Part shown: in pieces, positions 1-64,000 of the stretch | Position numbering within the stretch: the first letter of the stretch is position 1 | How the letters are laid out: the number at the start of each line of letters is the position of its first letter | Assembly (NCBI GenBank): GCA_016710075.1 | Contig: JADJLO010000034.1 | Location: 13,484-77,483, forward strand | DNA: 64,000 bases | Source: Acidobacteriota bacterium | GTDB taxonomy: Bacteria > Acidobacteriota > Blastocatellia > RBC074 | Direction of reading: 5' to 3' | Program-made: the position numbers and the translations under genes | The notes under the pieces: generated by a model | What the model saw: only the letters and a program-made list of their open reading frames with translations | What the model was told of the DNA's origin: nothing | Databases searched by the model: none

Positions 1-959
1 ATGAGAGAGGCGGCGAGGACAACATCACGGTCATCATAGCCCAGTTTTCAGGCAGCAGCCTGCCGGTGGCGGATGACGATGCGATCGAGCCGCAGAGCCT
101 GGCCAGGTCGCCTGACACGCCGACCGAGATCAATTGGGGGATTGGAGCCAAGACTGACCCGCTCAATCAGTCGGATCTGACGGATCAGAAAAAGGAAGAG
201 ATCAGTTCCAAAGCGACTGAGCCGCTGCCGCCCCCACCGACACAGTCGTATCCTTTCACCTCCAAATTAGTCAAAGAAACATTGGAAACAACGGCCCGCA
301 CAAACGATCTTTCAGATCGTCGCGGGCCAATTACATCTGTATTCGCCGCCATGGATTTTGAAGAAAAACCCGGTGTCGAGTCCAGTGAGAGTTCCGCAGC
401 CGATCAAAGAGTCACACAGCCTCTGGCATCTGATGAATCTGTCTCGTCGCCCGCCGATCCGGTTTACAACAAACCATCTTCGTCCGAACCGAAAAAGAAT
501 CATCCCGCCGATCACCCCGCGAGGCGCAACTCCAAAGGCAGCCTGATAATCATCTCCGGCCTGGTGCTGTTGAGCGCCGTTGCCCTGATTGTCGTCTTGT
601 CGCTCTATCTCAAAAAGCAGTCAGAGCAGAGAACCGTACAGGAGCAGGAAGTCGAGAAACAAAATCAGAAAGACGGCAAAATCAGCCGGCTCCGCGAGAA
701 GATAGTCGAAATCAATAAAAGGCTGCAGGCCATAGAAAAACCTTCACTCAGGGATAAGCGCGAAAGCTGGGAAGACAGTCTCAGGAAATTAGGCACACGC
801 CTCGACGGAGCAGCCCAAATGTCTCCGAATGACATGCAATTGATCAATCAGGTGTGCGACGAGATAGGCAATGAGTTGAAGAAGATCGAGGATGAAGTCA
901 ACAACCTTCAGGGCCTGATACCTCAGCAGCAGAACAATCGTGACCCCGTCAAAGTCTAA
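1..959 (+). CDS. PP2C-family Ser/Thr phosphatase, 3' part (5' end outside window) with Pro/Ser-rich linker, one TM helix and coiled-coil tail
   Basis: Frame 3 is open from nt 3 and reads ...GEDNITVIIAQF (PP2C C-terminal motif) straight into the listed 66..959 ORF. TM segment LIIISGLVLLSAVALIVVLSLYL, then a heptad-rich charged tail. Confidence 0.6.
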   Translation, partial: ERGGEDNITVIIAQFSGSSLPVADDDAIEPQSLARSPDTPTEINWGIGAKTDPLNQSDLTDQKKEEISSKATEPLPPPPTQSYPFTSKLVKETLETTARTNDLSDRRGPITSVFAAMDFEEKPGVESSESSAADQRVTQPLASDESVSSPADPVYNKPSSSEPKKNHPADHPARRNSKGSLIIISGLVLLSAVALIVVLSLYLKKQSEQRTVQEQEVEKQNQKDGKISRLREKIVEINKRLQAIEKPSLRDKRESWEDSLRKLGTRLDGAAQMSPNDMQLINQVCDEIGNELKKIEDEVNNLQGLIPQQQNNRDPVKV

Positions 960-1130
960 AACAAGAAAAGATCACAAAACAAACGGAAGATTTTCAGGCG
1001 GTCAAGGTAGAGGCAAGATCAGCCAGGATTTCGAAAGGCGAAACTTTTTGATAACCACGACTTATCCTGGTTTCAGGTTCCTTTCGTTTGTTTCGTTTAT
1101 TTTGTCTGTTTCGTAATCCTTCTTCCTCCC

Positions 1131-1870
1131 TCACAAGGCAATCACGAAAACCGATTTGACGCCGGGGATTTTGCGAATCTCTGAGACTACAGCGCCGACG
1201 TCGGCTTTGTTCTGTGGTGGAATTTTCAGGGTTACAGTGCCTGATTTGACGCTCGAAAACCATTTCTCGGTTTCAGGCCTGGCATCGAGAACCTCTCTGA
1301 CATCGGCCTGAACAACGGCCTCGCTTCTGCCGATCATGGCGGTGCTCGCCTTTTGGGTTCCCCGCCCGACGGATCTGGCGCCCTTGACGGTCGCATTTCC
1401 AACTCCCTGGGCTGTCTCTTTGGTTTTCGAGACAACGGTGGAGCTGGCGTCCCAGGTTTTCTCGAGGCCGGTTTGTGTTCCCTCTTTGCCCCTGACTGCG
1501 GTGCTTGAACCTGCCCTTCCGGTCGCGGAGGTCGCGTCCTTGATTCCATAACCGATTGCGGGCAAAGTGCCGCCGCGGCGCAGGCTTTCGGCTCCTTTTC
1601 CGGTTGCGGGATATTTCAACTGAAGCCTCTCATAAGTGGGCCGGTCAATTCTCCCGGTGACTTTTAAGGCGTTGGCTTGCTGAATGACTTGACCGCTTCG
1701 CGGGTATCCCGATCGAGGACGCCGGTTGGTTTGGATTTGTAAAACCCGCGGTGAATCAATTCGGCCTGGACTGCGGTGACCTCTTTTTCGGTGATTCTCC
1801 ATTGAACCACGCCATCTACAGGCCGGCCATCATCCTGCACAACTGCGGCCATGGTTGCTGCCGGCAGCAT
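1131..1870 (-). CDS. PG_binding_1 + BON domain protein (apparent 1-nt deletion in a CC run near 1680 splits it into two ORFs)
   Basis: ORF 1664..1870 carries EVTAVQAELIHRGFYKSKPTGVLDRDTREAVKSF (PG-binding). ORF 1131..1802 carries ANALKVTGRIDRPTYERL and a C-terminal BON-like VQADVREVLDARPE...GTVTLKIP...IPGVKSV. Inserting one C in 'ttcagc' joins ...AVKSF to QQANALKVTG. Confidence 0.5.
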
Positions 1871-1946
1871 TATCAGCGATGCAGGTGATAACCGATTTTC
1901 TGATCATACTTTTTCTCCTAAGCTATTTTCGACGACCGACATGATC

Positions 1947-3368
1947 TTAATGGTCCGATTTTCCGTCTTCAGGCCCGGCCGGCTTCTTGAACGGATTGCG
2001 TTTTTCGCGAGGCATCTGGATCCGGTATTTTCTGATTTTGCTGTAGAGCCTTGGACGGTAGATGCCGAGGATCGCGGCGGCGGCCTGTTTGTTGCCTCTC
2101 GTCCGTTCAAGCGTTTGAGCAATAACCAGCTTTTCAATCTCCTCAAGGGTAAAGTTGGGCGGCACATAAAATGCGTTGACCGGCAGGTCATTGGCCGATT
2201 CGCCGAAAGGCAGGTCTTCAGGCTCTATCCTGCTGCCTTTGGCAAGGAGCACTGCACGTTCAATTGCATTCTGAAGTTCCCTGACATTTCCCGGCCATCG
2301 GTGTGTAAAGACACGCTGATAAGCGGCCTGAGTGAATCCCTGAAGCGGGCGGTTGTATTTCTCCCTGAATTTATTGAAGAAGAAATCGGTCAGCAGTTGC
2401 AGATCTTCGCTTCTTTCCCTGAGAGGCGGAACGTTGATGGTGATCGTCGAGACCCTGTAGAAAAGATCTTCCCTCATCATACCGTCCTTGATGGCTTCAC
2501 GGGGCTCGCGATTTGTCGCGCAAATCAGCCGGAAATCCGCTCCGAATGTTTCGGCTGAACCGACTGGCCGGAAACGGCGTTCCTCGAGCACCCTGAGCAG
2601 CTTCGGCTGCAGTTCAATCGGCATCTCACCGATCTCATCGAGCAGCAGGCTACCTCCCTTCGCCTGAGCGATCAGTCCTGACCTGTTCTGAGTTGCGCCC
2701 GTGAAGGCTCCCTTGACGTAACCAAACATCTCGGCTTCGATCAACTCCTTCGGCAGTGCCGAACAATTGACCTTGACGAATTCATGATCCGATCTCAGCG
2801 AGTTGAAATGTATCGCATTGGCAATCAACTCCTTGCCGGTCCCGGATTCGCCGATGATCAGCACATTGGCATCGCTCTTGGCTACGCTCTCAATCGTCTC
2901 GTAGATCATCTGCATGGCTTTAGAAGCGCCGATGATGCTTGAGAATTCACGTCTTTGAAAGACCTTGCGCAGGCTATGAGCATCGCTCAAAAGCTTCCGG
3001 CGTTCGAGCCTTTTCGACCAGCAGCAATATCTGTTCAGGTTCGAATGGTTTTTCAACAAAGTAGTAGGCGCCGGACTTGGTGGCTTCGACAGCCTCTGCT
3101 ACCGATCCGTGGCCGGTAATGACGATCACTTGGTTTCAGGAGAAACCTCCTTGACGTTTCTCAGAAGCGACAGCCCGCCATGATCGTCGTCCGGAAGATG
3201 AAGATCAGTCAGGACAAGATCAAAATTATGCCTCTTGACGGCGTTTATTCCGGTATTGAGATTTGATGCGGTCTCGACCTTATAGCCTTCGGATCCGAGC
3301 AACAGTCTCAGGCCATCCGTGATTGTAGGCTCATCATCGACAACCAGAATCCTCGATTCTTTGTTCAA
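1947..3368 (-). CDS. sigma-54-dependent response regulator, NtrC family (REC - AAA+ - Fis-type HTH), interrupted between REC and AAA+ domains
   Basis: REC ORF 3126..3368 (ILVVDDEPTI...DLVLTDLHLPD) and AAA+ ORF 1947..3059 (GESGTGKE, GAFTGA, C-terminal QAAAAILGIYRPRLYSKIRKY) are in the same frame. A TGA follows ETK. The canonical linker VITGHGSVAEAVEATKSGAYYFVEKPFEPEQILLLVEKA is readable in a second frame between two small indels (missing G near 3125, missing CT near 3008). Confidence 0.8.
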
Positions 3369-3423
3369 AGGGTGTCTTCTCCAGTGCGAATAGCAGCTTG
3401 CATGTACATGTCCATCTCCGGTT

Positions 3424-4104
3424 TCAGGATTGCAAAGGCAGTGAGACGTTTATCGTAACACCCCTATCTTCATTAATTGAGGCGACGACACTGCCGCGGT
3501 GAATTTCGATGATTCGTTCCGCAAGGGCCAGTTCGAGCGATCTACCATCGATTCTGTCGGCGCTCAGCGGATCGAAAAGACCGGCAACTTTGAGTTCTCC
3601 CGGGTTTTCACCCTTATCAATAATGGCGATTGAAACTTCTTTCTCCGCTTTTGAGAGTTGAATCACGACCTCGCCACCTGCTACCGTGGAATCGATCGAT
3701 CGCTCCAGGATTGCCTTTAGCGCCCCACTTAAAAGCCGGTTATCCAGTTCGGCCCGGATTTCTTTTTCCTCGAATCGAGTAACAATACTGACGTTTTTTG
3801 TACCGGCGTTTGACCGGCACTCCGACACCAGATCCTCGATCAACGAAACCAGGTCCGCTGAGCATGGTTTCAACTCCAGCGGCCTTGTCAGGCGACTTAA
3901 AACAGACGCCTGCTCGGCCATATTATTGATCCCTTCGATTATCTTGTCGGCAACCTCGACTCCCTCCGGATTATCCGCAAAACGCCTCTTGAGATATGCG
4001 GCATAGAGCTTCATTCCCCCGAGTTGATTCTTGAAATCATGGATCAGCTTTGAAGTCAGCCGGCCGGTGCGCAACAGATGTTGATTCTCTTCAACCTCAG
4101 TCAT
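3424..4104 (-). CDS. histidine kinase without sensor or TM domain (HisKA + HATPase_c)
   Basis: H-box HDFKNQLGG near the N-terminus; ATP-binding G-boxes (IIDKGENPGE...). Only 226 aa. Lies immediately upstream of the NtrC-like regulator on the same strand. Confidence 0.75.
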   Translation of the reverse strand: MTEVEENQHLLRTGRLTSKLIHDFKNQLGGMKLYAAYLKRRFADNPEGVEVADKIIEGINNMAEQASVLSRLTRPLELKPCSADLVSLIEDLVSECRSNAGTKNVSIVTRFEEKEIRAELDNRLLSGALKAILERSIDSTVAGGEVVIQLSKAEKEVSIAIIDKGENPGELKVAGLFDPLSADRIDGRSLELALAERIIEIHRGSVVASINEDRGVTINVSLPLQS

Positions 4105-4196
4105 AACTCGTTAAAGTCGTCTCGGTTTATTTCAAGGGGAGGATACTCGGTGCAGTTAAGCGAATTCATGCTAACAAAAAGCAGCGGCAATCACAA

Positions 4197-4335
4197 TTAC
4201 GCACAGCATGGAGTTCCTGCATGGAGTTCCGCCTTCAGGCGGAACTTCTCGACAATAAAGGCTAACCGCCTAAAGGCGGTACTCCATGCGGTTCCGCCTG
4301 AAGGCGGAACTCCATGCGGAACTCCATGCCGACTT
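4197..4335. repeat. structured palindromic intergenic repeat, copy 1 (27-bp perfect inverted arms GCATGGAGTTCCGCCTTCAGGCGGAAC around a hairpin core)
   Basis: About 105 bp are ~98% identical to 6810-6915. Arms GCATGGAGTTCCGCCTTCAGGCGGAAC / GTTCCGCCTGAAGGCGGAACTCCATGC; inner hairpin ACCGCCTAAAGGCGGT. Confidence 0.8.
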
Positions 4336-5939
4336 TATTTAGGCGCGATGGCAGACTTGATGAACTCAGCCGTATCCTGCTTCAATTTCGCGTGAGCCGA
4401 GGGGCGGATATACATCATGTGGCCGCCCTCGTAGTAGCCGAATGAGACGCGATCGGTGATCTGGCGATCATAGGCGAGGTGCGTCAGGTTGAACTCGGCG
4501 CCGCCGGGAAGCGTCGCCATATCGTAATGCCCGCAGACGACGAACACTTTCAAAAACGGGTTCCTGGCCATGGTCTGACGCAAAGCTTCGGTCATGTCCA
4601 TGTAGCGGTTCTGGACGTAAATCCAGGGCGCAACATTTCCCGATGTAGGGTAGTGGAGATCCGACTCCCACTTGAGGGTGTTCCTGATGTAATCCCGAAA
4701 CATGGCCACGTAAGGCCCCGAAAGCGCAGTGTTCGACGGGTCGAACTCCTGACGCTCACCTGCGGCATCGGCATCGAGCGCCGTGAAGCGACTGTCAAGA
4801 CGGCCTACCGTCAGCCGCTGATCACGCAGCAGTTCCTTGCGAAACCGGCTGGAATCAACCCGAAGATTGGAGGCGAGAATGTATTTGGATGACAGACCAG
4901 TGTAGCGTGCCAGTTTTTCAGCCATCGCGCTGCGCTCGGCATCGGTCAAAGTGTTACCTTTGATCAGTGCCAGCATGTAATCGCCCAGTGCGAATGAGCG
5001 CGCCTCATCAACCACCTGCTTCAAGGATTTCTTCTGCATGTCGGCCGGGAGTTTCTTGTGATACCAGGCGGTCGCAGCAAAAGTCTGAATCTGGACGGCC
5101 CAGGCAATATCGTTATTCGGAGCGGGCGAGAGCGTCTGGTAGGTCAAGAGGGCCGAGAGCAGGACGATGCCGTTGAGCTCGATGCCGTGACGCGATTGCA
5201 GCTCCTGCGACAGTCCGGCAGATCGGATCGTGCCATAGCTTTCGCCAATCAGGAACTTGGGCGACGGCCAGCGGCTGTATGTGCTTAGATACTCCGCGAT
5301 AAATTCCCCGAACGAGCGGATGTCGCCGTCCTGCCCGTGAAACTGGGCATTGTCTATGCCGGGCATGACGCGGCTGTAGCCGGTGTCAATGGCGTCGATG
5401 TAAACCATATCAGAGACATCGATCAGCGAGCTTTCATTGTCGACCAGTTGGTAGGGCGGTGCAGGCTGAAAGCCTTCGGCGGCCATCTGTACTTTGCGAG
5501 GTGCGAAGGATCCCATGTGAAGCCAGACGGATGCAGAACCGGGACCGCCGTTGAAGAGAAACGACACGGGACGGGTCTTTGGATCTTCCCCGTCCTTCGT
5601 ATATGCGACGAAGAACATACGGGCGGCCACCTGGCCGTTGTCGAGTCGGATGGGCAAGGTGCCGGCAGTCGCGGTGTAGTTGATTTCACGGCCGCCCAAA
5701 CGAAGGACATGCGAGGACTGAGACACCCTGGCTTCATTGGGAGTGGCGACTTCGTACCGGGCCGGCACGGGAGTCTGCTGTCCCGGAGTTTGCGGCGCCG
5801 GGGTCTGTGGCGCCGGCGCTTGCGGCGCTTGAGGTCGCTGTGCTACTGCGACCTGAATTGACATCATGACCAGAACAGCCGCGAGTAGTGTCTGTTTTTT
5901 ATGTAAGATCTCCTGTGTTGAGAGTGTTGTGGGGAGCAA
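4335..5939 (-). CDS. secreted S10-family serine carboxypeptidase
   Basis: FNGGPGSAS and GESYG(T) active-site Ser motif. Signal peptide KKQTLLAAVLVMMSIQVAVAQ. No ATG upstream of the signal peptide; a TTG start near 5939 is a guess. Confidence 0.65.
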   Translation of the reverse strand: MLPTTLSTQEILHKKQTLLAAVLVMMSIQVAVAQRPQAPQAPAPQTPAPQTPGQQTPVPARYEVATPNEARVSQSSHVLRLGGREINYTATAGTLPIRLDNGQVAARMFFVAYTKDGEDPKTRPVSFLFNGGPGSASVWLHMGSFAPRKVQMAAEGFQPAPPYQLVDNESSLIDVSDMVYIDAIDTGYSRVMPGIDNAQFHGQDGDIRSFGEFIAEYLSTYSRWPSPKFLIGESYGTIRSAGLSQELQSRHGIELNGIVLLSALLTYQTLSPAPNNDIAWAVQIQTFAATAWYHKKLPADMQKKSLKQVVDEARSFALGDYMLALIKGNTLTDAERSAMAEKLARYTGLSSKYILASNLRVDSSRFRKELLRDQRLTVGRLDSRFTALDADAAGERQEFDPSNTALSGPYVAMFRDYIRNTLKWESDLHYPTSGNVAPWIYVQNRYMDMTEALRQTMARNPFLKVFVVCGHYDMATLPGGAEFNLTHLAYDRQITDRVSFGYYEGGHMMYIRPSAHAKLKQDTAEFIKSAIAPK

Positions 5940-6159
5940 TCGCTCATCGTTAATTTCTTTGTTGTCTTCTCTGTTCTGTCTTTTTTTACTGGCCGAAATA
6001 GTAGCGCAAACAGTCCTGTTTGCGCTACATTCGCCGGTGAATGAATCAGGATACTTGAACTCCATGCCTCAAGACGACTACCATATTCAGGCGATTTTTC
6101 CGACTGTGCAATTCCAGATGGATTTGTGTTCAATTGAATATTACCGGAGGGTATCCAAG

Positions 6160-6771
6160 ATGAAGATTTTTGCGTTGCTTTTACTGACATTGTTTCTGAT
6201 GACGGGCGTGGCGGCGGCTCAGACGCCGGCAGCGGCGCCCGCGGCCACTCCCGCACCGGCGGAGGAACAGATAGCGGCATCAATCCTTGCCGCACCTGAG
6301 GAGTTGCGGGCCGGAGCCGCCGTTCTCGGTTACGATGCCCAGGGCAAACTGGTCACGCTGCGAAAGGGATCAAATGAACTGGTCTGCCTTGCTGACGATC
6401 CCAAAGACAACAGATTCAGCGTGGCCTGCTATCACAAGGATCTCGACCCATTCATGGCCAGAGGCCGCGAACTGGCGGCCCAGGGAATCACCGGCGGCGA
6501 TCGAAACGCACAGCATCGATGGAAGGAGATCGAGGAAGGAAAACTCAAGATGCCAAAGGAACCCAGGATGCTCTACGTCCTCTCGGGCAAAGGCTTTGAT
6601 CCAGCAAGCGGCAAGGTTGTCGATGGCTCGGTCCGCTGGGTGATCTACGTACCATTCGCTACGGCTGAATCCACAGGTCTTTCGATAAAACCAAAACGCG
6701 GTGAGCCATGGCTGATGGATGCGGGAACCGCCGGCGCTCACATCATGATCTCACCTCCGGCGAAACCGTAG
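6160..6771 (+). CDS. secreted hypothetical protein (signal peptide, Ala/Pro-rich linker)
   Basis: GGAGG 10 nt upstream of ATG at 6160. MKIFALLLLTLFLMTGVAAAQ signal peptide. The listed longer ORF from 5866 is an unsupported upstream extension. Confidence 0.6.
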   Translation: MKIFALLLLTLFLMTGVAAAQTPAAAPAATPAPAEEQIAASILAAPEELRAGAAVLGYDAQGKLVTLRKGSNELVCLADDPKDNRFSVACYHKDLDPFMARGRELAAQGITGGDRNAQHRWKEIEEGKLKMPKEPRMLYVLSGKGFDPASGKVVDGSVRWVIYVPFATAESTGLSIKPKRGEPWLMDAGTAGAHIMISPPAKP

Positions 6772-6776
6772 TTTAG

Positions 6777-6922
6777 TTCGGAGTACCTGCATGGAGTTCA
6801 TGGAGTACCTGCATGGAGTTCCGCCTTCAGGCGGAACGTCTCGGCAATAAAGGCTAACCGCCTAAAGGCGGTACTCCATGCGGTTCCGCCTGAAGGCGGA
6901 ACTCCATGCAGGTACTCCAAAC
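6777..6922. repeat. structured palindromic intergenic repeat, copy 2 (direct orientation relative to copy 1)
   Basis: Same 27-bp inverted arms and core as 4197-4335. The two copies bracket the divergent peptidase / secreted-protein gene pair. Confidence 0.8.
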
Positions 6923-6929
6923 AAGATAT

Positions 6930-7313
6930 ATGCCTGAAAAACCCTTTCGAATACTGATCGCTGAGGATTTCGATGATAATCGAATCGCGCTCAAACTAAT
7001 GCTCAAGCTGTCAGGCTATGAGGTCATCGAGGCCCGTGATGGAAGAGAGGCGCTGACGGCGACACGCGAAAAGAGGCCTCATGCGATCATCACGGATATC
7101 AATCTGCCGGAGATGGACGGCCTATCCGTCACCCGGGAGCTTCGCCGGGAAAGTGATTTCAGCCGGACGCCCATCATCATCGTCTCCGCCCATGACGGCA
7201 GCGAGATACGAGCGAGCGCACGCGAAGCCGGGGGCACAGCCTATATCAGCAAACCGATTGAATTCGATGAGCTCAAGCGCCTGCTCGATTCACTGCTCTC
7301 GGACGGGAACTGA
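6930..7313 (+). CDS. single-domain response regulator (CheY-like receiver)
   Basis: FRILIAEDFDDNRIALKLML...AIITDINLPEMDG...IIIVSAH...ISKPIEF. Start taken at the internal Met to avoid the repeat. Confidence 0.8.
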   Translation: MPEKPFRILIAEDFDDNRIALKLMLKLSGYEVIEARDGREALTATREKRPHAIITDINLPEMDGLSVTRELRRESDFSRTPIIIVSAHDGSEIRASAREAGGTAYISKPIEFDELKRLLDSLLSDGN

Positions 7314-7977
7314 CCCGGAGGATTCCTTCTCAGTTATGAGGCTGCGAACGTGTGCGACCAGCGCGGCGAGATCGCTTTTGCAGTAAAAGGCGAGTCTTGA
7401 GAGAGGTTCACGATCCAATATCAGGCCATTCCCGGTTTTCAAGCCATCAATGAATTGCGGTGTTAAGCATTCGGCCGAGCCTTCTTCTGAAAAGTAGATG
7501 GCATTGAACTGCCCCTTGAGAAGTCCTGCCCTTGCCGATGGCTTGATTTTTCCGGGATTGGATGGTGAAACGAGGATGGCGTAATCAGGGGTGACGTATT
7601 TCAGGAAGCTCGTCCCTTCGATCAAAACCCTTCCCGATCTGACGAGAGAGAGTGCTGCGGCCATGCCCTGTTCGACCTGGTCGTCGGTGGCGACCATCCA
7701 ATGGACATTTACCGTTCCCGCATCCCAATACCTGCCCGTGTCCTTTCCGGCGCTGCAGTTCTCATCCCTTCCGGAAAAAACCATGGGTTCTTCACCGAGC
7801 AGTCCACTGATGCAGCAGGTCTGAGGATCCTTCCCGCATGACCGATGATGACCGCGCGTGAGCTTGATCGCCTCCCATCCGGCATCTTGTGAAAGCTCCG
7901 AGATCAGATCGCAGAGCAGAGTCGTCTTGCCCGTGTTCGATGCGGTCCCGGAAATGGCGATAATCAGAGGCTTCATG
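7290..7977 (-). CDS. P-loop NTPase, MobB-like (uncertain family)
   Basis: MKPLIIAISGTASNTGKTTLL Walker A. The listed ORF N-terminus MFRLFRLFRN is translation of the adjacent repeat and was trimmed. Its 3' end overlaps the convergent response-regulator gene. Confidence 0.45.
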
Positions 7978-7983
7978 GGGAAA

Positions 7984-8140
7984 GAAAGATTACGAAACAG
8001 ACGAAATAAACGAAACAAACGAAAAAATTGAAGGGGCGGATTAGCCGATTTTCTTTAATTGCCAGTCCATCCAAAATGATTCGAACAATACCACCTCAAA
8101 CTTTTTCGCCTGTTTCGTTCATTCCGTCTGTTTCGTAATC
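7984..8140. repeat. MITE/BIME-like element: inverted pair of GATTACGAAACAGACGAAA(TAAACGAAACAAACGAAA) repeats flanking ~70 bp
   Basis: Left arm GATTACGAAACAGACGAAATAAACGAAACAAACGAAAAA; right arm ...CTGTTTCGTTCATTCCGTCTGTTTCGTAATCC. Same family at 965-1125, 34102-34250, 39134-39228, 52040-52215 and a half-copy at 54900-54950. Confidence 0.7.
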
Positions 8141-8147
8141 CATTCAT

Positions 8148-10925
8148 TTAGGCAGTCGTAGCCACGACAGCGCCGGTCTTGTCGGCCATGGCTGCGTGAG
8201 CGGCTGCGAGCAGTGCGATTGGTACGCGATAAGGCGAGCAACTGACATAGTTCATACCCGCCTTGTGGCAGAAGATGACCGATTCAGGATCACCTCCGTG
8301 CTCGCCGCAGATGCCGATCTTGAGATCGGCCTTGACCGAGCGCCCCTTTCTGATCCCCATTTCGATAAGCTGTCCGACACCCTCCTGATCGAGCGTCTGG
8401 AACGGATCATCCGGCATGATCTTGTGATCGACATAGTGAGGCAGGAAGCGTCCCGAATCGTCGCGGCTCAGTCCCATTGCAGTCTGAGTAAGGTCATTGG
8501 TGCCGAAGCTGAAGAACTGGGCGACCTCGGCGATGCGATTGGCGGTCAGGGCGGCTCTCGGCAACTCGATCATAGTGCCGACAAGATCCTCTCCCGTCTC
8601 GCCCTCGCGAGCAAAGTCCTCCTGTGCAACACGGTTGACGACATCCGCCTGCAGCTTCAGTTCATTCACATTGCCGACGAGCGGGATCATGATTTCGGGC
8701 TTGACGTCGATGCCTTCACGCTTGACCTTGACCGCGGCTTCGAAAATTGCGCGAGCCTGCATCTCCGTGATTTCAGGATAGACGATGCCGAGGCGGCAGC
8801 CGCGATGGCCGAGCATCGGATTGAACTCGTGAAGCTGTTCGACGCGGGCTTTGGCCTCCTTGAATGGCATGCGAATCTTCTTTGCCAGTTCCTTGAGCGC
8901 CTTGTCGTCGTGGGGAACGAATTCATGAAGCGGCGGATCGAGTGTGCGGATGGTCACCGGGTATCCGTTCATTGCGCTGAAGATGCCGACGAAATCCTCA
9001 CGCTGCAATTCGAGCAGCGCGGCAAGAGCGCCATGGTAGAGCTCCGACGGACGTTTGATCTTCTTCTTGATCTCGGCAATCCGCTTTTTGATCTCTTTGG
9101 CCTTCTCGCCGGAGGCTTTTTCAAGATCGCTTTTCGCGGCATCGAGCTGTTTTTCGATGCTCTTGTAATCGCCTGAAGAGAGGATCATCTGACGCACGCT
9201 GTCGATTCTTTCGCCCTCGAAGAACATGTGTTCGGTGCGGCAGAGGCCGATTCCCTCGGCTCCGAAGCTGCGGGCAACAGTTGCATCATGCGGCGTGTCC
9301 GCATTGGCGCGGACGCCAAGCTTGCGGAATTCATTGACCCACTCCATCAGTGTCTTGAAGTGGCCGCTGATCTCAGGGTTGATCAGCGTCACCTGCCCGG
9401 TTATAACCCTGCCGGTCGAGCCGTCAAGAGTGATCCAATCGCCTTCTTTGATCGTCACGTTGTTGGTGGTGAATTGTTTCGCAGAATAATCGATCGACAC
9501 ATCGCCGCAGCCGGCGACGCAGCATTTTCCCATCCCGCGCGCAACGACGGCCGCGTGAGAAGTCATACCGCCACGCGCCGTCAGAATCGCCTGAGCCAGA
9601 ACCATTCCGTGAAAATCCTCGGGCGAGGTCTCGATCCGAACAAGAATCACCTTCTCGCCTTTCTTGCCCAGAGCTTCGGCTGTGTCGGGATCGAAAACGA
9701 CCATGCCGCTGGCCGCGCCGGGCGATGCCGGCAGGCCGGTGGCGATGACGTTCACCTCCGACTTCGGATCGATCATGGGGTGGAGCAACTGATCAAGCTG
9801 CGCCGGCTCGACACGCTGAACTGCGGTGGCCTTGTCGATTACACCCTCCTTGACCATGTCCACAGCGATGCGAACAGCGGCAGCGCCGGTGCGCTTGGCG
9901 TTGCGTGTCTGCAGCATCCAGAGCCTGCCTCGCTCGATCGTGAATTCAAGATCCTGTACGTCCTTGTAATGTTTTTCCAGCCTCTGGGCGACCTTGTGGA
10001 AGTCGTCATAAATTTCCGGCATCTCCACCTTGAGCTGTGCAATCTTCTTAGGAGTGCGGATGCCGGCCACGACGTCCTCTCCCTGCGCGTTCTGCAGGTA
10101 TTCGCCGTAAAGCTCATGCTCGCCGGTTGAGACGTCCCTCGTGAAGGCCACACCCGTTCCCGAATCTTCGCCCATGTTTCCGAAGACCATGGTCATAATG
10201 TTGACTGCCGTTCCCAGATCGTCCGAAATCTTGTGAACCCGGCGATAATCCTTTGCCCGACGGCCGTTCCAGGAGGCAAAAACCGCCTTGATCGACAGTT
10301 CAAGCTGCTTGAGCGGATCGGTCGGAAAATCCTTGCCGGTCGCCTGCTTGACGATGACCTTGTAATCATCGACCAGCGCAGCGAGTTCCGCTGCGGGAAC
10401 TTTCGTGTCTTCGGTCACGCCTAGTCGTTTCTTGTATTCGTCAAACTTGTGCTCGAACTTCTCGGCATCTATCCCCATGACGATCTTGCCGAAGAGCTGT
10501 ATGAAACGGCGATAAGCGTCATACGAGAAACGCTCGTTGCCGGTAAGTTTCGCCAGCGCCCCTCGCGTCTCGTCGTTCAATCCGAGATTGAGAATCGTAT
10601 CCATCATTCCGGGCATCGAAAACTTCGCTCCGGAACGAACCGAAACCAGTAACGGATTGTCCGTCCCGCCAAATTTCTTACCCGTCGCTTCTTCGACTTT
10701 TCTGAGGGCGGCAAGCGATTCATCCCACATCCCTTCCGGGAATTTCTCTCCTGATGAATAGTAGGAGGTGCAGGCCTCAGTCGTAACGGTGAAGCCCGGC
10801 GGCACGGGAATCCCGGCATTGGTCATTTCAGCCAGCCCGGCGCCCTTCCCTCCAAGCAGATCCTTCATCGTGCCTGTTCCTTCGGCTTTGCCGTCGGCAT
10901 AAAGATAAACGTATTTTTTACTCAT
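8148..10925 (-). CDS. ppdK: pyruvate, phosphate dikinase
   Basis: MSKKYVYLYADGKAEGTGTMKDLLGGKGAGLAEM..., full-length ~925 aa with PEP-utilising and TIM-barrel regions. AAGGAG 8 nt upstream of ATG at 10925; the listed upstream extension overlaps the RBS. Confidence 0.9.
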   Translation of the reverse strand: MSKKYVYLYADGKAEGTGTMKDLLGGKGAGLAEMTNAGIPVPPGFTVTTEACTSYYSSGEKFPEGMWDESLAALRKVEEATGKKFGGTDNPLLVSVRSGAKFSMPGMMDTILNLGLNDETRGALAKLTGNERFSYDAYRRFIQLFGKIVMGIDAEKFEHKFDEYKKRLGVTEDTKVPAAELAALVDDYKVIVKQATGKDFPTDPLKQLELSIKAVFASWNGRRAKDYRRVHKISDDLGTAVNIMTMVFGNMGEDSGTGVAFTRDVSTGEHELYGEYLQNAQGEDVVAGIRTPKKIAQLKVEMPEIYDDFHKVAQRLEKHYKDVQDLEFTIERGRLWMLQTRNAKRTGAAAVRIAVDMVKEGVIDKATAVQRVEPAQLDQLLHPMIDPKSEVNVIATGLPASPGAASGMVVFDPDTAEALGKKGEKVILVRIETSPEDFHGMVLAQAILTARGGMTSHAAVVARGMGKCCVAGCGDVSIDYSAKQFTTNNVTIKEGDWITLDGSTGRVITGQVTLINPEISGHFKTLMEWVNEFRKLGVRANADTPHDATVARSFGAEGIGLCRTEHMFFEGERIDSVRQMILSSGDYKSIEKQLDAAKSDLEKASGEKAKEIKKRIAEIKKKIKRPSELYHGALAALLELQREDFVGIFSAMNGYPVTIRTLDPPLHEFVPHDDKALKELAKKIRMPFKEAKARVEQLHEFNPMLGHRGCRLGIVYPEITEMQARAIFEAAVKVKREGIDVKPEIMIPLVGNVNELKLQADVVNRVAQEDFAREGETGEDLVGTMIELPRAALTANRIAEVAQFFSFGTNDLTQTAMGLSRDDSGRFLPHYVDHKIMPDDPFQTLDQEGVGQLIEMGIRKGRSVKADLKIGICGEHGGDPESVIFCHKAGMNYVSCSPYRVPIALLAAAHAAMADKTGAVVATTA

Positions 10926-10976
10926 TAAATATTCTTCTCCTTCGAGATTAGTGATCTTAAATTTCAATTTTTGTAA

Positions 10977-11741
10977 TTATTTCAATTCTGCCGGCCGAAG
11001 CCGGTCGAGCAAATCATAGGACTTCAATTCACGTTCCAGCACACGGTTGATCAGGCGAACGGCCATTTTACCTATCCGGTTGACCGACCATTGATCACGT
11101 CTGCCGTTGATGAAATTTGCCGGGGACTGGGTCATGATTTCTCTGATCAAAAGCCAGTCGACCTGTTTCAATTCATCTCCCAGCCCGCCACTGCAGGAAG
11201 CGCACATGGGAATGCCTTCATTGGTGATCCATACCGAAGCCGCTCCAACCAGTTCCTTCTCACACAATCCGCAATACCGCCAATCAGGAAAAAACCCCGA
11301 TAACTTGAGTATCCAGATCTCAAAATAGCGGGCGATTGCAGCCAGCTCCCTGCTCTCCGCCCGAGGCAGAGTTTCCATTGTTGCAGCCAGAAGCCGGTAG
11401 ACCTTCTCGTTGGACTCGTTATCCGGAATGAATTCAATAACCAGCTCTGCAAAGTAATGGAGCACACTGAGCAATTCACCGCTCATCTGCTCGAAAAACT
11501 GAGAGTGAATGATCTCGCAATCGGATATCGATACCAGCTCCCTGCTCTCATTCTGGAAGTATGTCAGAGCGACTTCGGTGAATGGTTCGAGACTCGCCCC
11601 ATACCTGCTGCGCAGCCTGCGCGCGCCACGGGCAACTCCCCTCACCTTCCCCGCTTCACGCGTGAAAAATATGCAGACCTTGTCGGCTTCCTTCAATGTG
11701 AATGTTCGGAGCACAAAAGCGTCTGTCTCGTGAAGTGGCAT
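10977..11741 (-). CDS. recO: DNA repair protein RecO
   Basis: ETDAFVLRTFTLKEADKVCIFFTREAGKV N-terminal OB-fold signature; Cys-rich zinc-binding segment CGLCEKE...CASCSGG. Confidence 0.85.
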   Translation of the reverse strand: MPLHETDAFVLRTFTLKEADKVCIFFTREAGKVRGVARGARRLRSRYGASLEPFTEVALTYFQNESRELVSISDCEIIHSQFFEQMSGELLSVLHYFAELVIEFIPDNESNEKVYRLLAATMETLPRAESRELAAIARYFEIWILKLSGFFPDWRYCGLCEKELVGAASVWITNEGIPMCASCSGGLGDELKQVDWLLIREIMTQSPANFINGRRDQWSVNRIGKMAVRLINRVLERELKSYDLLDRLRPAELK

Positions 11742-11793
11742 AAACAGTAATCGTAATTGTTAAGATAGGATTAGTAAAGCCAATCAGTAATCC

Positions 11794-12213
11794 TTAAACC
11801 CTGGGCTTTTTTGGAGCGGGTGTTTGAGAGGGAGCAGGGGCCGTGGGGCTGGGTCTGGGTTCTCGATCGATCTCCCGTTTATCCTTGAGGACGACGCGAG
11901 ATTTGCTGTAGATCACGGGATATCGCCCCGGAGGTCTGACGATCCATACCTCTCCACGGGTGTTATCTTCACCGGAGCCTTCAACCACGCCCAGATATTT
12001 GCCTGAGTCAGAGAGGTAAGCATGCCTGCCGATTGCGGGGTTGCGGCGGGGAATCATCCGATAAATGTAGAAACCGGATCCGGCGATGACCAGCAACAAA
12101 AGCAGAATGGCGTATTTCAGAAAGGGGAAGAAGAACTTCCAGATGAGCCATACCGAGAGCAGGATCATCAGAAGGCCGATCGTCAGGGCAACTTTGAGAG
12201 TTAAAGCGTCCAT
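11794..12213 (-). CDS. NfeD-like short membrane protein (2 TM + OB-fold)
   Basis: Two N-terminal TM helices, then YLGVVEGSGEDNTRGEVWIVRPPGRY beta-rich domain, then a Pro-rich tail. Confidence 0.5.
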   Translation of the reverse strand: MDALTLKVALTIGLLMILLSVWLIWKFFFPFLKYAILLLLLVIAGSGFYIYRMIPRRNPAIGRHAYLSDSGKYLGVVEGSGEDNTRGEVWIVRPPGRYPVIYSKSRVVLKDKREIDREPRPSPTAPAPSQTPAPKKPRV

Positions 12214-12226
12214 CTTTCTTTACTCT

Positions 12227-13672
12227 TTATTTCAGATATTTAATCAGGAGCGTGGCAAGGCCGAGGAAAGAAAGAAATCCGCCCACGTCCGTGCATGTTG
12301 TAACGAAGACCGTCGAAGCCAGAGCCGGATCAGCCTTGAGTCTCTTCAGGACCAGCGGAACCACAGTGCCGGCGGCGCCGGCAATCACCAGATTAATGAC
12401 CATTGAGACGGCGACGATTCCGCCGATGATGATCATCTTCGGACTGAATCCGAACCAGATCATGACCACGATCGCTGCCACGATACCATTTGTCAGACCG
12501 TTGAAAAGACCGACGGTTATCTCCTTGAAGAAAACACGGCGGCCGTTCTCCCAGGTCACCTCGCCAAGCGCGAGGCCCCGAACAATCACGGCAAGCGTCT
12601 GGGTTGCGGCATTTCCACCCATCCCGGCGATGACTGACTGCAGAGCCGCCAGGACGACAACTTTTTCGATTGTATTCTCAAATGCGTGGACGACAGAGGC
12701 GGCGAGTATTGCGGTCGCCAGATTAACCAGCAGCCATGGCATTCTCAAACGGACGGATCTGAAAGGCGTGCTGAGCGCGTTCTCATCGGAACGGACTCCT
12801 GAAAGCGCATAGATATCTTCAGTCGCCTCTTCACGGATGACATCGAGAACATCATCGACGGTAACGATTCCGACGAGCTTGTTCTCTTCATCGACCACCG
12901 GCACGCCGAGCAGGTTGTATTGAGCAACGATTCTGGCGACATCTTCCTGATCCTTATCAGTGCGGACGCTGATAACATCGGTGCCCATTATTTTTTTGAT
13001 GGGCGTCGTCGGCGGGACAAGTAGAAGATTGCGCAAACTGAGCACGCCGACAAGGTGATTACGATCATCCACGATGTAGAGGTAATAGACCAGTTCGACA
13101 TCGCGGCTGGCGCTTTGAACCGAAGCGATCGCCTCGCCGACGGTCAGATCCTCGGAGAGAGCGAAGACATCCGGCGTCATGATTCGCCCGGCCGTCCCTT
13201 CGGCAAATCTCAGCAGCTCCTGAACATCTGTCGAGGCCTCGACCTTCATCAGATCGAGGACGCTCTCCTTGAGCTCATCCGGAAATTCGTCGATGAAAAG
13301 CGCGGCGTCATCCGAGGCCAATTCCTGAAGCACCAGGGCGATCTGCTCGGGAGGCAGGGTTTTGAGCAGTTCGACGGCGGCTTCAAGACTCAATTCACTG
13401 ATGCTTGCCGAAGCAAGCTCGGTGTCTGTCCGTGCAAGCGCCGCAAAGACGGCATGACGATCGAGATCATTGAGCGCATGCAGGACTTGAGCAACGTCCG
13501 CCGGACGCCCCTTGCGCAGCACATTGATTGCGCGCGCAGTCGCTCCGCCTCGCATCAAACGGCGGACCGAATCCAGCATCAAGATCATCTTCTGAGACTG
13601 CATAAGACAAAAATCCGGAGCCGGAATCGAAATTTCAGAATTGCTTCCGACTCGACTCCAGGCTCCGGACAT
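12227..13672 (-). CDS. mgtE: magnesium transporter MgtE
   Basis: N-terminal domain, tandem CBS domains and a 5-TM C-terminal domain in MgtE order. Exact start uncertain (several Met). Confidence 0.85.
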   Translation of the reverse strand: MSGAWSRVGSNSEISIPAPDFCLMQSQKMILMLDSVRRLMRGGATARAINVLRKGRPADVAQVLHALNDLDRHAVFAALARTDTELASASISELSLEAAVELLKTLPPEQIALVLQELASDDAALFIDEFPDELKESVLDLMKVEASTDVQELLRFAEGTAGRIMTPDVFALSEDLTVGEAIASVQSASRDVELVYYLYIVDDRNHLVGVLSLRNLLLVPPTTPIKKIMGTDVISVRTDKDQEDVARIVAQYNLLGVPVVDEENKLVGIVTVDDVLDVIREEATEDIYALSGVRSDENALSTPFRSVRLRMPWLLVNLATAILAASVVHAFENTIEKVVVLAALQSVIAGMGGNAATQTLAVIVRGLALGEVTWENGRRVFFKEITVGLFNGLTNGIVAAIVVMIWFGFSPKMIIIGGIVAVSMVINLVIAGAAGTVVPLVLKRLKADPALASTVFVTTCTDVGGFLSFLGLATLLIKYLK

Positions 13673-13683
13673 ACTCCGACTCG

Positions 13684-13860
13684 CTAGAAGGGCAGTAAAT
13701 AAAGGACCCAGGCGATCAGCAGACCGACGCCGACAAAGTATGCAAATACTCTCAATCCATACTTGATGCGCTCTTCGGTCGTACCATGATCAGATGAGAG
13801 CGTCGCAAAAGCTATTGAAACAAAAAACGAGAAAAGCACCATGGCCAGGAAATGTGTCAT
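13684..13860 (-). CDS. small membrane protein (58 aa), possibly translationally coupled
   Basis: Not in the ORF track (<60 aa). MTHFLAMVLFSFFVSIAFATLSS...YFVGVGLLIAWVLYLLPF has two hydrophobic helices. Its ATG overlaps the upstream gene's TGA (ATGA). Confidence 0.4.
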   Translation of the reverse strand: MTHFLAMVLFSFFVSIAFATLSSDHGTTEERIKYGLRVFAYFVGVGLLIAWVLYLLPF

Positions 13861-14336
13861 GACTTCCTCCCGATCCCGATATCGAAGACATCAAGGACAG
13901 CGAGCATATTCAAGGCACCCGCTACACAGAGAAAGGTATTGCCATACTCGAAAGTCACCTTGGCCGCCTGTTCTGCCTGAAAATGAACGCCCCAGTCGAC
14001 GAGAAGGCAGACAAAATATGGCAGCCCGATTCCCGCATCGAGAAAGCTGAAGAACCATGTCAACCATTCGGTACTTTCGGGTTTGTAAAGATGGCCCTCC
14101 ATCAGAAATCCCAGGGCGAACATCGATATGATGACCAGTCCCGTGATCAACCCGCGAATCCATTTGCCGAGCAGGAAATGTCCCGCACCCGGAATAATCA
14201 ATGCCGCCACGCACGCAGAGCCCGTTCGGACGAACGATGCCGGTTTTGGCGAAATACTTATTTCATTTTGCAATTTATTATTTCTCTCCCCTTTTTGAGG
14301 ACTCGAATCAAAAGTTGATTCTAATTTTGGCATCAA
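13857..14336 (-). CDS. integral membrane protein, unknown function
   Basis: Four predicted TM helices; no recognised motif. Confidence 0.5.
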   Translation of the reverse strand: MMPKLESTFDSSPQKGERNNKLQNEISISPKPASFVRTGSACVAALIIPGAGHFLLGKWIRGLITGLVIISMFALGFLMEGHLYKPESTEWLTWFFSFLDAGIGLPYFVCLLVDWGVHFQAEQAAKVTFEYGNTFLCVAGALNMLAVLDVFDIGIGRKS

Positions 14337-14361
14337 GGGCTGTCAATGAAGAGTTCAAGTT

Positions 14362-15102
14362 TTAAGGTTTAAAGTTTGAACTGTCAGACAGAGTATCACT
14401 TTCCATTCTCAACTTTTCGAGAACGCCCTGAAACTTTGCCTGGATGGCCGGGTCGTCAGGGTCATCGACAGTGAATGGAGCCCCGATGACGACGAAGGCG
14501 CGTGAGAAGGGCTTCGGTATCTCGATCCTGTCCCAGCTTGGCAGCCGCCAGCAGTTCTCGAGTGAAATGGAAAAAGGAAGGATGGCGGCACCGGATTTCT
14601 TCGCGAGGAGCAGAGCGCCCGGTTTAGCCTGGTAGATGGGGCCGCGCGGTCCATCCACCGAAAAAGCTGCGCTGGTGCCGGATTTGACGGCGCGGATCAT
14701 TTGAATCAAGGCGGATCGCGCACCACGGGTCGAACTGCCCCTTGCCGCTCCGTAACCGAAACGCTGGATGAATCTGGCGATGTATTCCGAATCGAAGCTT
14801 TGAGAAGACATGACGATGATTCCGCGATCACGCCAGAAATATGTGGCGATCGGAATCCGGTTGTGCCAGAAACAATAGACCAGCGGTTGATTTTCAGAAT
14901 GGTTCTGATATCCGCTGATTTCGAATTTCAGGGTTGCGCCAATGACCCTGATAAGCCAGAACAGCCCCAATCCGGCGGCGCGGATAATGAGCCTTTGTTT
15001 GAAACTGTATTTATCGAGCGGGGCGAACGAATAGAGCTTTTTGAGCAGGGCGTCCAACCTCTCATCCCCCTCGACTGCCCCGTTTTTTTGAGTAAAGTCC
15101 AA
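14362..15102 (-). CDS. DUF374-family protein (lysophospholipid acyltransferase-like)
   Basis: LVYCFWHNRIPIATYFWRDRGIIVMSSQSFDSEYIARFIQRFGYGAARGSS is the characteristic DUF374 block. Confidence 0.65.
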   Translation of the reverse strand: MDFTQKNGAVEGDERLDALLKKLYSFAPLDKYSFKQRLIIRAAGLGLFWLIRVIGATLKFEISGYQNHSENQPLVYCFWHNRIPIATYFWRDRGIIVMSSQSFDSEYIARFIQRFGYGAARGSSTRGARSALIQMIRAVKSGTSAAFSVDGPRGPIYQAKPGALLLAKKSGAAILPFSISLENCWRLPSWDRIEIPKPFSRAFVVIGAPFTVDDPDDPAIQAKFQGVLEKLRMESDTLSDSSNFKP

Positions 15103-15430
15103 AGTCCAAAGTCAGGAGTTTAAAGTCTAAAGTTCAAAGTCTAAAGTCCGGATTTTAAAGTCCAAAGTCCAGGCGCAGGCGTCCCGGCTGCGTCAATTCG
15201 ATTAACGCAAGTCTGATATGAATGTGCGGATATTTCAATACAAGCAGGCGGGACGCCTGCGTACCCACTCGTATTTTTGGCGTTCTTGGCCCTCTTGGCG
15301 TTCCTGGCGATAAAATAATTTCTTAACCACAAAATCCGTTAGTTTCAGAAACTATAAACTTTAAACTTTGGACTTTAGACTTTGAACTTTAAACTTTGAA
15401 CTTTGAACTTTAAACTTGTATTCTCGATCT
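15095..15430. repeat. composite intergenic element: ~10 direct AAAGTYY heptamers - ~170-bp core with 19-bp inverted repeat (CGCAGGCGTCCCGGCTGCG / CGCAGGCGGGACGCCTGCG) - ~10 inverted heptamers (RAACTTT)
   Basis: Read directly: AAAGTCCAAAGTCCAAAGTCA...AAAGTCCAGG | core | AAACTATAAACTTTAAACTTTGGACTTT...AAACTTG. The core also holds the 30-mer TTAACCACAAAATCCGTTAGTTTCAGAAAC, which recurs in inverse at 61047-61076. Confidence 0.75.
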
Positions 15431-15458
15431 GAGGGTTGATCAACGGAGGAATAGAATT

Positions 15459-17501
15459 ATGAAATCACCTGAAGTTTCGCGTCTTCGATTGAGCATGGCA
15501 GCGGTTCTGGTGATGTTTTTTTCATTGATTGCAGTCATGCCGTTTGCCGCACAGCAGCCGCAGCCGCAGCCTGTGAAACCAGTTTCGCCAGTTGCGCCAA
15601 TCAAGCCGGTTCTGCCGGATGGGTCGATTTCCTCTGGAGAGAAGTTGATTCCGTTACCTGGAAGTTCTGCAGTGAAGCAGGGCAATCGCACAAGAAGGTC
15701 GGCGTCCGCACCGGTACAGCTCAATGAAGACCAAAAAATAATGCACCTGCTCAATCGTGCTGGATTTGGACCAAGGCCGGGAGATATCGACCGTGTTCGC
15801 AGAATGGGGATTGAAAGTTATCTGGAAGAGCAGCTTCACCCGGAAGATCAAGTCGATACATTCCTCAATAAACCGCTACTGGCGCTCAATACGCTGCAGA
15901 TGAGCGTGCCTGAAACGATACAGACATTTGCTCCGCCCCCGCAATCCCCTGCCCCCCCGCCACCCCCGCCACCCCAGGTGACACCGGCACCTTCGACGCC
16001 AACTGCGCCAAAGACTTTGCCGATTCCCGCGCTCGCCCAATCGATGCAGAAAGATGATCAGCCAAGAGAGGCGATGGCCGGGCAGGAGATGAACCGGCCG
16101 CAGCAGCAACCGCTGCCGCCGCAGCCTCAACCAGGCCAGACGAATCCGGCAAATCAGTCTCCGCAGCCGCGGCCGACGATGCCGCCGCGCGATCCGCAGA
16201 CGCCGCTTCGCGAGTTGCAGCAGGCAAAATTATTAAGATCGGTCTTCAGTGAAAAGCAGCTTCAGGAAGTGATGGTCGATTTCTGGATGAATCACTTCAA
16301 TGTATTTGCGGGCAAGGACAACGTTCGCTGGATGATCACTTCTTACGAAAGAGACGTGATCCGGCCGAGGGCGATGGGGCGGTTCAGAGACCTGCTGCTT
16401 GGCGTGGCTCAAAGCCCCGCGATGCTTTATTACCTCGATAACTTCCTGAGTCAGGCAGAGCCCAGGACGCCGCCACAGCCGGCAGCGCCCAGGCCTGCCG
16501 ATGCGGCAAATCAGGTGAATCCCGAGAATGCTCAGGCTTCCCAGCCGCCACCCCCGCCACCCCAGCCAAGGCGGCCGGGATTGAACGAAAATTACGCACG
16601 TGAACTGATGGAGCTGCACACGCTCGGCGTCGATGGAGGCTATTCGCAGCAGGATGTGCAGGAAGTGGCCCGCTGCTTTACAGGCTGGACGATCACGCCG
16701 CAGCCGAATACGGCATTCGTCTTCCGTCCGAGAGTGCATGATAAGGGCGAAAAAAATATCCTCGGCAAGCGCATTTCGGAAGGTGGCGGCATAGAAGACG
16801 GATTGAGAGTCATAGATATTCTTTCACGCCATCCATCGACGGCGAGATTCATCTCCTACAAGCTCTGCCAGCGCTTCGTTGCCGACGATCCTCCCGCCGC
16901 GCTGGTCACCAAAGTCATCGAAAAATTCGAGCAGACCGATGGCGATATCAGGGAGATGCTGAGAACCATTCTGACATCCCAGGAATTTTACTCTCCGAAA
17001 TTTTACCGGAACAAGATCAAGTCTCCGCTGGAGCTGGTGGCTTCGGCCCTGAGAGCCTCCGGGGCCTCGACAGACGGGGCTGCGCCGGTCTTTCAATGGA
17101 TTGGAAGGATGGGAGAGGCTCTTTACCTTTGTCAGCCGCCTACGGGTTATTCCGAAGAATCCTCCCGCTGGCTGAGCAACGCGACACTGCTCGAAAGAAT
17201 GAACTTTGCGCTTGCCCTGATGGGGAACAGGATCAACGGGACCCGCGTGGATCCGGGCAAGCTGACGTCTCTCGAATCGGAGTTGAAAGACGAGATGCTG
17301 CTCGATCAACTGATCGCGTCATTGTTGCACTCGGATGTATCGACGGAGACGCGCGATAAACTGCTGTCGGTCATGAGGGAGTCCCGGGCAGGCATGGCCC
17401 GGGCAAAATACGATGACCGTGCGATGAGGAAGAACAACGAACAGATCGTTGCCGCAATCAGTTCATTAATTTTCGGATCACGGGAATTTCAGACGAAATA
17501 A
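15459..17501 (+). CDS. DUF1800-family secreted protein with long Pro/Gln-rich insertion
   Basis: Signal peptide; ELHTLGVDGGYSQQDV signature of DUF1800; low-complexity PQPQP / PPPPPP tracts. Confidence 0.7.
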   Translation: MKSPEVSRLRLSMAAVLVMFFSLIAVMPFAAQQPQPQPVKPVSPVAPIKPVLPDGSISSGEKLIPLPGSSAVKQGNRTRRSASAPVQLNEDQKIMHLLNRAGFGPRPGDIDRVRRMGIESYLEEQLHPEDQVDTFLNKPLLALNTLQMSVPETIQTFAPPPQSPAPPPPPPPQVTPAPSTPTAPKTLPIPALAQSMQKDDQPREAMAGQEMNRPQQQPLPPQPQPGQTNPANQSPQPRPTMPPRDPQTPLRELQQAKLLRSVFSEKQLQEVMVDFWMNHFNVFAGKDNVRWMITSYERDVIRPRAMGRFRDLLLGVAQSPAMLYYLDNFLSQAEPRTPPQPAAPRPADAANQVNPENAQASQPPPPPPQPRRPGLNENYARELMELHTLGVDGGYSQQDVQEVARCFTGWTITPQPNTAFVFRPRVHDKGEKNILGKRISEGGGIEDGLRVIDILSRHPSTARFISYKLCQRFVADDPPAALVTKVIEKFEQTDGDIREMLRTILTSQEFYSPKFYRNKIKSPLELVASALRASGASTDGAAPVFQWIGRMGEALYLCQPPTGYSEESSRWLSNATLLERMNFALALMGNRINGTRVDPGKLTSLESELKDEMLLDQLIASLLHSDVSTETRDKLLSVMRESRAGMARAKYDDRAMRKNNEQIVAAISSLIFGSREFQTK

Positions 17502-17510
17502 TTTAATTTT

Positions 17511-18230
17511 ATGCTGGTAATCGCTCATCGAGGCGCATCGCGATACGAGCCTGAAAACACTCTGCGCGCATTCGATCTTGCCATCAGGCAGGGGGCGCAG
17601 ATGATAGAGCTCGACTTGCATATGACGCGCGACAATAAAGTGGTGGTCATTCACGACCCGACCCTGGATCAGACAACCGATCTCAAAGGCTCCGTCTCGC
17701 AAAGGGATCTGGCAGAAATAAAACTCGCCGATGCGGGCAGGGGCGAGCAGATTCCGACCCTCGATGAAACGCTCGATCTGACCCTCGGCAAGGTCCGCCT
17801 CTATCTTGAAATAAAAGACCCGAACGCGGCAGCCGAGACCCTGCGAATCATCCGCGATCGCGGATGCCAATCCGAGGTCATGCTGGCCTCCTTCGATACC
17901 GCGCTCATGAAAAGGCTCGGCGATGAAGTCAGAGACATCGAACTCGGCGTGATCATGGGCTCATCGAGCCTCAATCCGGTTGTCCGCTGGCGCGAGGCAT
18001 TCCCCTGGATATCTCTCGAAAAGATCAATTACCAGGTCCTCTGCATGCAGGTCGAACTCTGTTTCAGATATATCGTCAAACGAATGAATGCCAGAGGTAA
18101 AAAGGTCTACGTCTGGACCGCCGATGAAGAGAAGGATTTTCAGAGGATGTCTGAGATCGGCGTTGACGGCATTGTCAGCAATGTCCCCGATCGTCTGGCA
18201 GAGTTTGTTAAGATCGCGAAACAGACATAA
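17511..18230 (+). CDS. glycerophosphodiester phosphodiesterase (GDPD family)
   Basis: MLVIAHRGASRYEPENTLRAFDLAIRQGAQMIELDLHMTRDNKVVVIHDPTLD, the GDPD His/Arg/Glu/Asp motifs. Confidence 0.85.
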   Translation: MLVIAHRGASRYEPENTLRAFDLAIRQGAQMIELDLHMTRDNKVVVIHDPTLDQTTDLKGSVSQRDLAEIKLADAGRGEQIPTLDETLDLTLGKVRLYLEIKDPNAAAETLRIIRDRGCQSEVMLASFDTALMKRLGDEVRDIELGVIMGSSSLNPVVRWREAFPWISLEKINYQVLCMQVELCFRYIVKRMNARGKKVYVWTADEEKDFQRMSEIGVDGIVSNVPDRLAEFVKIAKQT

Positions 18231-18301
18231 TCCCGCCTTGCACATTGCAGCAGCCAGTTGCAGCAGCCAGCCGATTGTGGTAATTATTGCGCAACAAAAT
18301 A

Positions 18302-18373
<72 letters not shown>

Positions 18374-18394
18374 CTACAAAGCAATCTTAAATTC

Positions 18395-18432
18395 AAAGCC
18401 GCAGCAAAGGTAAACCAATGCTGCGGCTTTTT
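18395..18432 (+). terminator. intrinsic terminator downstream of tRNA-Gly
   Basis: AAGCCGCAGCA-(loop)-TGCTGCGGCTTTTTTATT. Confidence 0.6.
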
Positions 18433-18464
18433 TATTGATACAACAACAATCGCCAGGGAAATGC

Positions 18465-19472
18465 CTAGAGCCCCTTTGAACCGAGGTATTTGATGAGATC
18501 GATGACGCGGCAGGAATAGCCCCACTCGTTGTCATACCACGAGAGGACCTTGAGCATATTGCCGCCGATGACCTTTGTATAATCGGCATCTACGATCGAT
18601 GAATGGGGATTGCCCTTGAAATCGGACGACACCAGCGGAGCGGTCTCGAAGCGGAGGATGCCCTTGAGCTTGCCTTCAGCGGCGGCCTTGAATGCGGCAT
18701 TGACCTCTTCAGTTGTAGTGTCCTTCTCCAGTTCCATAACCACATCGACGAGCGAAACGTTGGGCGTCGGTACGCGGACGGCGATGCCGTCGAATTTGCC
18801 CTTGAGTTCTGGAAGAACCAGCGAGACGGCCTTGGCCGCGCCTGTCGATGTCGGAATCATCGAAAGCGCCGCGCGGCGCGCACGGCGCAGATCCTTGTGC
18901 GGAAAATCGAGAATCACCTGGTCATTGGTGTATGAGTGAATCGTCGTCATCTGAGCCTTCTTGATTCCGAAATTTTCGTGAATCACCATGGCTACCGGAG
19001 CCAGGCAATTGGTCGTGCACGAAGCATTCGAGATGACGTGATGTTTGGCCGGGTCATAAGCCTTTTCATTGACGCCCAGAACGATGGTGATATCTTCATT
19101 CTTCGCAGGAGCGGTAATGATGACTTTTTTGACGCTGCCGCGAAGATGGGCAGCAGCCTTCTCCCTATCGGTGAACTTGCCTGTCGCTTCGATGACGACC
19201 TCAGCCCCGACATCTTCCCAGGCTATCTTCGCCGGGTCTTTCTCTGAAAACACCTTGAACTCGTCATTGTTCACCTTGATCGTATTTTCCGTGTGAGAAA
19301 TATCGTGATCCAGGTTTCCCAGGATTGAATCGTATTTCAGCAGGTGTGCCAGAGTCTTGGTGTCCGTCAGGTCATTGACTGCCACAAAATCGATATCTTT
19401 ATTTCCCAGCGAGGCTCTCAGGATATTTCGCCCGATTCGGCCAAATCCGTTGATTGCAACTTTAATTGCCAT
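18465..19472 (-). CDS. gap: glyceraldehyde-3-phosphate dehydrogenase
   Basis: [20 protein letters not shown]; active-site [12 protein letters not shown]. Confidence 0.9.
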
Positions 19473-19629
19473 TTTTCTTCTCCTGTCTATGTTTTGGCGT
19501 TAATAATGTATGCTGATTCAGACAAAGGGCGGACAAAAATCGAACGGCCAGTCTGAATTTTGGAAATTAGCCCAGAGGTCTTAAAGTGTCAACCGTGCAT
19601 AAGTTAAAAACCAGCAATTTAACCGTTTC

Positions 19630-19658
19630 TTGACAGGGTTGTTGAGCGTCGTTATAGT
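19630..19658 (+). promoter_or_regulatory. sigma70-type promoter upstream of hslVU (TTGACA - 17 nt - TATAGT)
   Basis: cTTGACAgggttgttgagcgtcgtTATAGTc read directly. The spacing fits consensus and places the transcription start ~50 nt upstream of the proposed hslV ATG. Confidence 0.5.
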
Positions 19659-19713
19659 CAAATCTATGCAATATTCCCTGCAATCCAATCAAGAATCATC
19701 AAGAAAAAATCGA

Positions 19714-20244
19714 ATGCGAATACGCAGCACAACCATACTTTCAGTGAGGCGCGGCGACAAGGTAGTCGTTGCCGGTGACGGTCAGGTAACGATGGGCGAT
19801 ACGATTATGAAATCCGGAGCCCGAAAAGTCCGGCGCCTGTACAACGACAAGGTCATTGCCGGTTTTGCCGGCGCGAGCGCCGATGCCTTCGCCCTGTTTC
19901 AGCGATTCGAGTCGAAACTCGAGCAATTTCATGGGCAATTGAATCGCGCCGCAGTTGAGCTTGCCAAGGACTGGCGCACGGACAAGATGATGCGCAACCT
20001 TGAGGCGCTGCTGATCGTCGCGGACAATCAGTCCACACTGGTAATTTCAGGCACGGGAGACGTGATCGAGCCGGATGACGGGATTGTCGCGATCGGCTCC
20101 GGCGGTCCATACGCCCTGGCCGCGGCCCGGGCTCTGGCACGCAACACCGAGATGCCGCCGCTTCAAATAGCCGAGGCCGCAATGAAGATTGCCGGTGAAA
20201 TCTGCATCTACAGTAATCTGAATCTGGTAATAGAGGAGCTCTAA
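19714..20244 (+). CDS. hslV: ATP-dependent protease subunit HslV
   Basis: ...[24 protein letters not shown]...; the N-terminal Thr nucleophile follows a short MRIRS leader. An alternative in-frame ATG sits at 19675. Confidence 0.85.
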
Positions 20245-20262
20245 GCTTAGACAGCCAAAAAC

Positions 20263-21678
20263 ATGGTCATATATCTCAAAGGTGAAATTGAAGAATCGTT
20301 AAGTCTCGACGATCTGACGCCGCGTCAGATCGTCAGCGAACTGGACAAGCACGTGGTCGGCCAGGCTGCCGCCAAGCGCGCCGTTGCCGTGGCTCTGCGC
20401 AACAGGACCCGGCGCCAGAAACTTCCTCCCGATCTGGCTCAGGATGTCATGCCGAAAAATATCATCATGATCGGCTCGACCGGCGTAGGTAAGACCGAGA
20501 TTGCCAGAAGGCTTGCGAGGCTATCGTCGTCGCCATTCCTGAAAGTCGAAGCTTCCAAGTTTACCGAGGTCGGTTATGTCGGGCGCGATGTCGAATCGAT
20601 GATCCGCGATCTGGTGGAGATCTCGATCGATCTGGTCAGAGCCGAGAAGGTCGACGAGATTGCCGACAAGGCTGAACAGAATGTTGAAGAACGGCTTCTG
20701 GACCTGCTTTTGCCGCCGAGCAGGTCGTCAGCCGCATCATCAGCCGATCCGGCAATAGATGTGATTGAAGACACTCCTTCGTCCGCGGTGGAGACGCACA
20801 ACCGCACCCGCGAAAAACTGAGGCAGCAATTGCGCGAAGGCCGTCTCGATAACCGCATGGTCGAAATCGAGGTCCGCGAGAAGAATTTCCCCTCCTTCGA
20901 AATTTACACCAATCAGGGAATCGAAGAGATGGACATCAATCTAAAGGACATGGTTCCGGGGCTTTTCGGAGGGCGCACAAAATCACGCAAGCTCAGTGTC
21001 GAAGAGGCGATGGAATACCTCATGCAGGAAGAGGAGCAGAAGCTGGTGGACATGGATCAGGTCGCCCGCATCGCGCTGGAACGCGTCGAGTCCTCGGGAA
21101 TCATATTTCTCGATGAGATTGACAAGATTGCCGGCCGGGAGTCGGGCCAGGGGCCGGATGTCTCACGTGAGGGCGTTCAGCGCGACATCCTGCCGATTGT
21201 CGAGGGAACCTCGGTCAACACCAAATACGGAATGGTCAGGACGGATCATATTCTGTTTATCGCCGCCGGTGCATTTCACGTTTCCAAACCGTCGGATCTG
21301 ATTCCCGAGCTTCAAGGCAGATTCCCCATCCGGGTAGAGCTTCAACCTCTGACAATAGAGGATTTCAAGCGAATTCTGACCGAGCCCAAGAATGCCCTGA
21401 TCAAGCAATACATTGCACTGATGGAGACCGAGGGCATCATACTGGAGTTCAAAGATGACGCCATCGACGAGATCGCCAACTTCGCATTCAAGGTCAACGA
21501 AACAACCGAGGACATCGGCGCCCGCCGGCTGCATACAATTCTGGAAAAGGTGCTCGAAGAGATTTCCTTCGAGGGGCCCGATCTCAAGGAGAAGAATCAG
21601 GTGATTGACGCGGCATATGTCCAGGGAACGCTGGCCGATATCGTCCGGAATGAAGATTTGAGCAGGTACATCCTATAA
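20263..21678 (+). CDS. hslU: ATP-dependent protease ATPase subunit HslU
   Basis: [31 protein letters not shown], Walker [19 protein letters not shown]-terminal ...[17 protein letters not shown]. Confidence 0.9.
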
Positions 21679-21680
21679 AG

Positions 21681-22796
21681 GTGGAAATGAGAAAACAGAA
21701 TCGAAAATCTTCAATTTTCAGATTTGCTTCTTTTTTAGTTCTGCCTTTGATTGCTCTTGTTTCCGGGTGCGGGAAGATCGGCGACCCGCTGCCTCCGATA
21801 CCGCGAGCGCCGATGATCATCGACGAGTTGAAAGTGGAGCAGCAGGGGACGAACCTGATTCTGAGCTTTCCACTGGTCAGGACAAACCGATCGGCGATTC
21901 TGGAACGGATCGATATTTATCGTCTGATCGAATCCGCAAATGATCCGGCCGGGCTTCCGCAGGAATCCTTCTCGTCGTCGGCGGCGCTGATCCAGTCGAT
22001 ACAGGGGGACCGCATACCTCAGAAGAGTTCCACCGTGACCTTTATTGATCCGCTCGACTTGAAAAACACGGCAAGGGATCGCAGGCACCGATACGCGATT
22101 CGCCTGGTTGCGGCTTCCGGCGTGGCCGCGGATTTTTCGAATTATGCGATGATCACGCCTCTCTACGAACTCTCGCGTCCTCCATCCAATATTGAATTCC
22201 GGCAGACCGAACGCGAGACGCTCATCAAATGGGCGCCGCCGGCGACCAACGAGAACGGATCGTCGCCGGCGAATGTCGCGGGCTACGATATCTTTCGCCG
22301 GGCGGGCGAAAACGGGTCGCTGGTAAAACTCAACTCGGAACCTCTGCGCGAGCCCCAATTCAGCGACAGGAATTTTCGGTTCGAAGTGAAGTATCAGTAC
22401 ATTGTCCGTTCTCTTTCGCTGCTGCCCGGCAATGCGGCTTTGAGCAGCGCCATCGAAAGTAATGACAGCGCTCTCATGAACTACACGCCGAAGGATAGTT
22501 TTCCGCCAGCAGCGCCTTCATCGGTGACCATCGCCTCGATCAATTCGATCGTCAGCATCTTCTGGCCGCTCAATTCGGAACCGGATGTCGCCGGCTACAA
22601 CATCTATCGCTCTGAGGATGACAAGGCACCTCCGGAAAAATGGGCCAGACTCAACCCGCTGCTCCACAAAACCGCGTCTTTTCGCGATGACAAGGTGCAG
22701 GTTGGAAAACAGTATTTTTACCAGATCACGGCTGTCGATCAATTCGGTAATGAGAGCGTGCGCTCAACGACAGTCGGTGAAACTGTAAACCCGTAG
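21681..22796 (+). CDS. lipoprotein with fibronectin-III-like domains
   Basis: Lipobox LVSGC; Fn3-like C-terminus (AGYNIYRSEDDK...QYFYQITAVDQFGNES). Confidence 0.55.
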   Translation: MEMRKQNRKSSIFRFASFLVLPLIALVSGCGKIGDPLPPIPRAPMIIDELKVEQQGTNLILSFPLVRTNRSAILERIDIYRLIESANDPAGLPQESFSSSAALIQSIQGDRIPQKSSTVTFIDPLDLKNTARDRRHRYAIRLVAASGVAADFSNYAMITPLYELSRPPSNIEFRQTERETLIKWAPPATNENGSSPANVAGYDIFRRAGENGSLVKLNSEPLREPQFSDRNFRFEVKYQYIVRSLSLLPGNAALSSAIESNDSALMNYTPKDSFPPAAPSSVTIASINSIVSIFWPLNSEPDVAGYNIYRSEDDKAPPEKWARLNPLLHKTASFRDDKVQVGKQYFYQITAVDQFGNESVRSTTVGETVNP

Positions 22797-22858
22797 TAGA
22801 AATAATTAACAAATTAAAAAAAATAATTAAACAAATAAAATAACGAAAGGAAGAGCAT

Positions 22859-24276
<1,418 letters not shown>

Positions 24277-24298
24277 TTCGCAGATATATAATAAAAAA

Positions 24299-24343
24299 AC
24301 GAAGCAGACGAAAAAAACCTCACTTTTCCCGTCTGCTTCGTTT
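24299..24343 (+). terminator. intrinsic terminator after gdh
   Basis: GAAGCAGACG-(loop)-CGTCTGCTTCGTTTTATCTGCGTTTTTTTT. Confidence 0.55.
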
Positions 24344-24386
24344 TATCTGCGTTTTTTTTCGCGATTATTATTTTTTTATCGGCGTG

Positions 24387-24731
24387 TTATTGAAAACTCT
24401 CCAGAGCCGTTGATTCATCCTCATAAATTTCGAAGACAGTAAGAAGCTTGGTGATCATGAGAAGGTCCTTGATCTTCTTCGGCAGGTTGAGGAGTTTGAG
24501 GCGGCCGCCCGTATTTTTTGTGGTCGTGAATCTTGAAACGAGTTCTCCGATTCCGGAGCTGTCGACGTAGGTGACACCGCCGAGGTTAAGAATAATCCGG
24601 TTGCGGCCGGCATCTAAAAGTGAGCCAACGGAATCGCGCAACTGAACGCTTCCCTCTCCGATCGTGATTTTTCCGGTCAGGTCAAGTATTGCAACATCGC
24701 CGACGGCGCGTTCTCTAATTTCCAACTGCAT
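24387..24731 (-). CDS. anti-sigma factor antagonist (STAS domain)
   Basis: [35 protein letters not shown]...[21 protein letters not shown] 8 nt upstream of ATG at 24731. Overlaps the kinase gene by 17 nt. Confidence 0.75.
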
Positions 24732-25188
24732 CGTGTGTACGCTCTCCTTCGTCATTCTGTTTAGGTGGAGTGCGGCGCTTTGACATTGAAACGAGCATTC
24801 CCCCCTCGGGATGCCGCTGCCATTCGACGCTGTCCATAAACGTGCGCATGTAAAGAATGCCGCGACCGGCCGGGTTGAGCAGGTTTTGTGGATCGAGCGG
24901 ATCCGGCAAGTCCGAGGGATCGAAACCTTCGCCATAGTCCCGGACCGTTACTTTCAACTCGTCCGGGCCAACCGTGTACCGGATATCCACGGATTTCTGA
25001 GGATCGTATTTGTTACCGTGCTCGACCGCATTGGCCACGGATTCACGGACGGCCATATTGACCCAATAGGACGCATCCTCGTCAAATCCGATCATGCCCG
25101 AGATGTTATCGGTGAGCGTGGTGACCAGATCAATGAATTCCAACTGACTCGTAATTGTCAGTTCTACCACATTTTCGGCTAGCATCAT
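24715..25188 (-). CDS. anti-sigma regulatory factor, Ser-protein kinase (RsbW/SpoIIAB-like HATPase)
   Basis: [16 protein letters not shown] (N-box); [12 protein letters not shown]...AGRGILYM (G-boxes). Confidence 0.75.
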
Positions 25189-25354
25189 AAAGCCGTGGGT
25201 TTCCTCTACTGGCGTATTTCAGATCTGCCCAAGCAGGATTCGATCTGTTAAGATGCTCGCGAGTTTCGACTCAGCGATCCAATAATCGTTAATGTGTGTA
25301 ACACAGCGTAAAAAGGGCTGTCAAGTTAAGCGTTTTAGAAGTATGGACGCGGAA

Positions 25355-25445
25355 AGGCTTTATGAGGTTAAAGTTCAAAGGTTAAAGTTCAGCGTAGAAA
25401 GCCGCCGGACACTTTAAACCTTGCACTTTACACTTTAAAATTTCG
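25355..25445. repeat. inverted TTAAAGTTCAAAG-type heptamer repeats around a short core
   Basis: GGTTAAAGTTCAAAGGTTAAAGTTCAG ... CACTTTAAACCTTGCACTTTACACTTTAAAA. Confidence 0.6.
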
Positions 25446-25450
25446 ATTAA

Positions 25451-26761
25451 ATGCCGGAAACAAAGATCATCAGAGTATTACCCGCCAATCTGCTAAGGGG
25501 GGAATTTCATCTTCCCGGGGATAAATCGATCTCGCATCGAAGCGCCATGTTTGCGGCGATCGGCGACGGGCAGTCGAGGTTGAAAAATTATTCATCGGCG
25601 CGCGACTGTCAGAGCACGCTTGACTGCCTGGAGAAGCTCGGGATCCGGATCGGGCGTGAACCGGGACTGATCACGATAGAGGGTGCGGGGATCGACGGGA
25701 TTAAAGCGGCATCGGGAATACTGGACGCGGGCAATTCAGGCTCGACCATCAGAATGTTGTCGGGGATTCTCGCCGGGCAGGCATTTACCACCGAGATCAC
25801 CGGTGACGAGAGCATTCAGCGACGCCCGATGAAACGGATCATAGATCCCCTGACGCTGATGGGAGCCAGGATAGAAGCACGCGAAGGCAATTTCGCTCCG
25901 TTGAAAATATCGGGCGGCGACCTGAAAGCGATCGAATACACCCCGCCGGTGGCGAGTGCGCAGGTCAAGTCATCGGTGCTTCTGGCCGGCCTTTTTGCTG
26001 AGGGGAAAACAACCGTCATCGAAAAGACTCCGACAAGGAATCACACCGAAGTGATGCTGCGGGAATGCGGAGCGGCAATCGAAATTGACAAGGTATCCGC
26101 GGGAGAGAGAATCTCTGTGACCGGCCGGCAACCGCTGCGAGCCCTTGGAGATTACACAGTTGCCGGCGACCTGTCATCGGCGGCATTCTTCATCGTCGCG
26201 GCTTTGATCACGAAAAACTCCCGTTTGAAACTTCAGCATATCGGCATCAACCCATCGCGCACGGCATTGATCGACGTCCTGAAGCAGATGGGCGGCCGGA
26301 TAGAGATTGCCGATTCGAGACTTGCTCATGGCGAGGGAGTGGCCGACATCATTGCGGAATCATCCGATTTGAAAGGCGATATTGATCTTTCAGGAGCGCT
26401 TATCGCCAATCTGATCGACGAGATCCCGATACTGGCTGTTGCCGCGACTCAGCTTCACGGGACGCTGAGGATCCGCGAGGCCGGTGAACTGAGAGTCAAG
26501 GAGAGCGACCGGATTCGAGCCATCGTCGACAATCTGAGAAAAATGGGAATCGAAATTGATGAGTTCGATGACGGGCTGCGAATTGCCGGACCGCAGAAGC
26601 TTCGCGGAGCCCGGATCGAATCTTTCGATGACCATCGAATCGCCATGGCTTTCGCAGTGGCCGGCCTGATAGCCGACGGTGAGACCGAGATCCACGGCGC
26701 CGAAGCCGCCTCGGTTTCATTGCCGGAATTTTTCGAGATTTTGAATGGAATCAGGAATTGA
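25451..26761 (+). CDS. aroA: 3-phosphoshikimate 1-carboxyvinyltransferase (EPSP synthase)
   Basis: [20 protein letters not shown], ...RVKESDRI..., full-length 436 aa. Confidence 0.9.
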
Positions 26762-27292
26762 ATGACGGCCAGTTCAGAGATCGGTAATTCTTCAATCTAC
26801 CTTGTGGGTTTCATGGCCAGCGGCAAATCGACTGTCGGCCCGGCCCTGGCTGCGAGGCTGTGCATGGAGTTCATCGATCTCGACCGGGTAATCGAGATGA
26901 AGATGGGATGCACGATTGCTCAACTGATCGAGCGTGAAGGCGAAGGCTCTTTCAGGCAAATCGAAACTGAAGCGCTTGGAGAAGTCTCTCAATGCACGGC
27001 GGCGGTCATTGCACCGGGAGGCGGGGCGATAACCCGCGAAGAGAATGTCAAATTGATGGCCGCAAGCGGTAGACGCATCTGGCTGGATGCTCCGTTCGAA
27101 CTCTGCTGGCGCAGGATTGAGCAGGACCGGAATCAACGCCCGCTGGCTCCTGACGAGCCGACGGCAAGGTCGCGATATGAACAACGACTGCCGCTTTACA
27201 AGCAGTCGGATATCCAAATCATAATCGGGGAATCACAATCGCCCCACGAGATCGTTGCATCGATCATCGATCAACTTTCCCGGCAAGACTGA
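26762..27292 (+). CDS. aroK: shikimate kinase
   Basis: Walker [15 protein letters not shown]; abuts the aroA stop. Confidence 0.8.
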
Positions 27293-28443
27293 TGAAAATC
27301 GAACGGATTCTGGTACGTGGGACAAACTGGATCGGCGATGCTGTCATGACCACACCGGCGCTGCAGCGCCTGCGCGCGTCATTTCCCGCGGCTCATATTT
27401 CCCTGCTGGCGACTCCGCTCACCTCCGGACTTTTTCCTGGATCTCCGTTCATCGATGAGATAATCGAATACCGTCGGCGCGAGGAAGGCGTGAAGGCTTT
27501 CTTCGACGCGGTCAAAACCGTCAGGTCAGGCAGATTCGATCTGGCGCTGTTGTTTCAGAATGCCTTCGAAGCGGCTTTGATAGCCCGGCTCGGCGGCATC
27601 AGATTGAGAGTGGGTTATGCCGGGCAGGGGCGCAGTCTGCTGCTGACACACAGGCTGCATCGCGGGCCGCGGCATCGCCATCGTCATCAGATCAACGATT
27701 ATCTGGATATCGTATTCGAAGCCGAACGCGCCTGCTCGGCTTCGACAATTTTCAATCCTGGTTCAGAAACACCCGAAGCATCGCTCACAGCAGGCGCCCG
27801 GGACTTAAAGGCCGCAAAGGATCTGCTGGAAAAATCAGGGATCATCAAAGACGCCGGCCCGCTGGTTGCACTCAACACTGGTGCGACCAACAGCCGCGCG
27901 AAGTGCTGGCCGGCAGAGAATTTTGCCGCCCTCGCCGACAAGTTGATCGAGAAGTTCGGCGCCCGGATTGTCCTCATAGGTGGCCCCGGAGAACGCCGAT
28001 ACGCCGAGCAGGTGGAGCATTCAATGCAAAATAAATTCGTATTCAATCTGGCCGGCAAAACCAGCATGAGCGAATTGATCGGCCTGCTGGAAGCCTGCGA
28101 CCTGCTTGTCAGCAATGATACGGGGCCGGCCCACATCGGAGCGGCGCTGGGCTGTCCGACGCTGACAATTTTCGGCCCTACCAACGAATACGAGACGGCG
28201 CCCACCGGCTCGAGGGCTGAAATCATGAGGGCTGAAGGGATCGAATGCGCCCGGTGCATGCACAGAGACTGCCCCATCGATCATCGCTGCATGACGCGCA
28301 TCACACCCGATGAACTCTTCCTGCGCGCCGCCGGTCTGCTCAAGGGAAAACCCGTCAATCCGGAACCCCGGGGCGCGCAAACCCGGCGGTTGCACCCTGG
28401 CCCAAACCGGGGGGAGGGGGTAATCAATAGATATGTCCAGTAA
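27292..28443 (+). CDS. ADP-heptose:LPS heptosyltransferase (GT9), long C-terminal extension
   Basis: [28 protein letters not shown]-terminus; GT9 fold through [20 protein letters not shown]-terminal Cys/His-rich tail ~40 aa longer than typical. Confidence 0.75.
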
Positions 28444-29023
28444 GGCAATTTTCATAGATCGAGACGGAACATTGAATGAAGACGTCGGCTATATCTCCGA
28501 CCCAAAAGAGTTTCGCTTGTTCGATTTTGCGCCGGAGGCGGTGAGACTGATAAACAACTCAGGATTTCTCGTCATCGTGCTGACCAATCAATCCGGCATC
28601 GCGAGAGGTTTTCTGACTGAGGAGATCCTTGGCCGGCTGCATGACAAGATGGAATCCGAGCTCGCAAGCCAGGGCGCGCGGATAGACCGAATTTATTTCT
28701 GCCCGCACCATCCCGAGATCGGCGAGCCGCCATACAAGGTCGATTGCGACTGCCGTAAGCCGAAATCCGGACTGATTCTGCAAGCCGCAACAGAGATGGA
28801 TGTCAATCTCAGGAAGAGCTATGTCATCGGTGACCGCTATCGTGACATGGAAACTGGCCAGGCGGTCGGAGCAACCGGAGTGCTGGTGCTGACAGGTTTT
28901 GGCAGGGAGGAAGCGCTTACGCCCCCAGCCAACCGTTTGCAGCAACCCGAACATGTAGCGGAAAATCTTGTCGAAGCGGTCCGCTGGATTTTGAACCGGG
29001 AAAACCTCGATAAAAGCCGTTGA
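28433..29023 (+). CDS. gmhB: D,D-heptose 1,7-bisphosphate phosphatase (HAD-IIIA)
   Basis: [24 protein letters not shown], Zn-binding CPHHPE...[18 protein letters not shown]. Confidence 0.8.
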
Positions 29024-29033
29024 CAAAAAATAT

Positions 29034-30119
29034 TTGATGAAGATTCTCATCGTCAGACTTGGAGCCATTGGAGATGTCTTGCACACGCTGCCCGCGCTGG
29101 CGGCGCTGCGCCGCTCGATGCCTGAGGCTCGCATTGCCTGGGCCGTCGAGAAGGGCGGTGCAGCCGGGCTGCTGCAGGACAATCCCTGCATCGACGATCT
29201 GATAGAGCTTGACCTGCGCGGATGGCGCAAGAATCCGACAAAAACCGGGAATCTCAGGGCTGTTCGTGATGCCGTCTCCAGATTGAGAGCCGCCCGATTC
29301 GATCTTTCACTTGATTTCCAGGGACTGCTGAAATCGGCAATGATTCCGTGGATCAGCCGGGTGCCGCGTCGCATAGGATTTTCCCGCGCGGCGCTGCGTG
29401 AACCTGCCTCCGCATTTCTGTTGACCGAACAGGCGCCGGCAGATGACACCGGTCACGTCATCAGAAAGAATCTTCAACTCATCGCACATCTCGGCTGTGA
29501 CATTTCGGGAGAATACGAATTCCCCATCGCGCTCGGCGCAGATGACCTCAACTTCGCTCAATCCGTTGCCTCAAAGTACGACGGCAGATTCGCGATACTC
29601 AATCCCGGCGGCGGGTGGCCGACCAAGCTCTGGGGTACTGACGGCTTTGCCGTCATTGCCGACAGATTAAAAACTGCATACGGGATACGGTCGGTTGTGA
29701 CCTTTGGACCGGGCGAGGAGGCAATCGCTGAAGAGATAGTCTCTCAATCGCGCACCGGGGCAGCCGATCTGCTAAAATCAGACCTCAAACAGTTTTTTGC
29801 ACTGGCCCGGAAGACAAGTTTGTTCATCGGCGGCGATACTGGCCCAATGCATCTGGCGGCGGCAGCCGGGGCTCCGATCGTTTCCATCTTTGGTCCGACG
29901 TCGTCGCAGCGCAACGGACCTTTCAACAAAGACGACGTCGTCATCGAAAGATGGGATCTGGATTGCCGCACCGATTGCTACCGTCGAAGCTGCAGCCATA
30001 CTTCATGTATGAAAATCCCTGCCGACACCGTCTGGCAGGGCGTCGTCAAGAGGCTGCAAATTTTACCGACACTAACCCCCGCCGGCGCCGGCGGATTTTT
30101 GACAAATAAAAATGGCTGA
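29034..30119 (+). CDS. ADP-heptose:LPS heptosyltransferase (GT9)
   Basis: [26 protein letters not shown]...; [27 protein letters not shown]. Confidence 0.75.
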
Positions 30120-30690
30120 ACCCAACTCAATCACGAAACCGGAATGGCGCGGCAGGCTGCAAAGGCTGCGGGTGCCCATCGGATTCATCACCGCGATCCT
30201 GTTCGTTCTGATATCCCGGCCCACGTGGTCCACAATGACCATTGGAGTGCCTCTGGCGCTGTGTGGTGCGTTGATTCGCGCCTGGGCATCAGGCCACCTG
30301 AGAAAGAATGCGGAACTGGCCATCAGCGGACCATATTCTCATACCAGGAACCCGCTATATTTCGGAAGTCTCGTCATGGCTGCCGGTTGTGCAATGGCTG
30401 GAGGCCACCTTCTGCTCGGCATCTGGCTCATCGGTTTCTTTCTGGTGATCTACCTGCCGGTCATGCAGGCGGAGGCCGATCACATGCGAAACCTTTTCGC
30501 CGATTCGTACCGGCAGTGGGCCGCGAACGTTCCACTCTTCATTCCACGACTGACTCCTTACGGTGCAGGCAATGAGGCTCAATTCGATTTCAGTCAATAT
30601 CTGCATCACAGGGAATATCGCGCATTGATTGGCCTCGGAATCGTCCTCGGCATATTGTTCATCAAAACCGCATGGTCACCGGGATTCTGA
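30112..30690 (+). CDS. isoprenylcysteine carboxyl methyltransferase / phospholipid methyltransferase family membrane protein
   Basis: [13 protein letters not shown] signature; 4-5 TM helices. Confidence 0.7.
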
Positions 30691-30695
30691 TTGAT

Positions 30696-31732
30696 ATGAA
30701 TAGATTGAAATCAAATCTTATCGGTTTATTGATCTTTCTTTGCTTCGGCCTTTTTTTTCAATGCTGCCGGCACGGCAGCGTTTCAGGAGGGTGGGCGGCA
30801 AGCCGGCAATCAAACGTCTTACCCGACGGCGACGCTACGCAGGGGATTTCAAGAATTCATATCCAATCAACGCCGGTGAGAAGCTCGAATTCGAAGTTAG
30901 ATTCTCTCGATTTCCAATCTATGCCACAGTCGGCGTCATCACCTTCCAATTTTTAGGACCGGTGGATTTAAAGTCCGCATTGGAAAACATCGCCAATCCC
31001 GGGCAAATCGTGCCGGTAATCCCCGGGCTCAATATCGACTACAGGCCTCCCGTCAATGAACCGCTGCTGAAACTGCGTGCCTCGGCGGTTTCAAAGGGAA
31101 TTCTGATAGCGATTCTGGGGATCGACGTCAAGGACCGATTCGAAAGCATCGTTGACGGCAACGACTTCTCCGCCCTGCTCAACTTTCAGGATCTGAAAGA
31201 AGGCAAGTCGCACACGGTTCAATCCGCCGTCTTTGACCGTGAAGCCGGCAAGGTAAAATATCAGACCAACGACCTGAACAAACCCGATGCCCCGCCGCGC
31301 ATTAAATCGCTGCCGCTCGAACAGGGGATGATGAGCCTCCTCTCGGCCTTCTATTTCGTCCGCTTTCAAAAATACAAGGAAGGCCAGATGATTCAGTTCC
31401 CGGTCAGCGGTTATGAAGAGAATTATATTTTCGACATCCTGGTTCACAAGCGCGAGAAGATCAATACCGACTGCGGCAAGATCAAGGCTGTGAAACTCGA
31501 GCCCAAACTATTCGGACCGGGCAAGCTTTTCAACCGCAAGGGCGAGATGTTCTTCTGGTTGAGCGACGATAAAAAACACACTCCACTGAGAATGATCGCC
31601 AAAACACCTCAGGGGACTGTTACCGCAAAACTGATGAATTATAAAAACAACTGCCAGATCATCGATCCGGAAGCCCCGGAAGCAGAAGAGAATCAAAAGA
31701 AGAAAACAGACAACAGGCAGCCCGGCAAATAG
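30696..31732 (+). CDS. DUF3108-like protein (LPS-cluster associated); signal-peptide exon is out of frame with the body by one T in a T8 run at 30751-30758
   Basis: [21 protein letters not shown] signal peptide is in a different frame from the 330-aa body ORF (30740..31732). Reading the T-run as T9 fuses them. Confidence 0.5.
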
Positions 31733-31751
31733 CGGCTCCCGGGACATTTGA

Positions 31752-32540
31752 TTGGAGATTATCATGGCTGAAAATGCTGATTATCAAGAGATCATTTATC
31801 AGATTACAAACAACATCGCATGGATCACGCTCAATCGTCCGGATAAACGCAACGCATTGAACGACGGGCTGGTCAACGACCTCAAAGCCGCTTTGAGATC
31901 CGCTGCCGATGACGATCAGGTGCGTGTCATCGTGGTTCGCGGCGCCGGAAAAGATTTCTGTGCCGGCGCGGATCTCTCCCAACTGCAGAAGATCGCTCAG
32001 GCGAACATCCTCGACAATCTGGAAGACGCCGAAGGCTTTTCGGAAATGCTTCTGAAAATGCGGAAGATCAAAAAGCCGGTCATCGCCGCAGTTCACGGTC
32101 GGGCTCTGGCCGGAGGAGCCGGCATCGCCTCGGCTTGCGATCTGGTTCTCGCAGCCAGATCGGCTTCTTTCTGTTACACCGAAGTAAAAATCGGTTTCGT
32201 CCCGGCAATGGTCAACGCCATAGCGCGCCGCAATCTCAGCGAGAAACGGGCATTCGAACTGCTCTGCACCGCCAAACCGCTGACAGCGGAAGAAGCCGAG
32301 AGAATCGGTTTCATCAATCGCGTCTTCGACGACGAAAGCTTCGAGGCCGATGTCGAAAAATATGCCGGCGACATCGCCCGGCTGAGCGCTTCCGCCATTG
32401 GCCTGACCAAGACTCTGCTTTACCAGACAGATGCTATGACCTTCGAACAGGCGCTGCGCGCAGGCGTCGAAATCAACGCCATTGCCCGCCAGACACCCGA
32501 TTGCCGGCAGGGCGTGGAAAAATTTCTCAATAAATCCTGA
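31752..32540 (+). CDS. enoyl-CoA hydratase/isomerase (crotonase) family protein
   Basis: [13 protein letters not shown]...[14 protein letters not shown] oxyanion-hole motif. Confidence 0.8.
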
Positions 32541-32556
32541 AAAGAGACCAGATAAA

Positions 32557-34098
32557 ATGTCGGCTCAAACGGCTGAGACAATACCTTCTTCAACCTCGAA
32601 ATTACGCTTGTATGTAACGCTCTTCGGAGTGGCCATGGCCATCTTCATGGGAGCCCTTGAAAACACCGTCGTCGGCACGGCGATGCCAACAGTGATAGCC
32701 AGTCTCGGCGGCATAGAGATCTACAGTTGGGTCTTTGCCGCCTACATTCTCGCCTCGACCGTCATGACCCCGATCTGGGGCAAGACGGCCGATCTGATCG
32801 GCAGGCGCCCGGCCATCTTCGGCGGCCTCGCGCTTTTCATCATCGGGTCCGCGCTCTCGGGCGCGTCACAATCGATGGAACAGTTGATAGTATTCAGAAT
32901 TATCCAGGGACTCGGCGCCGCGGCTCTCTTTCCCATTGGCATGACGATTGTCGCCGACATGCTTTCGCTCGAACAGCGGACTAAGATGATAGGCATCTTC
33001 AGCGGGATGTGGGGAGTCGCCAGTCTGGTCGGGCCGATTGCCGGAGGCTACCTGACCGCATACACGCGGCTATCATGGCGCTGGTGCTTCTACATCATCC
33101 TGCCGTTCGGCATTCTTGCGGGCATCATGATCGGCATTTCCTACCGGGAAAGATATGCCCGACGCGAAAATATCTCAATCGACTACGCGGGGATTGTCAC
33201 GCTGACTTCTGCGCTGGTGCTGCTGCTTCTGATAGTCGAGCAGAGCGCGCAGCTTTCACTGTCGAAAAATCTAATCGCCCTGACGGTTTGCGGACTTCTG
33301 CTGGCGGCATTCTTCAGAATCGAAAAGACGCACGCCGACCCGCTGATCCCGCTCAGCCTGTTCAGGAATAAAACCATAGCAGTCGCCACGCTGCACGGAT
33401 TTTTCGCGATGATGGCCCTCATCGGCACGATGTCGTTCCTGCCGCTTTTCGTTCAGGCGGTGATCGGGACAAATGCGGCTGAAGCGGGGAAAGTGCTGAT
33501 TCCCTTCATTATTCCGTGGGTGCTCGCTTCGATCATCGGCGGCAGGTTGATTATGAGATTCGGATACAGAAACCTGGTCATTGCCGGGATGACCTCGATG
33601 TTCATCGGATCGGCATTGCTTACGCGGATCTCGTCCGGCACCACTCTCAAGGGCCTCGCACTCTGCACAATCTTTCTGGGTCTGGGCGGCGGGCTGACGG
33701 TCGTCACGCTCATGATCGCGGCTCAACATTCGGCAGACCGCAAGGAACTCGGCATTACGACCTCGACCGTGCAGTTTTCGCGCAGCATCGGCGCCGCGCT
33801 GGGCACCGCAATCATGGGATCATTGATGACCTGGCGGCTCGGCAGGCTGCTGGCAAACGCCCCGTCTGAGATCGCCGCCCTCGCAAAACACAGCGAGATC
33901 GGCTCGATCGTGACTCCTGAAAGCCGGAAGGCCATGTCCCCGGCCGCAACTGCTTTTCTACAACAGGCTCTGGCGGGTTCGTTGAACTGGGCTTTTACTT
34001 TCGTCTTTTTCGCCGTAATTGCAGGAACTGTCGTCGCCTTCTTCATTCCCCGAGGCCACATCCATCACTTCGAACCCAATGTCGTTCCTCACGAATGA
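32557..34098 (+). CDS. MFS transporter, DHA2-like (14 TM)
   Basis: TM-rich throughout; MFS motif [12 protein letters not shown]. Start taken at MSAQT rather than the ORF-track start, which overlaps the crotonase gene. Confidence 0.8.
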
Positions 34099-34101
34099 AG
34101 A

Positions 34102-34250
34102 AAACAGATTACGAAACAGACGAAAATTCTCAAAGGAGGGGTTCGCGTAAATCAAATATTCCATCTTTCGGGAAAATTGAATGGTCTCGTACATTGACGG
34201 TCAGTATATTTTTCGTTTGTTTCGTTTATTTCGTCTGTTTCGTAATCTAT
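34102..34250. repeat. MITE/BIME-like element, GATTACGAAACAGACGAAA family (inverted pair around ~85 bp)
   Basis: GATTACGAAACAGACGAAAATTC ... TTTCGTTTGTTTCGTTTATTTCGTCTGTTTCGTAATC; lies between convergent genes. Confidence 0.7.
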
Positions 34251-34264
34251 CTCTTCTCTTTTTC

Positions 34265-35041
34265 TCAACTCACCAGCCGGCGTCTCAGGCTTCGCAGAGC
34301 CAGTTCAGCGGTCAGGACGAAGGCGACTATGAGATAGAGCAATTCGAAGACGGTTCTCCAGGAGAAATGCCCGATCATCAGACCGCGCGAAATATCCACT
34401 GCCGCGGTCACCGGCACCAGCCAGGCCAGAACTTGAACCAGTTGAGGCATTTTATCCAGGGGGAAATAGGCTCCAGAGATCCAGAGATATGAAAAAACAA
34501 AGGCGAGATAGAAATTGAAGTAATTGATATCGCGGATTCTGGCGGTGACGATGATCGAAAGGGCCGCGACCCAGAGCGCCGCAATCGACAGGATGAACGG
34601 AATCAGAATGCCCAGAGGAGAAAGGACGGCTCCGAACAGGGAGAGAACCCCGAGGACGAATATCCCGTCAAGCAAAGCTTTTGATGCTCCCCATGCAATC
34701 TCGCCGAGAGCCAGACTTTCAACCTCGACCGGCGTGCACAAGACCGCATCGAAAGTCGATTGATAGACCATTCGAAAATACGAGCCATAAGTGCATTCGA
34801 ACAAGGCGCGCAGCAGCGCGGTGAATGCCAGCAATCCCGCACCGACAAATGTCAGGTAGGGCACTCCCATCACATTGCCTGCGACAAGCGAGCCGACTCC
34901 CCACCCGAATCCCATGACCGTGAAGATGGGCTCGAAAAGCGGCGCCACCATTTCAGTGCGCCAGAGCCTGATGTAAACGTCGTAATTTCTGCGCCATACC
35001 CGAAACAGGTCGCCCGGATTGACATTCGCAAGGGCAATCAT
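34265..35041 (-). CDS. ABC-2 type exporter permease
   Basis: Six TM helices, ABC-2 (NodJ-like) pattern. Confidence 0.75.
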   Translation of the reverse strand: MIALANVNPGDLFRVWRRNYDVYIRLWRTEMVAPLFEPIFTVMGFGWGVGSLVAGNVMGVPYLTFVGAGLLAFTALLRALFECTYGSYFRMVYQSTFDAVLCTPVEVESLALGEIAWGASKALLDGIFVLGVLSLFGAVLSPLGILIPFILSIAALWVAALSIIVTARIRDINYFNFYLAFVFSYLWISGAYFPLDKMPQLVQVLAWLVPVTAAVDISRGLMIGHFSWRTVFELLYLIVAFVLTAELALRSLRRRLVS

Positions 35042-35093
35042 AAAAGTCCTCAGAGTATATTTTTCCCTCAGGCACGCGGACCGGCGGCAGGTA

Positions 35094-36020
35094 TCAAGTC
35101 AGATGGTCCCGATCAGTCAGCCGCAAAAAAACATCTTCCAGATTCGAATGACGAAGGTAGGTCTCGCAATCCTCGTATTCCCTCATCAGCGGGGCAAGCA
35201 TCTCAGCCGTCCTGGCGAAGTAAAAATGGGTTGAGCCACGTTTTTCGGAAATGATCCCGGTCAGATCGTGACGAAGAGCCCTGCCATTAATGCCCCTCGC
35301 CTCCAGCACGAAATGCAGGACGTGCTCGGCGATCAGATCGCGTGGAGTACCGCTCACCAGAATCCGCCCGCGATCGATGATCACCAGCCGGTCGCAGAGC
35401 TTCTCCGCTTCATCCATGTAATGCGTCGAAAGCAGAATGGTCAGTCCCTGCTGCCGCAGCTCTCTCAACTTATCCCAGATCGCAATCCGCACGTGGGGAT
35501 CGAGCCCCGTAGTCGGCTCGTCGAGAACCAGGATCATAGGATTATTGATCAAAGCCCTGGCAATCATCAGCCGTCTCTTCATCCCGCCGGAAAGCGTGTC
35601 GATCCGGGCAGCCCGCTTCTCCCCCAGTTCCACAAACTCTATCAACTCGTCGGCTCGCTTCTCAGCCACATTCCGAGGTATCCGGAAATACCGCGCATAT
35701 ATGAGCAGGTTGCCGCGAACGTTCAAATCCGGATCCAGATTGTTGTCCTGAGGCACGACCCCGACACTCTCCTTGATCGACCGGGGCTCGCGCGTTACAT
35801 CCAGTCCGACAACACTCAGACTCCCACCGGTCAAAGGCGTCCGACAATAGATCATCCGCAGTATCGTGGATTTCCCCGCCCCGTTTGGCCCCAGCATTCC
35901 GAATGCTTCACCATAATTGACTCCAAAACTCACCTTATCGACGGCTGTCAGATTGTCATAACTTTTCAAAAGTTCCCGGGCCTCTATCGCAAAACCCCTG
36001 GGAATTCCATTTACGCTCAT
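35094..36020 (-). CDS. ABC transporter ATP-binding protein (partner of ABC-2 permease)
   Basis: Walker A GPNGAGKST, signature LSGGMKRR, Walker B ILVLDEPTTGLD. Confidence 0.85.
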   Translation of the reverse strand: MSVNGIPRGFAIEARELLKSYDNLTAVDKVSFGVNYGEAFGMLGPNGAGKSTILRMIYCRTPLTGGSLSVVGLDVTREPRSIKESVGVVPQDNNLDPDLNVRGNLLIYARYFRIPRNVAEKRADELIEFVELGEKRAARIDTLSGGMKRRLMIARALINNPMILVLDEPTTGLDPHVRIAIWDKLRELRQQGLTILLSTHYMDEAEKLCDRLVIIDRGRILVSGTPRDLIAEHVLHFVLEARGINGRALRHDLTGIISEKRGSTHFYFARTAEMLAPLMREYEDCETYLRHSNLEDVFLRLTDRDHLT

Positions 36021-36144
36021 TACAAAAAAATATTCAGACTTTCTATATATTTCGGGCTTCTAATACTACCAAGCGGCGAGGCCCCAGTCGCAGTCTTAAA
36101 TCAGTTGCCATAAGACATTTAACAGCAGATGGAGGAAAAACAAA

Positions 36145-36432
36145 ATGAAACGGTCCTTATTTATCACGGTAATTCTACTTCTTGTCATGCTCTCAATTGC
36201 AGCTCCGGCGCAGAATCAGCCTCAGAATCCAAATACCCCTCGAAGAGGCGGACAACGAAACTCTGGAGGTAAATGGCGGAAACTGGATATCAATAATGAC
36301 GGTAGTATTTCTCGTGCCGAATGGAATAAGAAACCCAGAGCATTCGACAGACTGGACGTGAATAGGGACGGCTCCATCACACGTGAAGAAATCAGAGCCC
36401 GCAAAGGGCGCCGGCCCGGCAGAAACGGCTGA
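36145..36432 (+). CDS. secreted EF-hand calcium-binding protein (two EF loops)
   Basis: Signal peptide; DINNDGSISRAEW and DVNRDGSITREE canonical 12-residue EF loops. Confidence 0.7.
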   Translation: MKRSLFITVILLLVMLSIAAPAQNQPQNPNTPRRGGQRNSGGKWRKLDINNDGSISRAEWNKKPRAFDRLDVNRDGSITREEIRARKGRRPGRNG

Positions 36433-36663
36433 TCGATCACCCGGCCATCAAGTTTGAGCGGTCTGTCATGGAGCGGAATGATAAAATTCGCGCATGCCAT
36501 CCGATTCCATTTTCCCACCAGATTTTGTCGCTGAAATCGTGGGAGACAGACCGCTCAAAACCTCGGGCTTTTTACTCACATTCTTCCGATTCTTCCGTCA
36601 ATCTTGTTAATCCCGACAATTTCATTTTTAATATCCGAAAAATATATTGTTTTGGAGGTGAAG

Positions 36664-37238
36664 ATGACCGACACCCTGCCTTCCAGAGAAGATTCCTGGA
36701 TGCTGCTTTGCGAGTGGACCGAAAGCGAGAGCCTGCGAAAACATGCGCGCGGTTGAGCACGCCATATGCGCCTTATGCGCGCAAATATGGCGAGGACGAG
36801 GAGAAGTGGGGACTGATCGGCCTGCTCCATGATTTCGATTATGAGCGATATCCCGATCAGCGCCATCCGCAGCTCGGATCTGAGGTGCTTCGGGAGAAGG
36901 GCTACCCAGAAGACATGATCCGTGCGATTCTTTCACACGCCGATTACACCGGAGTCAAACGCGAGACCCTCATGGAGCACACTCTGTTTGCCACTGACGA
37001 GCTTTGCGGCTTCCTTGTGGCCTGTGCCCTTGTCAGACCAGACAAGAGCTTCGATACGCTCGAGCCTTCATCGGTCAAAAAGCGGATCAAGGATAAAGCC
37101 TTCGCCAGAACCGTACATCGCGACGATTTGTGGAATGGCGCCAAAGAACTCGGCCTTGAATTCGACGAACATTGCTCTTTCGTCATCGCATCTTTGAGGG
37201 ATATACAGGAAGAAATAGGACTGAAGAAGGTAGTTTAA
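36664..37238 (+). CDS. HD-domain phosphohydrolase (~190-aa family), interrupted by two small indels at ~36735-36775
   Basis: GGAGG-ATG at 36664 opens MTDTLPSREDSWMLLCEWTESESLRKHA, then hits TGA. RAVEHAI is in frame +1. ...YARKYGEDEEKWGLIGLLHDFDYERYP...SHADYTG (HD motif) continues in frame +2 to 37238. Confidence 0.7.
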
Positions 37239-37354
37239 ACTTTGTACTTTAAACTCATTAGTCTGTGCCATAAAAAGCTCATTCTCTCCGTTGCGGAAAG
37301 GCCCTGTTAGTTAAAAGTTTGTAGCAGCGCTTTTCCCAAATCGCATCAAATTTG

Positions 37355-37512
37355 CGACCTCCATGGAGTGCGGCGACTTGTCGCCGCTTTGGTATTGTTC
37401 CAGAAATCCTGTTAAATCGGTGGGCGGTTTGCGGTGGATTAGATTTTTCCCAATATTTGAGTGGCCACAGGACTACCAGAGCGGCGACAGGTCGCCGCAC
37501 TCCATGGAGTCC
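37355..37512. repeat. pair of inverted palindromic units (CTCCATGGAGTGCGGCGACnnGTCGCCG) flanking ~90 bp
   Basis: CCATGGAGTGCGGCGACTTGTCGCCGC at 37362 and CGGCGACAGGTCGCCGCACTCCATGGAG at 37480. The CTCCATG / GTCGCC motifs relate it to the 4197 / 6777 element. Confidence 0.6.
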
Positions 37513-37628
37513 GCCTGTTTTCAATGATCCACGTATCATCGGTTCATGCTTTCAACTTTCCGCAACGGAGCTCATTCTTCTCGAACTTGACAGAGATGGC
37601 GCGGATCTGTAGTATGCGAATTTGCCGC

Positions 37629-37712
<84 letters not shown>

Positions 37713-37721
37713 TTATCCCAA

Positions 37722-37757
37722 AGAGGGCGACCGACATTATCCGGTCGCCCTTTTTGC
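37722..37757 (+). terminator. intrinsic terminator after tRNA-Leu
   Basis: AGGGCGACCG-(loop)-CGGTCGCCCTTTTTG. Confidence 0.6.
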
Positions 37758-37759
37758 AT

Positions 37760-37860
37760 GGGAAGTTTAAAGTTTAAAGTTTAAAGTTCAAGGTTTAAAG
37801 TTTAAAGTTCAAGGTTTAAAGTAGCAGGCTCAAGCGTCTCGCTTGCGCTCCAACTCGTTC
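37760..37860. repeat. tandem heptamer array (TTTAAAGT x ~8) followed by GCAGGCTCAAGCGTCTCGCTTGCGCTCCAACTCG hairpin unit
   Basis: GTTTAAAGTTTAAAGTTTAAAGTTCAAGGTTTAAAGTTTAAAGTTCAAGGTTTAAAGT then the hairpin-plus-...ACTCG unit also seen at 15240, 41878, 47882 and 58138. Confidence 0.7.
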
Positions 37861-37886
37861 ACCCATGTCCCGATTAGCTTTAATTT

Positions 37887-39125
37887 ATGAGCAAATTTGA
37901 CGCCTATTCTGCGCTGCGAGTCCGGGATTTCCGCTTTTTTCTTGCGGGGCATCTCATCTCTGTGCTCGGGGTACAGATGCAGACGGTGGCCGTCGGATGG
38001 GAGCTTTACGAAAAGACATCTTCTGCCATGGCGCTGGGACTGGTCGGGTTGATCCAGGTCATTCCGATGCTCGGGCTTGCGCTTCCCGCCGGGCAGTTGG
38101 CCGACAAGTTCGACCGTCGAAAAATCCTGATGTCGGCGACCGTTCTGGCTTCAATCAGTGGGTTCGGACTTGCTGTGGTATCTCTGACCGGTGGCTCTGC
38201 AAAGATGATCTTTGCCTTTCTTTTGCTCAGCGGGATAGGCAGGGCGTTTCAGGGGCCGGCGAGATCGTCATTGATGCCTCAGCTCGTTCCGCTGCCGGTT
38301 TTCGGCAATGCCGTCAGATGGGCGATCGGCGGGTTCGAGCTCAGTTCGATGATCGGCCCGGCGCTTGGAGGCCTGACCATTGCAATGATGAAAAGCGCAT
38401 CCAGTGTCTATATTTTCTCCGGTTTTGCCAGTATCTTCTATTTTCTGATGCTTTCTTTGCTGAGCAAGAGATCATATACGGCTGAGAAGAAAGCTCTAAC
38501 CGAAATAAAATCGAGTCTGAGATCGCTGATAGCCGGTTTCGGTTACGTCTGGAAAACCCGGATTCTCTTTGCGGCGATGTCGCTCGATCTGTTTGCAGTG
38601 CTTTTCGGAGGCGCAGTAGCTCTGCTTCCGGTCTATGCAAAAGACATTCTCGCCGTGGGCCCCACTGGACTCGGCTGGCTCCAGGCAGCGCCGTCGCTGG
38701 GAGCAGTTACAATGGCCCTGCTGACGACTCACCTCCCACCATTCAAAAAAGCCGGCAGGGCGCTGCTGATCTCGGTAGTCGGCTTCGGCATCGCAACAAT
38801 AGTCTTCGGTATCTCCAGAAATTTCATGCTCTCGATTGTCATGTTGTTCCTGACGGGAGCTTTCGATAATATCAGCGTCATTATCCGGCAAACCCTGATG
38901 ACGTTGCTGACGCCGGATGAGATGCGCGGACGGGTTTCAGCCGTCAACGGGATGTTCATCAATGCCTCGAATGAACTTGGGAGATTCGAGTCAGGCTCTA
39001 TCGCATTCCTGTTCGGGCCTGTGGTATCGGTCGTCAGCGGTGGCATCGGCACGATTATAGTCGTCACACTCATTGCCCTGCTTTCACCTCAACTGCGTGA
39101 ATACGGTGAGCTGGAAGGTAAGTGA
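37887..39125 (+). CDS. MFS transporter (12 TM)
   Basis: Hydrophobic throughout; MFS motif between TM2 and TM3 (GQLADKFDRRK). Confidence 0.8.
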   Translation: MSKFDAYSALRVRDFRFFLAGHLISVLGVQMQTVAVGWELYEKTSSAMALGLVGLIQVIPMLGLALPAGQLADKFDRRKILMSATVLASISGFGLAVVSLTGGSAKMIFAFLLLSGIGRAFQGPARSSLMPQLVPLPVFGNAVRWAIGGFELSSMIGPALGGLTIAMMKSASSVYIFSGFASIFYFLMLSLLSKRSYTAEKKALTEIKSSLRSLIAGFGYVWKTRILFAAMSLDLFAVLFGGAVALLPVYAKDILAVGPTGLGWLQAAPSLGAVTMALLTTHLPPFKKAGRALLISVVGFGIATIVFGISRNFMLSIVMLFLTGAFDNISVIIRQTLMTLLTPDEMRGRVSAVNGMFINASNELGRFESGSIAFLFGPVVSVVSGGIGTIIVVTLIALLSPQLREYGELEGK

Positions 39126-39133
39126 AGAAGGAG

Positions 39134-39228
39134 AAAAGAGATTACGAAACAGAGATGAAAATGTTTATTCACTGATTAATCATTTTCGTCTGTTTCGTTT
39201 TTTTCGTCTGTTTCGTAATCTGTTTTGA
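39134..39228. repeat. MITE/BIME-like element, GATTACGAAACAGACGAAA family
   Basis: GATTACGAAACAGAGATGAAAATG ... TTTTCGTCTGTTTCGTTTTTTTCGTCTGTTTCGTAATCTG. Confidence 0.7.
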
Positions 39229-39254
39229 GACGGTTTCGGAATCCGGATAAATCT

Positions 39255-40532
<1,278 letters not shown>

Positions 40533-40561
40533 AAAAAATAAAACTGACGAGTCAAAAGAGT

Positions 40562-41800
40562 ATGAAAAATAAACCCGTAGTATCTACAACCGAAATCAGA
40601 TCTCATTTCCCCGCGCTGGAACGCAAACACAATGGATTTCCCGTGGCCTATTTCGATGGTCCCGGTGGCACTCAGACGCCACGCCAGGTCGCTGAGGCGA
40701 TGAGCGAGTATCTTTTCCATCATAACGCCAACACACACTGGGAATATCCTACCAGCGCCGAAACGGACGAACTGCTGCTGGATGCGCGCCGGACGATGGC
40801 CGAATTTTTCAACTGCCGGGCTGATGAAGTCTCGTTCGGCGCGAACATGACGACGATCACTTTTCATATCGCACGCGCCCTCGGCCGCCGATTCAACCCC
40901 GGCGATGAGATCGTGGTCACAGAGCTCGACCACCACGGCAACGTAGCCCCCTGGCTCGATATGGCGCGCGAGCGCGGCCTGACCGTCCGGACCGTCCGGA
41001 TGCTGACCGAAACCGGACAGCTCGACTGGGATGACCTGGCAGAGTCAATCAATCGCAACACGAAACTGCTGGCCATCGGCGCGGCATCAAATGCGCTGGG
41101 AACAATCAACGATATCCAGCGGGCTGTTCGTATGGCTCACGACGCGGGGGCCCTGGCTTATGTCGACGCTGTCCATTACGCCCCGCACAACCTCGTCGAT
41201 GTCCGTGATCTCGAATGCGACTTCCTGGCCTGCTCGGCTTACAAATTTTATGGCCCACACATCGGCGTTCTTTATGGCAGACACGATCTGATCGAATCGC
41301 TCGACGTGCCGAAACTCGAACCCGCTCCGAACGAAGCCCCCGACCGCCTCGAAACCGGCACTCAGAACCACGAAGGCATCGTTGGCGCAGCCGCAGCCGT
41401 CAAATTCCTGGCATCGTTCGCCGAGGGGAACACGCTTCGAGAAAAGCTGCAAAACTCATACTCGGCCCTCCACGATCGCGGCATGTCGCTGCTCACAAGA
41501 CTCTGGCACGGCCTTAATTCGATCGATGGAGTGACCGTTTACGGCCCCGACCCGAGCCAGCCAAGGACTCCGACCATTTCATTCACATACAAAGAAATCC
41601 CCTCGGTCGAAATAACCAGGCACCTCGTCAAACTCGGCGTCTTCGCATCCCACGGAGATTTCTACGCCCAGACGGTCATCGAAAGACTCGGCAAGGTCGA
41701 TCAGGGCCTGCTCCGTGTAGGCTGCTCCTGCTACTCAACCGAAGAGGAAATTGACAGACTGCTCGAAGGCGTCCGTGACTTCGCCCGGAATTCGAAGTAG
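40562..41800 (+). CDS. class-V aminotransferase-fold PLP enzyme (cysteine desulfurase-like)
   Basis: PLP-Lys context SAYKFYGPHIGVLYG; ~410 aa typical of the SufS/CsdA-like fold. Confidence 0.8.
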   Translation: MKNKPVVSTTEIRSHFPALERKHNGFPVAYFDGPGGTQTPRQVAEAMSEYLFHHNANTHWEYPTSAETDELLLDARRTMAEFFNCRADEVSFGANMTTITFHIARALGRRFNPGDEIVVTELDHHGNVAPWLDMARERGLTVRTVRMLTETGQLDWDDLAESINRNTKLLAIGAASNALGTINDIQRAVRMAHDAGALAYVDAVHYAPHNLVDVRDLECDFLACSAYKFYGPHIGVLYGRHDLIESLDVPKLEPAPNEAPDRLETGTQNHEGIVGAAAAVKFLASFAEGNTLREKLQNSYSALHDRGMSLLTRLWHGLNSIDGVTVYGPDPSQPRTPTISFTYKEIPSVEITRHLVKLGVFASHGDFYAQTVIERLGKVDQGLLRVGCSCYSTEEEIDRLLEGVRDFARNSK

Positions 41801-41805
41801 ATGAG

Positions 41806-41920
41806 AGCGCAGGCGTCTCGCCTGCCGGAATTCAATACTCGAACCCTGGCCATCGAATAGGCTACGATTGAATTCAAGCAGGCGGGGCGCCTGCGGTCCC
41901 ACTCGCTTGTCACTGTTTGT
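41806..41920. repeat. hairpin-repeat element (GCGCAGGCGTCTCGCCTGC - 52 bp - CAGGCGGGGCGCCTGCGGTCCCACTCGCTTGTCACTGTTTGTC); left boundary of the Rhs/TA block
   Basis: The right arm plus tail (43 bp) is 100% identical to 47882-47924. Confidence 0.8.
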
Positions 41921-41967
41921 CGTGTCCCTTCGGTAAGGCGTCTTGACACTGGCATACCGAGATCCCG

Positions 41968-42225
41968 TTAAACACGCCGGTCAGTTTCTCTAATGTGTCT
42001 CTTTCGGTAAGCCGGTGAAATCTGGACTGGATCCTCGCGTCTGATCCATTCCAGTTTACTGAGTTTCTGACAGGCTGCATCCTCAACTCCGCCCATCAGA
42101 ACTTCATCCCACACCGCGGAGGGCACAAGTATTTCGCGAAAGAGTTGGGGCAATAATCCTTCCTGTCCGCTTTTGCAAAGTGTGATCAGCGGAGAGGCAT
42201 TGATTACTGCACGTTCATTGAACAA
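41968..42225 (-). CDS. DUF3368 (PIN-like) toxin, 3'-truncated (~85 of ~150 aa)
   Basis: VINASPLITLCKSGQEGLLPQLFREILVPSAVWDEV matches the DUF3368 N-terminus; the ORF ends early, beside the repeat element. Confidence 0.6.
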   Translation of the reverse strand: MFNERAVINASPLITLCKSGQEGLLPQLFREILVPSAVWDEVLMGGVEDAACQKLSKLEWIRREDPVQISPAYRKRHIRETDRRV

Positions 42226-42469
42226 CTTTCAGCTCCTGATCTATTTCCTCTGCCGAATATTGGAAAGGTGACACCTCAAAGCGTGAAAGGGCTTCAATGA
42301 ATTCGGCCCGGCTGAGACCCGCTATTTCGGCAGCTTTCCCTTGGGAGACCCTGCCTACTTCATACCATTTGACGGCGGCGGCGATGCGCATCTCCTTCAC
42401 GAATTCGTCTGGCGCGTATCTCAATGCCGAAAAGACACTGTCTGGTAACTGAACCGATATCGTTGTCAT
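42215..42469 (-). CDS. UPF0175-family antitoxin
   Basis: VKWYEVGRVSQGKAAEIAGLSRAEFIEALSRFEVSPF; partner of the DUF3368 toxin; genes overlap. Confidence 0.65.
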   Translation of the reverse strand: MTTISVQLPDSVFSALRYAPDEFVKEMRIAAAVKWYEVGRVSQGKAAEIAGLSRAEFIEALSRFEVSPFQYSAEEIDQELKVVQ

Positions 42470-42471
42470 TT

Positions 42472-44140
<1,669 letters not shown>

Positions 44141-44269
44141 AATATCTTGTCATCAAATGCGAAAAAGGCAGCTAATGTCGCCTGATTGAGACCCCTGTTT
44201 TCGCCAATTTCAAGCTGGCTATAATTTTCAAGGAGCTATGATACGGTTGCCCTGTTTCAAACGCCCGCA

Positions 44270-44821
44270 TTATTGACCCACTGAGCCAGATTTCAGTATT
44301 TCATCAGTTGAAACCTCAACGACGTTTCCGCTCTTAACTATGAAATAAGTCATATGACTATTGGCATTGTAGCTTGGGGCAGAAATGCTATAGTACTTTC
44401 CGTCAAGCAACTGAGGCGGTTTGACATTGTCACGGGGGTATACCTGCCTGAACCCATGTGGAATTTCGCCATAAATTATTGTTGGTAAGTCAGGAATTCT
44501 CTTTCCCCTTCCAGGATCGAGTTGCCAAATTGTGCGATTTTCCCCAATTACTTGCTTTATCTTCAATAACTCTTCGTTGGTTACTATTTTGTCCGCTACA
44601 CCCACTACAAGCTTCACCTCGTCAAGTGAATATGGGCCCGAAACATACATCTGAGCAAGGATCCCATTGCCAGAAAAGGTGAGTTTAGGCGGGTTATCTT
44701 TGGTGACCCTCACCTTGGTGTCTATTTCACACCCTACGAGCATTGCCATCGAAAGCAAGGTCAGTAGCACAGCCGCTTTTCTAGTGACCATGTTATTTAT
44801 TATATTCATCCCGTTTCTCAT
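44270..44821 (-). CDS. lipoprotein, putative immunity protein for Rhs toxin cassette B
   Basis: Lipobox MLVGC. Paralogous to 45734..46156 (CxxEIDTK-R-...NPP-F-SG-G...SGPY...YG..P.GF.Q...EGKYY). Sits 14 nt after the toxin stop. Confidence 0.55.
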   Translation of the reverse strand: MRNGMNIINNMVTRKAAVLLTLLSMAMLVGCEIDTKVRVTKDNPPKLTFSGNGILAQMYVSGPYSLDEVKLVVGVADKIVTNEELLKIKQVIGENRTIWQLDPGRGKRIPDLPTIIYGEIPHGFRQVYPRDNVKPPQLLDGKYYSISAPSYNANSHMTYFIVKSGNVVEVSTDEILKSGSVGQ

Positions 44822-44834
44822 TTTTTCATATGCT

Positions 44835-45695
44835 TCATCTGTGCCCCACGACTATGCGCGTGCAAGGATGGAATGCTTTTATTGGAATCCCGAATAACCA
44901 TGATGCAACAAAATTCGAAAAGTGCCTTGCACCACCTGGTTTTGCTTCCTCCCAGTGTAGGCTAAACCTAACAGGACCGGCAATATCTGGATTAAAGTTT
45001 TTCCCAGGCCGCCCCATTGAAAAATGATACCATTCCCCGTTGTACTGTTTTCTGTAATCGTTATCTCCCCAGTGATCGAGATGGGGATCATTTGAGAACC
45101 GCTCCCATCCATTTACTTTTACCCTACCCTCAAAATCGCTAAAGCTTCCTGAGTTGGTTATCCTATAAGTGTGTGCATTTTCAATCCAATTATGTGCCAC
45201 TCCGATTGGATTGAGGAGTTGATTATAAATCCCGTTGGGGCCAATGGCTTGATCCCAAGGAGGTTCTCCACAGGGTTGATTTTTCTCTTGCTGATTCTGC
45301 ATATCACCCTGTTGCCCTCCTCCACCGCCACCACCTCCTCCACCACCGACATCACCCCCTCCGCCACTCCCTCTACCATTGTAATTGAAGTAGAGATACC
45401 ACAAGAACCTTAGATAATCCGCTCCAACATAAGACGGATTATCAGGTGGGCTGGAGGGAGGAATTGCCAGGAATAGCCCGGTAGGATCCGTGAAATTCAC
45501 CGGATCATTCCCGACATAGCTGTAGAGGTTCAGGCTCTGTGGATTGGCGGCATCAGCCGCCCCTAGTCCCAGCGGGTCCGCCTGCATGAACCTCCCTGAT
45601 TGTGATGGTAGAACCTCGCGTTGGCGTAATCCAGGTTTGTCGCCCAGTTCCACTCGTATCCGGTGAACTTCCTACTGTTGAGATAAGCTGGGTTT
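44835..45695 (-). CDS. orphan Rhs C-terminal tip + polymorphic toxin domain B (unassigned Cys/His-rich domain); 1-nt frameshift near 45590-45600
   Basis: ...AYLNSRKFTGYEWNWATNLDYANARFYHHNQG (one frame) then RFMQADPLGLGAADAANPQSLNLYSYVGNDPVNFTDPTGLF (DPxGL core end), then a Gly-rich linker and a CT domain with C..P.W, HWG, YNGEWYHFSMGRP. Confidence 0.65.
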
Positions 45696-45733
45696 ATGCA
45701 ATGTATGCAAAATTCGAGATTCCCTGTGCCAAA

Positions 45734-46156
45734 TTACTCTCTTTTAACTTCAACTGCGACATTGTTTTGGATTTTAAAGGCTGTAAAACCTGAACGTGCG
45801 CCGTGGACATAAACGAAAATAGTGTAATATTTTCCTTCCTCAAGAGGTATAGGTTGTCCTTGTTGAGGAAATTGCTGAGAGAAGCCTGATGGAAGAGAAC
45901 CATATGTAATAGGTATTAGCCTCCATACCGGCAGATCCGTCATTCCTGTGATTTCCCATAAACGCAAAGACTCAATGTTATTTAAGTTAGTGTATGGTCC
46001 GCTCATATGAATGTAAGGACAACAACCTGTGCCTGACAACTTAAATGTCGGCGGGTTTTTATTGTCAATCAGTCTAATCTTCGTATCGATCTCAAAAGTA
46101 CAGGCGCCTATTAAGAGTAATGCGATAACGATATTCAAAAACATATGCTTTCGCAT
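45734..46156 (-). CDS. lipoprotein, putative immunity protein for Rhs toxin cassette A
   Basis: MRKHMFLNIVIALLLIGAC lipobox; paralogue of 44270..44821. Confidence 0.55.
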   Translation of the reverse strand: MRKHMFLNIVIALLLIGACTFEIDTKIRLIDNKNPPTFKLSGTGCCPYIHMSGPYTNLNNIESLRLWEITGMTDLPVWRLIPITYGSLPSGFSQQFPQQGQPIPLEEGKYYTIFVYVHGARSGFTAFKIQNNVAVEVKRE

Positions 46157-46219
46157 AAAAACTATAGATAGTTTATCCATTCTTGCACTATTACTATTGA
46201 ATAGCATAGATCTGATTCC

Positions 46220-47865
46220 TCAAAATGGTCGCCTATACCAGGCACCCACAGGTGAAAACACATTTTTGTCCCACCAGTCTTTTGCGTGTTCTCTTGAAGA
46301 TGGTTGAAATAGTTGCTCGCAGTGAATGTCCAACCAGGACGGTGGTGAAGATGATAGCCAAGGTCGTCCGATTGTTAAGTGAAACCACATTCCATTATAG
46401 TAGTGCTCAAAGTCAGGTCCTCCCCAATGCGGAGGATTGATATTTATATAATGCTCCCATCCATTTCCAAGAGCCTTTTGGATTACTGAATAGTATGAGT
46501 TTGGTTTCCCTTTTGGTACTACTTGCCATTCATTATCCTTTATCGCATAGCTAAATCCTAAAGGATCTAAAACCATATTAAATGCTTTGACGGCTTCATC
46601 CCATTTAGGTGAATCGGGCCTACATTTTGACTTGACAGGTGGTTTATTCTGGTTTGGTGTCGCCGGATTTTGCTCCTCACCGCCACCACCTCCTCCGCCA
46701 CCAACATCACCCCACCAGCCGCCGGAAGTGTTCCACCCCCAATGCCAGCCCCATCCAAAACCAAATTCAGCTCCAACATACGACGGGTTATCAGGTGGGC
46801 TGGAGGGAGGAATTGCCAGGAATAGCCCGGTAGGATCCGTGAAATTCACCGGATCATTCCCGACATAGCTGTAGAGGTTCAGGCTCTGTGGATTGGCGGC
46901 ATCAGCCGCCCCTAGTCCCAGCGGGTCAGGCTGCATAAATCTGGCTCGGTTGTGATGGTAGGTTCGAGCATTAGCATCATCCAGATTCGTTGCCCAGTTG
47001 CGCTCATAGCCCGTGAACTTCTTGCTGTTCAGATAAGTCCCGCCCGGAGCCACTTCCAGCAGTGTCTGCCCGTGAGGATCGAACTCTCCGCGATAGGTCA
47101 CATTCCCATTCACATCTGTCAACTTCCGTCCGCTGCCCAGATGATCCGAATGTACCCAGTAGAATTGCGAATCATAGCTCAGCAGCCCAAGCGACTGTCC
47201 GCTCGGCCCGTAGACATAGGCTCGATACACACCTCCGGTCGTAGCTTCTACAACTGGCTGCCCCAGCACGCTCGACCAGATGTAATACAGATTCCCGTAC
47301 CCGCCCGTGTTCTGTACTACCTTCCGCCCGTCGCCGTCATAACCGTAGGTATTGCCGACGGCTCCTGCCGCCGTCAGCCGGTTCGCCGCGTCATAAGTAT
47401 AATTCCAGCCGCTGCCCGAAGTCATATTGCCGGCATTGTCATAGGCGAACCCCGTGTTGTTGATCCGGTTGGTCGATGGCGCTCCGCTCGCGTTCGTCGC
47501 ATAGCTCAAGCTATAGCTGCCCGTCTCGCCGCCTCTGCTTGCCGTCACCCCGGTCAGGTTCCCCTCACCCGGATAGGTCGTCAGGATGCCCACACCGGGA
47601 GCGGCGATGTGCACCTGTGTCGCGCTCCAGTTGGAGAAATTCGCCAACTGGTCGACATTCGTTTTCGCGGCCGCGGTGATCAGGTTTGAGGCTGAATAAC
47701 CCGCCGGATAGTAAGGTTTGGTCGAAATATCCTGCCCGTCGTTTCCCGCCGAGGCGACAACCAGCGTGCCTTTCGTCGACGCCCGATTGACGTCATCGAG
47801 CAGGGCTTGTGAAAACGCATTCACTCCGAAATCGATTGAGCCTCACCTGGCTGTGGAATTACAGC
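46220..47865 (-). CDS. chimeric protein: subtilisin (S8) fragment - Rhs C-terminal core/tip - polymorphic toxin domain A
   Basis: N-terminus GSIDFGVNAFSQALLDDVNRASTKGTLVVASAGNDG...FSNWSATQVHIAAPG (S8 region up to, but not including, the catalytic Ser). It switches at GNLTGVTAS into Rhs repeats, ...YLNSKKFTGYERNW...RFMQPDPLGLG...DPTGLF, then CT domain A (C..P.W, NGWEHY, PHWGG, YNGMWFHLTIGRP). Confidence 0.7.
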
Positions 47866-47874
47866 AGTTGATGA

Positions 47875-47925
47875 TTCCAGGCAGGCGGGGCGCCTGCGGT
47901 CCCACTCGCTTGTCACTGTTTGTCT
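47875..47925. repeat. half-copy of the 41806-41920 hairpin-repeat element; right boundary of the Rhs/TA block, abutting the tex stop
   Basis: CAGGCGGGGCGCCTGCGGTCCCACTCGCTTGTCACTGTTTGTC is identical to 41878-41920. The S8 fragment reading frame begins right after a TGA beside it. Confidence 0.8.
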
Positions 47926-47926
47926 G

Positions 47927-50338
47927 TTACTTCGATTCCTTGTCCTTCTTGTCCATCAACGAGGCGAAGGGGTTATTGAAGGCCTTGTTGGCGGGTGGGC
48001 GTGGCTGTTGTTTGTTTTGTGGTTTGGGCCCCCTGCGGTCGTCCTTTTGTTTCTTCTGTGAATCATGGCCTTCGGGCTGCTGTTTGAGCCGTTCTTCCTT
48101 CCTGGCTTCCGGATCGGACTTCATTGAGAGGGCGATCTGGTTCTTGTCGAGATTTACCTCGATGACGCGGACTTTGACATGGTCGCCGGGGTTGACGACA
48201 TCGCGCGGTTCCTTGATGAAGCGGTTGCTTAATTGTGAGATGTGAACGAGGCCGTCCTGGTGGACTCCGATATCGACGAAAGCGCCGAAATTGGTGACAT
48301 TGGTTACTATGCCGGGACAGATCATACCGGGTTTGAGATCGGCGACTTCGTGGATGTCGTCGCGGTAGGCGAATGCGGCGAACTCCTCGCGCGGATCGCG
48401 GCCGGGTTTTTCGAGTTCACGGACGATGTCGTCGAAGGTGAATTCGCCAATCTCCTGGCGCAGCGATTGAGCCTCTTTGACGTAATGAACACCCGGGCCA
48501 AGCAGATCCGGGATATTCTTGCCGAGCTGCGAGGCGAGGTTTTGGAGGAACGGATACCGTTCCGGATGGACTCCGGTGTTATCAAGCGGGTTGTCACCGC
48601 CGGCAATTCTCAGGAAGCCGGCAGCCTGTTCGAAAGTCTTCTTGCTGAACCTGGGAATTTCGACCAGTTGTTCGCGCGATTTGAAGAGGCCCTTTTGAGA
48701 TCTGTGCTCGACGATCTTCTTTGCCAGCGCCGGCCCGATGCCCGCGACGCGCGAGAGCAGGTGATACGAAGCCGTGTTGAGATTGACCCCTACGGAGTTG
48801 ACGCAGGTGTCGACGACCAGATCGAGGCTCTTCTTGAGCGACGCCTGATTGACGTCGTGCTGGTACTGGCCGACTCCGATGCTCTTGGGATCGGTTTTGA
48901 CGAGTTCCGCCAGCGGATCCTGCAACCTGCGTGCGATCGAGATTGCACCGCGCACGGTCAGATCCAGGTCCGGAAACTCTTCGCGGGCAACTTCGCTTGC
49001 GCTGTAAATGCTCGCGCCGGATTCGTTAACCATGACCACGGGGACGTCCAGATTCGCGGCTTTTAAAGCTTCGCGGATGAAGCTTTCGGTTTCGCGACCG
49101 GCCGTGCCGTTGCCGACTGCCACAGCGCGGATTGCGCTTGTCCCAACAACTTCAGCCAGAATCTTTGCGGACTTCTCCTGATCGGTTTTGCTCTGAAGAT
49201 ACATCACACCGCTGGCGACGTATTTTCCGGAATCATCGACGACGGCGAGCTTGCATCCGGTGCGGATTCCAGGGTCGACGCCCAGAACAGCCTTCGGCCC
49301 GTAGGGGGACGACAGCAAAAGCTTCCTGACGTTTTCAGCAAAGACTTTAATGGCGGCCTCGTCGGCGATGTCCTTTAACGCCCTGTGGACTTCCGTGTCG
49401 ATGCTCGGCGAGACGTAAACTTTGAGTGCCAGCTTCGCCGATCTGAGCAGCACTTCCGCGCCGGGAGAATCGGAAATTGTGCAGGAGGCATTCTCGAAAG
49501 CCTTCAAAAGAATCTCGTCGAAATCCGTGTCTTCAGGCGCTGCGCCGAGAGTCAGGACAAGCTCTTCCTCCATCCATCCGCGCCGCATCGCCAGATAACG
49601 GTGAGAATTCTGTGGCTGCATCAATGAAGTCACTGGCTCGAAGTATTCAAAATAACGTTCGTATTTGCTGTTGGGTTTGGCCTTATCGCCTGTTTTGGTG
49701 ACTACGGCACCGCGTTCGAAAGAGAGGCGCCTGACGGTTTCGCGAAGCTCGGCCGTCTCGCTGAGCTTTTCAATCAGGATATCCTGGGCTCCCTGAATCG
49801 CCGAGGCGGCATCAGTGATTCCCTTCTCTTCATTGAGGAAGCCGGCAGCAAACGATTCCAGGGTCTGTCCCGGTTCAGCCGTGATCTCTCCGTGGCCGCA
49901 TGCCCAGATCCAGTCTGCCAGCGGTTCGAGGCCGGCCTCTTTCGCCATTGTCGCTTTGGTCTTTCGCTTCTGTTTGTATGGCAGATAGAGGTCTTCGAGC
50001 TGTTCGAGATTGAAGGTAATCTCGATCTTCGCCTTCAGTTCCGGGGTGAGTTTGCCCTGGCGCTCGATCTCTTCGAGGATGAAAGCCTGACGCTTGACGA
50101 TCTCATTCCCTTTCTCATCGGCATCGATCACCTGCTGGATCATTACTTCATCGAGATTGCCAGTCTGCTCTTTACGGTATCTGGCGATGAACGGGACCGT
50201 CCCTCCTTCCGCCACCAGAGCCAGCACTGCGGCAGCCGATTTGACGGCAATGCCCGGATAATTTGCCTGAAACCATGTTTCGAAATTCACACTTACTCCT
50301 CTCAACAAACGAACAATTCGAAGCGCGCATAGTGCCAC
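47927..50338 (-). CDS. tex: Tex-like transcription accessory protein (YqgF/RNase H-like, HhH, S1 domains)
   Basis: ...EGGTVPFIARYRKEQTGNLDE N-terminal signature and a C-terminal S1 domain. The N-terminal ~15 aa of the ORF may be an over-extension. Confidence 0.85.
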   Translation of the reverse strand: MALCALRIVRLLRGVSVNFETWFQANYPGIAVKSAAAVLALVAEGGTVPFIARYRKEQTGNLDEVMIQQVIDADEKGNEIVKRQAFILEEIERQGKLTPELKAKIEITFNLEQLEDLYLPYKQKRKTKATMAKEAGLEPLADWIWACGHGEITAEPGQTLESFAAGFLNEEKGITDAASAIQGAQDILIEKLSETAELRETVRRLSFERGAVVTKTGDKAKPNSKYERYFEYFEPVTSLMQPQNSHRYLAMRRGWMEEELVLTLGAAPEDTDFDEILLKAFENASCTISDSPGAEVLLRSAKLALKVYVSPSIDTEVHRALKDIADEAAIKVFAENVRKLLLSSPYGPKAVLGVDPGIRTGCKLAVVDDSGKYVASGVMYLQSKTDQEKSAKILAEVVGTSAIRAVAVGNGTAGRETESFIREALKAANLDVPVVMVNESGASIYSASEVAREEFPDLDLTVRGAISIARRLQDPLAELVKTDPKSIGVGQYQHDVNQASLKKSLDLVVDTCVNSVGVNLNTASYHLLSRVAGIGPALAKKIVEHRSQKGLFKSREQLVEIPRFSKKTFEQAAGFLRIAGGDNPLDNTGVHPERYPFLQNLASQLGKNIPDLLGPGVHYVKEAQSLRQEIGEFTFDDIVRELEKPGRDPREEFAAFAYRDDIHEVADLKPGMICPGIVTNVTNFGAFVDIGVHQDGLVHISQLSNRFIKEPRDVVNPGDHVKVRVIEVNLDKNQIALSMKSDPEARKEERLKQQPEGHDSQKKQKDDRRGPKPQNKQQPRPPANKAFNNPFASLMDKKDKESK

Positions 50339-50439
50339 GTCCGGTCAATCAAGGCAACTACAAGCTGTTGGTCAAATTAAACATCCCTATGATAGTCTTT
50401 AATTCGCGAGCTTTTACTTATATTTAACTGATGCTACGC

Positions 50440-50745
50440 AAATAAGTATTTTTGGATTGGGTTGGCCCCCCCTTTTTAAATAAAACAAACGGCGGAGGCG
50501 GGGGGGGGGGGGGCCCGGGGGGGGGGGGGGGGGGGGGGGGGGGACCCCGGGGAAACCGAGAAAAATAAAAAAAAAAACCCGAGGCCCCGGGGGGGGGAAA
50601 AAAAAAAATTGGGGGGCCAGTTTGGGGGCGCGTTCCGTGGGCGGGGCGGTTCCGGGGGCCGGGAAATACGGGTTGGGGGTCCCGGGGGGCCGCCCTCGGT
50701 TCTTCACCGGCGGGCCACCCGCGCTGGCTGTCAACAAAAGAAATC
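50440..50745. other. low-complexity poly-G / poly-C / poly-A tract, probable sequencing or assembly artefact
   Basis: Runs such as G14, then CCC, then G26..., A11, G9, with no coding potential other than Pro/Gly homopolymers. Confidence 0.6.
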
Positions 50746-50833
50746 GTGCGTAACATCAGTATTTAATTTGAAATACCCCCACTGGAGCATACTGAGATCG
50801 AAGGATTTTAGCTAAAAAAGAAAAGAGGGTTTT

Positions 50834-52036
50834 ATGAATCGCAAATTTTTATCTTTGTTATTGCTTATTTTGATGGGAACAATAATTCAGACTGCATCTG
50901 CTCAATTCCGTGATCAGGTAGGACAGGGTAGTCAGGCTACTGACATTCAGCGAGAGCTTGTCAGACGCGAGCTTGAGAACCAGGTATCCACTCAGAGAGG
51001 CGGTAACGTCACCGTGAGGATCGACCGCGCCTGGTCAAATAATCTGAGCAACCGCGAAACGAATATTCGCGGCACGGCGCTGATCTCTGTTCGTCGCGGA
51101 AGAGAAGAGGCGATCGATTTCGACGCTGTGATCGACACACGATCCAACCGCGTTACCAGAGTTGACTGGAGGCCCGCAGGTCAGGGCAACCAGGGCGATT
51201 ACAATAGACCGGACTACAACCGGCCGTCTTCCGGTCAGTTTCAAAGCGGACGATACGAGATCCAACTGGTTGCAACGAATCGGATGCTTGCAGTGGGCGC
51301 CAATCGCACCGTGGTGCAGACGGATTCGCGCAACAACCGCAATCAGGGATGGGTATTGGAGGATGCCGGCAACGGATTATATTACATCAAGTCTGCAGAT
51401 ACTGGTGAGGTGATGACGGTCAGCGGCGGCGGCAGCGGATCAAGCATTGTGCTCGCCCGCCAGCGCAGAGGCAGTGACGACCAGCTTTGGGAAATCAGAA
51501 GCGGGCCCGATAATGACTACTACCTCATCAGCAGACGCGGTCAGGCCATGGATTCACCAAGCAGCGCGCGTTACGACGGAGGCCGGATGCAGGTATACAA
51601 TCGCAACGGCGAAGCCAATCAGAGGTTCAGGCTCAATCCGGTTGCCGGTGGGAGGGATGACAACTACGACCGCCGTCGCCAGGGAAATCCCCCTTATGAC
51701 CGCAGGCCAGGTGACTATGACCAGCGGCCCGGATATGGCGGCAGTGGCAGCATGACCTGGAGCGGCCGTGTCGATGGCACCGTTGAATTGATCATTCAAG
51801 GCAATTACGTCAGAGAGAACAATATCGACGGCCAGGCCGTATACAATTCACGCTCGCGATTCAGCTCGCAGCTCCCGAATGCCAATGTCAGGGTCAGCGT
51901 CAGCAAACTGCGAGGTAGAGGCCGCGTCGAAATCATCGAACAGCCTTCACAGAACAACCGCTTCTCTGCCGTCATCAGAATCCGCGACGAACAGGGCGGC
52001 GCCGATGATTATGAGATCCAGGTGAACTGGAACTAA
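50834..52036 (+). CDS. secreted protein with ricin-B-type (beta-trefoil) lectin domain
   Basis: Signal peptide. Three QxW-like repeats (NQGWVLE, DQLWEI, NQRFRL) spaced ~40 aa apart in the middle third. Flanking Arg/Asn/Asp-rich segments are unassigned. Confidence 0.65.
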   Translation: MNRKFLSLLLLILMGTIIQTASAQFRDQVGQGSQATDIQRELVRRELENQVSTQRGGNVTVRIDRAWSNNLSNRETNIRGTALISVRRGREEAIDFDAVIDTRSNRVTRVDWRPAGQGNQGDYNRPDYNRPSSGQFQSGRYEIQLVATNRMLAVGANRTVVQTDSRNNRNQGWVLEDAGNGLYYIKSADTGEVMTVSGGGSGSSIVLARQRRGSDDQLWEIRSGPDNDYYLISRRGQAMDSPSSARYDGGRMQVYNRNGEANQRFRLNPVAGGRDDNYDRRRQGNPPYDRRPGDYDQRPGYGGSGSMTWSGRVDGTVELIIQGNYVRENNIDGQAVYNSRSRFSSQLPNANVRVSVSKLRGRGRVEIIEQPSQNNRFSAVIRIRDEQGGADDYEIQVNWN

Positions 52037-52039
52037 GAG

Positions 52040-52215
52040 AAGGAAAGAAGGAAAGAAAGATTACGAAACAGACGAAAAAGAACCAATGGGTGAAGCTTAC
52101 TTTATCGTTCTGAAGTATGTGTGACTGATAATTCTCAAACGATCATACATCTAAATTTTCGTCTGTTTCGTTTATTCCGTTTGTTTCGTAATCTATCCCC
52201 CCTGTTTCGTAATCT
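52040..52215. repeat. MITE/BIME-like element, GATTACGAAACAGACGAAA family (with duplicated right arm)
   Basis: GATTACGAAACAGACGAAAAAGAACC ... TTTTCGTCTGTTTCGTTTATTCCGTTTGTTTCGTAATCTATCCCCCCTGTTTCGTAATCTATCCCCC. Confidence 0.7.
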
Positions 52216-52226
52216 ATCCCCCTTCG

Positions 52227-52931
52227 CTACTCGAACAGCCCCGGAACGGCCTGATGCAGATCGCGGCTGGCGAACCACTCGACCCAGCGGACGCGGCCGG
52301 CCTTGATGGCGTCCCGCACCAGTTTTTCTCTTCTTGTGAGGGCCGACATTCCGGTTTTGATTTCAACGAAGACGACATTGCGTACCTGATTCTCCTCGTC
52401 GTCATTGAGGCCGTCAAAGACCACGAAGTCGACGGGGCTGCCGATAAAGCGGACATCTTTCGGATTGAAATCGAAATTCGGCAGGTAGGGAACGATGTGT
52501 TCGGTGACCTTTCCGATCGTCACCGCCTGGCTTCGCTGGACGGCGTCGAGGCGGATGATCTTCTCCTGTTCGTGTTTCCATTTGATGAGGTCGGTTGTGG
52601 CTTCACGGTGTGCGATTTCACGCTGCTCACGGCGCATCGCTTCGAGCTCATTCTGGGACCAGTCTTTGAAGAGAGAATGAGCCTGAATCAAAGCTTCCTT
52701 CTGCAAGGTGGCCTGTATTGCCTTGACCTCGCGATCACGCCATTCTTCAAATCGATTGCGCACTTTGTCCTGCATCATCATTTCTTCTCTTCGACGCCAG
52801 AGCTCGAATTCTTCCTGAACGATCGAGGGGATTCTGCCCCTGAGAGTGGCGTAGCGATAAACGAAGAAGACCGTGGCAATGATCGAAATGAACAGGAATG
52901 TCAGCAGAGCAATATGCAGTATGTCAATCAT
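52227..52931 (-). CDS. membrane-anchored coiled-coil protein with C-terminal PD-(D/E)xK nuclease-like domain (COG4741-like, Holliday-junction-resolvase-related)
   Basis: N-terminal TM helix, ~120-aa Glu/Arg-rich coiled coil, then VDFVVFDGL...VVFVEIKTG (D...E.K motif). Confidence 0.55.
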   Translation of the reverse strand: MIDILHIALLTFLFISIIATVFFVYRYATLRGRIPSIVQEEFELWRRREEMMMQDKVRNRFEEWRDREVKAIQATLQKEALIQAHSLFKDWSQNELEAMRREQREIAHREATTDLIKWKHEQEKIIRLDAVQRSQAVTIGKVTEHIVPYLPNFDFNPKDVRFIGSPVDFVVFDGLNDDEENQVRNVVFVEIKTGMSALTRREKLVRDAIKAGRVRWVEWFASRDLHQAVPGLFE

Positions 52932-52960
52932 GGTTTTTTCGCCGATGTTGATAACTCATC

Positions 52961-54307
52961 TCAGCTCATCTCAACAGTCATTTTCATGCCGTGTTTGGGT
53001 CTGAGAGTGACCAGAGGCTGCAGATCGACCGGATGGCCGGGGACGATTCGCAGTTTCCATTTCTGGGCCAGGGTAGCCATCACCAGAACGCCTTCCATCC
53101 AGGCGAAACTCTCGCCGATGCAGAGTCTGGGGCCGCCTCCGAACGGGAAGTAGGAAAACTGCGGTCTGGCTTCCTTTGCTTCAGGACGCCATCGTTCCGG
53201 ATCGAACCTTTCCGGATCAGGAAAATATTTCGGATTGTGGTGCATGACATACTGGCTCATCAGCAGTATGGATCTGGCGGGAATGTGGTAATCACCTATC
53301 TGGTAATCGTTCAGGGCGCGACGACCGATTATCCAGGCGGGTGGAAAGAGGCGCATCGATTCGGCGAAGACCATCTCGGTATATTTGAGTTTGGGATAAT
53401 CTTCGGCTGTTGGCAGTCTGCCGCCAAGGACCTCATCGATCTCGGCGTGGAATTTACTTTCAGCTTCGGGGTTGGTCGACAGCAGGTACCACGTCCAGGT
53501 GAGCGCGGTTGCCGTGGTTTCGTGCCCGGCGAGGAAGATCGTCATGGCCTCATCGCGCAACTGCTCATCGGACATCCCCGAACCGTCGCCTTCCTCATCC
53601 CGAGCCGAGACCAGCATCGAGAGCAGATCACCGTGATCGCGGCCGCTCCTGCGTCGTTCTTCGATGATCTGATAGATCGTCTTGTCGAGGCGTTCACGCC
53701 CCTTCAAAAATCGCCTTGTTGACGGCAATGGCAGCTTTTCCATCAACTGCGAGAAGGGTAAAGTCATCCTGTTGAACTGCTGCATCGTTTGAGAGAGCGC
53801 GTCGCCGATCTCATCGGCTTCCGACTCGACATCCGCATCGAAGAGCGTCTTGCCGGCAATTGCCAGCGTCAGCCTCATCATCTCGCGCGAGATGTCGAGA
53901 GCTTCACCGCCGTTCCATTTATCCCGCAGGCGGGCAGCATAATCGATCATGGTTGAGGCATAGCCCGCGATTCGCTGTCGATGAAACGCCGGCTGAACCA
54001 GGCGCCGCTGCCTCAGGTGATATTCACCCTCGCTCGTCAGCAACCCTTCGCCGAGCAGTCGTTTGGCACGCTGCAGGCCTTCGCCTTTCATGAAATTCTT
54101 ATTGTGAGTAATCAGTATCTCCCGGATGTATTCGGGATTGCTGATCAAATAGACCGGCTGCGGGCCGAGCTTGAAGAAAGCAATTTCACCATATTCCTTC
54201 GCAAGCCGTGTGAGAAATCCGAGTGGATCTCGACGCAGCGATATCAGATTGATCACCGGAATAAATGAATTTGGCCCTGGCGGCAGCTTCGTTGCAACTG
54301 TAGACAT
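52961..54307 (-). CDS. cytochrome P450
   Basis: Heme-thiolate loop [18 protein letters not shown] (ESMRL), AGHETT I-helix. GGAG 9 nt upstream of ATG at 54307; the ORF-track N-terminal 86 aa were discarded. Confidence 0.85.
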
Positions 54308-54318
54308 AATGAACTCCG

Positions 54319-54897
54319 TTAGCGCCTTTGCAGAAGATCGATGATGCCCCGGCTGGTTTTTGGCAGTTCGGCTTCCCTCCATTCGCCGGGGGGAATATTG
54401 CCCAGCTTCCAGGGCCCGATCTGAGTCCTGATCAATCTCAATGTCGGAATCCCAACCGCGGCAGTCATTCTTCGAACCTGCCTGTTGCGTCCTTCGCTGA
54501 TGGTCAGGCTGACCCAGAATGTTGGAATGGCTTTCCTCTCGCGAATCGGGGGCGTTCGTGGCCACAGATCAGGCGATTCGACCATTTCGACGATTGCCGG
54601 CTGCGTCATCCCGTCATTGAGATTGACGCCTCGCCTTAACTTTTCCAGAGCGGCTTTATCGGGTATCCCCTCGACCTGCGCCAGATAAGTCTTGCGCAGC
54701 TTGTGCCTTGGATCAGTGATGAGATGCTGCAGATAACCCCAGTCGGTCAGCAGCAGCAGCCCTTCACTGTCATAATCGAGCCTGCCTGCGGGATAAACAT
54801 CCGGGACTTCGATGAAATCAGCGAGTGTCCGCTTGGCTCCATCTGCAGAAAACTGACAGAGCACGCGGAAAGGCTTATTGAACAGGATCAGTTTCAA
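54319..54897 (-). CDS. rluE: 23S rRNA pseudouridine synthase (RluE/RsuA family)
   Basis: [14 protein letters not shown]...[14 protein letters not shown] (catalytic Asp motif). Confidence 0.8.
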
Positions 54898-54899
54898 TC

Positions 54900-54950
54900 G
54901 ATTCTTTCGCTTGTTTCGTTTACTTTGTCTGTTTCGTAATCCCTTCTTCC
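54900..54950. repeat. solo arm of GATTACGAAACAGACGAAA-family repeat
   Basis: TTTCGCTTGTTTCGTTTACTTTGTCTGTTTCGTAATCCC. Confidence 0.6.
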
Positions 54951-56957
54951 TCAGGCAATCAGTTTCTTGACGCGTTCGACAATATTCGATGCCGTGAATC
55001 CGAAATTCTCATAGAGAACCTGATACGGCGCCGACGCGCCGAAGCGATCGAGACCGATCATATCGCCCCTGTCTCCGACATAATTGCGCCAGCCGAAAGT
55101 CAACCCGGCTTCGATCGAGACTCTACTGGTGACTGCCGGCGGCAGGACCTCATCGCGATAAGCCTGTGATTGCCGGTCGAAAAGCTCCCAGCTCGGCATG
55201 CTGACGACTCTGGCGCCGATGCCCTCGGCAGTCAGCTTGTCCTGGGCTTCAATGGCGATCGAGACTTCAGAGCCCGTTGCGATGATGATCGCATCGATTT
55301 TGCCCGTGGGGGATTCGCTCATGACGTAGGCGCCCTTGATCACATTTTCTGCTGAAGCGTATCTGGTTCGATCGAAGACCGGAAGTTTCTGCCGAGAGAG
55401 AGCGATGGCAGTCGGGCCGTGTTGATTTTCGAGCGCGACGCGCCAGGCTACGGCGGTCTCATTGGCATCGGCTGGTCGCAGCAGCACAAGGTTGGGTAGC
55501 GCCCGCATTCCCATGAGGTGCTCGACCGGCTGGTGAGTCGGACCGTCCTCGCCCAGTCCAATGCTGTCGTGCGTGTAAACATAGATTGCCTGCAGCCCCA
55601 TCATCGCAGCCAGCCTCACGGGCGGCCGCATGTAATCGTAGAAGACCATGAACGTCCCGCCAAAAGGGATCAACGGCCGCGTCAGCGAAATGCCGTTCAT
55701 GAGCGATCCCATGGCATGTTCGCGCACTCCGAAGTGGAAGTTCCGGCCCGAGTAATTATCCGGCTGAAACTCTCCCATGCCTTCAAGAAACGTATTGTTG
55801 GATGGGCGCAGATCGGCGGAGCCTCCCAGAAGCATCGGCAGGGATTTCGCAAATGCATTGAGAGCCTTACCGGAAGCCTCGCGAGTAGCCATAGGCTTGT
55901 CTGCCGGGAACGACGGCATGGCATGCTCCCAGCCCTCGGGAAGTTTTCCGCTGAACCACTGGCTGAACTCCGCGGCAAGCTCCGGGTGAGCCTTCGAATA
56001 GGCATCAAACCTCGACTTCCATGCGCTCTCCGATTGAGCGCCGATGCCAACCGCGCCGCGAAAATGATCGAGCGACTCATCAGGCACGGTGAACGGTTCG
56101 TCGTAGGGCCATCCCAGATTCTGCTTCGTCAGTTTGATTTCATCGACACCGAGCGGCTCTCCGTGAGCTTTAGATGTTCCTGCGCGGTTTGGACTGCCGT
56201 ACCCGATGACCGATCTGACGCAGATGATCGATGGACGCGGGTCAGCCTGGGCCTGCCTGATTGCCGCCTCTATGGATTCAAGATCATTGCCATCATCGAC
56301 CTGCTGGACATGCCAGTTGTAGGCCTTAAAGCGTTTTGCGTGATCCTCGCTGAAGGCAACGCTCGTGCTGCCGTCAATCGAGATATGATTGTCGTCATAA
56401 AGGTAGATCAACCGCCCAAGCTTCAAATGGCCGGCGAGCGAAGCCGCCTCAGAGGCCACTCCCTCCATCAGGTCGCCATCGGAAACAATTGCGTAGGTGT
56501 AGTAATCGAACAGCTCATGTCCCGGCCGGTTGAAGTGCGCCGCCAGATATTGAGCGCCGATGGCCATTCCAACAGCATTGGCGAATCCCTGGCCCAGCGG
56601 CCCGGTTGTCGTTTCGATTGCCCGTGAAAGCTCGGATTCAGGATGGCCGGGAGTCATGCTTCCCCACTGCCGGAACTGCTTCAATTGATCGAGCGGAAAA
56701 TCATCGTACCCCGTCAGGTAAAGCAGGCTGTAGAGCAGCATCGACCCATGCCCTGCCGAGAGCACAAACCTGTCGCGATTCACCCATGCCGGATTCTTCG
56801 GATTGTGGCGCAGAAATTTCGTCCAGAGAACATAAGCCGCAGCAGCCATGCCCATGGGCATTCCCGGATGCCCGGAATTCGCCTTCTGAACCGCATCCAT
56901 CGCCAGCGTCCGAATCGTGTTGATTGAAAGTTGATCCAGAGTTTTTTGATCTGACAT
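54951..56957 (-). CDS. tktA: transketolase
   Basis: [36 protein letters not shown]; ThDP-binding GDG...N; full-length 668 aa. Confidence 0.9.
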
Positions 56958-57004
56958 TGTCGATTTATTCTTTCTTACTTTAGTGCCGTCTTAAGGTGAG
57001 GCAA

Positions 57005-57430
57005 TTACATGACATTTTCACTTTCAGTGACCGTCTGCTGGTTAGCCAGCATCACCGCCAGAGTCTTTTCTGAAAAGAGCGTCGAATTTATCAGCGTCTG
57101 TACGACATGATTGCCGGGCTGAAAAAACGAGGTATTGACAAATACGGTGACATTGTCGGCGTAGCCGTCAGCAGGGACTGAAAACCCTGTGGGCTGTGAG
57201 ACCGCGATCGTCTGCATCCTGTCAGGCGTAAGGATTCTTACTTCGCTTAAATACTGTCCCTCGCCGCGCCAGTGGTTGATCACCGCCAGTTTGATAAGCG
57301 TCACAGGCAGTTGCGGAACCACCAGTTGATGCGTCACCCCCATCAGGCTCAGGTGATTTGTCGCTTCGACGCGAACGTCTTCACAGAATAAAGTGTAATC
57401 GAGTGTTAAATTGCTTGTTGATTGATTCAT
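57005..57430 (-). CDS. hypothetical protein (141 aa), immediately downstream of the peroxiredoxin on the same strand
   Basis: Open frame with an ATG; no recognised motif. 42-nt gap to the upstream gene suggests co-transcription. Confidence 0.45.
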   Translation of the reverse strand: MNQSTSNLTLDYTLFCEDVRVEATNHLSLMGVTHQLVVPQLPVTLIKLAVINHWRGEGQYLSEVRILTPDRMQTIAVSQPTGFSVPADGYADNVTVFVNTSFFQPGNHVVQTLINSTLFSEKTLAVMLANQQTVTESENVM

Positions 57431-57471
57431 CAGGGTTCTGCTTAAGTCAGGGCACTTTTAAATTTTCAGGT

Positions 57472-57915
57472 TTAGATCATTGACAACAATTCTTCAGGAT
57501 GAGTTGCCGCACTGACCTTTTCGAACACGTGTGCGATCCGGCCTTCCGGCGAAATCACATAGCTGATGCGTTTTGCGTAACCATCGGCTGTTGATTCACA
57601 TGCGCCGTACGCCAGACCCAGCGTCTTGTCCGTGTCGCATAGCAGCGGGAAATTGTAATTGAACTTTTCGGCAAACTTTCTGTTCTCTTCCATTGAATCG
57701 AAGCTGGCGCCCAGGATCTGAACATTTTTTTCGTCGTATTGTGTTTTTCGGTCACGGAACCCGCAACCCTCGGCCGTTCAGCCAGGCGTGTCGGCTTTTG
57801 GATAGAACCAGAGGACTACTGTCCTGCCGCTATAATCGCTTAACGAGACTTCGACACCTTCATGCGTCATGACTTTGAACCCCGGAGCTTCATCTCCAAC
57901 TTTGAGCATTGGCAT
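57472..57915 (-). CDS. Bcp/PrxQ-type peroxiredoxin with in-frame TGA at the peroxidatic-Cys codon (candidate selenoprotein; otherwise a pseudogene)
   Basis: GGGAGG-9 nt-ATG at 57915. MPMLKVGDEAPGFKV...VVLWFYPKADTPG-[TGA 57778-57780]-TAEGCGFRDRKTQYDEKNVQILGASFDSMEENRKFAEKFNYNFPLLCDTDKTLGLAYGA... are all one frame (ORFs 57778..57990 and 57472..57693 share a frame). Motif T-P-G-U-x-x-x-x-C. Hairpin GGUUGCGG-GUU-CCGUGACC starts 10 nt after UGA. Confidence 0.6.
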
Positions 57916-57960
57916 TTCTTCTGACCTCCCTTGTTTGATTATTGAATTACCGTGATAAGT

Positions 57961-58215
57961 GTACCGTAAATAATGAAAAAAACGGAACAAACGGAAGGAG
58001 GTGAAAGGAAGTATCTGGAGAGCAATCGGGAAAATAATTCGGCGAAATGGCCATACGAGCTGGGGCGCAGGCGTCTCGCCTGCGTATTATTTGTTATTGA
58101 GAAAATGTTGTTTCACGAGTTTGCATCTTACCACTCATCGCAGGCGAGACGCCTGGCGCCCCTCACTCGTATGGCCATTTCGGCAGTGAACTCTTTAAAC
58201 TTTGAACTGATTTCC
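57961..58215. repeat. long-inverted-repeat element (~40-bp arms GAAATGGCCATACGAG..GGGGCGCAGGCGTCTCGCCTGCG around a 57-bp centre) plus flanking heptamers
   Basis: Left CGGCGAAATGGCCATACGAGCTGGGGCGCAGGCGTCTCGCCTGCG; right CGCAGGCGAGACGCCTGGCGCCCCTCACTCGTATGGCCATTTCGGC; then CTTTAAACTTTGAACT. Confidence 0.7.
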
Positions 58216-58219
58216 AGGA

Positions 58220-58942
58220 TCACTGTCGTGGCCTGATCTTTCTCTCGGGTTCGGCTTTGCCGATCTGGTCAAAGCTGATATTGAGAACCTGGTATGATTG
58301 CCAGTCCTTGTAATCGAAATGCCACCATTCATTTCCGTCGACTGTGAAGCCTTCGGCTTCAATAGACGAACGGAGCATATCGCGCAGGCGGCGCTGCTCG
58401 TCGGTGCCGCCTTTGTACGTCGGAAAGGCTCTCTCGGTGAATTCATCGTAGCCGCTGGGCATTTCGATCTCTTTGCCGGTTTTGAGGTCATAGATGGAAA
58501 GATCTACGGCGCAGCCGCGGTTGTGTTTCGAACCTTTGGCCGGGTTGGCGACGAACATGTGCTTGTCGGGAGGCGTCTCGTCCCAGAATATCTTTGTCAC
58601 GGCCCAAGGACGATATCCATCGAAGATCAGCAGCCCGTAGCCTTTTTCCATGAGTTTGCGATGAGCCTTGAGCAGGGCTTCAGCGGCGGGGCGCTGCAAA
58701 AAAGCGCGTTCTTCCTTGTAAACCGGTTTTCCGAGGAAGTTGGTCGATTTCGCGTAACGGATATCGAGCTTGATCGTCGGGTCCATTTTGATCAGTTCGA
58801 CCAGATCGGGCGGCTTGAAGTTCCCTTCCTCCCTGGGCATTCGCTGCTGTGCTGGAACGCCGGTCCAGAGAAGGATAAGCAATGCCACGGGCAGAAAACC
58901 GCCCGCGACTCGTTGATGATTCATTGTCGAATTTATTTTCAT
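58220..58942 (-). CDS. secreted D-Ala-D-Ala dipeptidase (M15D, VanX/DdpX-like)
   Basis: Signal peptide; LDIRYAKSTNFLGKPVY, FDGYRPW, SKHNRGCAVDL, NEWWHF (Zn ligands and catalytic residues). Confidence 0.75.
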   Translation of the reverse strand: MKINSTMNHQRVAGGFLPVALLILLWTGVPAQQRMPREEGNFKPPDLVELIKMDPTIKLDIRYAKSTNFLGKPVYKEERAFLQRPAAEALLKAHRKLMEKGYGLLIFDGYRPWAVTKIFWDETPPDKHMFVANPAKGSKHNRGCAVDLSIYDLKTGKEIEMPSGYDEFTERAFPTYKGGTDEQRRLRDMLRSSIEAEGFTVDGNEWWHFDYKDWQSYQVLNISFDQIGKAEPERKIRPRQ

Positions 58943-58946
58943 TAGT

Positions 58947-60110
58947 TCATCCTTCGAGAATCTTGTATGACTTCAAACCGACCGAGACCTTGTCGCCCTG
59001 TTTGAGCATCAATCTTCGGGCGTCCCATTTATTGCGCAGTACTTTGATAACCATATTGCACTCTGATCCGGTATCGCCGGGACGCCTGCTGGAAAGCAGT
59101 CTGATCATCAGCGTTTCAGACGCGCCTGTGAACGTGACATCGAGAACCTCGCCTCGACCCAGATGATAGGGCGTCTCAACCAGTCCGGTCGGTTGCCCAA
59201 GAGAGACATCCTCGGGCCGGAAGACGATCTTCATCTTCTCATCGTTTATTGAGTGAGCCGGCACGGAGGCGGCAAGGCGTCTTTCGCAATCCAGAGCGAT
59301 CAACCCATCACTCCATCTGGCTTCAATGACGTTGGCGGCGCCGAGAAAAGTCGCGACATATTCCGTCTGGGGATTGTTGTAGACTTCGTCAGGTGTGCTG
59401 AGCTGCTCGATGCGGCCGCGATTGAGAATCGCGATCCGGTCGCCGAGCTCCATGGCTTCATCCTGGTCGTGAGTGATGAAGAGGGATGGAATGCGAAGCC
59501 TGCGCAACAGCGCGCGTATCTCGCGACGAAGCCCGACGCGCGTCTGCGGGTCGAGCGCGCTGAAGGATTCGTCAAAGAGCATGACATCCGGCTTGTAGGC
59601 CAGCGCCCTTGCAATGGCAACTCTCTGCTGCTGGCCGCCCGAAAGCTGAGCCGGATATTTGTCTCGCTGGTCGCCGAGCCCGATCATCGACAGCAGCTCA
59701 TCGACGACTTTGAGCCGGTCCTTCTTTTTGACTTTTCTGATGCGCAGGCCGAAAGCAATATTTTCAGCAACCGTCATTCGCGGAAACAGTGCATAGTGCT
59801 GAAAGATGACTCCAACATTTCGCTCGCGGGCGCGCAGATGCCCGATCGACCGGCCTTTCAGAAATATCTCCCCGTTGTCCGGGACTTCAAGCCCGGCAAT
59901 CAGGCGCAGCGTCGTGCTCTTGCCGCTGCCGGAATGCCCGAGCAAGACAAGACTTTCACCCTCGGCAATCGAGAAAGTCACATCATCCAGAACTCTTTCT
60001 TCGCCGAACACCTTGCTCAGACCGGTTACCCTCAACGCTTCCCATCCTTCAGTTTTCGTCTCGAGAAAAGACTGACTTTCATTGAGGAGAGCTGTCATCT
60101 CTCTAGCCAT
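58947..60110 (-). CDS. cysA: sulfate/thiosulfate-type ABC transporter ATP-binding protein with C-terminal TOBE domain
   Basis: Walker A GHSGSGKST, signature LSGGQQQRVAIARAL, Walker B MLFDESFSALD; C-terminal OB (TOBE) region. Confidence 0.75.
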   Translation of the reverse strand: MAREMTALLNESQSFLETKTEGWEALRVTGLSKVFGEERVLDDVTFSIAEGESLVLLGHSGSGKSTTLRLIAGLEVPDNGEIFLKGRSIGHLRARERNVGVIFQHYALFPRMTVAENIAFGLRIRKVKKKDRLKVVDELLSMIGLGDQRDKYPAQLSGGQQQRVAIARALAYKPDVMLFDESFSALDPQTRVGLRREIRALLRRLRIPSLFITHDQDEAMELGDRIAILNRGRIEQLSTPDEVYNNPQTEYVATFLGAANVIEARWSDGLIALDCERRLAASVPAHSINDEKMKIVFRPEDVSLGQPTGLVETPYHLGRGEVLDVTFTGASETLMIRLLSSRRPGDTGSECNMVIKVLRNKWDARRLMLKQGDKVSVGLKSYKILEG

Positions 60111-60193
60111 TCGTCACCTCGCTTTTTGCCGTGTGCCGGTCATCATTATCGCAGATAAATCCCTCTGCAGGGTTAGCTGCACCCTCAAAACGT

Positions 60194-61024
60194 CTATTTC
60201 TCCAGCCTCTTCCTCGTAAATAGTATGAGCGAAAATATGGCAAATGAAATCAGGGCCAGGACTGCGGCTATCGCATTGGCACCCTCGACATCTCCCTCGT
60301 TGAACTTGGCGAAAATGTAGAGCGGAGCGGTCTGCGTCTTGAGCGCCAGATTGCCGCTGACCATGATGGTCGAGCCGAATTCTCCGATCGACCTGGCAAA
60401 TGTCAGAAGAGCGCCGGTGATGATCGCGCCGCGCAGGCTTGGCAACAGAACGAAACGAAACGTCTGCCAGCGCGATGCTCCCATCGTTTCAGCGGCATCT
60501 TCGAAGCTCGTCTCCAGATTGTCCAGCGCCGGCTTGATCACGCCAAAAGCCAGCGGGAAGGTGACAAAGATATTCGCCAGAATGATCGCCGAAGTCGTAA
60601 ACATGATCTGGTAATCGGTCTTCTCCAGTAACTGCCCGAGCAGCCCGCTGCGCCCCCACAAAAGCAGCAAGGCAAATCCCGCCACCGCAGTGGGAATTGC
60701 CGTCGGCAGACTGATTATGATCGTCAGCGCCGACTCACCCTTGAAGTTGTATTTGGCCATGACATAGGCGGCAATCAGACCGAAGAGAACATTGCAGACC
60801 GTCGCCACGGTGCTTGTAATCAGGCTCAGCTTCAACGAGAAGATCGCTGCCGGCGCAACCAGCGCCTGCCAGAAATGAACCGGTCCTTTTGCGAACCCGT
60901 AGATGAAGATCGAGGCCAGTGGAAGAATCACCAGCGGCATCATCGCCACGACGATAAATCCAATGCCGACCGGCCTCGCCAAATCAATTCTCTGCCCCGG
61001 TAATATTCTGGCCTTTTGGCTCAT
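60194..61024 (-). CDS. sulfate ABC transporter permease (CysT/CysW family)
   Basis: Six TM helices, EAA-like loop; only one permease gene present. Confidence 0.75.
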   Translation of the reverse strand: MSQKARILPGQRIDLARPVGIGFIVVAMMPLVILPLASIFIYGFAKGPVHFWQALVAPAAIFSLKLSLITSTVATVCNVLFGLIAAYVMAKYNFKGESALTIIISLPTAIPTAVAGFALLLLWGRSGLLGQLLEKTDYQIMFTTSAIILANIFVTFPLAFGVIKPALDNLETSFEDAAETMGASRWQTFRFVLLPSLRGAIITGALLTFARSIGEFGSTIMVSGNLALKTQTAPLYIFAKFNEGDVEGANAIAAVLALISFAIFSLILFTRKRLEK

Positions 61025-61095
61025 AAGAATAAATTCAAAGTTTAAGGTTTCTGAAACTAACGGATTTTGCGGTTAAAGTTTAAACTCCCGGGAAA

Positions 61096-62103
61096 TCATC
61101 GCTGTTTAGTCAGGATCCTGTTTTTCCAGACACCCTCGATTATTTCGGGATAGGCCTTTGACCAGCCTCCGAGATCGCGGACATAAAAAGGCATCTCGAT
61201 GTTGGCGAAATTTCTGTTGAGTCCCTCGTCAGTCACCGATCTGAAACCGGCTTTGACCCAGGCCTCCTGCGAGGGCTGCTCCCACAAATACCGAACGAAA
61301 AGCTCTACAATCGCATACTTGGCAGCAGGCATGTTGCGATCGAGGATGATCACAGGGTGCTCGCTGAAAATGGTGCAGCGAGGGACGATCATCTCGTAAT
61401 CATTCTTTTTAGCCAGTAGCTGCAGCGCTTCCAACTCATATGTAATCAGCGCATCTCCCTCGCGTTCGAATTGAGTCCTGGCCTCACGTGCCGAGCCGGG
61501 AGTGGCGATCACGTTCTTCCAGACCCTGCTTAAAGTATCGAAAGCCTGCTGATAATCGCGGGCTCCGGTCATTTTTTCGGTTTTGATCAGTTCGGAGCCG
61601 TAGATTGCGAGCAATGACCACTGGCCCGCGCCTGAAAAGATCGGATCGCAATGGATCAATTTTATTCCCGGCCTTGCGAGATCGCCAAAATCCTTTACCT
61701 TTTTCGGATTGCCCTTGCGGACGACGATGACCATCGGAGTCTTGTTGATGATTCCGTTATTGGGCAGATCCCGCCACCTGCTCTTTGTCGCCTTGCCTTG
61801 AACCAGGCGATCCGCATTTCGCTCAATGGCGAGAATGGCAACATCCGCCTCGGCGCCCATCAGTATCTGGTTGGTCACCGTCTCCGATCCCGCATACGAG
61901 GTGGAGAAATAGAGAGGTTGCCCCGTCTTTTCAAACCAGAGTTTCTGATATTCAGGGGCGATATCGTTTTCGAGCGGCTCCTTGACTACACTGAAACCGT
62001 AGACAGTGATCGTGGCTTCCTTGTCAACCTCCGACTTCCGGCGGCATCCGCCGGGCTCAATGGCAATAAGTAAAATTGTAATGATTGCCAGAATTTTGCG
62101 CAT
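61096..62103 (-). CDS. sbp: sulfate/thiosulfate-binding periplasmic protein
   Basis: Lipoprotein or signal peptide (IEPGGC); ...ITVYGFSVVKEP...SYAGSETVTNQILMGAEADVAILAIERNADRL typical of the Sbp/CysP family. Confidence 0.75.
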   Translation of the reverse strand: MRKILAIITILLIAIEPGGCRRKSEVDKEATITVYGFSVVKEPLENDIAPEYQKLWFEKTGQPLYFSTSYAGSETVTNQILMGAEADVAILAIERNADRLVQGKATKSRWRDLPNNGIINKTPMVIVVRKGNPKKVKDFGDLARPGIKLIHCDPIFSGAGQWSLLAIYGSELIKTEKMTGARDYQQAFDTLSRVWKNVIATPGSAREARTQFEREGDALITYELEALQLLAKKNDYEMIVPRCTIFSEHPVIILDRNMPAAKYAIVELFVRYLWEQPSQEAWVKAGFRSVTDEGLNRNFANIEMPFYVRDLGGWSKAYPEIIEGVWKNRILTKQR

Positions 62104-62385
62104 TGATTATCCGAGTCTGATGGCCGAACGGCTGGGAGATACACCCCGGCCTTAATAAACCTGTTTTCAATAATACAGAATTTAATAGCGAGATAATTTC
62201 GGGAAGGCCTCTATTCAAGTGAAAAATCAGAGGCCAGGGCAGTTTCCGGCCGGAAACCTGAGTTGATGTCTATTCAATTTACATTGGCGGCGGACTTTCG
62301 CCCGCGTCTTCATTCTAATTTCAATTAAATTTCAATTCCCAGCCGGTTAGTTTGACCGTCCGTTGCGGTCTTCAATCAGGGTTCA

Positions 62386-62412
62386 ATTCAAACCCTGTTT
62401 TTGTTTGTTTAT
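62386..62412 (+). terminator. plus-strand intrinsic terminator in the sbp / spoIID intergenic region (orphan, possible sRNA 3' end)
   Basis: CAGGGTTCAATTCAAACCCTGTTTTTGTTTGTTT. The T-tract is only on the + side, yet both neighbouring genes are on the - strand. Confidence 0.3.
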
Positions 62413-62527
62413 TATTCAAATTCAAGTTGTAAATTGAGCGATTTTCAAAGGTTTTATACCTGCTCAACAAGACAAAGTCAATCACGGTTTTTAAGATGAG
62501 GGTGGTGGTGTTAAAGAGAAGATTGGA

Positions 62528-64000
62528 TTACGAACGTGAAGAGTTGAAATATCTGGCAGCCAGACGCCAGGCAGCCGGCTCTCCCTGCGAGGCGATGAGC
62601 CTGCGTACTTCGAGGTAAGCGGCTTTGTATAATTCGCGCGATACCTGAGCAGAAGCGGGTTTGGCGAGGCGGCGCTCGAGTTCATCGCGGGAGAGCAATG
62701 GAAGCGTCCGGGTCTTTGACAGACCGGGTGCTTCGCCTGCGAAATGGATGGCGAGCCCTTCGGCCAGCCATCTTGGCGCAGAGCCGCCTCCAAGCCTCTC
62801 GATTATGGCATGAGCGGTTTCGTGTCTCAGTGAGGTTTCGAGTATTCCCCTCTTTTCGAGCAGCGTGAGCGGCTGCAGCTCGATCCGTCTGCCGCGGGTC
62901 ACTCCGCTGACCCAGCCCGATTGACCGGTCGCTGATATGAAACCTGATGTCGAAGAATGAATAATGACTTCATAGGGCCTGCTTTCATCGACATTCAGTG
63001 CCGCTGATTCAAGGCGCAGCAAAAGGTCTTTCCGGGCGGCTTCAAAAATACTCATTGCACGTGCAAGGGCTTTTTGATCGGTGCCGCGGCCGGCGATCAA
63101 TCGGAAGTGATCACCGGTGAAAGTCTGCTGGTTCGGCCGGAAATCGACCTGAACCAGCTCGGAATCATTAACGGTTTTCAACCCGGTGTGCGGAAAATAG
63201 AATTTAAGAATCCGGCGATAATCGAGCCCTCGGGCAGCCATAACGTGAGTGCCCTCCTGGCACAATCCCAGCCCATGGCCGAAGCCGGTGCCTGTGAAAA
63301 TGAAGTCATCGCCACTTCTTGAAACATTGAACCGCGAGCTTTTGATCAACTGCCAGCCGAGTTTCCGGCCGGCCACGATTTTAAACTCCCATCCTCGGAC
63401 GGCTTTTATCTTGTCGCCTTCAATCCATATCCACTGGGCGCGCCCGGTTCGGTCGTACTTGCTCACCTTTATCGATTTCAATACCCGGCCGATGTCGGTT
63501 CTCTTGTCTGAGCGCATCGCCTGAGCAAGTCGGTTCGCGGGAATTCTGGCGGACCAGTTACGATGGGGCATGAGTTTGCAGTATTCATCACGGACGCCTT
63601 GAAGATATTCAGGCGCGGCAATACCCCACAAATCTTCAATGTTTGCCGTCATTCCGCCACAGGCTGCATGAAAATAGGCATCGACGTATTTGCCGGAACT
63701 GTCCGCCAGCACCTGCCCCCTGGTGGATTCAACCGCGCGTTTTGAGATCTGGAAACTGGCGCCGGTTGCCGGGATGAATCTTTGACAATGGGTAGTGCTG
63801 CAGAAATCGTATCCTTCACCTACGTGCCGCCCTAGATTCTTCAGGCCAAAAGTTCTGCTGACGATCGCCTGCGCCTTGAGTGCTTCAGGTTGTTTTCGAT
63901 GCTCGATTCAGCGGCGAGGACTCCGGCCGTGTAGTCCTCCAGAGGCAACTCCCGTGTGATGCCTTCACTGATCGAACGGACTTTGACCATGTCATGTCCT
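62528..64000 (-). CDS. SpoIID/LytB-domain protein (5' end beyond window); 1-nt deletion in a CC run near 63885-63895
   Basis: ...GYDFCSTTHCQRF, VESTRGQVLADSSGKYVDAYFHAACGG. Upstream, ...PEALKAQAIVSRTFGL continues in the same frame back to a TGA at ~63907. YTAGVLAAE is readable in the adjacent frame up to the window edge. Confidence 0.75.

Follow-up and report, generated by a model that had tools for sequence, protein, structure and literature searches.

The tandem heptanucleotide arrays in the window, as the whole analysed stretch of 64 kb is called here, probably constitute a lineage-specific heptanucleotide SSR family of the STRR/long-SSR type, which is driven by slippage and resides in the intergenic DNA of Blastocatellia. 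The arrays are dispersed repeats that are polymorphic in 7-bp steps between strains. The core between the arms of the main facing pair turns over between strains, and one of the two copies of a 30-mer embedded in array sequence is of secondary origin. The phylum and the unit are new and the facing pair is unusually long; the kind of repeat is already known.

One heptamer family at seven sites

With TRF, the array at 15094-15171 was determined to have a period of 7 with 11.1 copies and the consensus AAAGTCC, and the array at 15349-15417 the same period with 9.9 copies of AAACTTT. Further period-7 arrays were detected at 25365-25391, 25409-25437 and 37763-37822. The dimer pattern AAAGTNNRRAGT was matched 19 times in the window compared with 0.30 expected matches, a count reached by 0 of 100 shuffles, and runs of at least three heptamer units numbered 7 in the window vs 0 in 50 shuffles. 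These values confirmed the tandem 7-bp units that an earlier sequence-only reading had noted at seven sites; its suggestion of a second repeat-element family was likewise borne out, as the arrays form a distinct family dispersed in intergenic DNA. The unit can be written as AAAGTYY or, equivalently, TTTRAAC. One AAAGT-core unit family thus occupies seven, mostly intergenic, sites within 64 kb; the AAAGT core is invariant at all of them and positions 6-7 are free. No second intergenic heptamer family was detected by TRF over the window, where the sole remaining period-7 match was an intragenic 2.3-copy CATCGAT run. Degenerate remnants with 2-4 units each are located at 14353-14381, 58193-58207 and 61035-61085. 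The description of all seven sites as giant palindromes with hairpin cores stood for the arrays but not for the palindromes and cores: facing pairs were found at two sites (15094-15417 and 25365-25437), the remaining five being single arrays, and a hairpin core at one site only.

The main facing pair lies between the divergent DUF374 (14362-15102, minus strand) and DUF1800 (15459-17501, plus strand) genes, both taken from the ORF list and Pfam. About ten direct and ten inverted units had been read at 15095-15430; by TRF and unit parsing, 11 AAAGTYY units with a 35-bp higher-order repeat (left arm, 15094-15171, plus strand) face 10 RRACTTT (TTTRAAC) units (right arm, 15349-15417, plus strand), which are the left arm inverted, over a core of 177 bp (15172-15348). 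The inverted-repeat search gave arms of 67 nt each with 79% complementarity and 182 nt between them. As a single strand, the region has a predicted fold of -121.7 kcal/mol with z = -9.4. The core consists of a GC-rich double hairpin with GCAGGCGNGACGCCTGC twice inverted (15174-15261), a 9-bp tandem repeat TTGGCGTTC in 3.7 copies (15277-15309, plus strand, TRF) and the 30-mer TTAACCACAAAATCCGTTAGTTTCAGAAAC (15323-15352, plus strand), which was identified by sequence search and genome comparison and is fused directly to the right arm. The core's own inverted repeat, also recognised earlier, was recovered with arms of 25 nt at 15174-15198 and 15237-15261 that are 84% complementary.

The left arm borders on the 5' end of the DUF374 gene and, in the window genome, extends into it. 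There, a 44-bp deletion at the left-arm edge took out the ATG used by DUF374 in four relatives, and an in-frame TTG inside the array (15102) gives back an ORF of equal length, 246 aa. Neither target-site duplications nor defined termini were found in the sequence at 15094/15417. The terminator scanner flagged the GC-rich hairpin of the core only; the arms are A+T-rich and lie between two gene starts, which does not correspond to an intrinsic terminator. Rfam covariance models matched two tRNAs only in the whole window, and the best match in 14300-15470 reached 17.7 bits compared with a gathering score of 50, which indicates that the region does not belong to a known structured RNA family.

At 14353-14381 (minus strand), a degenerate array of about four units covers the stop and the last codons of DUF374, as determined from sequence, promoter scan and genome comparison. 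In the divergent anti-sigma/STAS-aroA region, the small facing pair has its left arm at 25365-25391 (TRF, genome comparison) and its right arm at 25409-25443 (TRF, promoter scan), both on the plus strand. A 3-unit array at 37233-37254 (plus strand; unit-run search, promoter scan) originally preceded the tRNA-Leu promoter by about 35-45 bp; a MITE-like element with 15-nt TIR and the 8-bp duplication CTCATTCT has since been inserted between them (37286-37570). The unpaired array at 37763-37822 (plus strand), with 8.6 units and a 21-bp higher-order repeat, is situated between the tRNA-Leu terminator and the MFS gene and is followed by a GC-rich half hairpin. Two units 3' of the D-Ala-D-Ala dipeptidase gene (58193-58207, plus strand) are kept in L133-L135, and the sbp-cysT spacer (61025-61095, minus strand) is made of heptamer units around the primary copy of the 30-mer.

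Array length and core turnover between strains

The window was compared with four syntenic loci of the same species: L001, L130 (GCA_963852515.1), L131 (GCA_016717465.1) and L132 (GCA_016702945.1). The identity of these loci to the window was 96.5-98.3% at the nucleotide level over about 21.5 kb, and about 70 kb of sequence of this species was covered by the analysis. By its neighbouring proteins, the window was assigned to the class Blastocatellia of Acidobacteriota; the members of the protein clusters were from 'Acidobacteria bacterium' MAGs and wastewater assemblies. Exact look-ups of AroA and P0242 of the window gave no recorded match.

The facing pair between DUF374 and DUF1800 was present in all five same-species genomes with unequal unit numbers. 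The left arm was determined to contain 11, 14, 15, 15 and 20 units in the window, L001, L130, L131 and L132, respectively, and the right arm 9, 4, 8, 8 and 5 whole units. The corresponding right-arm lengths were 65, 30, 58, 58 and 37 bp, every difference thus being a multiple of 7. The left-arm lengths (78, 120, 122 and 158 bp) carry further superimposed indels and therefore do not differ by exact multiples of 7. The two arms vary independently, as illustrated by 14 vs 4 and 20 vs 5 units. In the five genomes, the right-arm variation is restricted to the promoter-distal units; the three DUF1800-proximal units and TTGTATTCT are kept in all of them, in L132 with one spacer base changed. The 3-5-unit arrays at 14353 (upstream of the DUF6677 gene) and at 25365/25409 (upstream of aroA) had only point changes between strains, which fits a slippage rate rising with array length.

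The core is not conserved, and three unrelated versions of it were found among the five genomes. The core of L001 is 43 bp long and without the GC hairpin, in that of L132, unrelated sequence comes after the GC-rich double hairpin, and the cores of the window, L130 and L131 combine the hairpin element with the 9-bp repeat and the 30-mer. The window contains further full copies of the GC-rich hairpin element (41809-41894, 58043-58182) as well as half copies (37831, 47881). What had been called a hairpin core belongs to a separate repeat family; it is a GC-rich element in its own right that was inserted between the arms.

The 30-mer has two copies in the window, an exact one at 15323-15352 (plus strand) and one with a single mismatch at 61047-61076 (minus strand), in agreement with the inverted 29/30 recurrence amid heptamer units that had been pointed out before. 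The latter copy is located 23-52 nt upstream of the permease ATG at 61024, inside the sbp-cysT operon, and was found in all five full-length same-species sequences; in the short contig L123, a 28-bp (4 x 7) deletion in the spacer led to the loss of half of the 30-mer. Upstream of DUF1800, the 30-mer occurs in the window, L130 and L131 but not in L001 and L132; this copy is therefore a secondary one within array sequence, the 30-mer being native to the sbp-cysT spacer. As both copies are embedded in heptamer units, recent copying between arrays is the simplest reading. The spacer is missing in more distant Blastocatellia (87-88% protein identity), whose sbp stop overlaps the cysT start; this indicates that the heptamer-bearing spacer is a lineage-specific insertion and not a conserved operator. 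A role as a regulatory site common to promoters, which had been proposed for the 30-mer, is not supported by its two copies, one of which is intra-operon and the other limited to three genomes. Metagenome scans with the 30-mer core and, as a control, the L001-conserved flank gave 0 matches each in a collection without this lineage. In annotation, the arrays should not be read as regulator sites, nor the 30-mer as a shared operator.

Facing arrays in other genomes and known heptamer repeats

When one genome per species was scanned for four AAAGTNN units, at least 120 loci were obtained, those listed being from Acidobacteriota, Bacteroidota, Cyanobacteria, Patescibacteria, Chloroflexota, Verrucomicrobiota and others. 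At these loci, TRF detected at least 349 period-7 arrays and, among the matches listed, at least 47 neighbouring inverted pairs of the same unit, or at least 38 without redundancy. The gene context of the pairs among the matches listed was same-direction in 30, divergent in 8 and convergent in 3 cases. The A-rich arm was 5' in 34 of 38 pairs and in 21 of 21 pairs of the AAAGT type among the matches listed (p = 6e-7). The facing pairs of Acidobacteriota fill whole spacers, from one stop codon to a few nt before the next start, and the heptamer changes from one locus to another. L050, for instance, has three pairs, each with a unit of its own. Facing heptamer pairs whose unit is specific to the locus were found not only in other Acidobacteriota but in many phyla. 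In the S13-S11-S4-rpoA-L17 operon region of L095, four of the five spacers contain a different pair each and the fifth a single array; the folds of these spacer pairs had z values mostly between -7 and -11, the weakest being -3.3. Facing arrays with 8- and 9-bp units also occur in Blastocatellia relatives, and in three lineages the stop codon of one and the same gene is immediately followed by a foldback that differs between them.

Heptamer repeat arrays have been known since 1990 and, to our knowledge, have no accepted function. Cyanobacterial STRRs are tandem heptanucleotides with about 100 copies per genome, and STRRs in the strict sense are those of heterocystous cyanobacteria with the units CCCCAGT, TTGGTCA and CAACAGT. 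Mazel et al. reportedly described cyanobacterial STRR sequences in 1990, and STRRs are said to extend helix P12 of RNase P RNA (Vioque, 1997). The arrays of the window are not STRRs in this sense, their host being from Acidobacteriota/Blastocatellia and their unit AAAGTYY, unlike the cyanobacterial lineage with CCCCAGT and other units. They share with long SSRs the tandem 7-bp units above chance, the dispersal in the window and the whole-unit polymorphism. The cyanobacterial STRRs are hairpin-forming and located between hupS and hupL and upstream of hoxW; as here, they are intergenic and the arrays differ between closely related strains (PMC2670836).

According to the summary in PMC4679880, bacterial long SSRs are most often heptamers, which lie mainly between genes (Mrazek 2007). 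Xanthomonas genomes contain about 185 GGGAATC arrays each, mostly with four units and among them 70-75 convergent inverted pairs, with length differing between species (Rehm et al. 2015, PMC4692102). The Xanthomonas arrays and those described here are both dispersed intergenic heptamers that each belong to a single unit family, in which some positions are conserved and others free; they typically have about four units, with some long arrays, and many of them are in convergent inverted pairs with the potential to form stem-loops or cruciforms; in both, the length differs between related genomes and the pair or single type is kept (PMC4692102). In contrast to GGGAATC, the unit here is A+T-rich, without G-quadruplex potential, and belongs to the phylum Acidobacteriota, and the main pair is much longer (11 + 10) and lies between divergent starts, an infrequent position in Xanthomonas (7-8%).

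Direct repeats of TAACTGA are known from Beggiatoaceae, Cyanobacteria and Bacteroidetes (MacGregor 2015, PMC4679880). They end a few nt before starts without Shine-Dalgarno, have indels in 7-nt steps between strains and occur in ribosomal protein operons (PMC4679880), which may be compared with the start-adjacent arrays of the present study. TAACTGA repeats are almost all direct, with one orientation to the gene and 2-6 copies, whereas facing pairs and up to 20 copies were found here. In Nostoc, heptamers affect recF and recO reporters (bioRxiv 10.1101/2022.06.06.494920). The (ATCTTTC)n array of Haemophilus influenzae hmw1A is a proven expression rheostat acting via a hairpin, in which more than 10 repeats form one arm of the long hairpin; as here, it is a heptamer SSR upstream of a gene and its copy number varies (PMC12721329). 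However, hmw1A is a single locus of a host-adapted pathogen for which transcription, RNase III cutting and expression setting have been proven (PMC12721329). The position of the arrays in the window would be compatible with a phase-variable contingency locus of the hmw1A type, and their copy number varies. REP/BIME elements are intergenic and palindromic, and the GC-rich double hairpin of the core is similar to them; unlike their fixed palindromic units of about 35 bp, the heptamer arrays are tandem, A+T-rich and variable in unit number. The Acidobacteriota lineage extends the phenomenon beyond cyanobacteria, Xanthomonas and Beggiatoaceae.

Possible effects and origin of the arrays

Several arrays were found on or just upstream of predicted promoters, which makes expression tuning plausible but unproven. 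The array at 14353-14381 stops 6 bp before the near-consensus promoter TTGACA-N17-TAGAAT (14346-14318, minus strand), an 11/12 match in the promoter scan. The array at 25409-25443 holds the promoter-like TTTAAA-N17-TAAAAT (25413-25441), a 9/12 match that stops 9 nt before the aroA ATG, and the array at 25365-25391 is located about 40 bp upstream of the second TTGACAGCCCTT. The TTGACAGCCCTT motif is common to two array-adjacent predicted promoters and was rejected as a candidate due to its two copies and marginal significance. For DUF1800, TTGAAC-N17-TATTCT (15396-15424, plus strand) was read from the sequence, its -35 hexamer lying in the third-last right-arm unit. It is kept in the five genomes, in L132 with one spacer base changed, and, being under the 9/12 threshold of the scanner, is regarded as a putative promoter. 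Four TTTAAAC units by themselves yield TTTAAA-N17-TAAACT. The aroA, cysT and ancestral DUF374 starts follow an array within 6-15 nt.

Selection of the A+T-rich units as promoter-upstream (UP-element-like) or promoter-forming DNA that sets or raises transcription would agree with the predicted promoters at or near the arrays 14353-14381, 25365-25391, 25409-25443, the right arm and 37233-37254, in all five of which the sense strand is ACTTT. However, these promoters are sequence-predicted and the two inside arrays are weak (8-9/12), the GGACTTT-type units are without a -10-like hexamer, and the remaining arrays are intra-operon (61025-61095), 3' of a gene (58193-58207) or oppositely oriented (37763-37822). 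Elsewhere, facing pairs of G+C-rich units fill intra-operon spacers, and arrays before start codons across phyla have no strand preference (15:14). Selection of this kind seems unlikely. An orientation rule with TTTRAAC on the coding strand upstream of the gene, which holds at six of the seven sites, was rejected as a general rule because facing pairs meet it automatically and the unpaired arrays are 3:2 in the window and, before start codons across phyla, 15:14. Binding-site arrays for a sequence-specific or nucleoid-associated protein recognising TTTAAAG, which the sequence-only reading had put forward, could explain the single unit family with its invariant AAAGT core at seven intergenic sites and the palindromic TTTAAA. 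The number of sites, however, varies freely between near-identical genomes, the 7-bp spacing places successive sites on different helix faces, and positions 6-7 are free. Related genomes have the same architecture with many different units, another heptamer at each locus, and the arrays lack a linked gene for a candidate protein. A period of 7 with 4-9 and 11-20 units at 96.5-98.3% identity is not that of an iteron or a regulator-site array, and binding by one protein was considered very unlikely.

A comparably low probability was assigned to a foldback-type mobile element (MITE) which would have inserted into intergenic DNA with heptamer arrays as its terminal inverted repeats. The inverted arms, the occurrence of one family at several loci, the insertion of the sbp-cysT spacer relative to distant Blastocatellia with overlapping stop and start, and the true MITE-like elements and foldbacks with 9-bp-repeat arms in the window speak for such an element. 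In contrast, neither defined termini nor a target-site duplication were found at 15094/15417, single arrays make up five of the seven sites, unit order and number differ between copies, arm lengths change independently, and the locus-specific units of other genomes argue for growth in place. Selection of a transcribed RNA hairpin (a stabiliser, RNase III site or bidirectional terminator) would be in line with the very strong folding potential, with the pairs that fill intra-operon spacers in other genomes, with the hairpin precedents (PMC2670836, PMC12721329) and with the order of A-rich first and T-rich last, as in intrinsic terminators, in 34 of 38 pairs among the matches listed. It is nevertheless highly improbable: both window pairs lie between divergent starts, where the predicted promoters put the arms on different transcripts or leave them untranscribed, the arms are unbalanced in relatives (14 vs 4 and 20 vs 5 units), and there is no Rfam match. 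Furthermore, sense and antisense folds of pairs between same-direction genes were equally stable among the matches listed (12 vs 10), with no G-U signature and thus no sign of selection on RNA structure. The G-U-only pair at L095 5686-5744 is striking but not representative and was rejected as a case of RNA-level selection.

According to the preferred reading, a slippage-driven SSR family, the arrays would gain and lose whole 7-bp units by slipped-strand mispairing; between strains, the long ones are hypervariable and the short ones stable. The 'giant palindrome' would be the usual facing pair, the A-rich arm coming first and the T-rich arm last whichever strand is read 5' to 3', and the GC-rich hairpin element, the 9-bp repeat and the sbp-cysT spacer copy were inserted or recombined between the arms later. 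The likeness of the arms could be upheld by copying across the hairpin or by recombination. The arrays, if they act, might serve as promoter-upstream or leader DNA whose variable length adjusts the flanking genes in a manner comparable to hmw1A (ATCTTTC)n; alternatively, they may simply be tolerated. Two observations are not explained by pure local slippage: all seven arrays in 64 kb are of one unit family, and heptamer units occur in a spacer that relatives lack. Some dispersal or selection is therefore needed besides slippage.

A wider interpretation, which we regard as rather unlikely, is that facing arrays with 7-9 bp units are self-expanding intergenic palindromes found across phyla, with a fixed polarity of A-rich 5' and T-rich 3'. 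Such palindromes would start from hairpins immediately behind stop codons and be able to wedge spacers between once-overlapping genes and to donate signals, here -35/-10-like hexamers and the replacement TTG start of DUF374. If such a class exists, a dedicated mechanism or selective role is still to be discovered. Small but concrete hints at the origin of the repeats come from the polarity rule and from the new spacer, which separates genes overlapping in relatives. The strains also form a natural series with 4, 5, 8 and 9 units upstream of one conserved predicted promoter and 11-20 units before the divergent gene; with several close genomes and clear 7-bp-step alleles, this series is tractable for testing expression tuning.

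Polarity and foldback pairing of tandem-repeat arrays

The polarity of the inverted heptamer pairs in loci L001-L122 from other genomes was fixed: of the 38 pairs, 34 had an A-rich arm on the 5' side and a T-rich arm on the 3' side (p = 6e-7). Among the arrays situated directly 3' of stop codons in these loci, the A-rich sense orientation prevailed 12:2 when the arrays were paired and 39:20 when they were unpaired. Foldback heptamer pairs were detected in four of the five spacers of the S13-S11-S4-rpoA-L17 operon region of L095, a locus of an Acidobacteriota MAG (3238-6219), with the unit differing from pair to pair, and the remaining spacer carried a single heptamer array. On the sense strand, the L095 pair at 5686-5744 is held together by G-U wobbles only.

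The orthologous Endonuc_Holl gene was followed, directly 3' of its stop codon, by three different tandem-repeat foldbacks in three lineages: at 11571-11728 in L125 and 18564-18585 in L128, both of more distant Blastocatellia, and at 52055-52218 in the window. GTTGCCR heptamers form the foldback in two of the three, and a 9-bp family in the window species. The unit of this second tandem-repeat family of the window is TTTCGTYTG, present in about 3.7 copies, and its sites were located at 1082-1114, 7992-8024, 34106-34248, 39134-39226 and 52055-52218. Three of the sites form foldback pairs with inverted ends of 20-23 nt, and the copy number of the repeats was unequal between the window and L134, a locus from another genome.

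Gene starts and spacers at the heptamer arrays

Compared with four genomes of the same species, a 44-bp deletion at 15085-15105 of the window took out the ATG of the minus-strand DUF374 gene. Within the heptamer array, position 15102 provides an in-frame TTG that results in a DUF374 ORF of identical length. A pseudogene or an error of the assembly would account for this arrangement equally well.

In the more distant Blastocatellia (L125-L129), the stop codon of the sulfate-binding protein overlaps the permease start. The corresponding genes of the window species are separated by a 71-bp spacer (61025-61095) consisting of heptamer units and the 30-mer that is also found at 15323-15352; in the short contig L123, 28 bp are deleted inside this spacer.

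The 12-mer TTGACAGCCCTT, comprising a -35 box and 6 nt, was found in two copies on the minus strand (14335-14346 and 25313-25324), both just downstream of a heptamer array. The pair was marginally significant, as two matches were also reached in 4 of 100 shuffles.

Other repeats of the window

A MITE-like insertion at 37286-37570 separates a heptamer array from the tRNA-Leu promoter. Its terminal inverted repeat, CTCCGTTGCGGAAAG, is perfect over 15 nt, the 8-bp duplication CTCATTCT flanks it, and an inverted repeat of 41 nt in its interior includes GCGGCGAC..GTCGCCGC hairpins.

At 50497-50552, in intergenic DNA or a short ORF, about 44 G follow one another with a few interspersed C; this stretch may be a genuine homopolymer or an artefact that arose in sequencing or assembly.

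GC-rich double hairpins with the unit GCAGGCGNGACGCCTGC, often followed by CCCACTCGT, were located at 15174-15261, 41809-41894 and 58043-58182, with half copies at 37831-37846 and 47881-47897. The window holds 15 matches to this family compared to 2.75 expected, and its members are REP- or MITE-like. Hairpins of GGAACTCCATGC / CCGCCTAAAGGCGG are the basis of another repeat family, which occupies 4206-4329 and 6780-6920.

Follow-up and report, generated by a model that had tools for sequence, protein, structure and literature searches.

The closest described architecture to the elements analysed here is that of the REPINs, which occur together with RAYT in Pseudomonas fluorescens SBW25 and consist of an inverted conserved pair with a less conserved spacer, in extragenic position and in many copies (PMC3116915). 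The long hairpin that is predicted for the single-stranded DNA or the RNA, the vertical inheritance and the long persistence at a site are further likenesses. Nevertheless, the features that define REPINs are missing from the elements that we found in a window of Blastocatellia DNA (the whole stretch of 64 kb that was analysed) and in related MAGs. The arm of these elements has no palindromic core and is built of direct repeats with a 9-nt period, their centres measure from 10 to more than 100 nt as compared to a fixed 71 bp in GI REPINs, compensatory changes, which are "common" in REPINs, are absent from the arms (PMC3116915 for both REPIN properties), and there is no RAYT among the ORFs of the window or in the fetched flanks.

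REP sequences and BIMEs are similar in being extragenic, multi-copy and arranged in inverted pairs, with six to seven such loci in the 64 kb studied here. In REPs, a conserved GTAG or CGTC tetranucleotide tags one end of the palindrome (PMC3733652); in contrast, the outer end of the Blastocatellia arm reads aAGAGA-GATTACG (74 arms), and CGTC is confined to internal positions of the complementary strand. Moreover, REP units are imperfect palindromes of 20-40(-60) bp, whereas the Blastocatellia unit is non-palindromic, and BIME linkers belong to few conserved motif types, whereas the linker is arbitrary here. In enterobacteria, BIMEs and REPs are likewise intergenic, located after stop codons within or between operons and often present as inverted pairs, and roles as attenuators, mRNA stabilisers or protein-binding sites have been proposed for them. 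The initial annotation of the window suggested a REP/BIME-like or decayed MITE family. This points to the right neighbourhood, as the elements are dispersed, intergenic and polymorphic in their presence, but membership in these families is not supported, as hallmarks of REPs and REPINs and, in most copies, of MITEs are lacking.

Two further systems need to be considered. The Correia elements (CREE/NEMIS) of Neisseria are intergenic TIR elements of about 100-150 bp that are co-transcribed and form long hairpins, which is a clear likeness, but their interior is conserved and they come with an IHF site and a TA duplication, none of which was seen in our elements. The cyanobacterial STRR heptamer arrays are short tandem repeats whose unit number varies, as it does in the tandem-repeat arms described below, but STRRs are not obligate inverted pairs next to stop codons. 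The family is previously undescribed and lies outside REP, REPIN and any Rfam family. An Rfam search of the whole window at the gathering threshold returned two tRNAs only, and a search of loci B and C in E-value mode returned only sub-threshold hairpins that resemble miRNA precursors. Arm sequences gave only unrelated primer matches in the literature, and a literature search on MITEs of Acidobacteria returned nothing on the family.

Anatomy, context and distribution of the elements

The repeat unit that the initial annotation reported at six loci is real: with up to 3 mismatches, GATTACGAAACAGACGAAA has 10 matches in the 64-kb window, as compared to 0.01 expected from shuffles, and an nhmmer search with a profile from 71 arms agrees: apart from full arms (7), short arms (3) and a partial duplicate, it gives no further significant match in the window. 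The features are as follows.

970-989, + strand: left arm of locus A, decayed (GATCACAAAACAAACGGAAG), read from the sequence; begins 10 nt past the TAA stop (957-959) of a plus-strand gene
1082-1118, - strand: right arm of locus A, full (nhmmer E=1.2e-8); 12 nt from the stop of the minus-strand gene 1131-1802
7988-8024, + strand: left arm of locus B, full (motif match and profile); outer end 11 nt from the ATG (7976) of the minus-strand gene 7290-7976
8104-8140, - strand: right arm of locus B, full (motif match and profile); 7 nt from the stop of the pyruvate phosphate dikinase (PPDK) gene 8148-10967 (-)
24293-24345, no strand: possible minimal relative, AAAACGAAGCAGACGAAAAAA and TTTTCCCGTCTGCTTCGTTTT, with a 7-nt spacer between 21-nt arms (weak nhmmer matches)
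34107-34125, + strand: left arm of the focal locus C, short (motif match); 8 nt past the stop of the MFS gene 32482-34098
34126-34210, no strand: centre of locus C, 85 nt, not conserved in other copies
34211-34247, - strand: right arm of locus C, full (motif match and profile); 17 nt from the stop of the ABC-2 permease gene 34265-35041 (-)
39140-39153, + strand: left arm of locus D, truncated (read from the sequence, and profile); 14 nt past the stop of the MFS_3 gene 37887-39125
39184-39220, - strand: right arm of locus D, full (read from the sequence); 34 nt upstream of the LarA start (39255)
52059-52077, + strand: left arm of locus E, short (read from the sequence); 22 nt past the stop of the gene 50834-52036
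52157-52214, - strand: right arm of locus E, full (52157-52193), with a duplicate of its outer end (profile); adjoins the stop of the gene 52227-52931 (-)
54905-54941, - strand: solo arm, locus F (profile); 9 nt past the stop of the transketolase gene 54951-56957 (-)

The solo arm that had been noticed near 54900-54950 thus corresponds to locus F. At locus A, the two halves of the inverted-repeat pair (959-989/1081-1111) are 71% complementary, and at locus E the outer end of the right arm has undergone a tandem duplication of 22 nt, of which 52202-52214 is the partial duplicate. The sequence at 24293-24345, both arms of which are identical to one 18-nt unit at 16 of 18 positions, lies between convergent ORFs, has the appearance of a bidirectional terminator and may represent a seventh locus of the family.

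The description of the unit as inverted pairs around a non-conserved interior holds, with mutually unrelated centres of 30-92 nt in the window, and so does its description as an internal direct repeat that is not palindromic, as it is purine/C-rich and not self-complementary. What needs correction is the extent of the arm, which had been given as about 20-38 bp: the conserved stretch reaches about 6 nt further outward (aAGAGA), which results in about 43 nt. Such an arm starts with aAGAGA-GATTACG and continues with four CGAAA boxes that are spaced by 9 nt and correspond to an 18-nt unit present twice. In the logo, which is based on 74 arms, conservation extends from -6 to +37, i.e. aAGAGA GATTACGAAACAGACGAAAATAACGAAACAGACGAAA; it is lost abruptly at the inner edge and fades gradually into a purine-rich flank on the outside, and the degenerate positions (12, 20, 30) also recur every 9 nt. 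As GATTACGAAACAGACGAAAATAACGAAACAGACGAAA is purine/C-rich and almost free of T, it cannot pair with itself, and a hairpin forms solely between two arms. All 38 pairs from the window and the MAG loci, which represent at least five Blastocatellia species, are oriented head-outward with the GATTACG ends outside, and the opposite, head-inward arrangement is absent among these paired copies. The elements are 74-182 nt long, and their centres of about 10-110 nt are unalignable between loci, except within a subfamily of the MAG JANPFS01.

The intergenic position reported for all copies is confirmed by the gene context, with three convergent (A, C, E) and three tandem (B, D, F) loci in the window, where only spurious ORFs run across the elements. 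Across all loci, 23 contexts are tandem, 7 convergent and 1 is doubtfully divergent, and copies are virtually absent from divergent promoter regions. Distances are usually 0-30 nt to a stop codon and 4-60 nt to the next start, so that the element fills the spacer; its 5' flank is rich in A and G, its 3' flank in U and C. The density in the window is about one element per 10 kb, and the neighbouring genes (PPDK, transketolase, MFS, ABC-2, LarA, lectin, P450) are housekeeping genes that are unrelated to each other. The window also contains several further intergenic hairpin repeat families, as well as the insertion of a separate MITE (9-bp TSD), which none of the sister strains has.

Several other identities were considered and rejected. 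The arms are not coding, as no reading frame is conserved in the centres, whose length varies; an integron attC site is incompatible with the mixed orientation of the genes, with distances of 5-25 kb between copies and with the lack of an R''/R' core. As an outward promoter, the arm offers TTTCGT-17-TAATCT as best fit, which matches at only 5 of 12 positions, and a promoter scan of locus C was empty. A reading of the arm in terms of Hfq (ARN)n motifs or of a Rho YC-periodicity, judged by eye, was unsupported. Finally, a phage element was ruled out, as the viral contigs contain 9 single matches that are all located in coding or unpaired sequence (DYETDE-type peptides).

A scan for the 19-mer in one genome per species found it mainly in Blastocatellia MAGs (JANPFS01, JANNYF01, JANNND01, JBBQVH01 and JAEUQN01) and also in CAZWAK01, a MAG labelled as Heliobacteriaceae. 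Most single matches in other phyla, like those in the viral contigs, look chance-like, being coding or unpaired. The motif is not confined to the window, as no fewer than five other MAG species of Blastocatellia carry the same elements. The window itself belongs to Blastocatellia, since the homologues of its proteins are named Blastocatellia or Acidobacteria. A direct DNA homology of the window to the MAG loci was not found, and its sites therefore cannot be compared with those of the MAGs; near-identical strains of the window were reached via homologues of its proteins. The copies of the window share the lineage-diagnostic variant AAATAAACG, as compared to AAAATAACG in most MAG copies, which is the pattern expected from an amplification within lineages. 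In relatives without the CGAAA family, among them L058, L059, L060 and L141, an analogous family of (GCGGATT)n units is found.

Constraint on the arms and inversion of the centres

In 32 arm pairs, 89.0% of the cells pair, as compared to 89.2+-0.4% after shuffling of the right arms among the elements, and the covariation score is 0.082 versus 0.089 in the arm shuffle; 15 positions are compensated where 18.7 would be expected, and 157 are discordant. The arms do not co-vary, and each arm fits the consensus independently. On the sense strand of tandem contexts, 33 G:U stand against 29 A:C, i.e. there is no G:U excess, and without covariation and G:U bias there is no positive evidence that the RNA fold is under selection. 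The arms of five orthologous pairs from different MAG species are nevertheless identical at 350 of 370 positions (94.6%) versus about 85% in the flanks, so that orthologous arms evolve about 3 times slower than flanks; the centres of these pairs range from unalignable to 100% identical. The conservation of arms that do not co-vary indicates that each arm is held to a primary-sequence consensus, and such a constraint is the signature of protein recognition or homogenisation, not of an RNA stem.

As RNA, the elements are predicted to fold well, with -81.8 kcal/mol (z -10) at locus B and -50.1 kcal/mol (z -4.8) at locus C. The predicted stem of 20-45 bp is AU-rich, and the tail has the consensus UCUCUU followed by pyrimidines, which differs from the short GC-rich stem and the U-run of a terminator. 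A role as terminator or RNA stabiliser is plausible, given that the elements adjoin stop codons and that relatives have ordinary terminator hairpins in the position of element B.

A further unusual property is the orientation of the centres. Together with the inner arms, the centre is reverse-complemented relative to unchanged flanks in L038/L045, L002/L030 and L027/L040, and collinear in L009/L044, which means that it is flipped in three of the four alignable orthologous pairs between species. Paralogues of JANPFS01 differ in the same way, as the centre of L010 is flipped versus L020 and L026 relative to the asymmetric outer TIRs. At locus C, the difference is found even between strains: the centre is reverse-complemented in two of eight (L149 and L150), compared to the window and five other strains, and the neighbouring proteins of the flipped strains are 97-100% identical, with the ABC-2 protein of L149 being identical to that of the window. 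In case of L150, 78 of 105 positions agree when the centre is read as reverse complement, versus 50 of 114 in direct orientation. Such orientation calls derive from short-read assemblies, but an assembly artefact was judged unlikely, as the exact inverted stretches do not exceed about 25 nt, and as L149 and L150 are independent assemblies that have the flipped state and interior SNPs in common. At sites D and E, the orientation is constant among 3-7 strains.

The arms are unstable in another respect. At C and E, the short left arms of the window have lost exactly one 18-nt unit in comparison to the sister strains L144, L145, L146 and L150 (locus C) and L156 and L157 (locus E). Apart from such unit indels, the changes between strains comprise the 22-nt duplication at E and the length of the outer (GAGAA)n flank of the right arm of C; the solo arm of locus F is kept in L156 with 2 SNPs. 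Taken together, flips, unit indels and duplication point to slippage and to template switching or recombination in a long imperfect palindrome. Hairpin-loop inversions are known to arise spontaneously in chloroplast DNA, and together with the quasipalindrome template switching of E. coli mutagenesis they illustrate that spacers can flip recurrently, homoplasiously and without any recombinase. In those cases, however, the loci are isolated, whereas in Blastocatellia a whole dispersed family is concerned, at the strain level. Of the hallmarks of an inverton, the occurrence of both orientations is seen between strains and between species, but the promoter scan found no promoter-like site in the centre of locus C, no recombinase is encoded in the window, and many centres are shorter than 30 nt. 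We consider a programmed inversion to be unlikely. Both the flipping of the centres and the constraint on the arms at the level of sequence rather than structure had been overlooked in the initial annotation.

Mobility and possible explanations

Relatives, a comparison with which had been suggested when the repeats were first noticed, differ in the presence of the elements. Seven strains of 96-99% nucleotide identity have the element at site D, all in the same orientation, and the site is empty in L141, L142 and L143 (about 80% amino-acid identity), where the syntenic MFS_3-LarA spacer measures 24 or 80 nt and is free of the element. At site B, the family is absent in L057-L060 (78-84% PPDK identity), in which synteny is not kept; these relatives have an ordinary GC-rich hairpin with T-tail after the PPDK stop, in the position of element B, and one of the PPDK relatives keeps a relic. 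In comparisons between MAG species, both partners have the element at all five orthologous sites, which indicates a low mobility outside the JANPFS01 subfamily.

Clear target-site duplications, the other trait suggested for a comparison, were found in that subfamily only. It comprises at least five loci with different flanks, and its copies bear an additional TIR of 21-32 nt at their outer ends (G[GA]TA[AG]TGG..CAGGAGA), which is of the GGnnnTG type that is typical of the IS1 and IS6/IS26 families (PMC6807381). TSDs of 8-11 bp are convincing at four of its loci (L010, L020, L026 and L043; examples are CATTTTCAA, AGAATTTTT and GTAGAATG). In the other 33 of 37 tested copies, which include all copies of the window, no TSD was found above chance; any 9-mer repeat with up to 1 mismatch is present at 9 of the 37 copies where 4.9 would be expected. 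The elements resemble the MITEs of IS1 and IS6/IS26 type, which have GGnnnTG ends and duplications of 8-9 bp, in being small, non-coding, equipped with TIRs and polymorphic in their insertion (PMC6807381), and the JANPFS01 subfamily resembles them additionally by its G[GA]TA[AG]TGG termini and by its TSDs at several loci. In contrast, most copies and all those of the window have neither TSD nor outer TIR, the centres are unrelated, an autonomous partner was not found, and the inner 43 nt are kept far beyond what transposition would need. It is only the JANPFS01 subfamily that is a textbook MITE, and this subfamily could also be a different MITE that has captured a core element. No transposase, RAYT or recombinase/invertase is encoded by the window ORFs or in the fetched flanks, nor is there an autonomous element with matching ends in about 1 Mb of fetched loci. 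The mobility of the family is partly shown.

We regard it as somewhat more probable than not that the elements constitute a lineage-specific, non-autonomous, REPIN/MITE-like foldback repeat family of part of the Blastocatellia that derives from a mobile element. Copies have been amplified within lineages, with at least one subfamily that still transposes, and are passed on vertically after insertion. The arms are kept to a primary-sequence consensus and not to mutual complementarity; the centres drift, change their length and flip, and the arms gain and lose 18-nt units. A trans-acting protein may recognise the arms as arrays, possibly with one DNA-binding module per 9-nt box; the simplest candidate would be a transposase, or a domesticated relative of one, whose gene lies elsewhere. 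Being a long inverted repeat, the element is likely prone to template switching or intramolecular recombination, which would give rise to centre inversions and unit indels as a by-product. When transcribed, it would form the hairpin of 20-45 bp, with energies of -50 to -82 kcal/mol and flanks that are purine-rich on the 5' and U/C-rich on the 3' side; this hairpin may most plausibly act as bidirectional transcription stop or 3'-end protector, and such a function would account for the host tolerating or even keeping the elements. What a copy-and-paste MITE does not predict is that the centres are unrelated, unless the copies are of great age or the centre is left out of the copying.

What alternatives exist for a mobile origin? 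The position directly after stop codons, in convergent as well as tandem contexts, the strong folds with their A/G-rich 5' and U/C-rich 3' flanks, the ordinary hairpin with T-tail that relatives have exactly at the position of element B, and the 18-nt unit within the terminator-like mini hairpin at 24293-24345 would all agree with bidirectional intrinsic terminators or RNase III/mRNA-stability hairpins that evolved in the host and resemble each other due to functional constraint or local duplication. We nevertheless hold this to be unlikely, as the compensatory changes and the bias of G:U over A:C that it predicts were both not seen, as 37-43 nt of primary sequence are kept near dozens of unrelated genes and in several species although termination does not need them, and as the AU-rich stem is far longer than a canonical one and is followed by UCUCUU instead of a U-run. 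Insertion is moreover evident from the subfamily with TSDs and from site D, which is empty in relatives, and solo (F) and truncated (D) arms persist. Alternatively, the elements could be arrays of binding sites for a host protein, such as a nucleoid-associated or chromosome-organising protein or a regulator, with four 9-bp boxes per arm and the inverted arm pair as one site. The constraint of the arms in primary sequence, the lack of covariation, the degenerate positions at every 9 nt, the slow evolution of orthologous arms (about 3 times slower than their flanks) and the strand symmetry of the constraint agree with such arrays. However, the neighbouring genes are functionally unrelated, the copies are found at 3' ends of genes and virtually never in divergent promoter regions, close relatives live without the family, one subfamily is mobile as judged by its TSDs, and no candidate protein was identified, so that a host array seems about as improbable as a host-evolved terminator. 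Uptake-signal-like sequences that are kept uniform by biased uptake or recombination, and whose inverted pairs double as terminators as is the case with the DUS pairs of Neisseria, could also be conserved across species without covariation, occur as inverted pairs with variable spacers after stop codons and lack TSDs in most copies. To our knowledge, however, every known uptake signal is several-fold shorter than the arm of 43 nt; the copies are never found within genes and almost never solo, their density of about 1 per 10 kb in the window is low, and the TSD subfamily and the lineage-specific variants are better explained by transposition, which makes this explanation extremely unlikely.

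The flipping of the centres raises the question whether the elements are small programmed switches, in which a site-specific recombinase acts on the arms and reversibly inverts the centre. This idea draws on the inverted centres in three of four alignable orthologous pairs and among paralogues of one subfamily, on the flip at site C in strains whose neighbouring proteins are 97-100% identical, and on arms that resemble arrays for protein recognition. It is highly improbable all the same: centres can be as short as 10-25 nt, which is too short for a promoter or for synapsis by known invertases, the centre of C has no promoter-like site, no recombinase gene is nearby, and D and E are constant among 3-7 strains. 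In addition, the same loci show the unit deletions and duplications that are typical of replication slippage or template switching, and inversions of hairpin loops arise spontaneously in chloroplast DNA. A more far-reaching version, according to which a dedicated recombinase or domesticated transposase recognises the four 9-bp boxes of each arm and actively inverts the centres, so that the elements would be tiny invertible or structurally dynamic terminator cassettes throughout the genome and the flips between strains would be programmed instead of accidents of replication, is in our opinion very unlikely as well.

Implications for Blastocatellia

Blastocatellia are abundant soil bacteria for which our literature search found no description of dispersed repeat families. 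With a mobile-element-derived foldback family as the preferred reading, the elements described here mean that a REPIN/MITE design can be built from non-palindromic arms with a 9-nt period that are conserved as sequence and not as structure, and this kind of conservation points to a protein partner. The occurrence of (GCGGATT)n units in the same architecture suggests that there is a general way to make and spread such elements in this class, and Blastocatellia seem to be unusually rich in hairpin elements with arms of tandem repeats. There are also practical consequences, as the elements break short-read assemblies, with Logan contigs ending inside them, and as they create spurious ORFs and N-terminal extensions. 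The orientation of the centre, in turn, is a fast strain marker, and should template switching be what flips the centres, this family would offer a natural and dispersed reporter of this process of mutation in bacteria.

Other repeat families in the window

Just upstream of tRNA-Leu(cag) (37629-37712), the window carries an insertion that is missing in every near-identical strain (L144-L150). A 9-bp target duplication, GCTCATTCT, flanks this insertion, whose TIRs are CTCCGTTGCGGAAAG / CTTTCCGCAACGGAG and which contains an internal 41-nt inverted repeat (37354-37394 / 37474-37514). It is a genuine MITE and belongs to a family other than that of the foldback CGAAA elements. Beyond the latter, the window also holds two REP-like palindromic repeat families, the first being GCATGGAGT-GTTCCGCCTGAAGGCGGAAC and the second GCAGGCG..CGCCTGC.

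37290-37561, MITE insertion relative to the near-identical strains, ~272 nt
4219-4317 and 6776-6922, REP-like families, first group
15174-15261, 41802-41901 and 58068-58155, REP-like families, second group

Matches in other taxa and effects on assemblies

Single non-coding matches occur in four MAGs assigned elsewhere, namely to a proteobacterium, Acidiferrum, Pyrinomonadaceae and Opitutales (L006 ~3316, L025 ~7088, L029 ~5238, L037 ~2594). All four read (T)CTGATTACGAAACAGACGAAA and share an extra CT that is not predicted by chance; mis-binning or a broader related motif might account for them. MAG CAZWAK01 contains canonical copies of the Blastocatellia CGAAA family despite its given label, Heliobacteriaceae. 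At ~640-820 of its locus L039, an inverted repeat of another kind, CACCACAGAGGCGCAGAG ... CTCTGCGTCTCTGCGGTG, surrounds a solo arm, which suggests that repeat families are nested at this site.

The CGAAA family fragments assemblies: many short-read contigs start (L138, L139, L140) or end (L149, L151-L155) in or at the edge of an element. Most of these are Logan contigs, the ends of which fit arms that are longer than a k of 31, and one is an ENA contig (L149). Beside element E, the Holliday-junction-resolvase-like gene (window 52227-52931, minus strand, 234 aa) is called with a shorter product in two sister strains, and these lengths suggest frameshifts or assembly errors.

L156 10001-10594, orthologue, 197 aa
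L157 1369-1767, orthologue, 132 aa

A terminator-like hairpin and hairpins with tandem-repeat arms

Between convergent ORFs of the window, an A-tract and a T-tract accompany a hairpin (AAAACGAAGCAGACGAAAAAA / TTTTCCCGTCTGCTTCGTTTT) with two 21-nt arms separated by 7 nt. Its arm is identical to one 18-nt CGAAA-family unit at 16 of 18 positions. This hairpin may be a minimal relative of the family, or a terminator type ancestral to it. In a divergent intergenic region, tandem heptamers, (AAAGTCY)n, form inverted arrays with arms of 55-67 nt, 79-85% complementarity and a separation of ~190 nt; these have the “tandem-repeat-armed hairpin” design of the CGAAA family, built from a different unit.

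24293-24345, A-tract, hairpin and T-tract
15093-15417, inverted (AAAGTCY)n arrays

In Blastocatellia relatives without the CGAAA family, inverted (GCGGATT)n arrays with variable centres lie directly 3' of stop codons:

L060 12794-12873 and 17992-18060
L059 9193-9305 and 12215-12418
L141 4896-4995
L058 ~16989

One of these arrays sits after the PPDK stop, the position that is taken by CGAAA element B in the window. The (GCGGATT)n family of the relatives is an analogue of the CGAAA family.

Follow-up and report, generated by a model that had tools for sequence, protein, structure and literature searches.

A subtilase-Rhs hybrid open reading frame in an Acidobacteriota genome is very probably the remnant of a Sec-exported polymorphic toxin gene

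In the 64,000-nucleotide stretch of Acidobacteriota DNA analysed here (the window), one open reading frame (ORF) opens with about 90 residues from the middle of a subtilisin-type (S8) peptidase, passes into an Rhs core from GNLTG onwards, reaches a DPxGL motif and ends in a toxin domain (Table 1). How a piece of a peptidase came to be read in frame with an Rhs toxin end, and whether the product could still work as a toxin, are the questions raised by this locus. The first-pass annotation had answered that unrelated peptidase DNA replaced the 5' part of the toxin gene by homologous recombination at a repeated Rhs segment. The analysis described below led us to a different answer, namely that the ORF is very probably a decayed Sec-exported subtilase-Rhs polymorphic toxin gene and not a fusion of unrelated DNA.

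Table 1. Features of the locus, in minus-strand order from the Tex gene to the aminotransferase gene (window coordinates; P0270 is a full-length S8-Rhs protein).
Feature	Positions	Strand	Remarks
Tex gene	47927-50338	minus	
Boundary repeat R1	47872-47934		hairpin GCAGGCG-CCCC-GCCTGC
In-frame TGA opening the S8 reading frame	47843-47845	minus	
Subtilase-Rhs hybrid ORF	46220-47824	minus	GTG start, 534 aa
S8 peptidase fragment	47567-47842	minus	92 aa; P0270 residues 313-399
H1, Rhs core segment	47328-47564	minus	P0270 residues 1708-1785; duplicated at 43020-43256
Last part of Rhs core (core2)	46823-47327	minus	P0270 residues 1787-1955; runs to the NDPVNFTDPTGL motif
CT-A, Gly-rich linker and C-terminal toxin domain	46220-46822	minus	motifs HWGxxD, WxH..GRP, HxE, H
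ImmA, candidate immunity protein	45734-46207	minus	predicted lipoprotein (MRKHMFLNIVIALLLIGAC; LIGAC)
Orphan cassette B, Rhs core tip and toxin CT-B	44835-45687	minus	tip, P0270 residues 1913-1958
ImmB, ImmA paralogue	44270-44821	minus	predicted lipoprotein, lipobox LVGC
Core1+H2 Rhs fragment	43020-44130	minus	P0270 residues 1414-1790; both ends cut
AT-rich filler	42955-43019	minus	65 nt; after the break that follows YGYDGDG
Third, more divergent Rhs core fragment	42472-42954	minus	about P0270 residues 1707-1837; 3' end cut
UPF0175 antitoxin gene (42215-42469) and overlapping 85-aa ORF	41968-42469	minus	
Boundary repeat R2	41869-41932		direct repeat of R1; adjoins the aminotransferase gene
Aminotransferase gene	40562-41800		convergent

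Residues 8-105 of the ORF match positions 133-234 of the 288 positions of the Pfam Peptidase_S8 profile with 29.7 bits, above the gathering cut-off of 21.8 (E 5e-7). The fragment corresponds to the stretch between the catalytic His and the catalytic Ser, as had been noticed at first pass, and the SAGN oxyanion-hole motif is kept; in P0270 the S8 domain spans residues 186-446, of which the window fragment covers 313-399. The DTG, HGT and GTSAA motifs lie outside it and the catalytic Asp, His and Ser are all missing. By its profile score the fragment is thus an S8 homologue but, with the triad missing, it does not qualify as an active S8 enzyme.

The 94-aa translation containing the S8 fragment was searched exhaustively against 1.84 billion representative proteins, giving 19,158 matches at E ≤ 0.001 in this library. 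Two of them, P0001 and P0121, carry the same fusion as the window ORF. Besides these, the best matches were P0129 (about 70% identity, 1,272 aa) and P0132 (66-68%, 1,474 aa), with P0270 at 66%. Both P0129 and P0132 contain S8 and, some 1,000 aa further on, RHS repeats, and their C-terminal ends match Rhs fragments of the window. For the S8 piece (70.5%) as well as for core1 (74.5%), no protein came closer than P0129, the latter value referring to the first ~110 aa of core1+H2 aligned with the C-terminal end of P0129. An Rhs shell is present in 14 of the 15 S8-fragment relatives at 60% identity or more, so that the description of this peptidase DNA as unrelated does not hold. Within the 64-kb window, tblastn with the S8 fragment revealed no other S8 or full-length Rhs gene; a word-indexed search with the 94-aa fragment for a near-identical intact parent returned only the frameshifted twin P0121, and a metagenome scan for such a parent gave nothing above 52%. 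As the best S8 relative is only 70% identical and a near-identical intact parent was not retrieved, a single-gene origin is supported by the architecture of the family rather than by a direct ancestor; two different S8-Rhs paralogues may instead have supplied the S8 and the Rhs parts.

What does this family look like when intact? A search seeded with P0132 recovered more than 100 proteins of ~2,000-2,200 aa with Fervidolysin-NPro, Peptidase_S8, RHS_repeat and YD-shell matches, whose named source organisms were Blastocatellia, Pyrinomonadaceae or Acidobacteriota. Intact S8-Rhs proteins of this size are common in Blastocatellia/Pyrinomonadaceae (soil bacteria) and are laid out as a signal peptide, a fervidolysin-like pro-domain, the S8 catalytic domain, a Gly-rich linker, an Rhs/YD shell of ~1,300-1,400 aa, DPxGL and a variable toxin, with a small gene downstream. 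Both P0270 and P0273 are full-length in this sense, with a signal peptide, pro-domain, complete Asp/His/Ser triad, Gly-rich linker, long shell, DPxGL and a variable C-terminus, which in P0273 is Tox-WTIP. The intact loci are stand-alone genes amid housekeeping genes with the one small gene after them, and no T6SS, VgrG or PAAR neighbours were detected within 10 kb. Zhang et al. 2012 (PMC3482391) count subtilisin/S8 among the proteases that process Sec-exported RHS polymorphic toxins. A literature search found no experimental study of the Acidobacteriota S8-Rhs toxin family.

Every Rhs piece of the locus, together with the S8 fragment, maps colinearly onto P0270, and both kinds of piece are closest to members of this family. 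As in the S8-bearing Sec-dependent RHS toxins (PMC3482391; here P0270 and P0273), the S8 sequence, core, DPxGL, toxin and small downstream gene are colinear in the window. Unlike P0270-type toxins, the window copy is devoid of residues 1-308 and ~400-1707, and with them of the signal peptide, the pro-domain, the catalytic triad and about three-quarters of the shell. Its core amounts to ~250 aa (P0270 1708-1955) against ~1,300-1,400 aa in intact relatives, and the Pfam RHS and RHS_repeat scores of the ORF are below their cut-offs. The end of the core is present (YSYVGNDPVNFTDPTGL, with DPTGL at 46837-46823) and is followed by a 200-aa region unlike that of relatives. The colinearity with P0270, and the fact that P0129 is nearest for S8 and core1 alike, indicate that the ORF is an S8-Rhs gene minus residues ~1-308 and ~400-1707. 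The mapping also bore out the earlier description of the locus as a scrambled set of Rhs pieces. A comparable product, P0065 (942 aa), was found in a Blastocatellia MAG (locus L002); like the window ORF, it is 5'-truncated and combines an S8 fragment with a C-terminal Rhs part. The breakpoints differ, however, P0270 residues 120-258 being joined to 1336-1957; in P0065 the Asp and His motifs are still present, and its toxin is a different one. P0065 is an independent, internally deleted S8/Rhs chimera, which indicates that such decay recurs in the family.

The in-frame TGA lies 28 nt from boundary repeat R1, the 5' truncation point of the S8-Rhs gene falls at ~47846 (±5 nt), and the earliest candidate start in the S8 frame is the GTG at 47824, which a GGAG sequence directly abuts with zero spacer. 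A convincing promoter or ribosome-binding site for the ORF was not found, and a promoter/terminator scan of the locus gave counts near shuffle level. No signal peptide was detected at the N-terminus (VNAFSQALLDDVNRAS), and with the pro-domain also absent, the ORF contains no N-terminal trafficking or delivery region. The first reading of this frame, as one that opens after a stop codon with no plausible start or secretion signal, is thus upheld.

The switch from S8 to Rhs occurs at TTYPGEG/NLTGVTAS, near 47564-47566, and was correctly placed at GNLTGVTAS at first pass. The window codons at the junction are CCG GGT GAG GGG AAC CTG; at the same place the intact Rhs copy, H2, reads AAC TGG GGG AAC CTG, and at the homologous place the S8 domain of P0129 reads CCT GGC GGG AAT TAT. 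The GGGGAAC of this junction forms the 5' edge of H1. Because the S8 side shares no homology with Rhs, the junction did not arise by homologous recombination between Rhs repeats, contrary to the earlier proposal. Judged from the sequences on its two sides, an illegitimate deletion seems to have taken place at a short microhomology, either within a single gene or between two genes of the same type. The parental S8-Rhs gene would then have suffered two lesions: a 5' truncation with loss of the first ~308 aa, and an internal deletion of ~1,300 aa (~3.9 kb) that would have brought S8, broken off ~10 residues short of its catalytic Ser, up against the final ~250 aa of the Rhs core. Both parents plausibly had GGGGAAC in the same codon phase, and a microhomology-mediated deletion there would explain why the fusion is in frame.

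The same junction was recovered from two further assemblies. P0001, 99% identical to the ORF, is encoded on a 1.9-Mb contig of GCA_963852515.1 (locus L001), where the gene order is the same as in the window and the sequence is ~98% identical over 21 kb. The Tex-R1-S8-Rhs junction is also present in L003, a Logan assembly of run SRR27448540, with five G in the junction G-run versus four in the window. As a result of this extra G, which may be a later slip, the S8 piece belongs to an ORF of 128 aa, and the Rhs-toxin part is read separately. Two of the three strains thus have an intact, in-frame ORF, and the frame break in L003 means that the in-frame state is not conserved, though this being a homopolymer, the difference of four versus five G could be a sequencing error in one assembly. 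Phase variation at the G-run was considered and rejected, a tract of 4-5 G being too short. Between the window and L003, the S8 fragment and H1 have accumulated 7 non-synonymous and 2 synonymous changes, versus 3 non-synonymous and 9 synonymous in core2, CT-A and ImmA (Fisher p = 0.03, on small counts). These small counts are consistent with a 5' part free of constraint and with present or recent constraint on the 3' cassette.

The 237-bp repeat, H1/H2, was at the centre of the earlier proposal. A repeat between 47330-47575 and 43020-43260 with about 10 differences had been described; the repeat is present, at 47328-47564 and 43020-43256, the latter being the 3' end of core1+H2, and its copies align without gaps over 237 nt with 5 mismatches (97.9% identity; expected matches by chance, from shuffles, 0). 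One site only is a fixed H1/H2 difference, from which it follows that both copies derive from one allele; the other 4 differences are strain-specific and clustered within H1, where they suggest gene conversion. Both ends of the repeat coincide with breakpoints. Given the second, 3'-truncated core copy (core1+H2) downstream, the repeat is no more than the stretch that a 5'-truncated and a 3'-truncated copy have in common, and it bears no mark of a hotspot that created the fusion. The 237-bp repeat did not cause the S8/Rhs junction. It would most simply have originated from a local (tandem) duplication followed by deletions, or possibly through the integration of a circular intermediate; PMC7043789 describes duplication as a known intermediate in Rhs loci.

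These results bear on two other accounts of the hybrid. Had the 5' part of an Rhs gene been exchanged for unrelated peptidase DNA by homologous recombination at the repeat, a repeat whose ends are breakpoints would be in place, as it is, and the 4 strain-specific differences clustered in H1 would reflect recombination activity there. Any pair of overlapping truncated copies, however, gives a repeat bounded by two breakpoints, the S8 fragment most resembles the S8 domains of S8-Rhs proteins, and the join is illegitimate rather than homologous, with no Rhs homology on the S8 side; we regard this replacement as very unlikely. An artefact, in which separate S8 and Rhs genes were linked during assembly through a repeat that was collapsed or chimeric, seems close to untenable: three assemblies from different records, among them a 1.9-Mb contig and a Logan run assembly, contain the Tex-R1-S8-Rhs junction, each with strain-level differences around it. 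Rhs repeats are assembly hazards, and 333 nt of the window (50428-50759) are suspiciously rich in homopolymers and missing from L001, but the recurrence of the junction in two other independent assemblies makes mis-assembly unlikely, and the junction is taken to be real and not a collapsed repeat.

Having assigned the ORF to a decayed S8-Rhs gene, we turn to what its 3' part retains. After the Gly-rich linker, the C-terminal domain of CT-A is 140 aa long; it has no Pfam match and no significant fold match in the PDB. ImmA is identical in L001. The core tip of cassette B is 88.6% identical to 46767-47037, the core homology shared by cassettes A and B comprises 176 nt at 96% and 88 nt at 77%, and CT-B is 35% identical to CT-A; relative to L001, cassette B has a -1 frameshift in a window G-run at 45596. 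A small gene follows each toxin tip, and relatives of ImmA/ImmB adjoin related toxins in L003 and in a further locus, L107. Two toxin-tip/predicted lipoprotein-immunity cassettes remain intact, and the predicted lipoprotein nature of the candidate immunity proteins hints at a periplasmic target. L107 contains a related orphan cassette with an interruption ~15 nt away from the corresponding site; a shared hotspot was considered and rejected, since the interruption is a MITE-like insertion with an 8-bp target duplication and thus a different event.

This arrangement resembles the orphan Rhs-CT/immunity arrays of Enterobacteria (Poole et al. 2011, PMC3150448; Koskiniemi et al. 2014, PMC3967940) in its tandem cassettes that retain core homology, in the absence of a delivery domain and in its signs of core-repeat recombination. 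It differs from them in that no full-length main gene lies beside the window array, core-only fragments are found downstream of the cassettes, the candidate immunity proteins are predicted lipoproteins, and the parent is a stand-alone Sec-exported S8-Rhs protein and not a T6SS PAAR/VgrG-linked Rhs. The earlier suspicion that cassette A is without its delivery domains proved right: the signal peptide, the pro-domain, the catalytic S8 domain and most of the Rhs shell are missing. Without a signal peptide or a catalytic triad, and with only ~250 aa of shell, the predicted product cannot be exported, nor can it enclose or deliver a toxin, and it cannot act as a delivered toxin. We infer that the immunity genes most likely still protect against relatives firing intact toxins.

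Some expression of the ORF from an internal start may occur, as the ORF is intact in two of three strains and CT-A/ImmA are apparently constrained. It is conceivable, if on balance unlikely, that a remnant of this same origin is still active, either as toxin-antitoxin-like modules expressed from internal starts or as a store of silent cassettes from which, by recombination, a full-length gene could switch its toxin. PMC7043789 and work cited in it report both roles for Salmonella orphan Rhs, change in core2, CT-A and ImmA is mostly synonymous, and the patches in H1 and the third core fragment that resemble gene conversion point to exchange with a paralogue not seen here. Against a Salmonella-type cytoplasmic role, ImmA and ImmB look like exported lipoproteins and could not neutralise a cytoplasmic toxin; the failure to find a convincing promoter or ribosome-binding site also speaks against activity. 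As for a reservoir, no protein at least 90% identical across the H segment and core2 was found in a database that holds the proteins of the L001 genome, so that a close full-length partner is not evident.

The pieces lie in a 5.9-kb block bounded by R2 and R1. The boundary repeat, described at first pass as 43 bp long, is present, with its size corrected: the near-perfect core is 45 nt with 1 mismatch, within an alignment of 53 nt at 94%, or of 64 nt at 90.6% with a gap, and here too shuffles gave an expectation of 0 matches. R1 begins 2 nt past the Tex stop codon, and a weaker likeness to the R2 flank extends to ~47845. A third copy of the hairpin core, at 15244-15268, suggests that R may be one of a small family of dispersed repeats. 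The ORFs of the block include no integrase gene or domain, and neither a tRNA gene nor an Rfam match was detected at the block. At its far end, the 85-aa ORF that overlaps the UPF0175 gene looks like a truncated partner toxin. A Tex-based scan of a genome collection did not retrieve the species of the window; its best match was a Blastocatellia MAG with a 76% identical Tex, in which a gene for a TonB-like outer-membrane protein lies between Tex and the aminotransferase gene instead of the block.

The flanks of the block differ by 2-4% between the window and L001, whereas the 5.9 kb between R2 and R1 contain 17 differences (0.3%), an approximately tenfold drop in inter-strain divergence exactly between the repeats. 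Seven of the 17 cluster in the third core fragment and 5 in H1 and the junction. This pattern fits a recent sharing of the block between strains together with short conversion patches from an Rhs paralogue outside the window, and we infer that the core fragments still exchange short patches with such a gene; strain mixing in metagenome assemblies could mimic the pattern. The drop between the repeats and the conversion-like patches in H1 and the third core would also be compatible with a mobile block. We offer only as speculation, and think it rather improbable, that the 5.9-kb block, though it has no integrase, is passed from strain to strain at the hairpin repeat next to Tex, carrying immunity genes and silent toxin tips, and that its Rhs-core tracts, the 237-bp one included, are where crossovers with a full-length S8-Rhs gene elsewhere in the genome would switch toxins.

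Reading the hybrid as the decay of a native subtilase-Rhs toxin, and not as exon-shuffling of unrelated genes, corrects a tempting misreading, and such ORFs are better flagged in annotation as pseudogenes or orphan modules than as peptidases. The remnant adds a toxin domain with a predicted lipoprotein immunity protein and no Pfam or solved-structure match. More broadly, the analysis brings into view that Acidobacteriota have a large family of S8-Rhs toxins that are Sec-exported and encoded by stand-alone genes.

Comparison of the window with L001 (GCA_963852515.1), a strain with the same gene order, showed that the Rhs remnant block between the two boundary repeats (41950-47870) carries 17 differences in 5.9 kb (0.3%), as against 2-4% divergence in the flanks (37600-41900 and 48000-50427). 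The shift is abrupt on both sides, coming at the boundary repeat R2 and where the Tex gene has its 3' end. This sharp drop inside the block suggests either that the block was recently exchanged or that strains were mixed in the assemblies. Within the block, two Rhs core pieces hold clustered strain differences: four are packed into 29 nt (47508-47536) of H1, the duplicated core segment of the S8-Rhs hybrid ORF, and seven, six of them synonymous, lie within 116 nt (42579-42694) of the third Rhs fragment. Outside both clusters the block is near-identical between the strains. The clusters look like gene-conversion patches, for which the donor would be an Rhs paralogue outside the window.

At the R2 edge, an 85-aa ORF had no match in Pfam and looks like the 3'-truncated partner toxin of the UPF0175 antitoxin. 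With this apparent truncation, truncated genes would be found at both ends of the block.

Features within the window
Feature	Position	Length	Remark
85-aa ORF	41968-42225	85 aa	Overlaps stop of UPF0175 antitoxin gene
CT-B	44838-45290		C-terminal toxin domain, cassette B
CT-A	46220-46660		C-terminal toxin domain, cassette A
Hairpin core of boundary repeat, third copy	15244-15268		3 mismatches
39-nt repeat copies	1081, 7987, 8103, 34210, 39183, 52156, 54904	39 nt each	Intergenic, both strands

Further differences from L001 were observed outside the block. A homopolymer-rich stretch of 333 nt (50428-50759), containing runs of G27, G14 and G9 and two A11 runs, is missing from L001, where 50427 is joined straight to 50760. 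The stretch has the look either of an artefact of assembly or sequencing or of a low-complexity insert that is hypervariable. Another difference is a hypervariable patch at 37750-37999, with 38 differences and many indels in 250 nt, which is located immediately upstream of the MFS transporter gene and spans its start.

The two toxin domains, CT-A and CT-B, are members of a single family in which the motifs HWGxxD, WxH..GRP, HxE and H are invariant, and for which Pfam gave no match and fold comparison against the PDB nothing significant. Its genes are paired with predicted lipoprotein immunity genes, and the family is also present in the orphan arrays of L003 (Logan assembly SRR27448540) and L107, a locus in another genome. 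At 45596, the G-run of the window is one base shorter than that of L001 (CAGGGAGG versus CAGGGGAGG), causing a frameshift in the core tip of the orphan cassette B, which could be a true mutation or a homopolymer sequencing error.

Apparently disrupted genes were also seen in related loci. The gene for P0129, the closest S8-Rhs relative, carries an in-frame TAG within the S8 domain (L005, 9245-10001), between ...GYTDDI and GWNF, so that the signal peptide, pro-domain and Asp motif are cut off from what follows; it is a pseudogene or reflects a sequencing error. In L107 (1424-1556), a related orphan Rhs cassette is broken about 15 nt downstream of the position homologous to the window junction by a palindromic MITE-like element of about 130 nt, with terminal inverted repeats of about 23 nt and what looks like a target duplication of 8 bp (GACAACCG).

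A 39-nt dispersed repeat (AGATTACGAAACAGACGAAATAAACGAAACAAACGAAAA) is present in at least seven copies in the window, its copy number differing from L001 around 52071-52190. Given the third copy of its hairpin core (GCAGGCGGGACGCCTGCGTACCCAC), the boundary repeat may itself be a member of a small dispersed family.

Follow-up and report, generated by a model that had tools for sequence, protein, structure and literature searches.

The window, by which we mean the whole 64-kb stretch of DNA that was analysed, carries on its minus strand a gene for a peroxiredoxin of the Bcp/PrxQ type, which lies in the order peptidase M15, peroxiredoxin, DUF6941 and transketolase, with all four genes on the same strand and the same order recurring in metagenome-assembled genomes (MAGs) of the same species. 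The features of the locus are the following.

58220-58942, minus strand: peptidase M15 gene, upstream of the peroxiredoxin gene
57925..57930, minus strand: Shine-Dalgarno sequence GGGAGG, with a 9-nt spacer to the peroxiredoxin ATG, read from the sequence
57915-57913, minus strand: start codon ATG, read from the sequence
57472..57915, minus strand: coding sequence of the Bcp/PrxQ-type peroxiredoxin, 147 residues, reading through one UGA as residue 46
57778..57780, minus strand: UGA codon at the peroxidatic position (PKADTPG-U-TAEGC), the putative selenocysteine (Sec) codon
57763..57765, minus strand: codon of Cys51, the putative resolving Cys (peroxidatic position +5), within the 5' arm of the hairpin
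57750..57768, minus strand: hairpin GGUUGCGG-GUU-CCGUGACC, with an 8-bp stem and a 3-nt loop beginning G-U
57474-57472, minus strand: stop codon TAA of the peroxiredoxin gene, read from the sequence
57005..57430, minus strand: gene for a DUF6941 protein of 141 aa (Pfam DUF6941, 8e-10), starting 41 nt past the peroxiredoxin stop

On translation, the peroxiredoxin frame comprises 147 sense codons with the TGA at 57780-57778 as its sole internal stop, and the two listed open reading frames (ORFs) that flank this codon, 57778..57990 and 57472..57693, share one frame. The first-pass annotation had described a single Bcp/PrxQ frame running from a ribosome-binding site and ATG at 57915 to the stop at 57472, broken by nothing other than the TGA at 57778-57780 and free of frameshifts, and this description holds, with the AhpC-TSA domain match extending over the full length. 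In the translated product (...VVLWFYPKADTPG*TAEGCGFRDRK..., also WFYPKADTPG*TAEGCGFRD, the asterisk standing for the TGA), the interrupted position is the Cys slot of the PxxxTxxC peroxiredoxin motif (P39-K-A-D-T43-P-G-U46), and Cys51 is present five residues past U46, such that translation and motif agree with the earlier placement of the TGA on the peroxidatic Cys and of an intact resolving Cys at +5.

With Cys substituted at the interrupted position, the protein matches the Pfam AhpC-TSA domain (PF00578) end to end, from residue 6 to 129 and over positions 1-123 of the 124 in the profile, with an E value of 1.7e-34 and a score of 118.9 bits (cut-off 26). Among NCBIfam models, that of the Bcp thiol peroxidase (NF006960; 118.7 bits, E 2e-34) scores highest; the window protein misses its equivalog cut-off of 140 and, judged by these profile scores, belongs to the Bcp subfamily without being an E. 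coli Bcp orthologue. The nearest solved structures are the Bcp proteins 3drn and 5iph/3gkk (E 2e-25 to 3drn), and the catalytic Arg aligns as well, Arg116 in KRISYVI corresponding to the Arg of ARITFVI in 3drn. E. coli BCP is an atypical 2-Cys peroxiredoxin with peroxidatic Cys45 and resolving Cys50, and we take Cys51 of the window protein to be the counterpart of the resolving Cys in enzymes of this type. The window protein thus resembles E. coli BCP and the three structures in fold family, in the spacing between U46 and C51 and presumably in its dependence on thioredoxin, while it differs from E. coli BCP in the putative Sec that replaces the peroxidatic Cys and in lying below the NCBIfam equivalog cut-off (118.7 vs 140).

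Two other classes of selenoprotein were considered and rejected. PrxU of Eubacterium acidaminophilum has been shown by experiment to be a Sec-peroxiredoxin (Sohling et al. 2001, as cited in PMC13188914), and it resembles the window gene in having Sec at the peroxidatic position of a peroxiredoxin; it belongs, however, to a different Prx subfamily, and the window protein, which is about 85 residues shorter than the PrxU model (NF040737), reaches 52.7 bits on it against a cut-off of 270. Membership among the UxxC/UxxU Prx-like thiol:disulfide oxidoreductase selenoproteins was discarded on the motif, TPGU-TAEG-C being TxxU and not UxxC under the definitions of PMC9312934.

Downstream, co-transcription of the peroxiredoxin and DUF6941 genes is plausible, because the 41-nt gap between them holds no minus-strand terminator-like site. 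The DUF6941 gene adjoins the peroxiredoxin gene in only one of 80 species loci, that of the nearest relative (L001), and a functional module of the two genes as a feature of the family was therefore rejected in favour of local synteny. The downstream ORF of 141 aa that the first-pass annotation had called probably co-transcribed is thus real and has a family, and its co-transcription stands as plausible, while the pairing is not conserved beyond L001. The intergenic gap that separates the peptidase M15 gene from the promoter region of the peroxiredoxin gene holds a strong palindromic hairpin (58065-58085, GCGCAGGCG-TCT-CGCCTGCGT) of 9 bp, 7 of them G-C, with its T-run on the plus strand, on which no gene terminates there.

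The interrupted codon in relatives

Orthologues were compared as the 80 closest loci, one genome per species, at 55-76% identity. The aligned codon is TGA in 62 of these species loci and TGC or TGT in the remaining 18, an outcome that answers the question, raised with the original observation, of which codon related genomes carry. The TGA-bearing loci span Blastocatellia, Vicinamibacteria, Thermoanaerobaculia, Polarisedimenticolia, Terriglobia and "Marinacidobacterales", and are also found in a few myxobacterial, planctomycete and other MAGs. Past the TGA, the frame stays open for 98-110 codons, as it does in the Cys forms, in all 67 TGA loci (the 62 species loci and five conspecific ones). 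The resolving position is more variable, being Cys in the window and I, K, N, S or R in many Sec orthologues.

Six assemblies of the same species, labelled "Acidobacteria bacterium", were located through the exact protein of the DUF6941 neighbour and are 96-98% identical to the window over 13-20 kb, with many indels between conspecifics. Five of the six, from independent samples and with one short-read Logan assembly among them, have TGA. The sixth (L084; GCA_016717465.1, contig JADKFO010000011.1) has TGC at 9651-9653, the position orthologous to window 57778-57780; its protein, deposited as MBK9707546.1 "peroxiredoxin", is otherwise identical to that of the window, and its hairpin, of the type A described below, is intact. 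The TGC of this error-prone assembly reflects either a very recent switch from Sec to Cys within the species or a consensus error. A close relative with Cys had been named beforehand, together with loss of the hairpin, as what would speak against a selenoprotein; what was found is a single conspecific, in the minority, in which the hairpin is kept.

An open frame that persists together with TGA in 62 of 80 species and in five of six conspecifics indicates that the codon is neither a sequencing error nor the mark of a decaying pseudogene, in agreement with the first-pass annotation, which had judged a substitution or a pseudogene to be the less likely case. Reading of UGA as a sense codon throughout the genome was rejected, since complete genes of the window terminate in TGA, among them the EPSP synthase gene, which has a complete Pfam match and ends at TGA 26759, and an ABC ATPase gene that ends at TGA 58949.

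The hairpin downstream of the UGA

The 8-bp stem with a GUU loop that the first-pass annotation had placed 10 nt after the UGA is present exactly as described, at 57768-57750, its first stem base being the 10th nucleotide past the UGA (9 nt between) and the spacing from UGA to loop being 17 nt. It is the predicted minimum-free-energy (MFE) structure, at -9.3 kcal/mol alone and -10.9 kcal/mol within 48 nt. As quoted in PMC13188914, the bSECIS model asks for a loop of 3-9 nt, an upper stem of 4-16 bp, a UGA-loop spacing of 16-37 nt, G in loop position 1 or 2 and an MFE of -7.5 kcal/mol or lower; the window hairpin, to which the model was applied as had been proposed, lies within each of these limits (loop GUU, 8 bp, 17 nt, -9.3 to -10.9 kcal/mol). 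The hairpin is weaker than the family consensus (-9.3 vs -11.9 kcal/mol) because it contains two G-U pairs, and the folding energy of the single window sequence is not exceptional against shuffles (z = -0.47). The case that the hairpin exceeds chance is therefore comparative and not thermodynamic.

Across the Sec loci, two hairpin designs occur, and one Sec locus has neither.

Type A: consensus GGUUGCGG-GUU-CCGCGACC, in 54 Sec loci, the window and the five TGA conspecifics being counted
Type B: GGAUUC-CGUGAYC-GAAUCC, with a 7-nt loop and often extended to 8 bp, in 13 Sec loci, a few bases further on

A downstream hairpin of either type is present in 62 of 63 Sec species (the 62 species with TGA and the window's own) vs 6 of 18 Cys species. 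Paired cells make up 96.3% of type A across 50 distinct sequences, compared with 42-51% when the 3' partner is slid, and 91.1% of type B, compared with 5-57%. Pairs altered on both sides number one in type A and three in type B. Covariation in type A is confined to one pair because its helix is nearly invariant: in six Thermoanaerobaculia, a G-C pair has become C-G, a Cys-to-Ser change (UGC to UCC) in the 5' arm being offset in the 3' arm by CGG in place of CGC, both of which encode Arg. The type A helix overlaps strongly conserved codons (E-G-C-G-F-R-D), and coding constraint alone is enough for 7 of 8 pairs in some Cys forms.

Synonymous sites separate the two kinds of gene more sharply. At codons +4 to +9, a freeze of synonymous choice is found in Sec forms only, as the following counts illustrate.

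Phe +7, TTC/TTT: Sec forms 57/0, Cys forms 8/9
Cys +5, TGC/TGT: Sec forms 37/0, Cys forms 9/7
Gly +6, GGG or GGA/other: Sec forms 63/0, Cys forms 9/5

Sec and Cys forms differ little at control codons upstream of the UGA. Fisher tests on these contrasts ignore shared ancestry and are descriptive. The freeze at synonymous sites is stronger evidence for an RNA element than the covariation is. A gathering-threshold Rfam scan of the window and a permissive scan of 57400-58000 returned neither SECIS nor another relevant RNA family, a blank to be expected, given that no curated model of such an element exists.

The hairpin bears comparison with the SECIS elements of E. coli fdhF and fdnG and with the bSECIS consensus (Zhang and Gladyshev 2005, as summarised in PMC13188914), with which it has in common a stem-loop inside the ORF, a loop that starts with G-U and a spacing within 16-37 nt. 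Unlike the fdhF and fdnG elements, to which it has no sequence resemblance, it lacks a bulged U, and its loop is very small, with 3 nt, which become 5 nt on opening of the closing G-C pair.

Decoding of the UGA

Conservation of the UGA, the open frame beyond it, the hairpin and the synonymous freeze in TGA forms all support the reading put forward in the first-pass annotation, and we consider it very probable that the UGA is recoded, most likely as selenocysteine, in a Sec-containing Bcp/PrxQ peroxiredoxin of an uncultured, Blastocatellia-like Acidobacteriota. From these comparisons, we infer the identity of the inserted residue as Sec, the reading of the hairpin by SelB and the redox cycle. 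During translation, the hairpin 9 nt past the UGA would act as a bacterial SECIS, with SelB carrying Sec-tRNA(Sec) binding to the apical G-U loop when the ribosome arrives at the UGA. Delivery of Sec would then compete with release factor 2 (RF2) at this codon and yield the full enzyme of 147 residues. In catalysis, the Sec46 selenolate would attack the peroxide and be converted to a selenenic acid, which Cys51, at position +5 as in E. coli BCP, would resolve into an intramolecular selenenylsulfide, and thioredoxin would reduce the latter and so recycle the enzyme. Sec orthologues that lack Cys51 would act as one-Sec enzymes.

This reading places the gene in a family that is already established. 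"Peroxiredoxin (Prx)", assigned to COG1225 (Bcp) and PF00578 and bearing the motif TxxU, is listed as a selenoprotein family (PMC9312934, table 1; PMC13188914), just as the first-pass annotation had stated of Sec-peroxiredoxins in bacteria, and a conserved PxxxTxxU motif is described in selenoproteome reviews (PMC9312934, PMC13188914). Zhang et al. in 2006 counted 12 Prx selenoprotein genes and several Cys-to-Sec events (PMC1794560). Compared by description with this family (representative WP_011365628.1), the window gene agrees in Pfam domain, in having a Bcp-type best model, in a putative Sec at PxxxTxxU, in a SECIS-type hairpin directly downstream inside the coding sequence and in Cys homologues that are interleaved with Sec forms. 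It differs in coming from an uncultured Acidobacteriota and in that the sampled clade has a Sec majority (62 of 80) and two hairpin designs, and in nothing of kind. As far as comparison of sequences can tell, the gene is therefore a member of a catalogued family that fits on every feature tested, an annotation catch and no discovery.

For the Sec machinery itself, ARAGORN found only a tRNA-Gly and a tRNA-Leu in the 64-kb window and no tRNA-Sec, nor was tRNA-Sec found in the flank of any fetched locus. SelA, SelB and SelD were absent from a Pfam search of 20 of the longer ORFs of the window, and six-frame scans for the SelB G1, SelD N-terminal and SelA PLP-Lys motifs gave no match in the window or in the 86 fetched loci. 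When the window was screened for pairs of ORFs in the same frame joined by a single TGA, only the peroxiredoxin had a redox-type context. Acidobacteria were recorded as selenoprotein users by 2006, with three families and four selenoproteins (PMC1794560), and this record, together with the comparative signature described above, suggests that the genome carries the Sec machinery. On the plus strand of the window, at 40442-41797, lies a class-V aminotransferase gene (Aminotran_5, E 2e-72); its family includes cysteine desulfurases and selenocysteine lyases, and membership in it is by itself no evidence for selenium metabolism.

The alternative that fares best keeps the recoding of the UGA but replaces Sec, wholly or in part, by Cys or Ser, which a suppressor such as a selC* tRNA-Cys together with SelB, or an allo-tRNA, could insert. 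Acidobacteria do have 8/4 and 9/3 allo-tRNAs, which have been proposed as missense or nonsense suppressors, and a selC* tRNA-Cys that mimics tRNA-Sec is known in other phyla, although the reported cases come from Firmicutes, Thermodesulfobacteria, Nitrospirae and Proteobacteria and not from Acidobacteria (PMC5389517). The blank searches for Sec machinery in the window and the fetched flanks are compatible with such decoding, as is the frequent interconversion of Cys and Sec forms within the clade. Nevertheless, a SelB-type hairpin kept beside the UGA is a signature of the Sec pathway, and it is at this position that Sec and Cys classically alternate in the catalogued selenoprotein family. We accordingly hold insertion of a residue other than Sec by such a suppressor tRNA to be quite improbable.

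Far less can be said for the TGA as a sequencing or consensus error, or as a recent nonsense mutation, in a Cys-type Bcp gene that would then be an artefact or a pseudogene. The window and its relatives do resemble long-read MAGs with broken genes, gene calls being fragmented in two conspecific assemblies (L082 and L084) and indels frequent among conspecifics, and L084 reads TGC. Against this, the same TGA recurs in assemblies of separate samples, short reads included, and across most of the species compared; the 67 loci show no decay downstream of it, and the hairpin and the synonymous freeze are specific to TGA forms. Conservation across species effectively refutes an error or nonsense mutation, as judged from these alignments, and we give such an origin hardly any weight. 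Termination at the UGA, which would leave a 45-residue N-terminal peptide and perhaps a separate 73-residue product from an internal ATG, is just as improbable, for although Prodigal-type callers predict these very products and RF2 always competes at Sec codons, neither fragment would make a functional thioredoxin fold, every orthologue conserves the protein sequence of the 28 codons that separate the TGA from the internal ATG, and many orthologues keep the full frame.

Annotation and Sec/Cys switching in the clade

With the UGA read as Sec, the value of the finding lies mainly in annotation, since standard ORF callers cut the gene in two. The first-pass annotation had predicted such splitting, and it is borne out by the products of 45 aa and 73 aa that three assemblies list and by the public protein collection, in which the gene is stored mainly as fragments of these two lengths named "peroxiredoxin Q/BCP". 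Even in the cluster with the full-length Cys variant, the representative is a 73-aa fragment, and for this reason a 100%-identical protein was missing from the homology search. An exact look-up of the 147-residue sequence with X at the interrupted position found no entry in the collection. In the NCBI gene tables of two conspecific MAGs (L081 and L082), on the other hand, a single product of 147 residues runs across the TGA. We infer that NCBI annotated the gene there with a Sec exception, because an ORF caller using table 11 would not call a product through TGA. The description of the gene as unannotated thus applies to the assemblies with split calls and fails for L081 and L082. Recognition as a selenoprotein restores an antioxidant enzyme to the metabolic model of a lineage of activated-sludge and soil Acidobacteriota and carries the implication of a selenium requirement and of Sec machinery in the organism; as such, the peroxiredoxin opens no new biological question.

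The one aspect that is possibly worth a closer look is the switching between Sec and Cys at the level of the clade. In a rough neighbour-joining tree, Cys forms, L015, L046 and the conspecific L084 among them, appear at several separate places inside Sec clades, a nesting that agrees with the frequent Sec/Cys interconversion already published. At the resolving position, the residue is I, K or N in all 13 type B loci (L007, L008, L010-L013, L019, L022, L027, L033, L034, L047 and L055), in which the hairpin lies about 17-39 nt past the TGA, and C, S and R are found there only with type A, apart from one locus of neither type. It is possible, but in our estimate unlikely, that Sec prevails and is perhaps ancestral in an Acidobacteriota-centred Bcp clade in which the codons of the active-site helix also spell out the SECIS, by either of two interchangeable designs. 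If this is true and has not already been described, the clade would offer a compact natural system for the trade-off between RNA structure and protein constraint during Sec/Cys switching. More remote than this clade-wide reading is a suppressor tRNA other than tRNA-Sec, akin to the acidobacterial allo-tRNAs, as the decoder of the UGA.

Several smaller observations belong beside this comparison. A third group of loci combines the helix of the window type either with Ser (UCC) and a compensating CGG or with Arg. Two Blastocatellia orthologues with TGC (L015:3130 and L046:3130) retain a type B hairpin, and the rough tree puts them beside a Sec form (L011); they look like recent reversions from Sec to Cys that keep a relic SECIS. 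Six Blastocatellia loci (L011, L012, L015, L025, L039 and L046) have, 0.1-2.3 kb upstream of the peroxiredoxin gene, a gene for tRNA-Arg(CCG), a conserved synteny that is not found in the species of the window.

Elsewhere in the window, a Peptidase_S8/RHS-repeat (YD-shell) region on the minus strand (42472-47842) is split into at least six consecutive ORFs. An alignment of its segment 46827-47521 with a conspecific MAG reaches only 81% and opens 72 gaps, and the region may be a large Rhs-type toxin gene broken up either by indel errors or by genuine variation. On the plus strand, the ORF of a Glu/Leu/Phe/Val dehydrogenase (22844-23959) covers only positions 1-160 of the 241-position profile of the catalytic domain and may be frameshifted, in line with the indel errors that the first-pass annotation mentioned.
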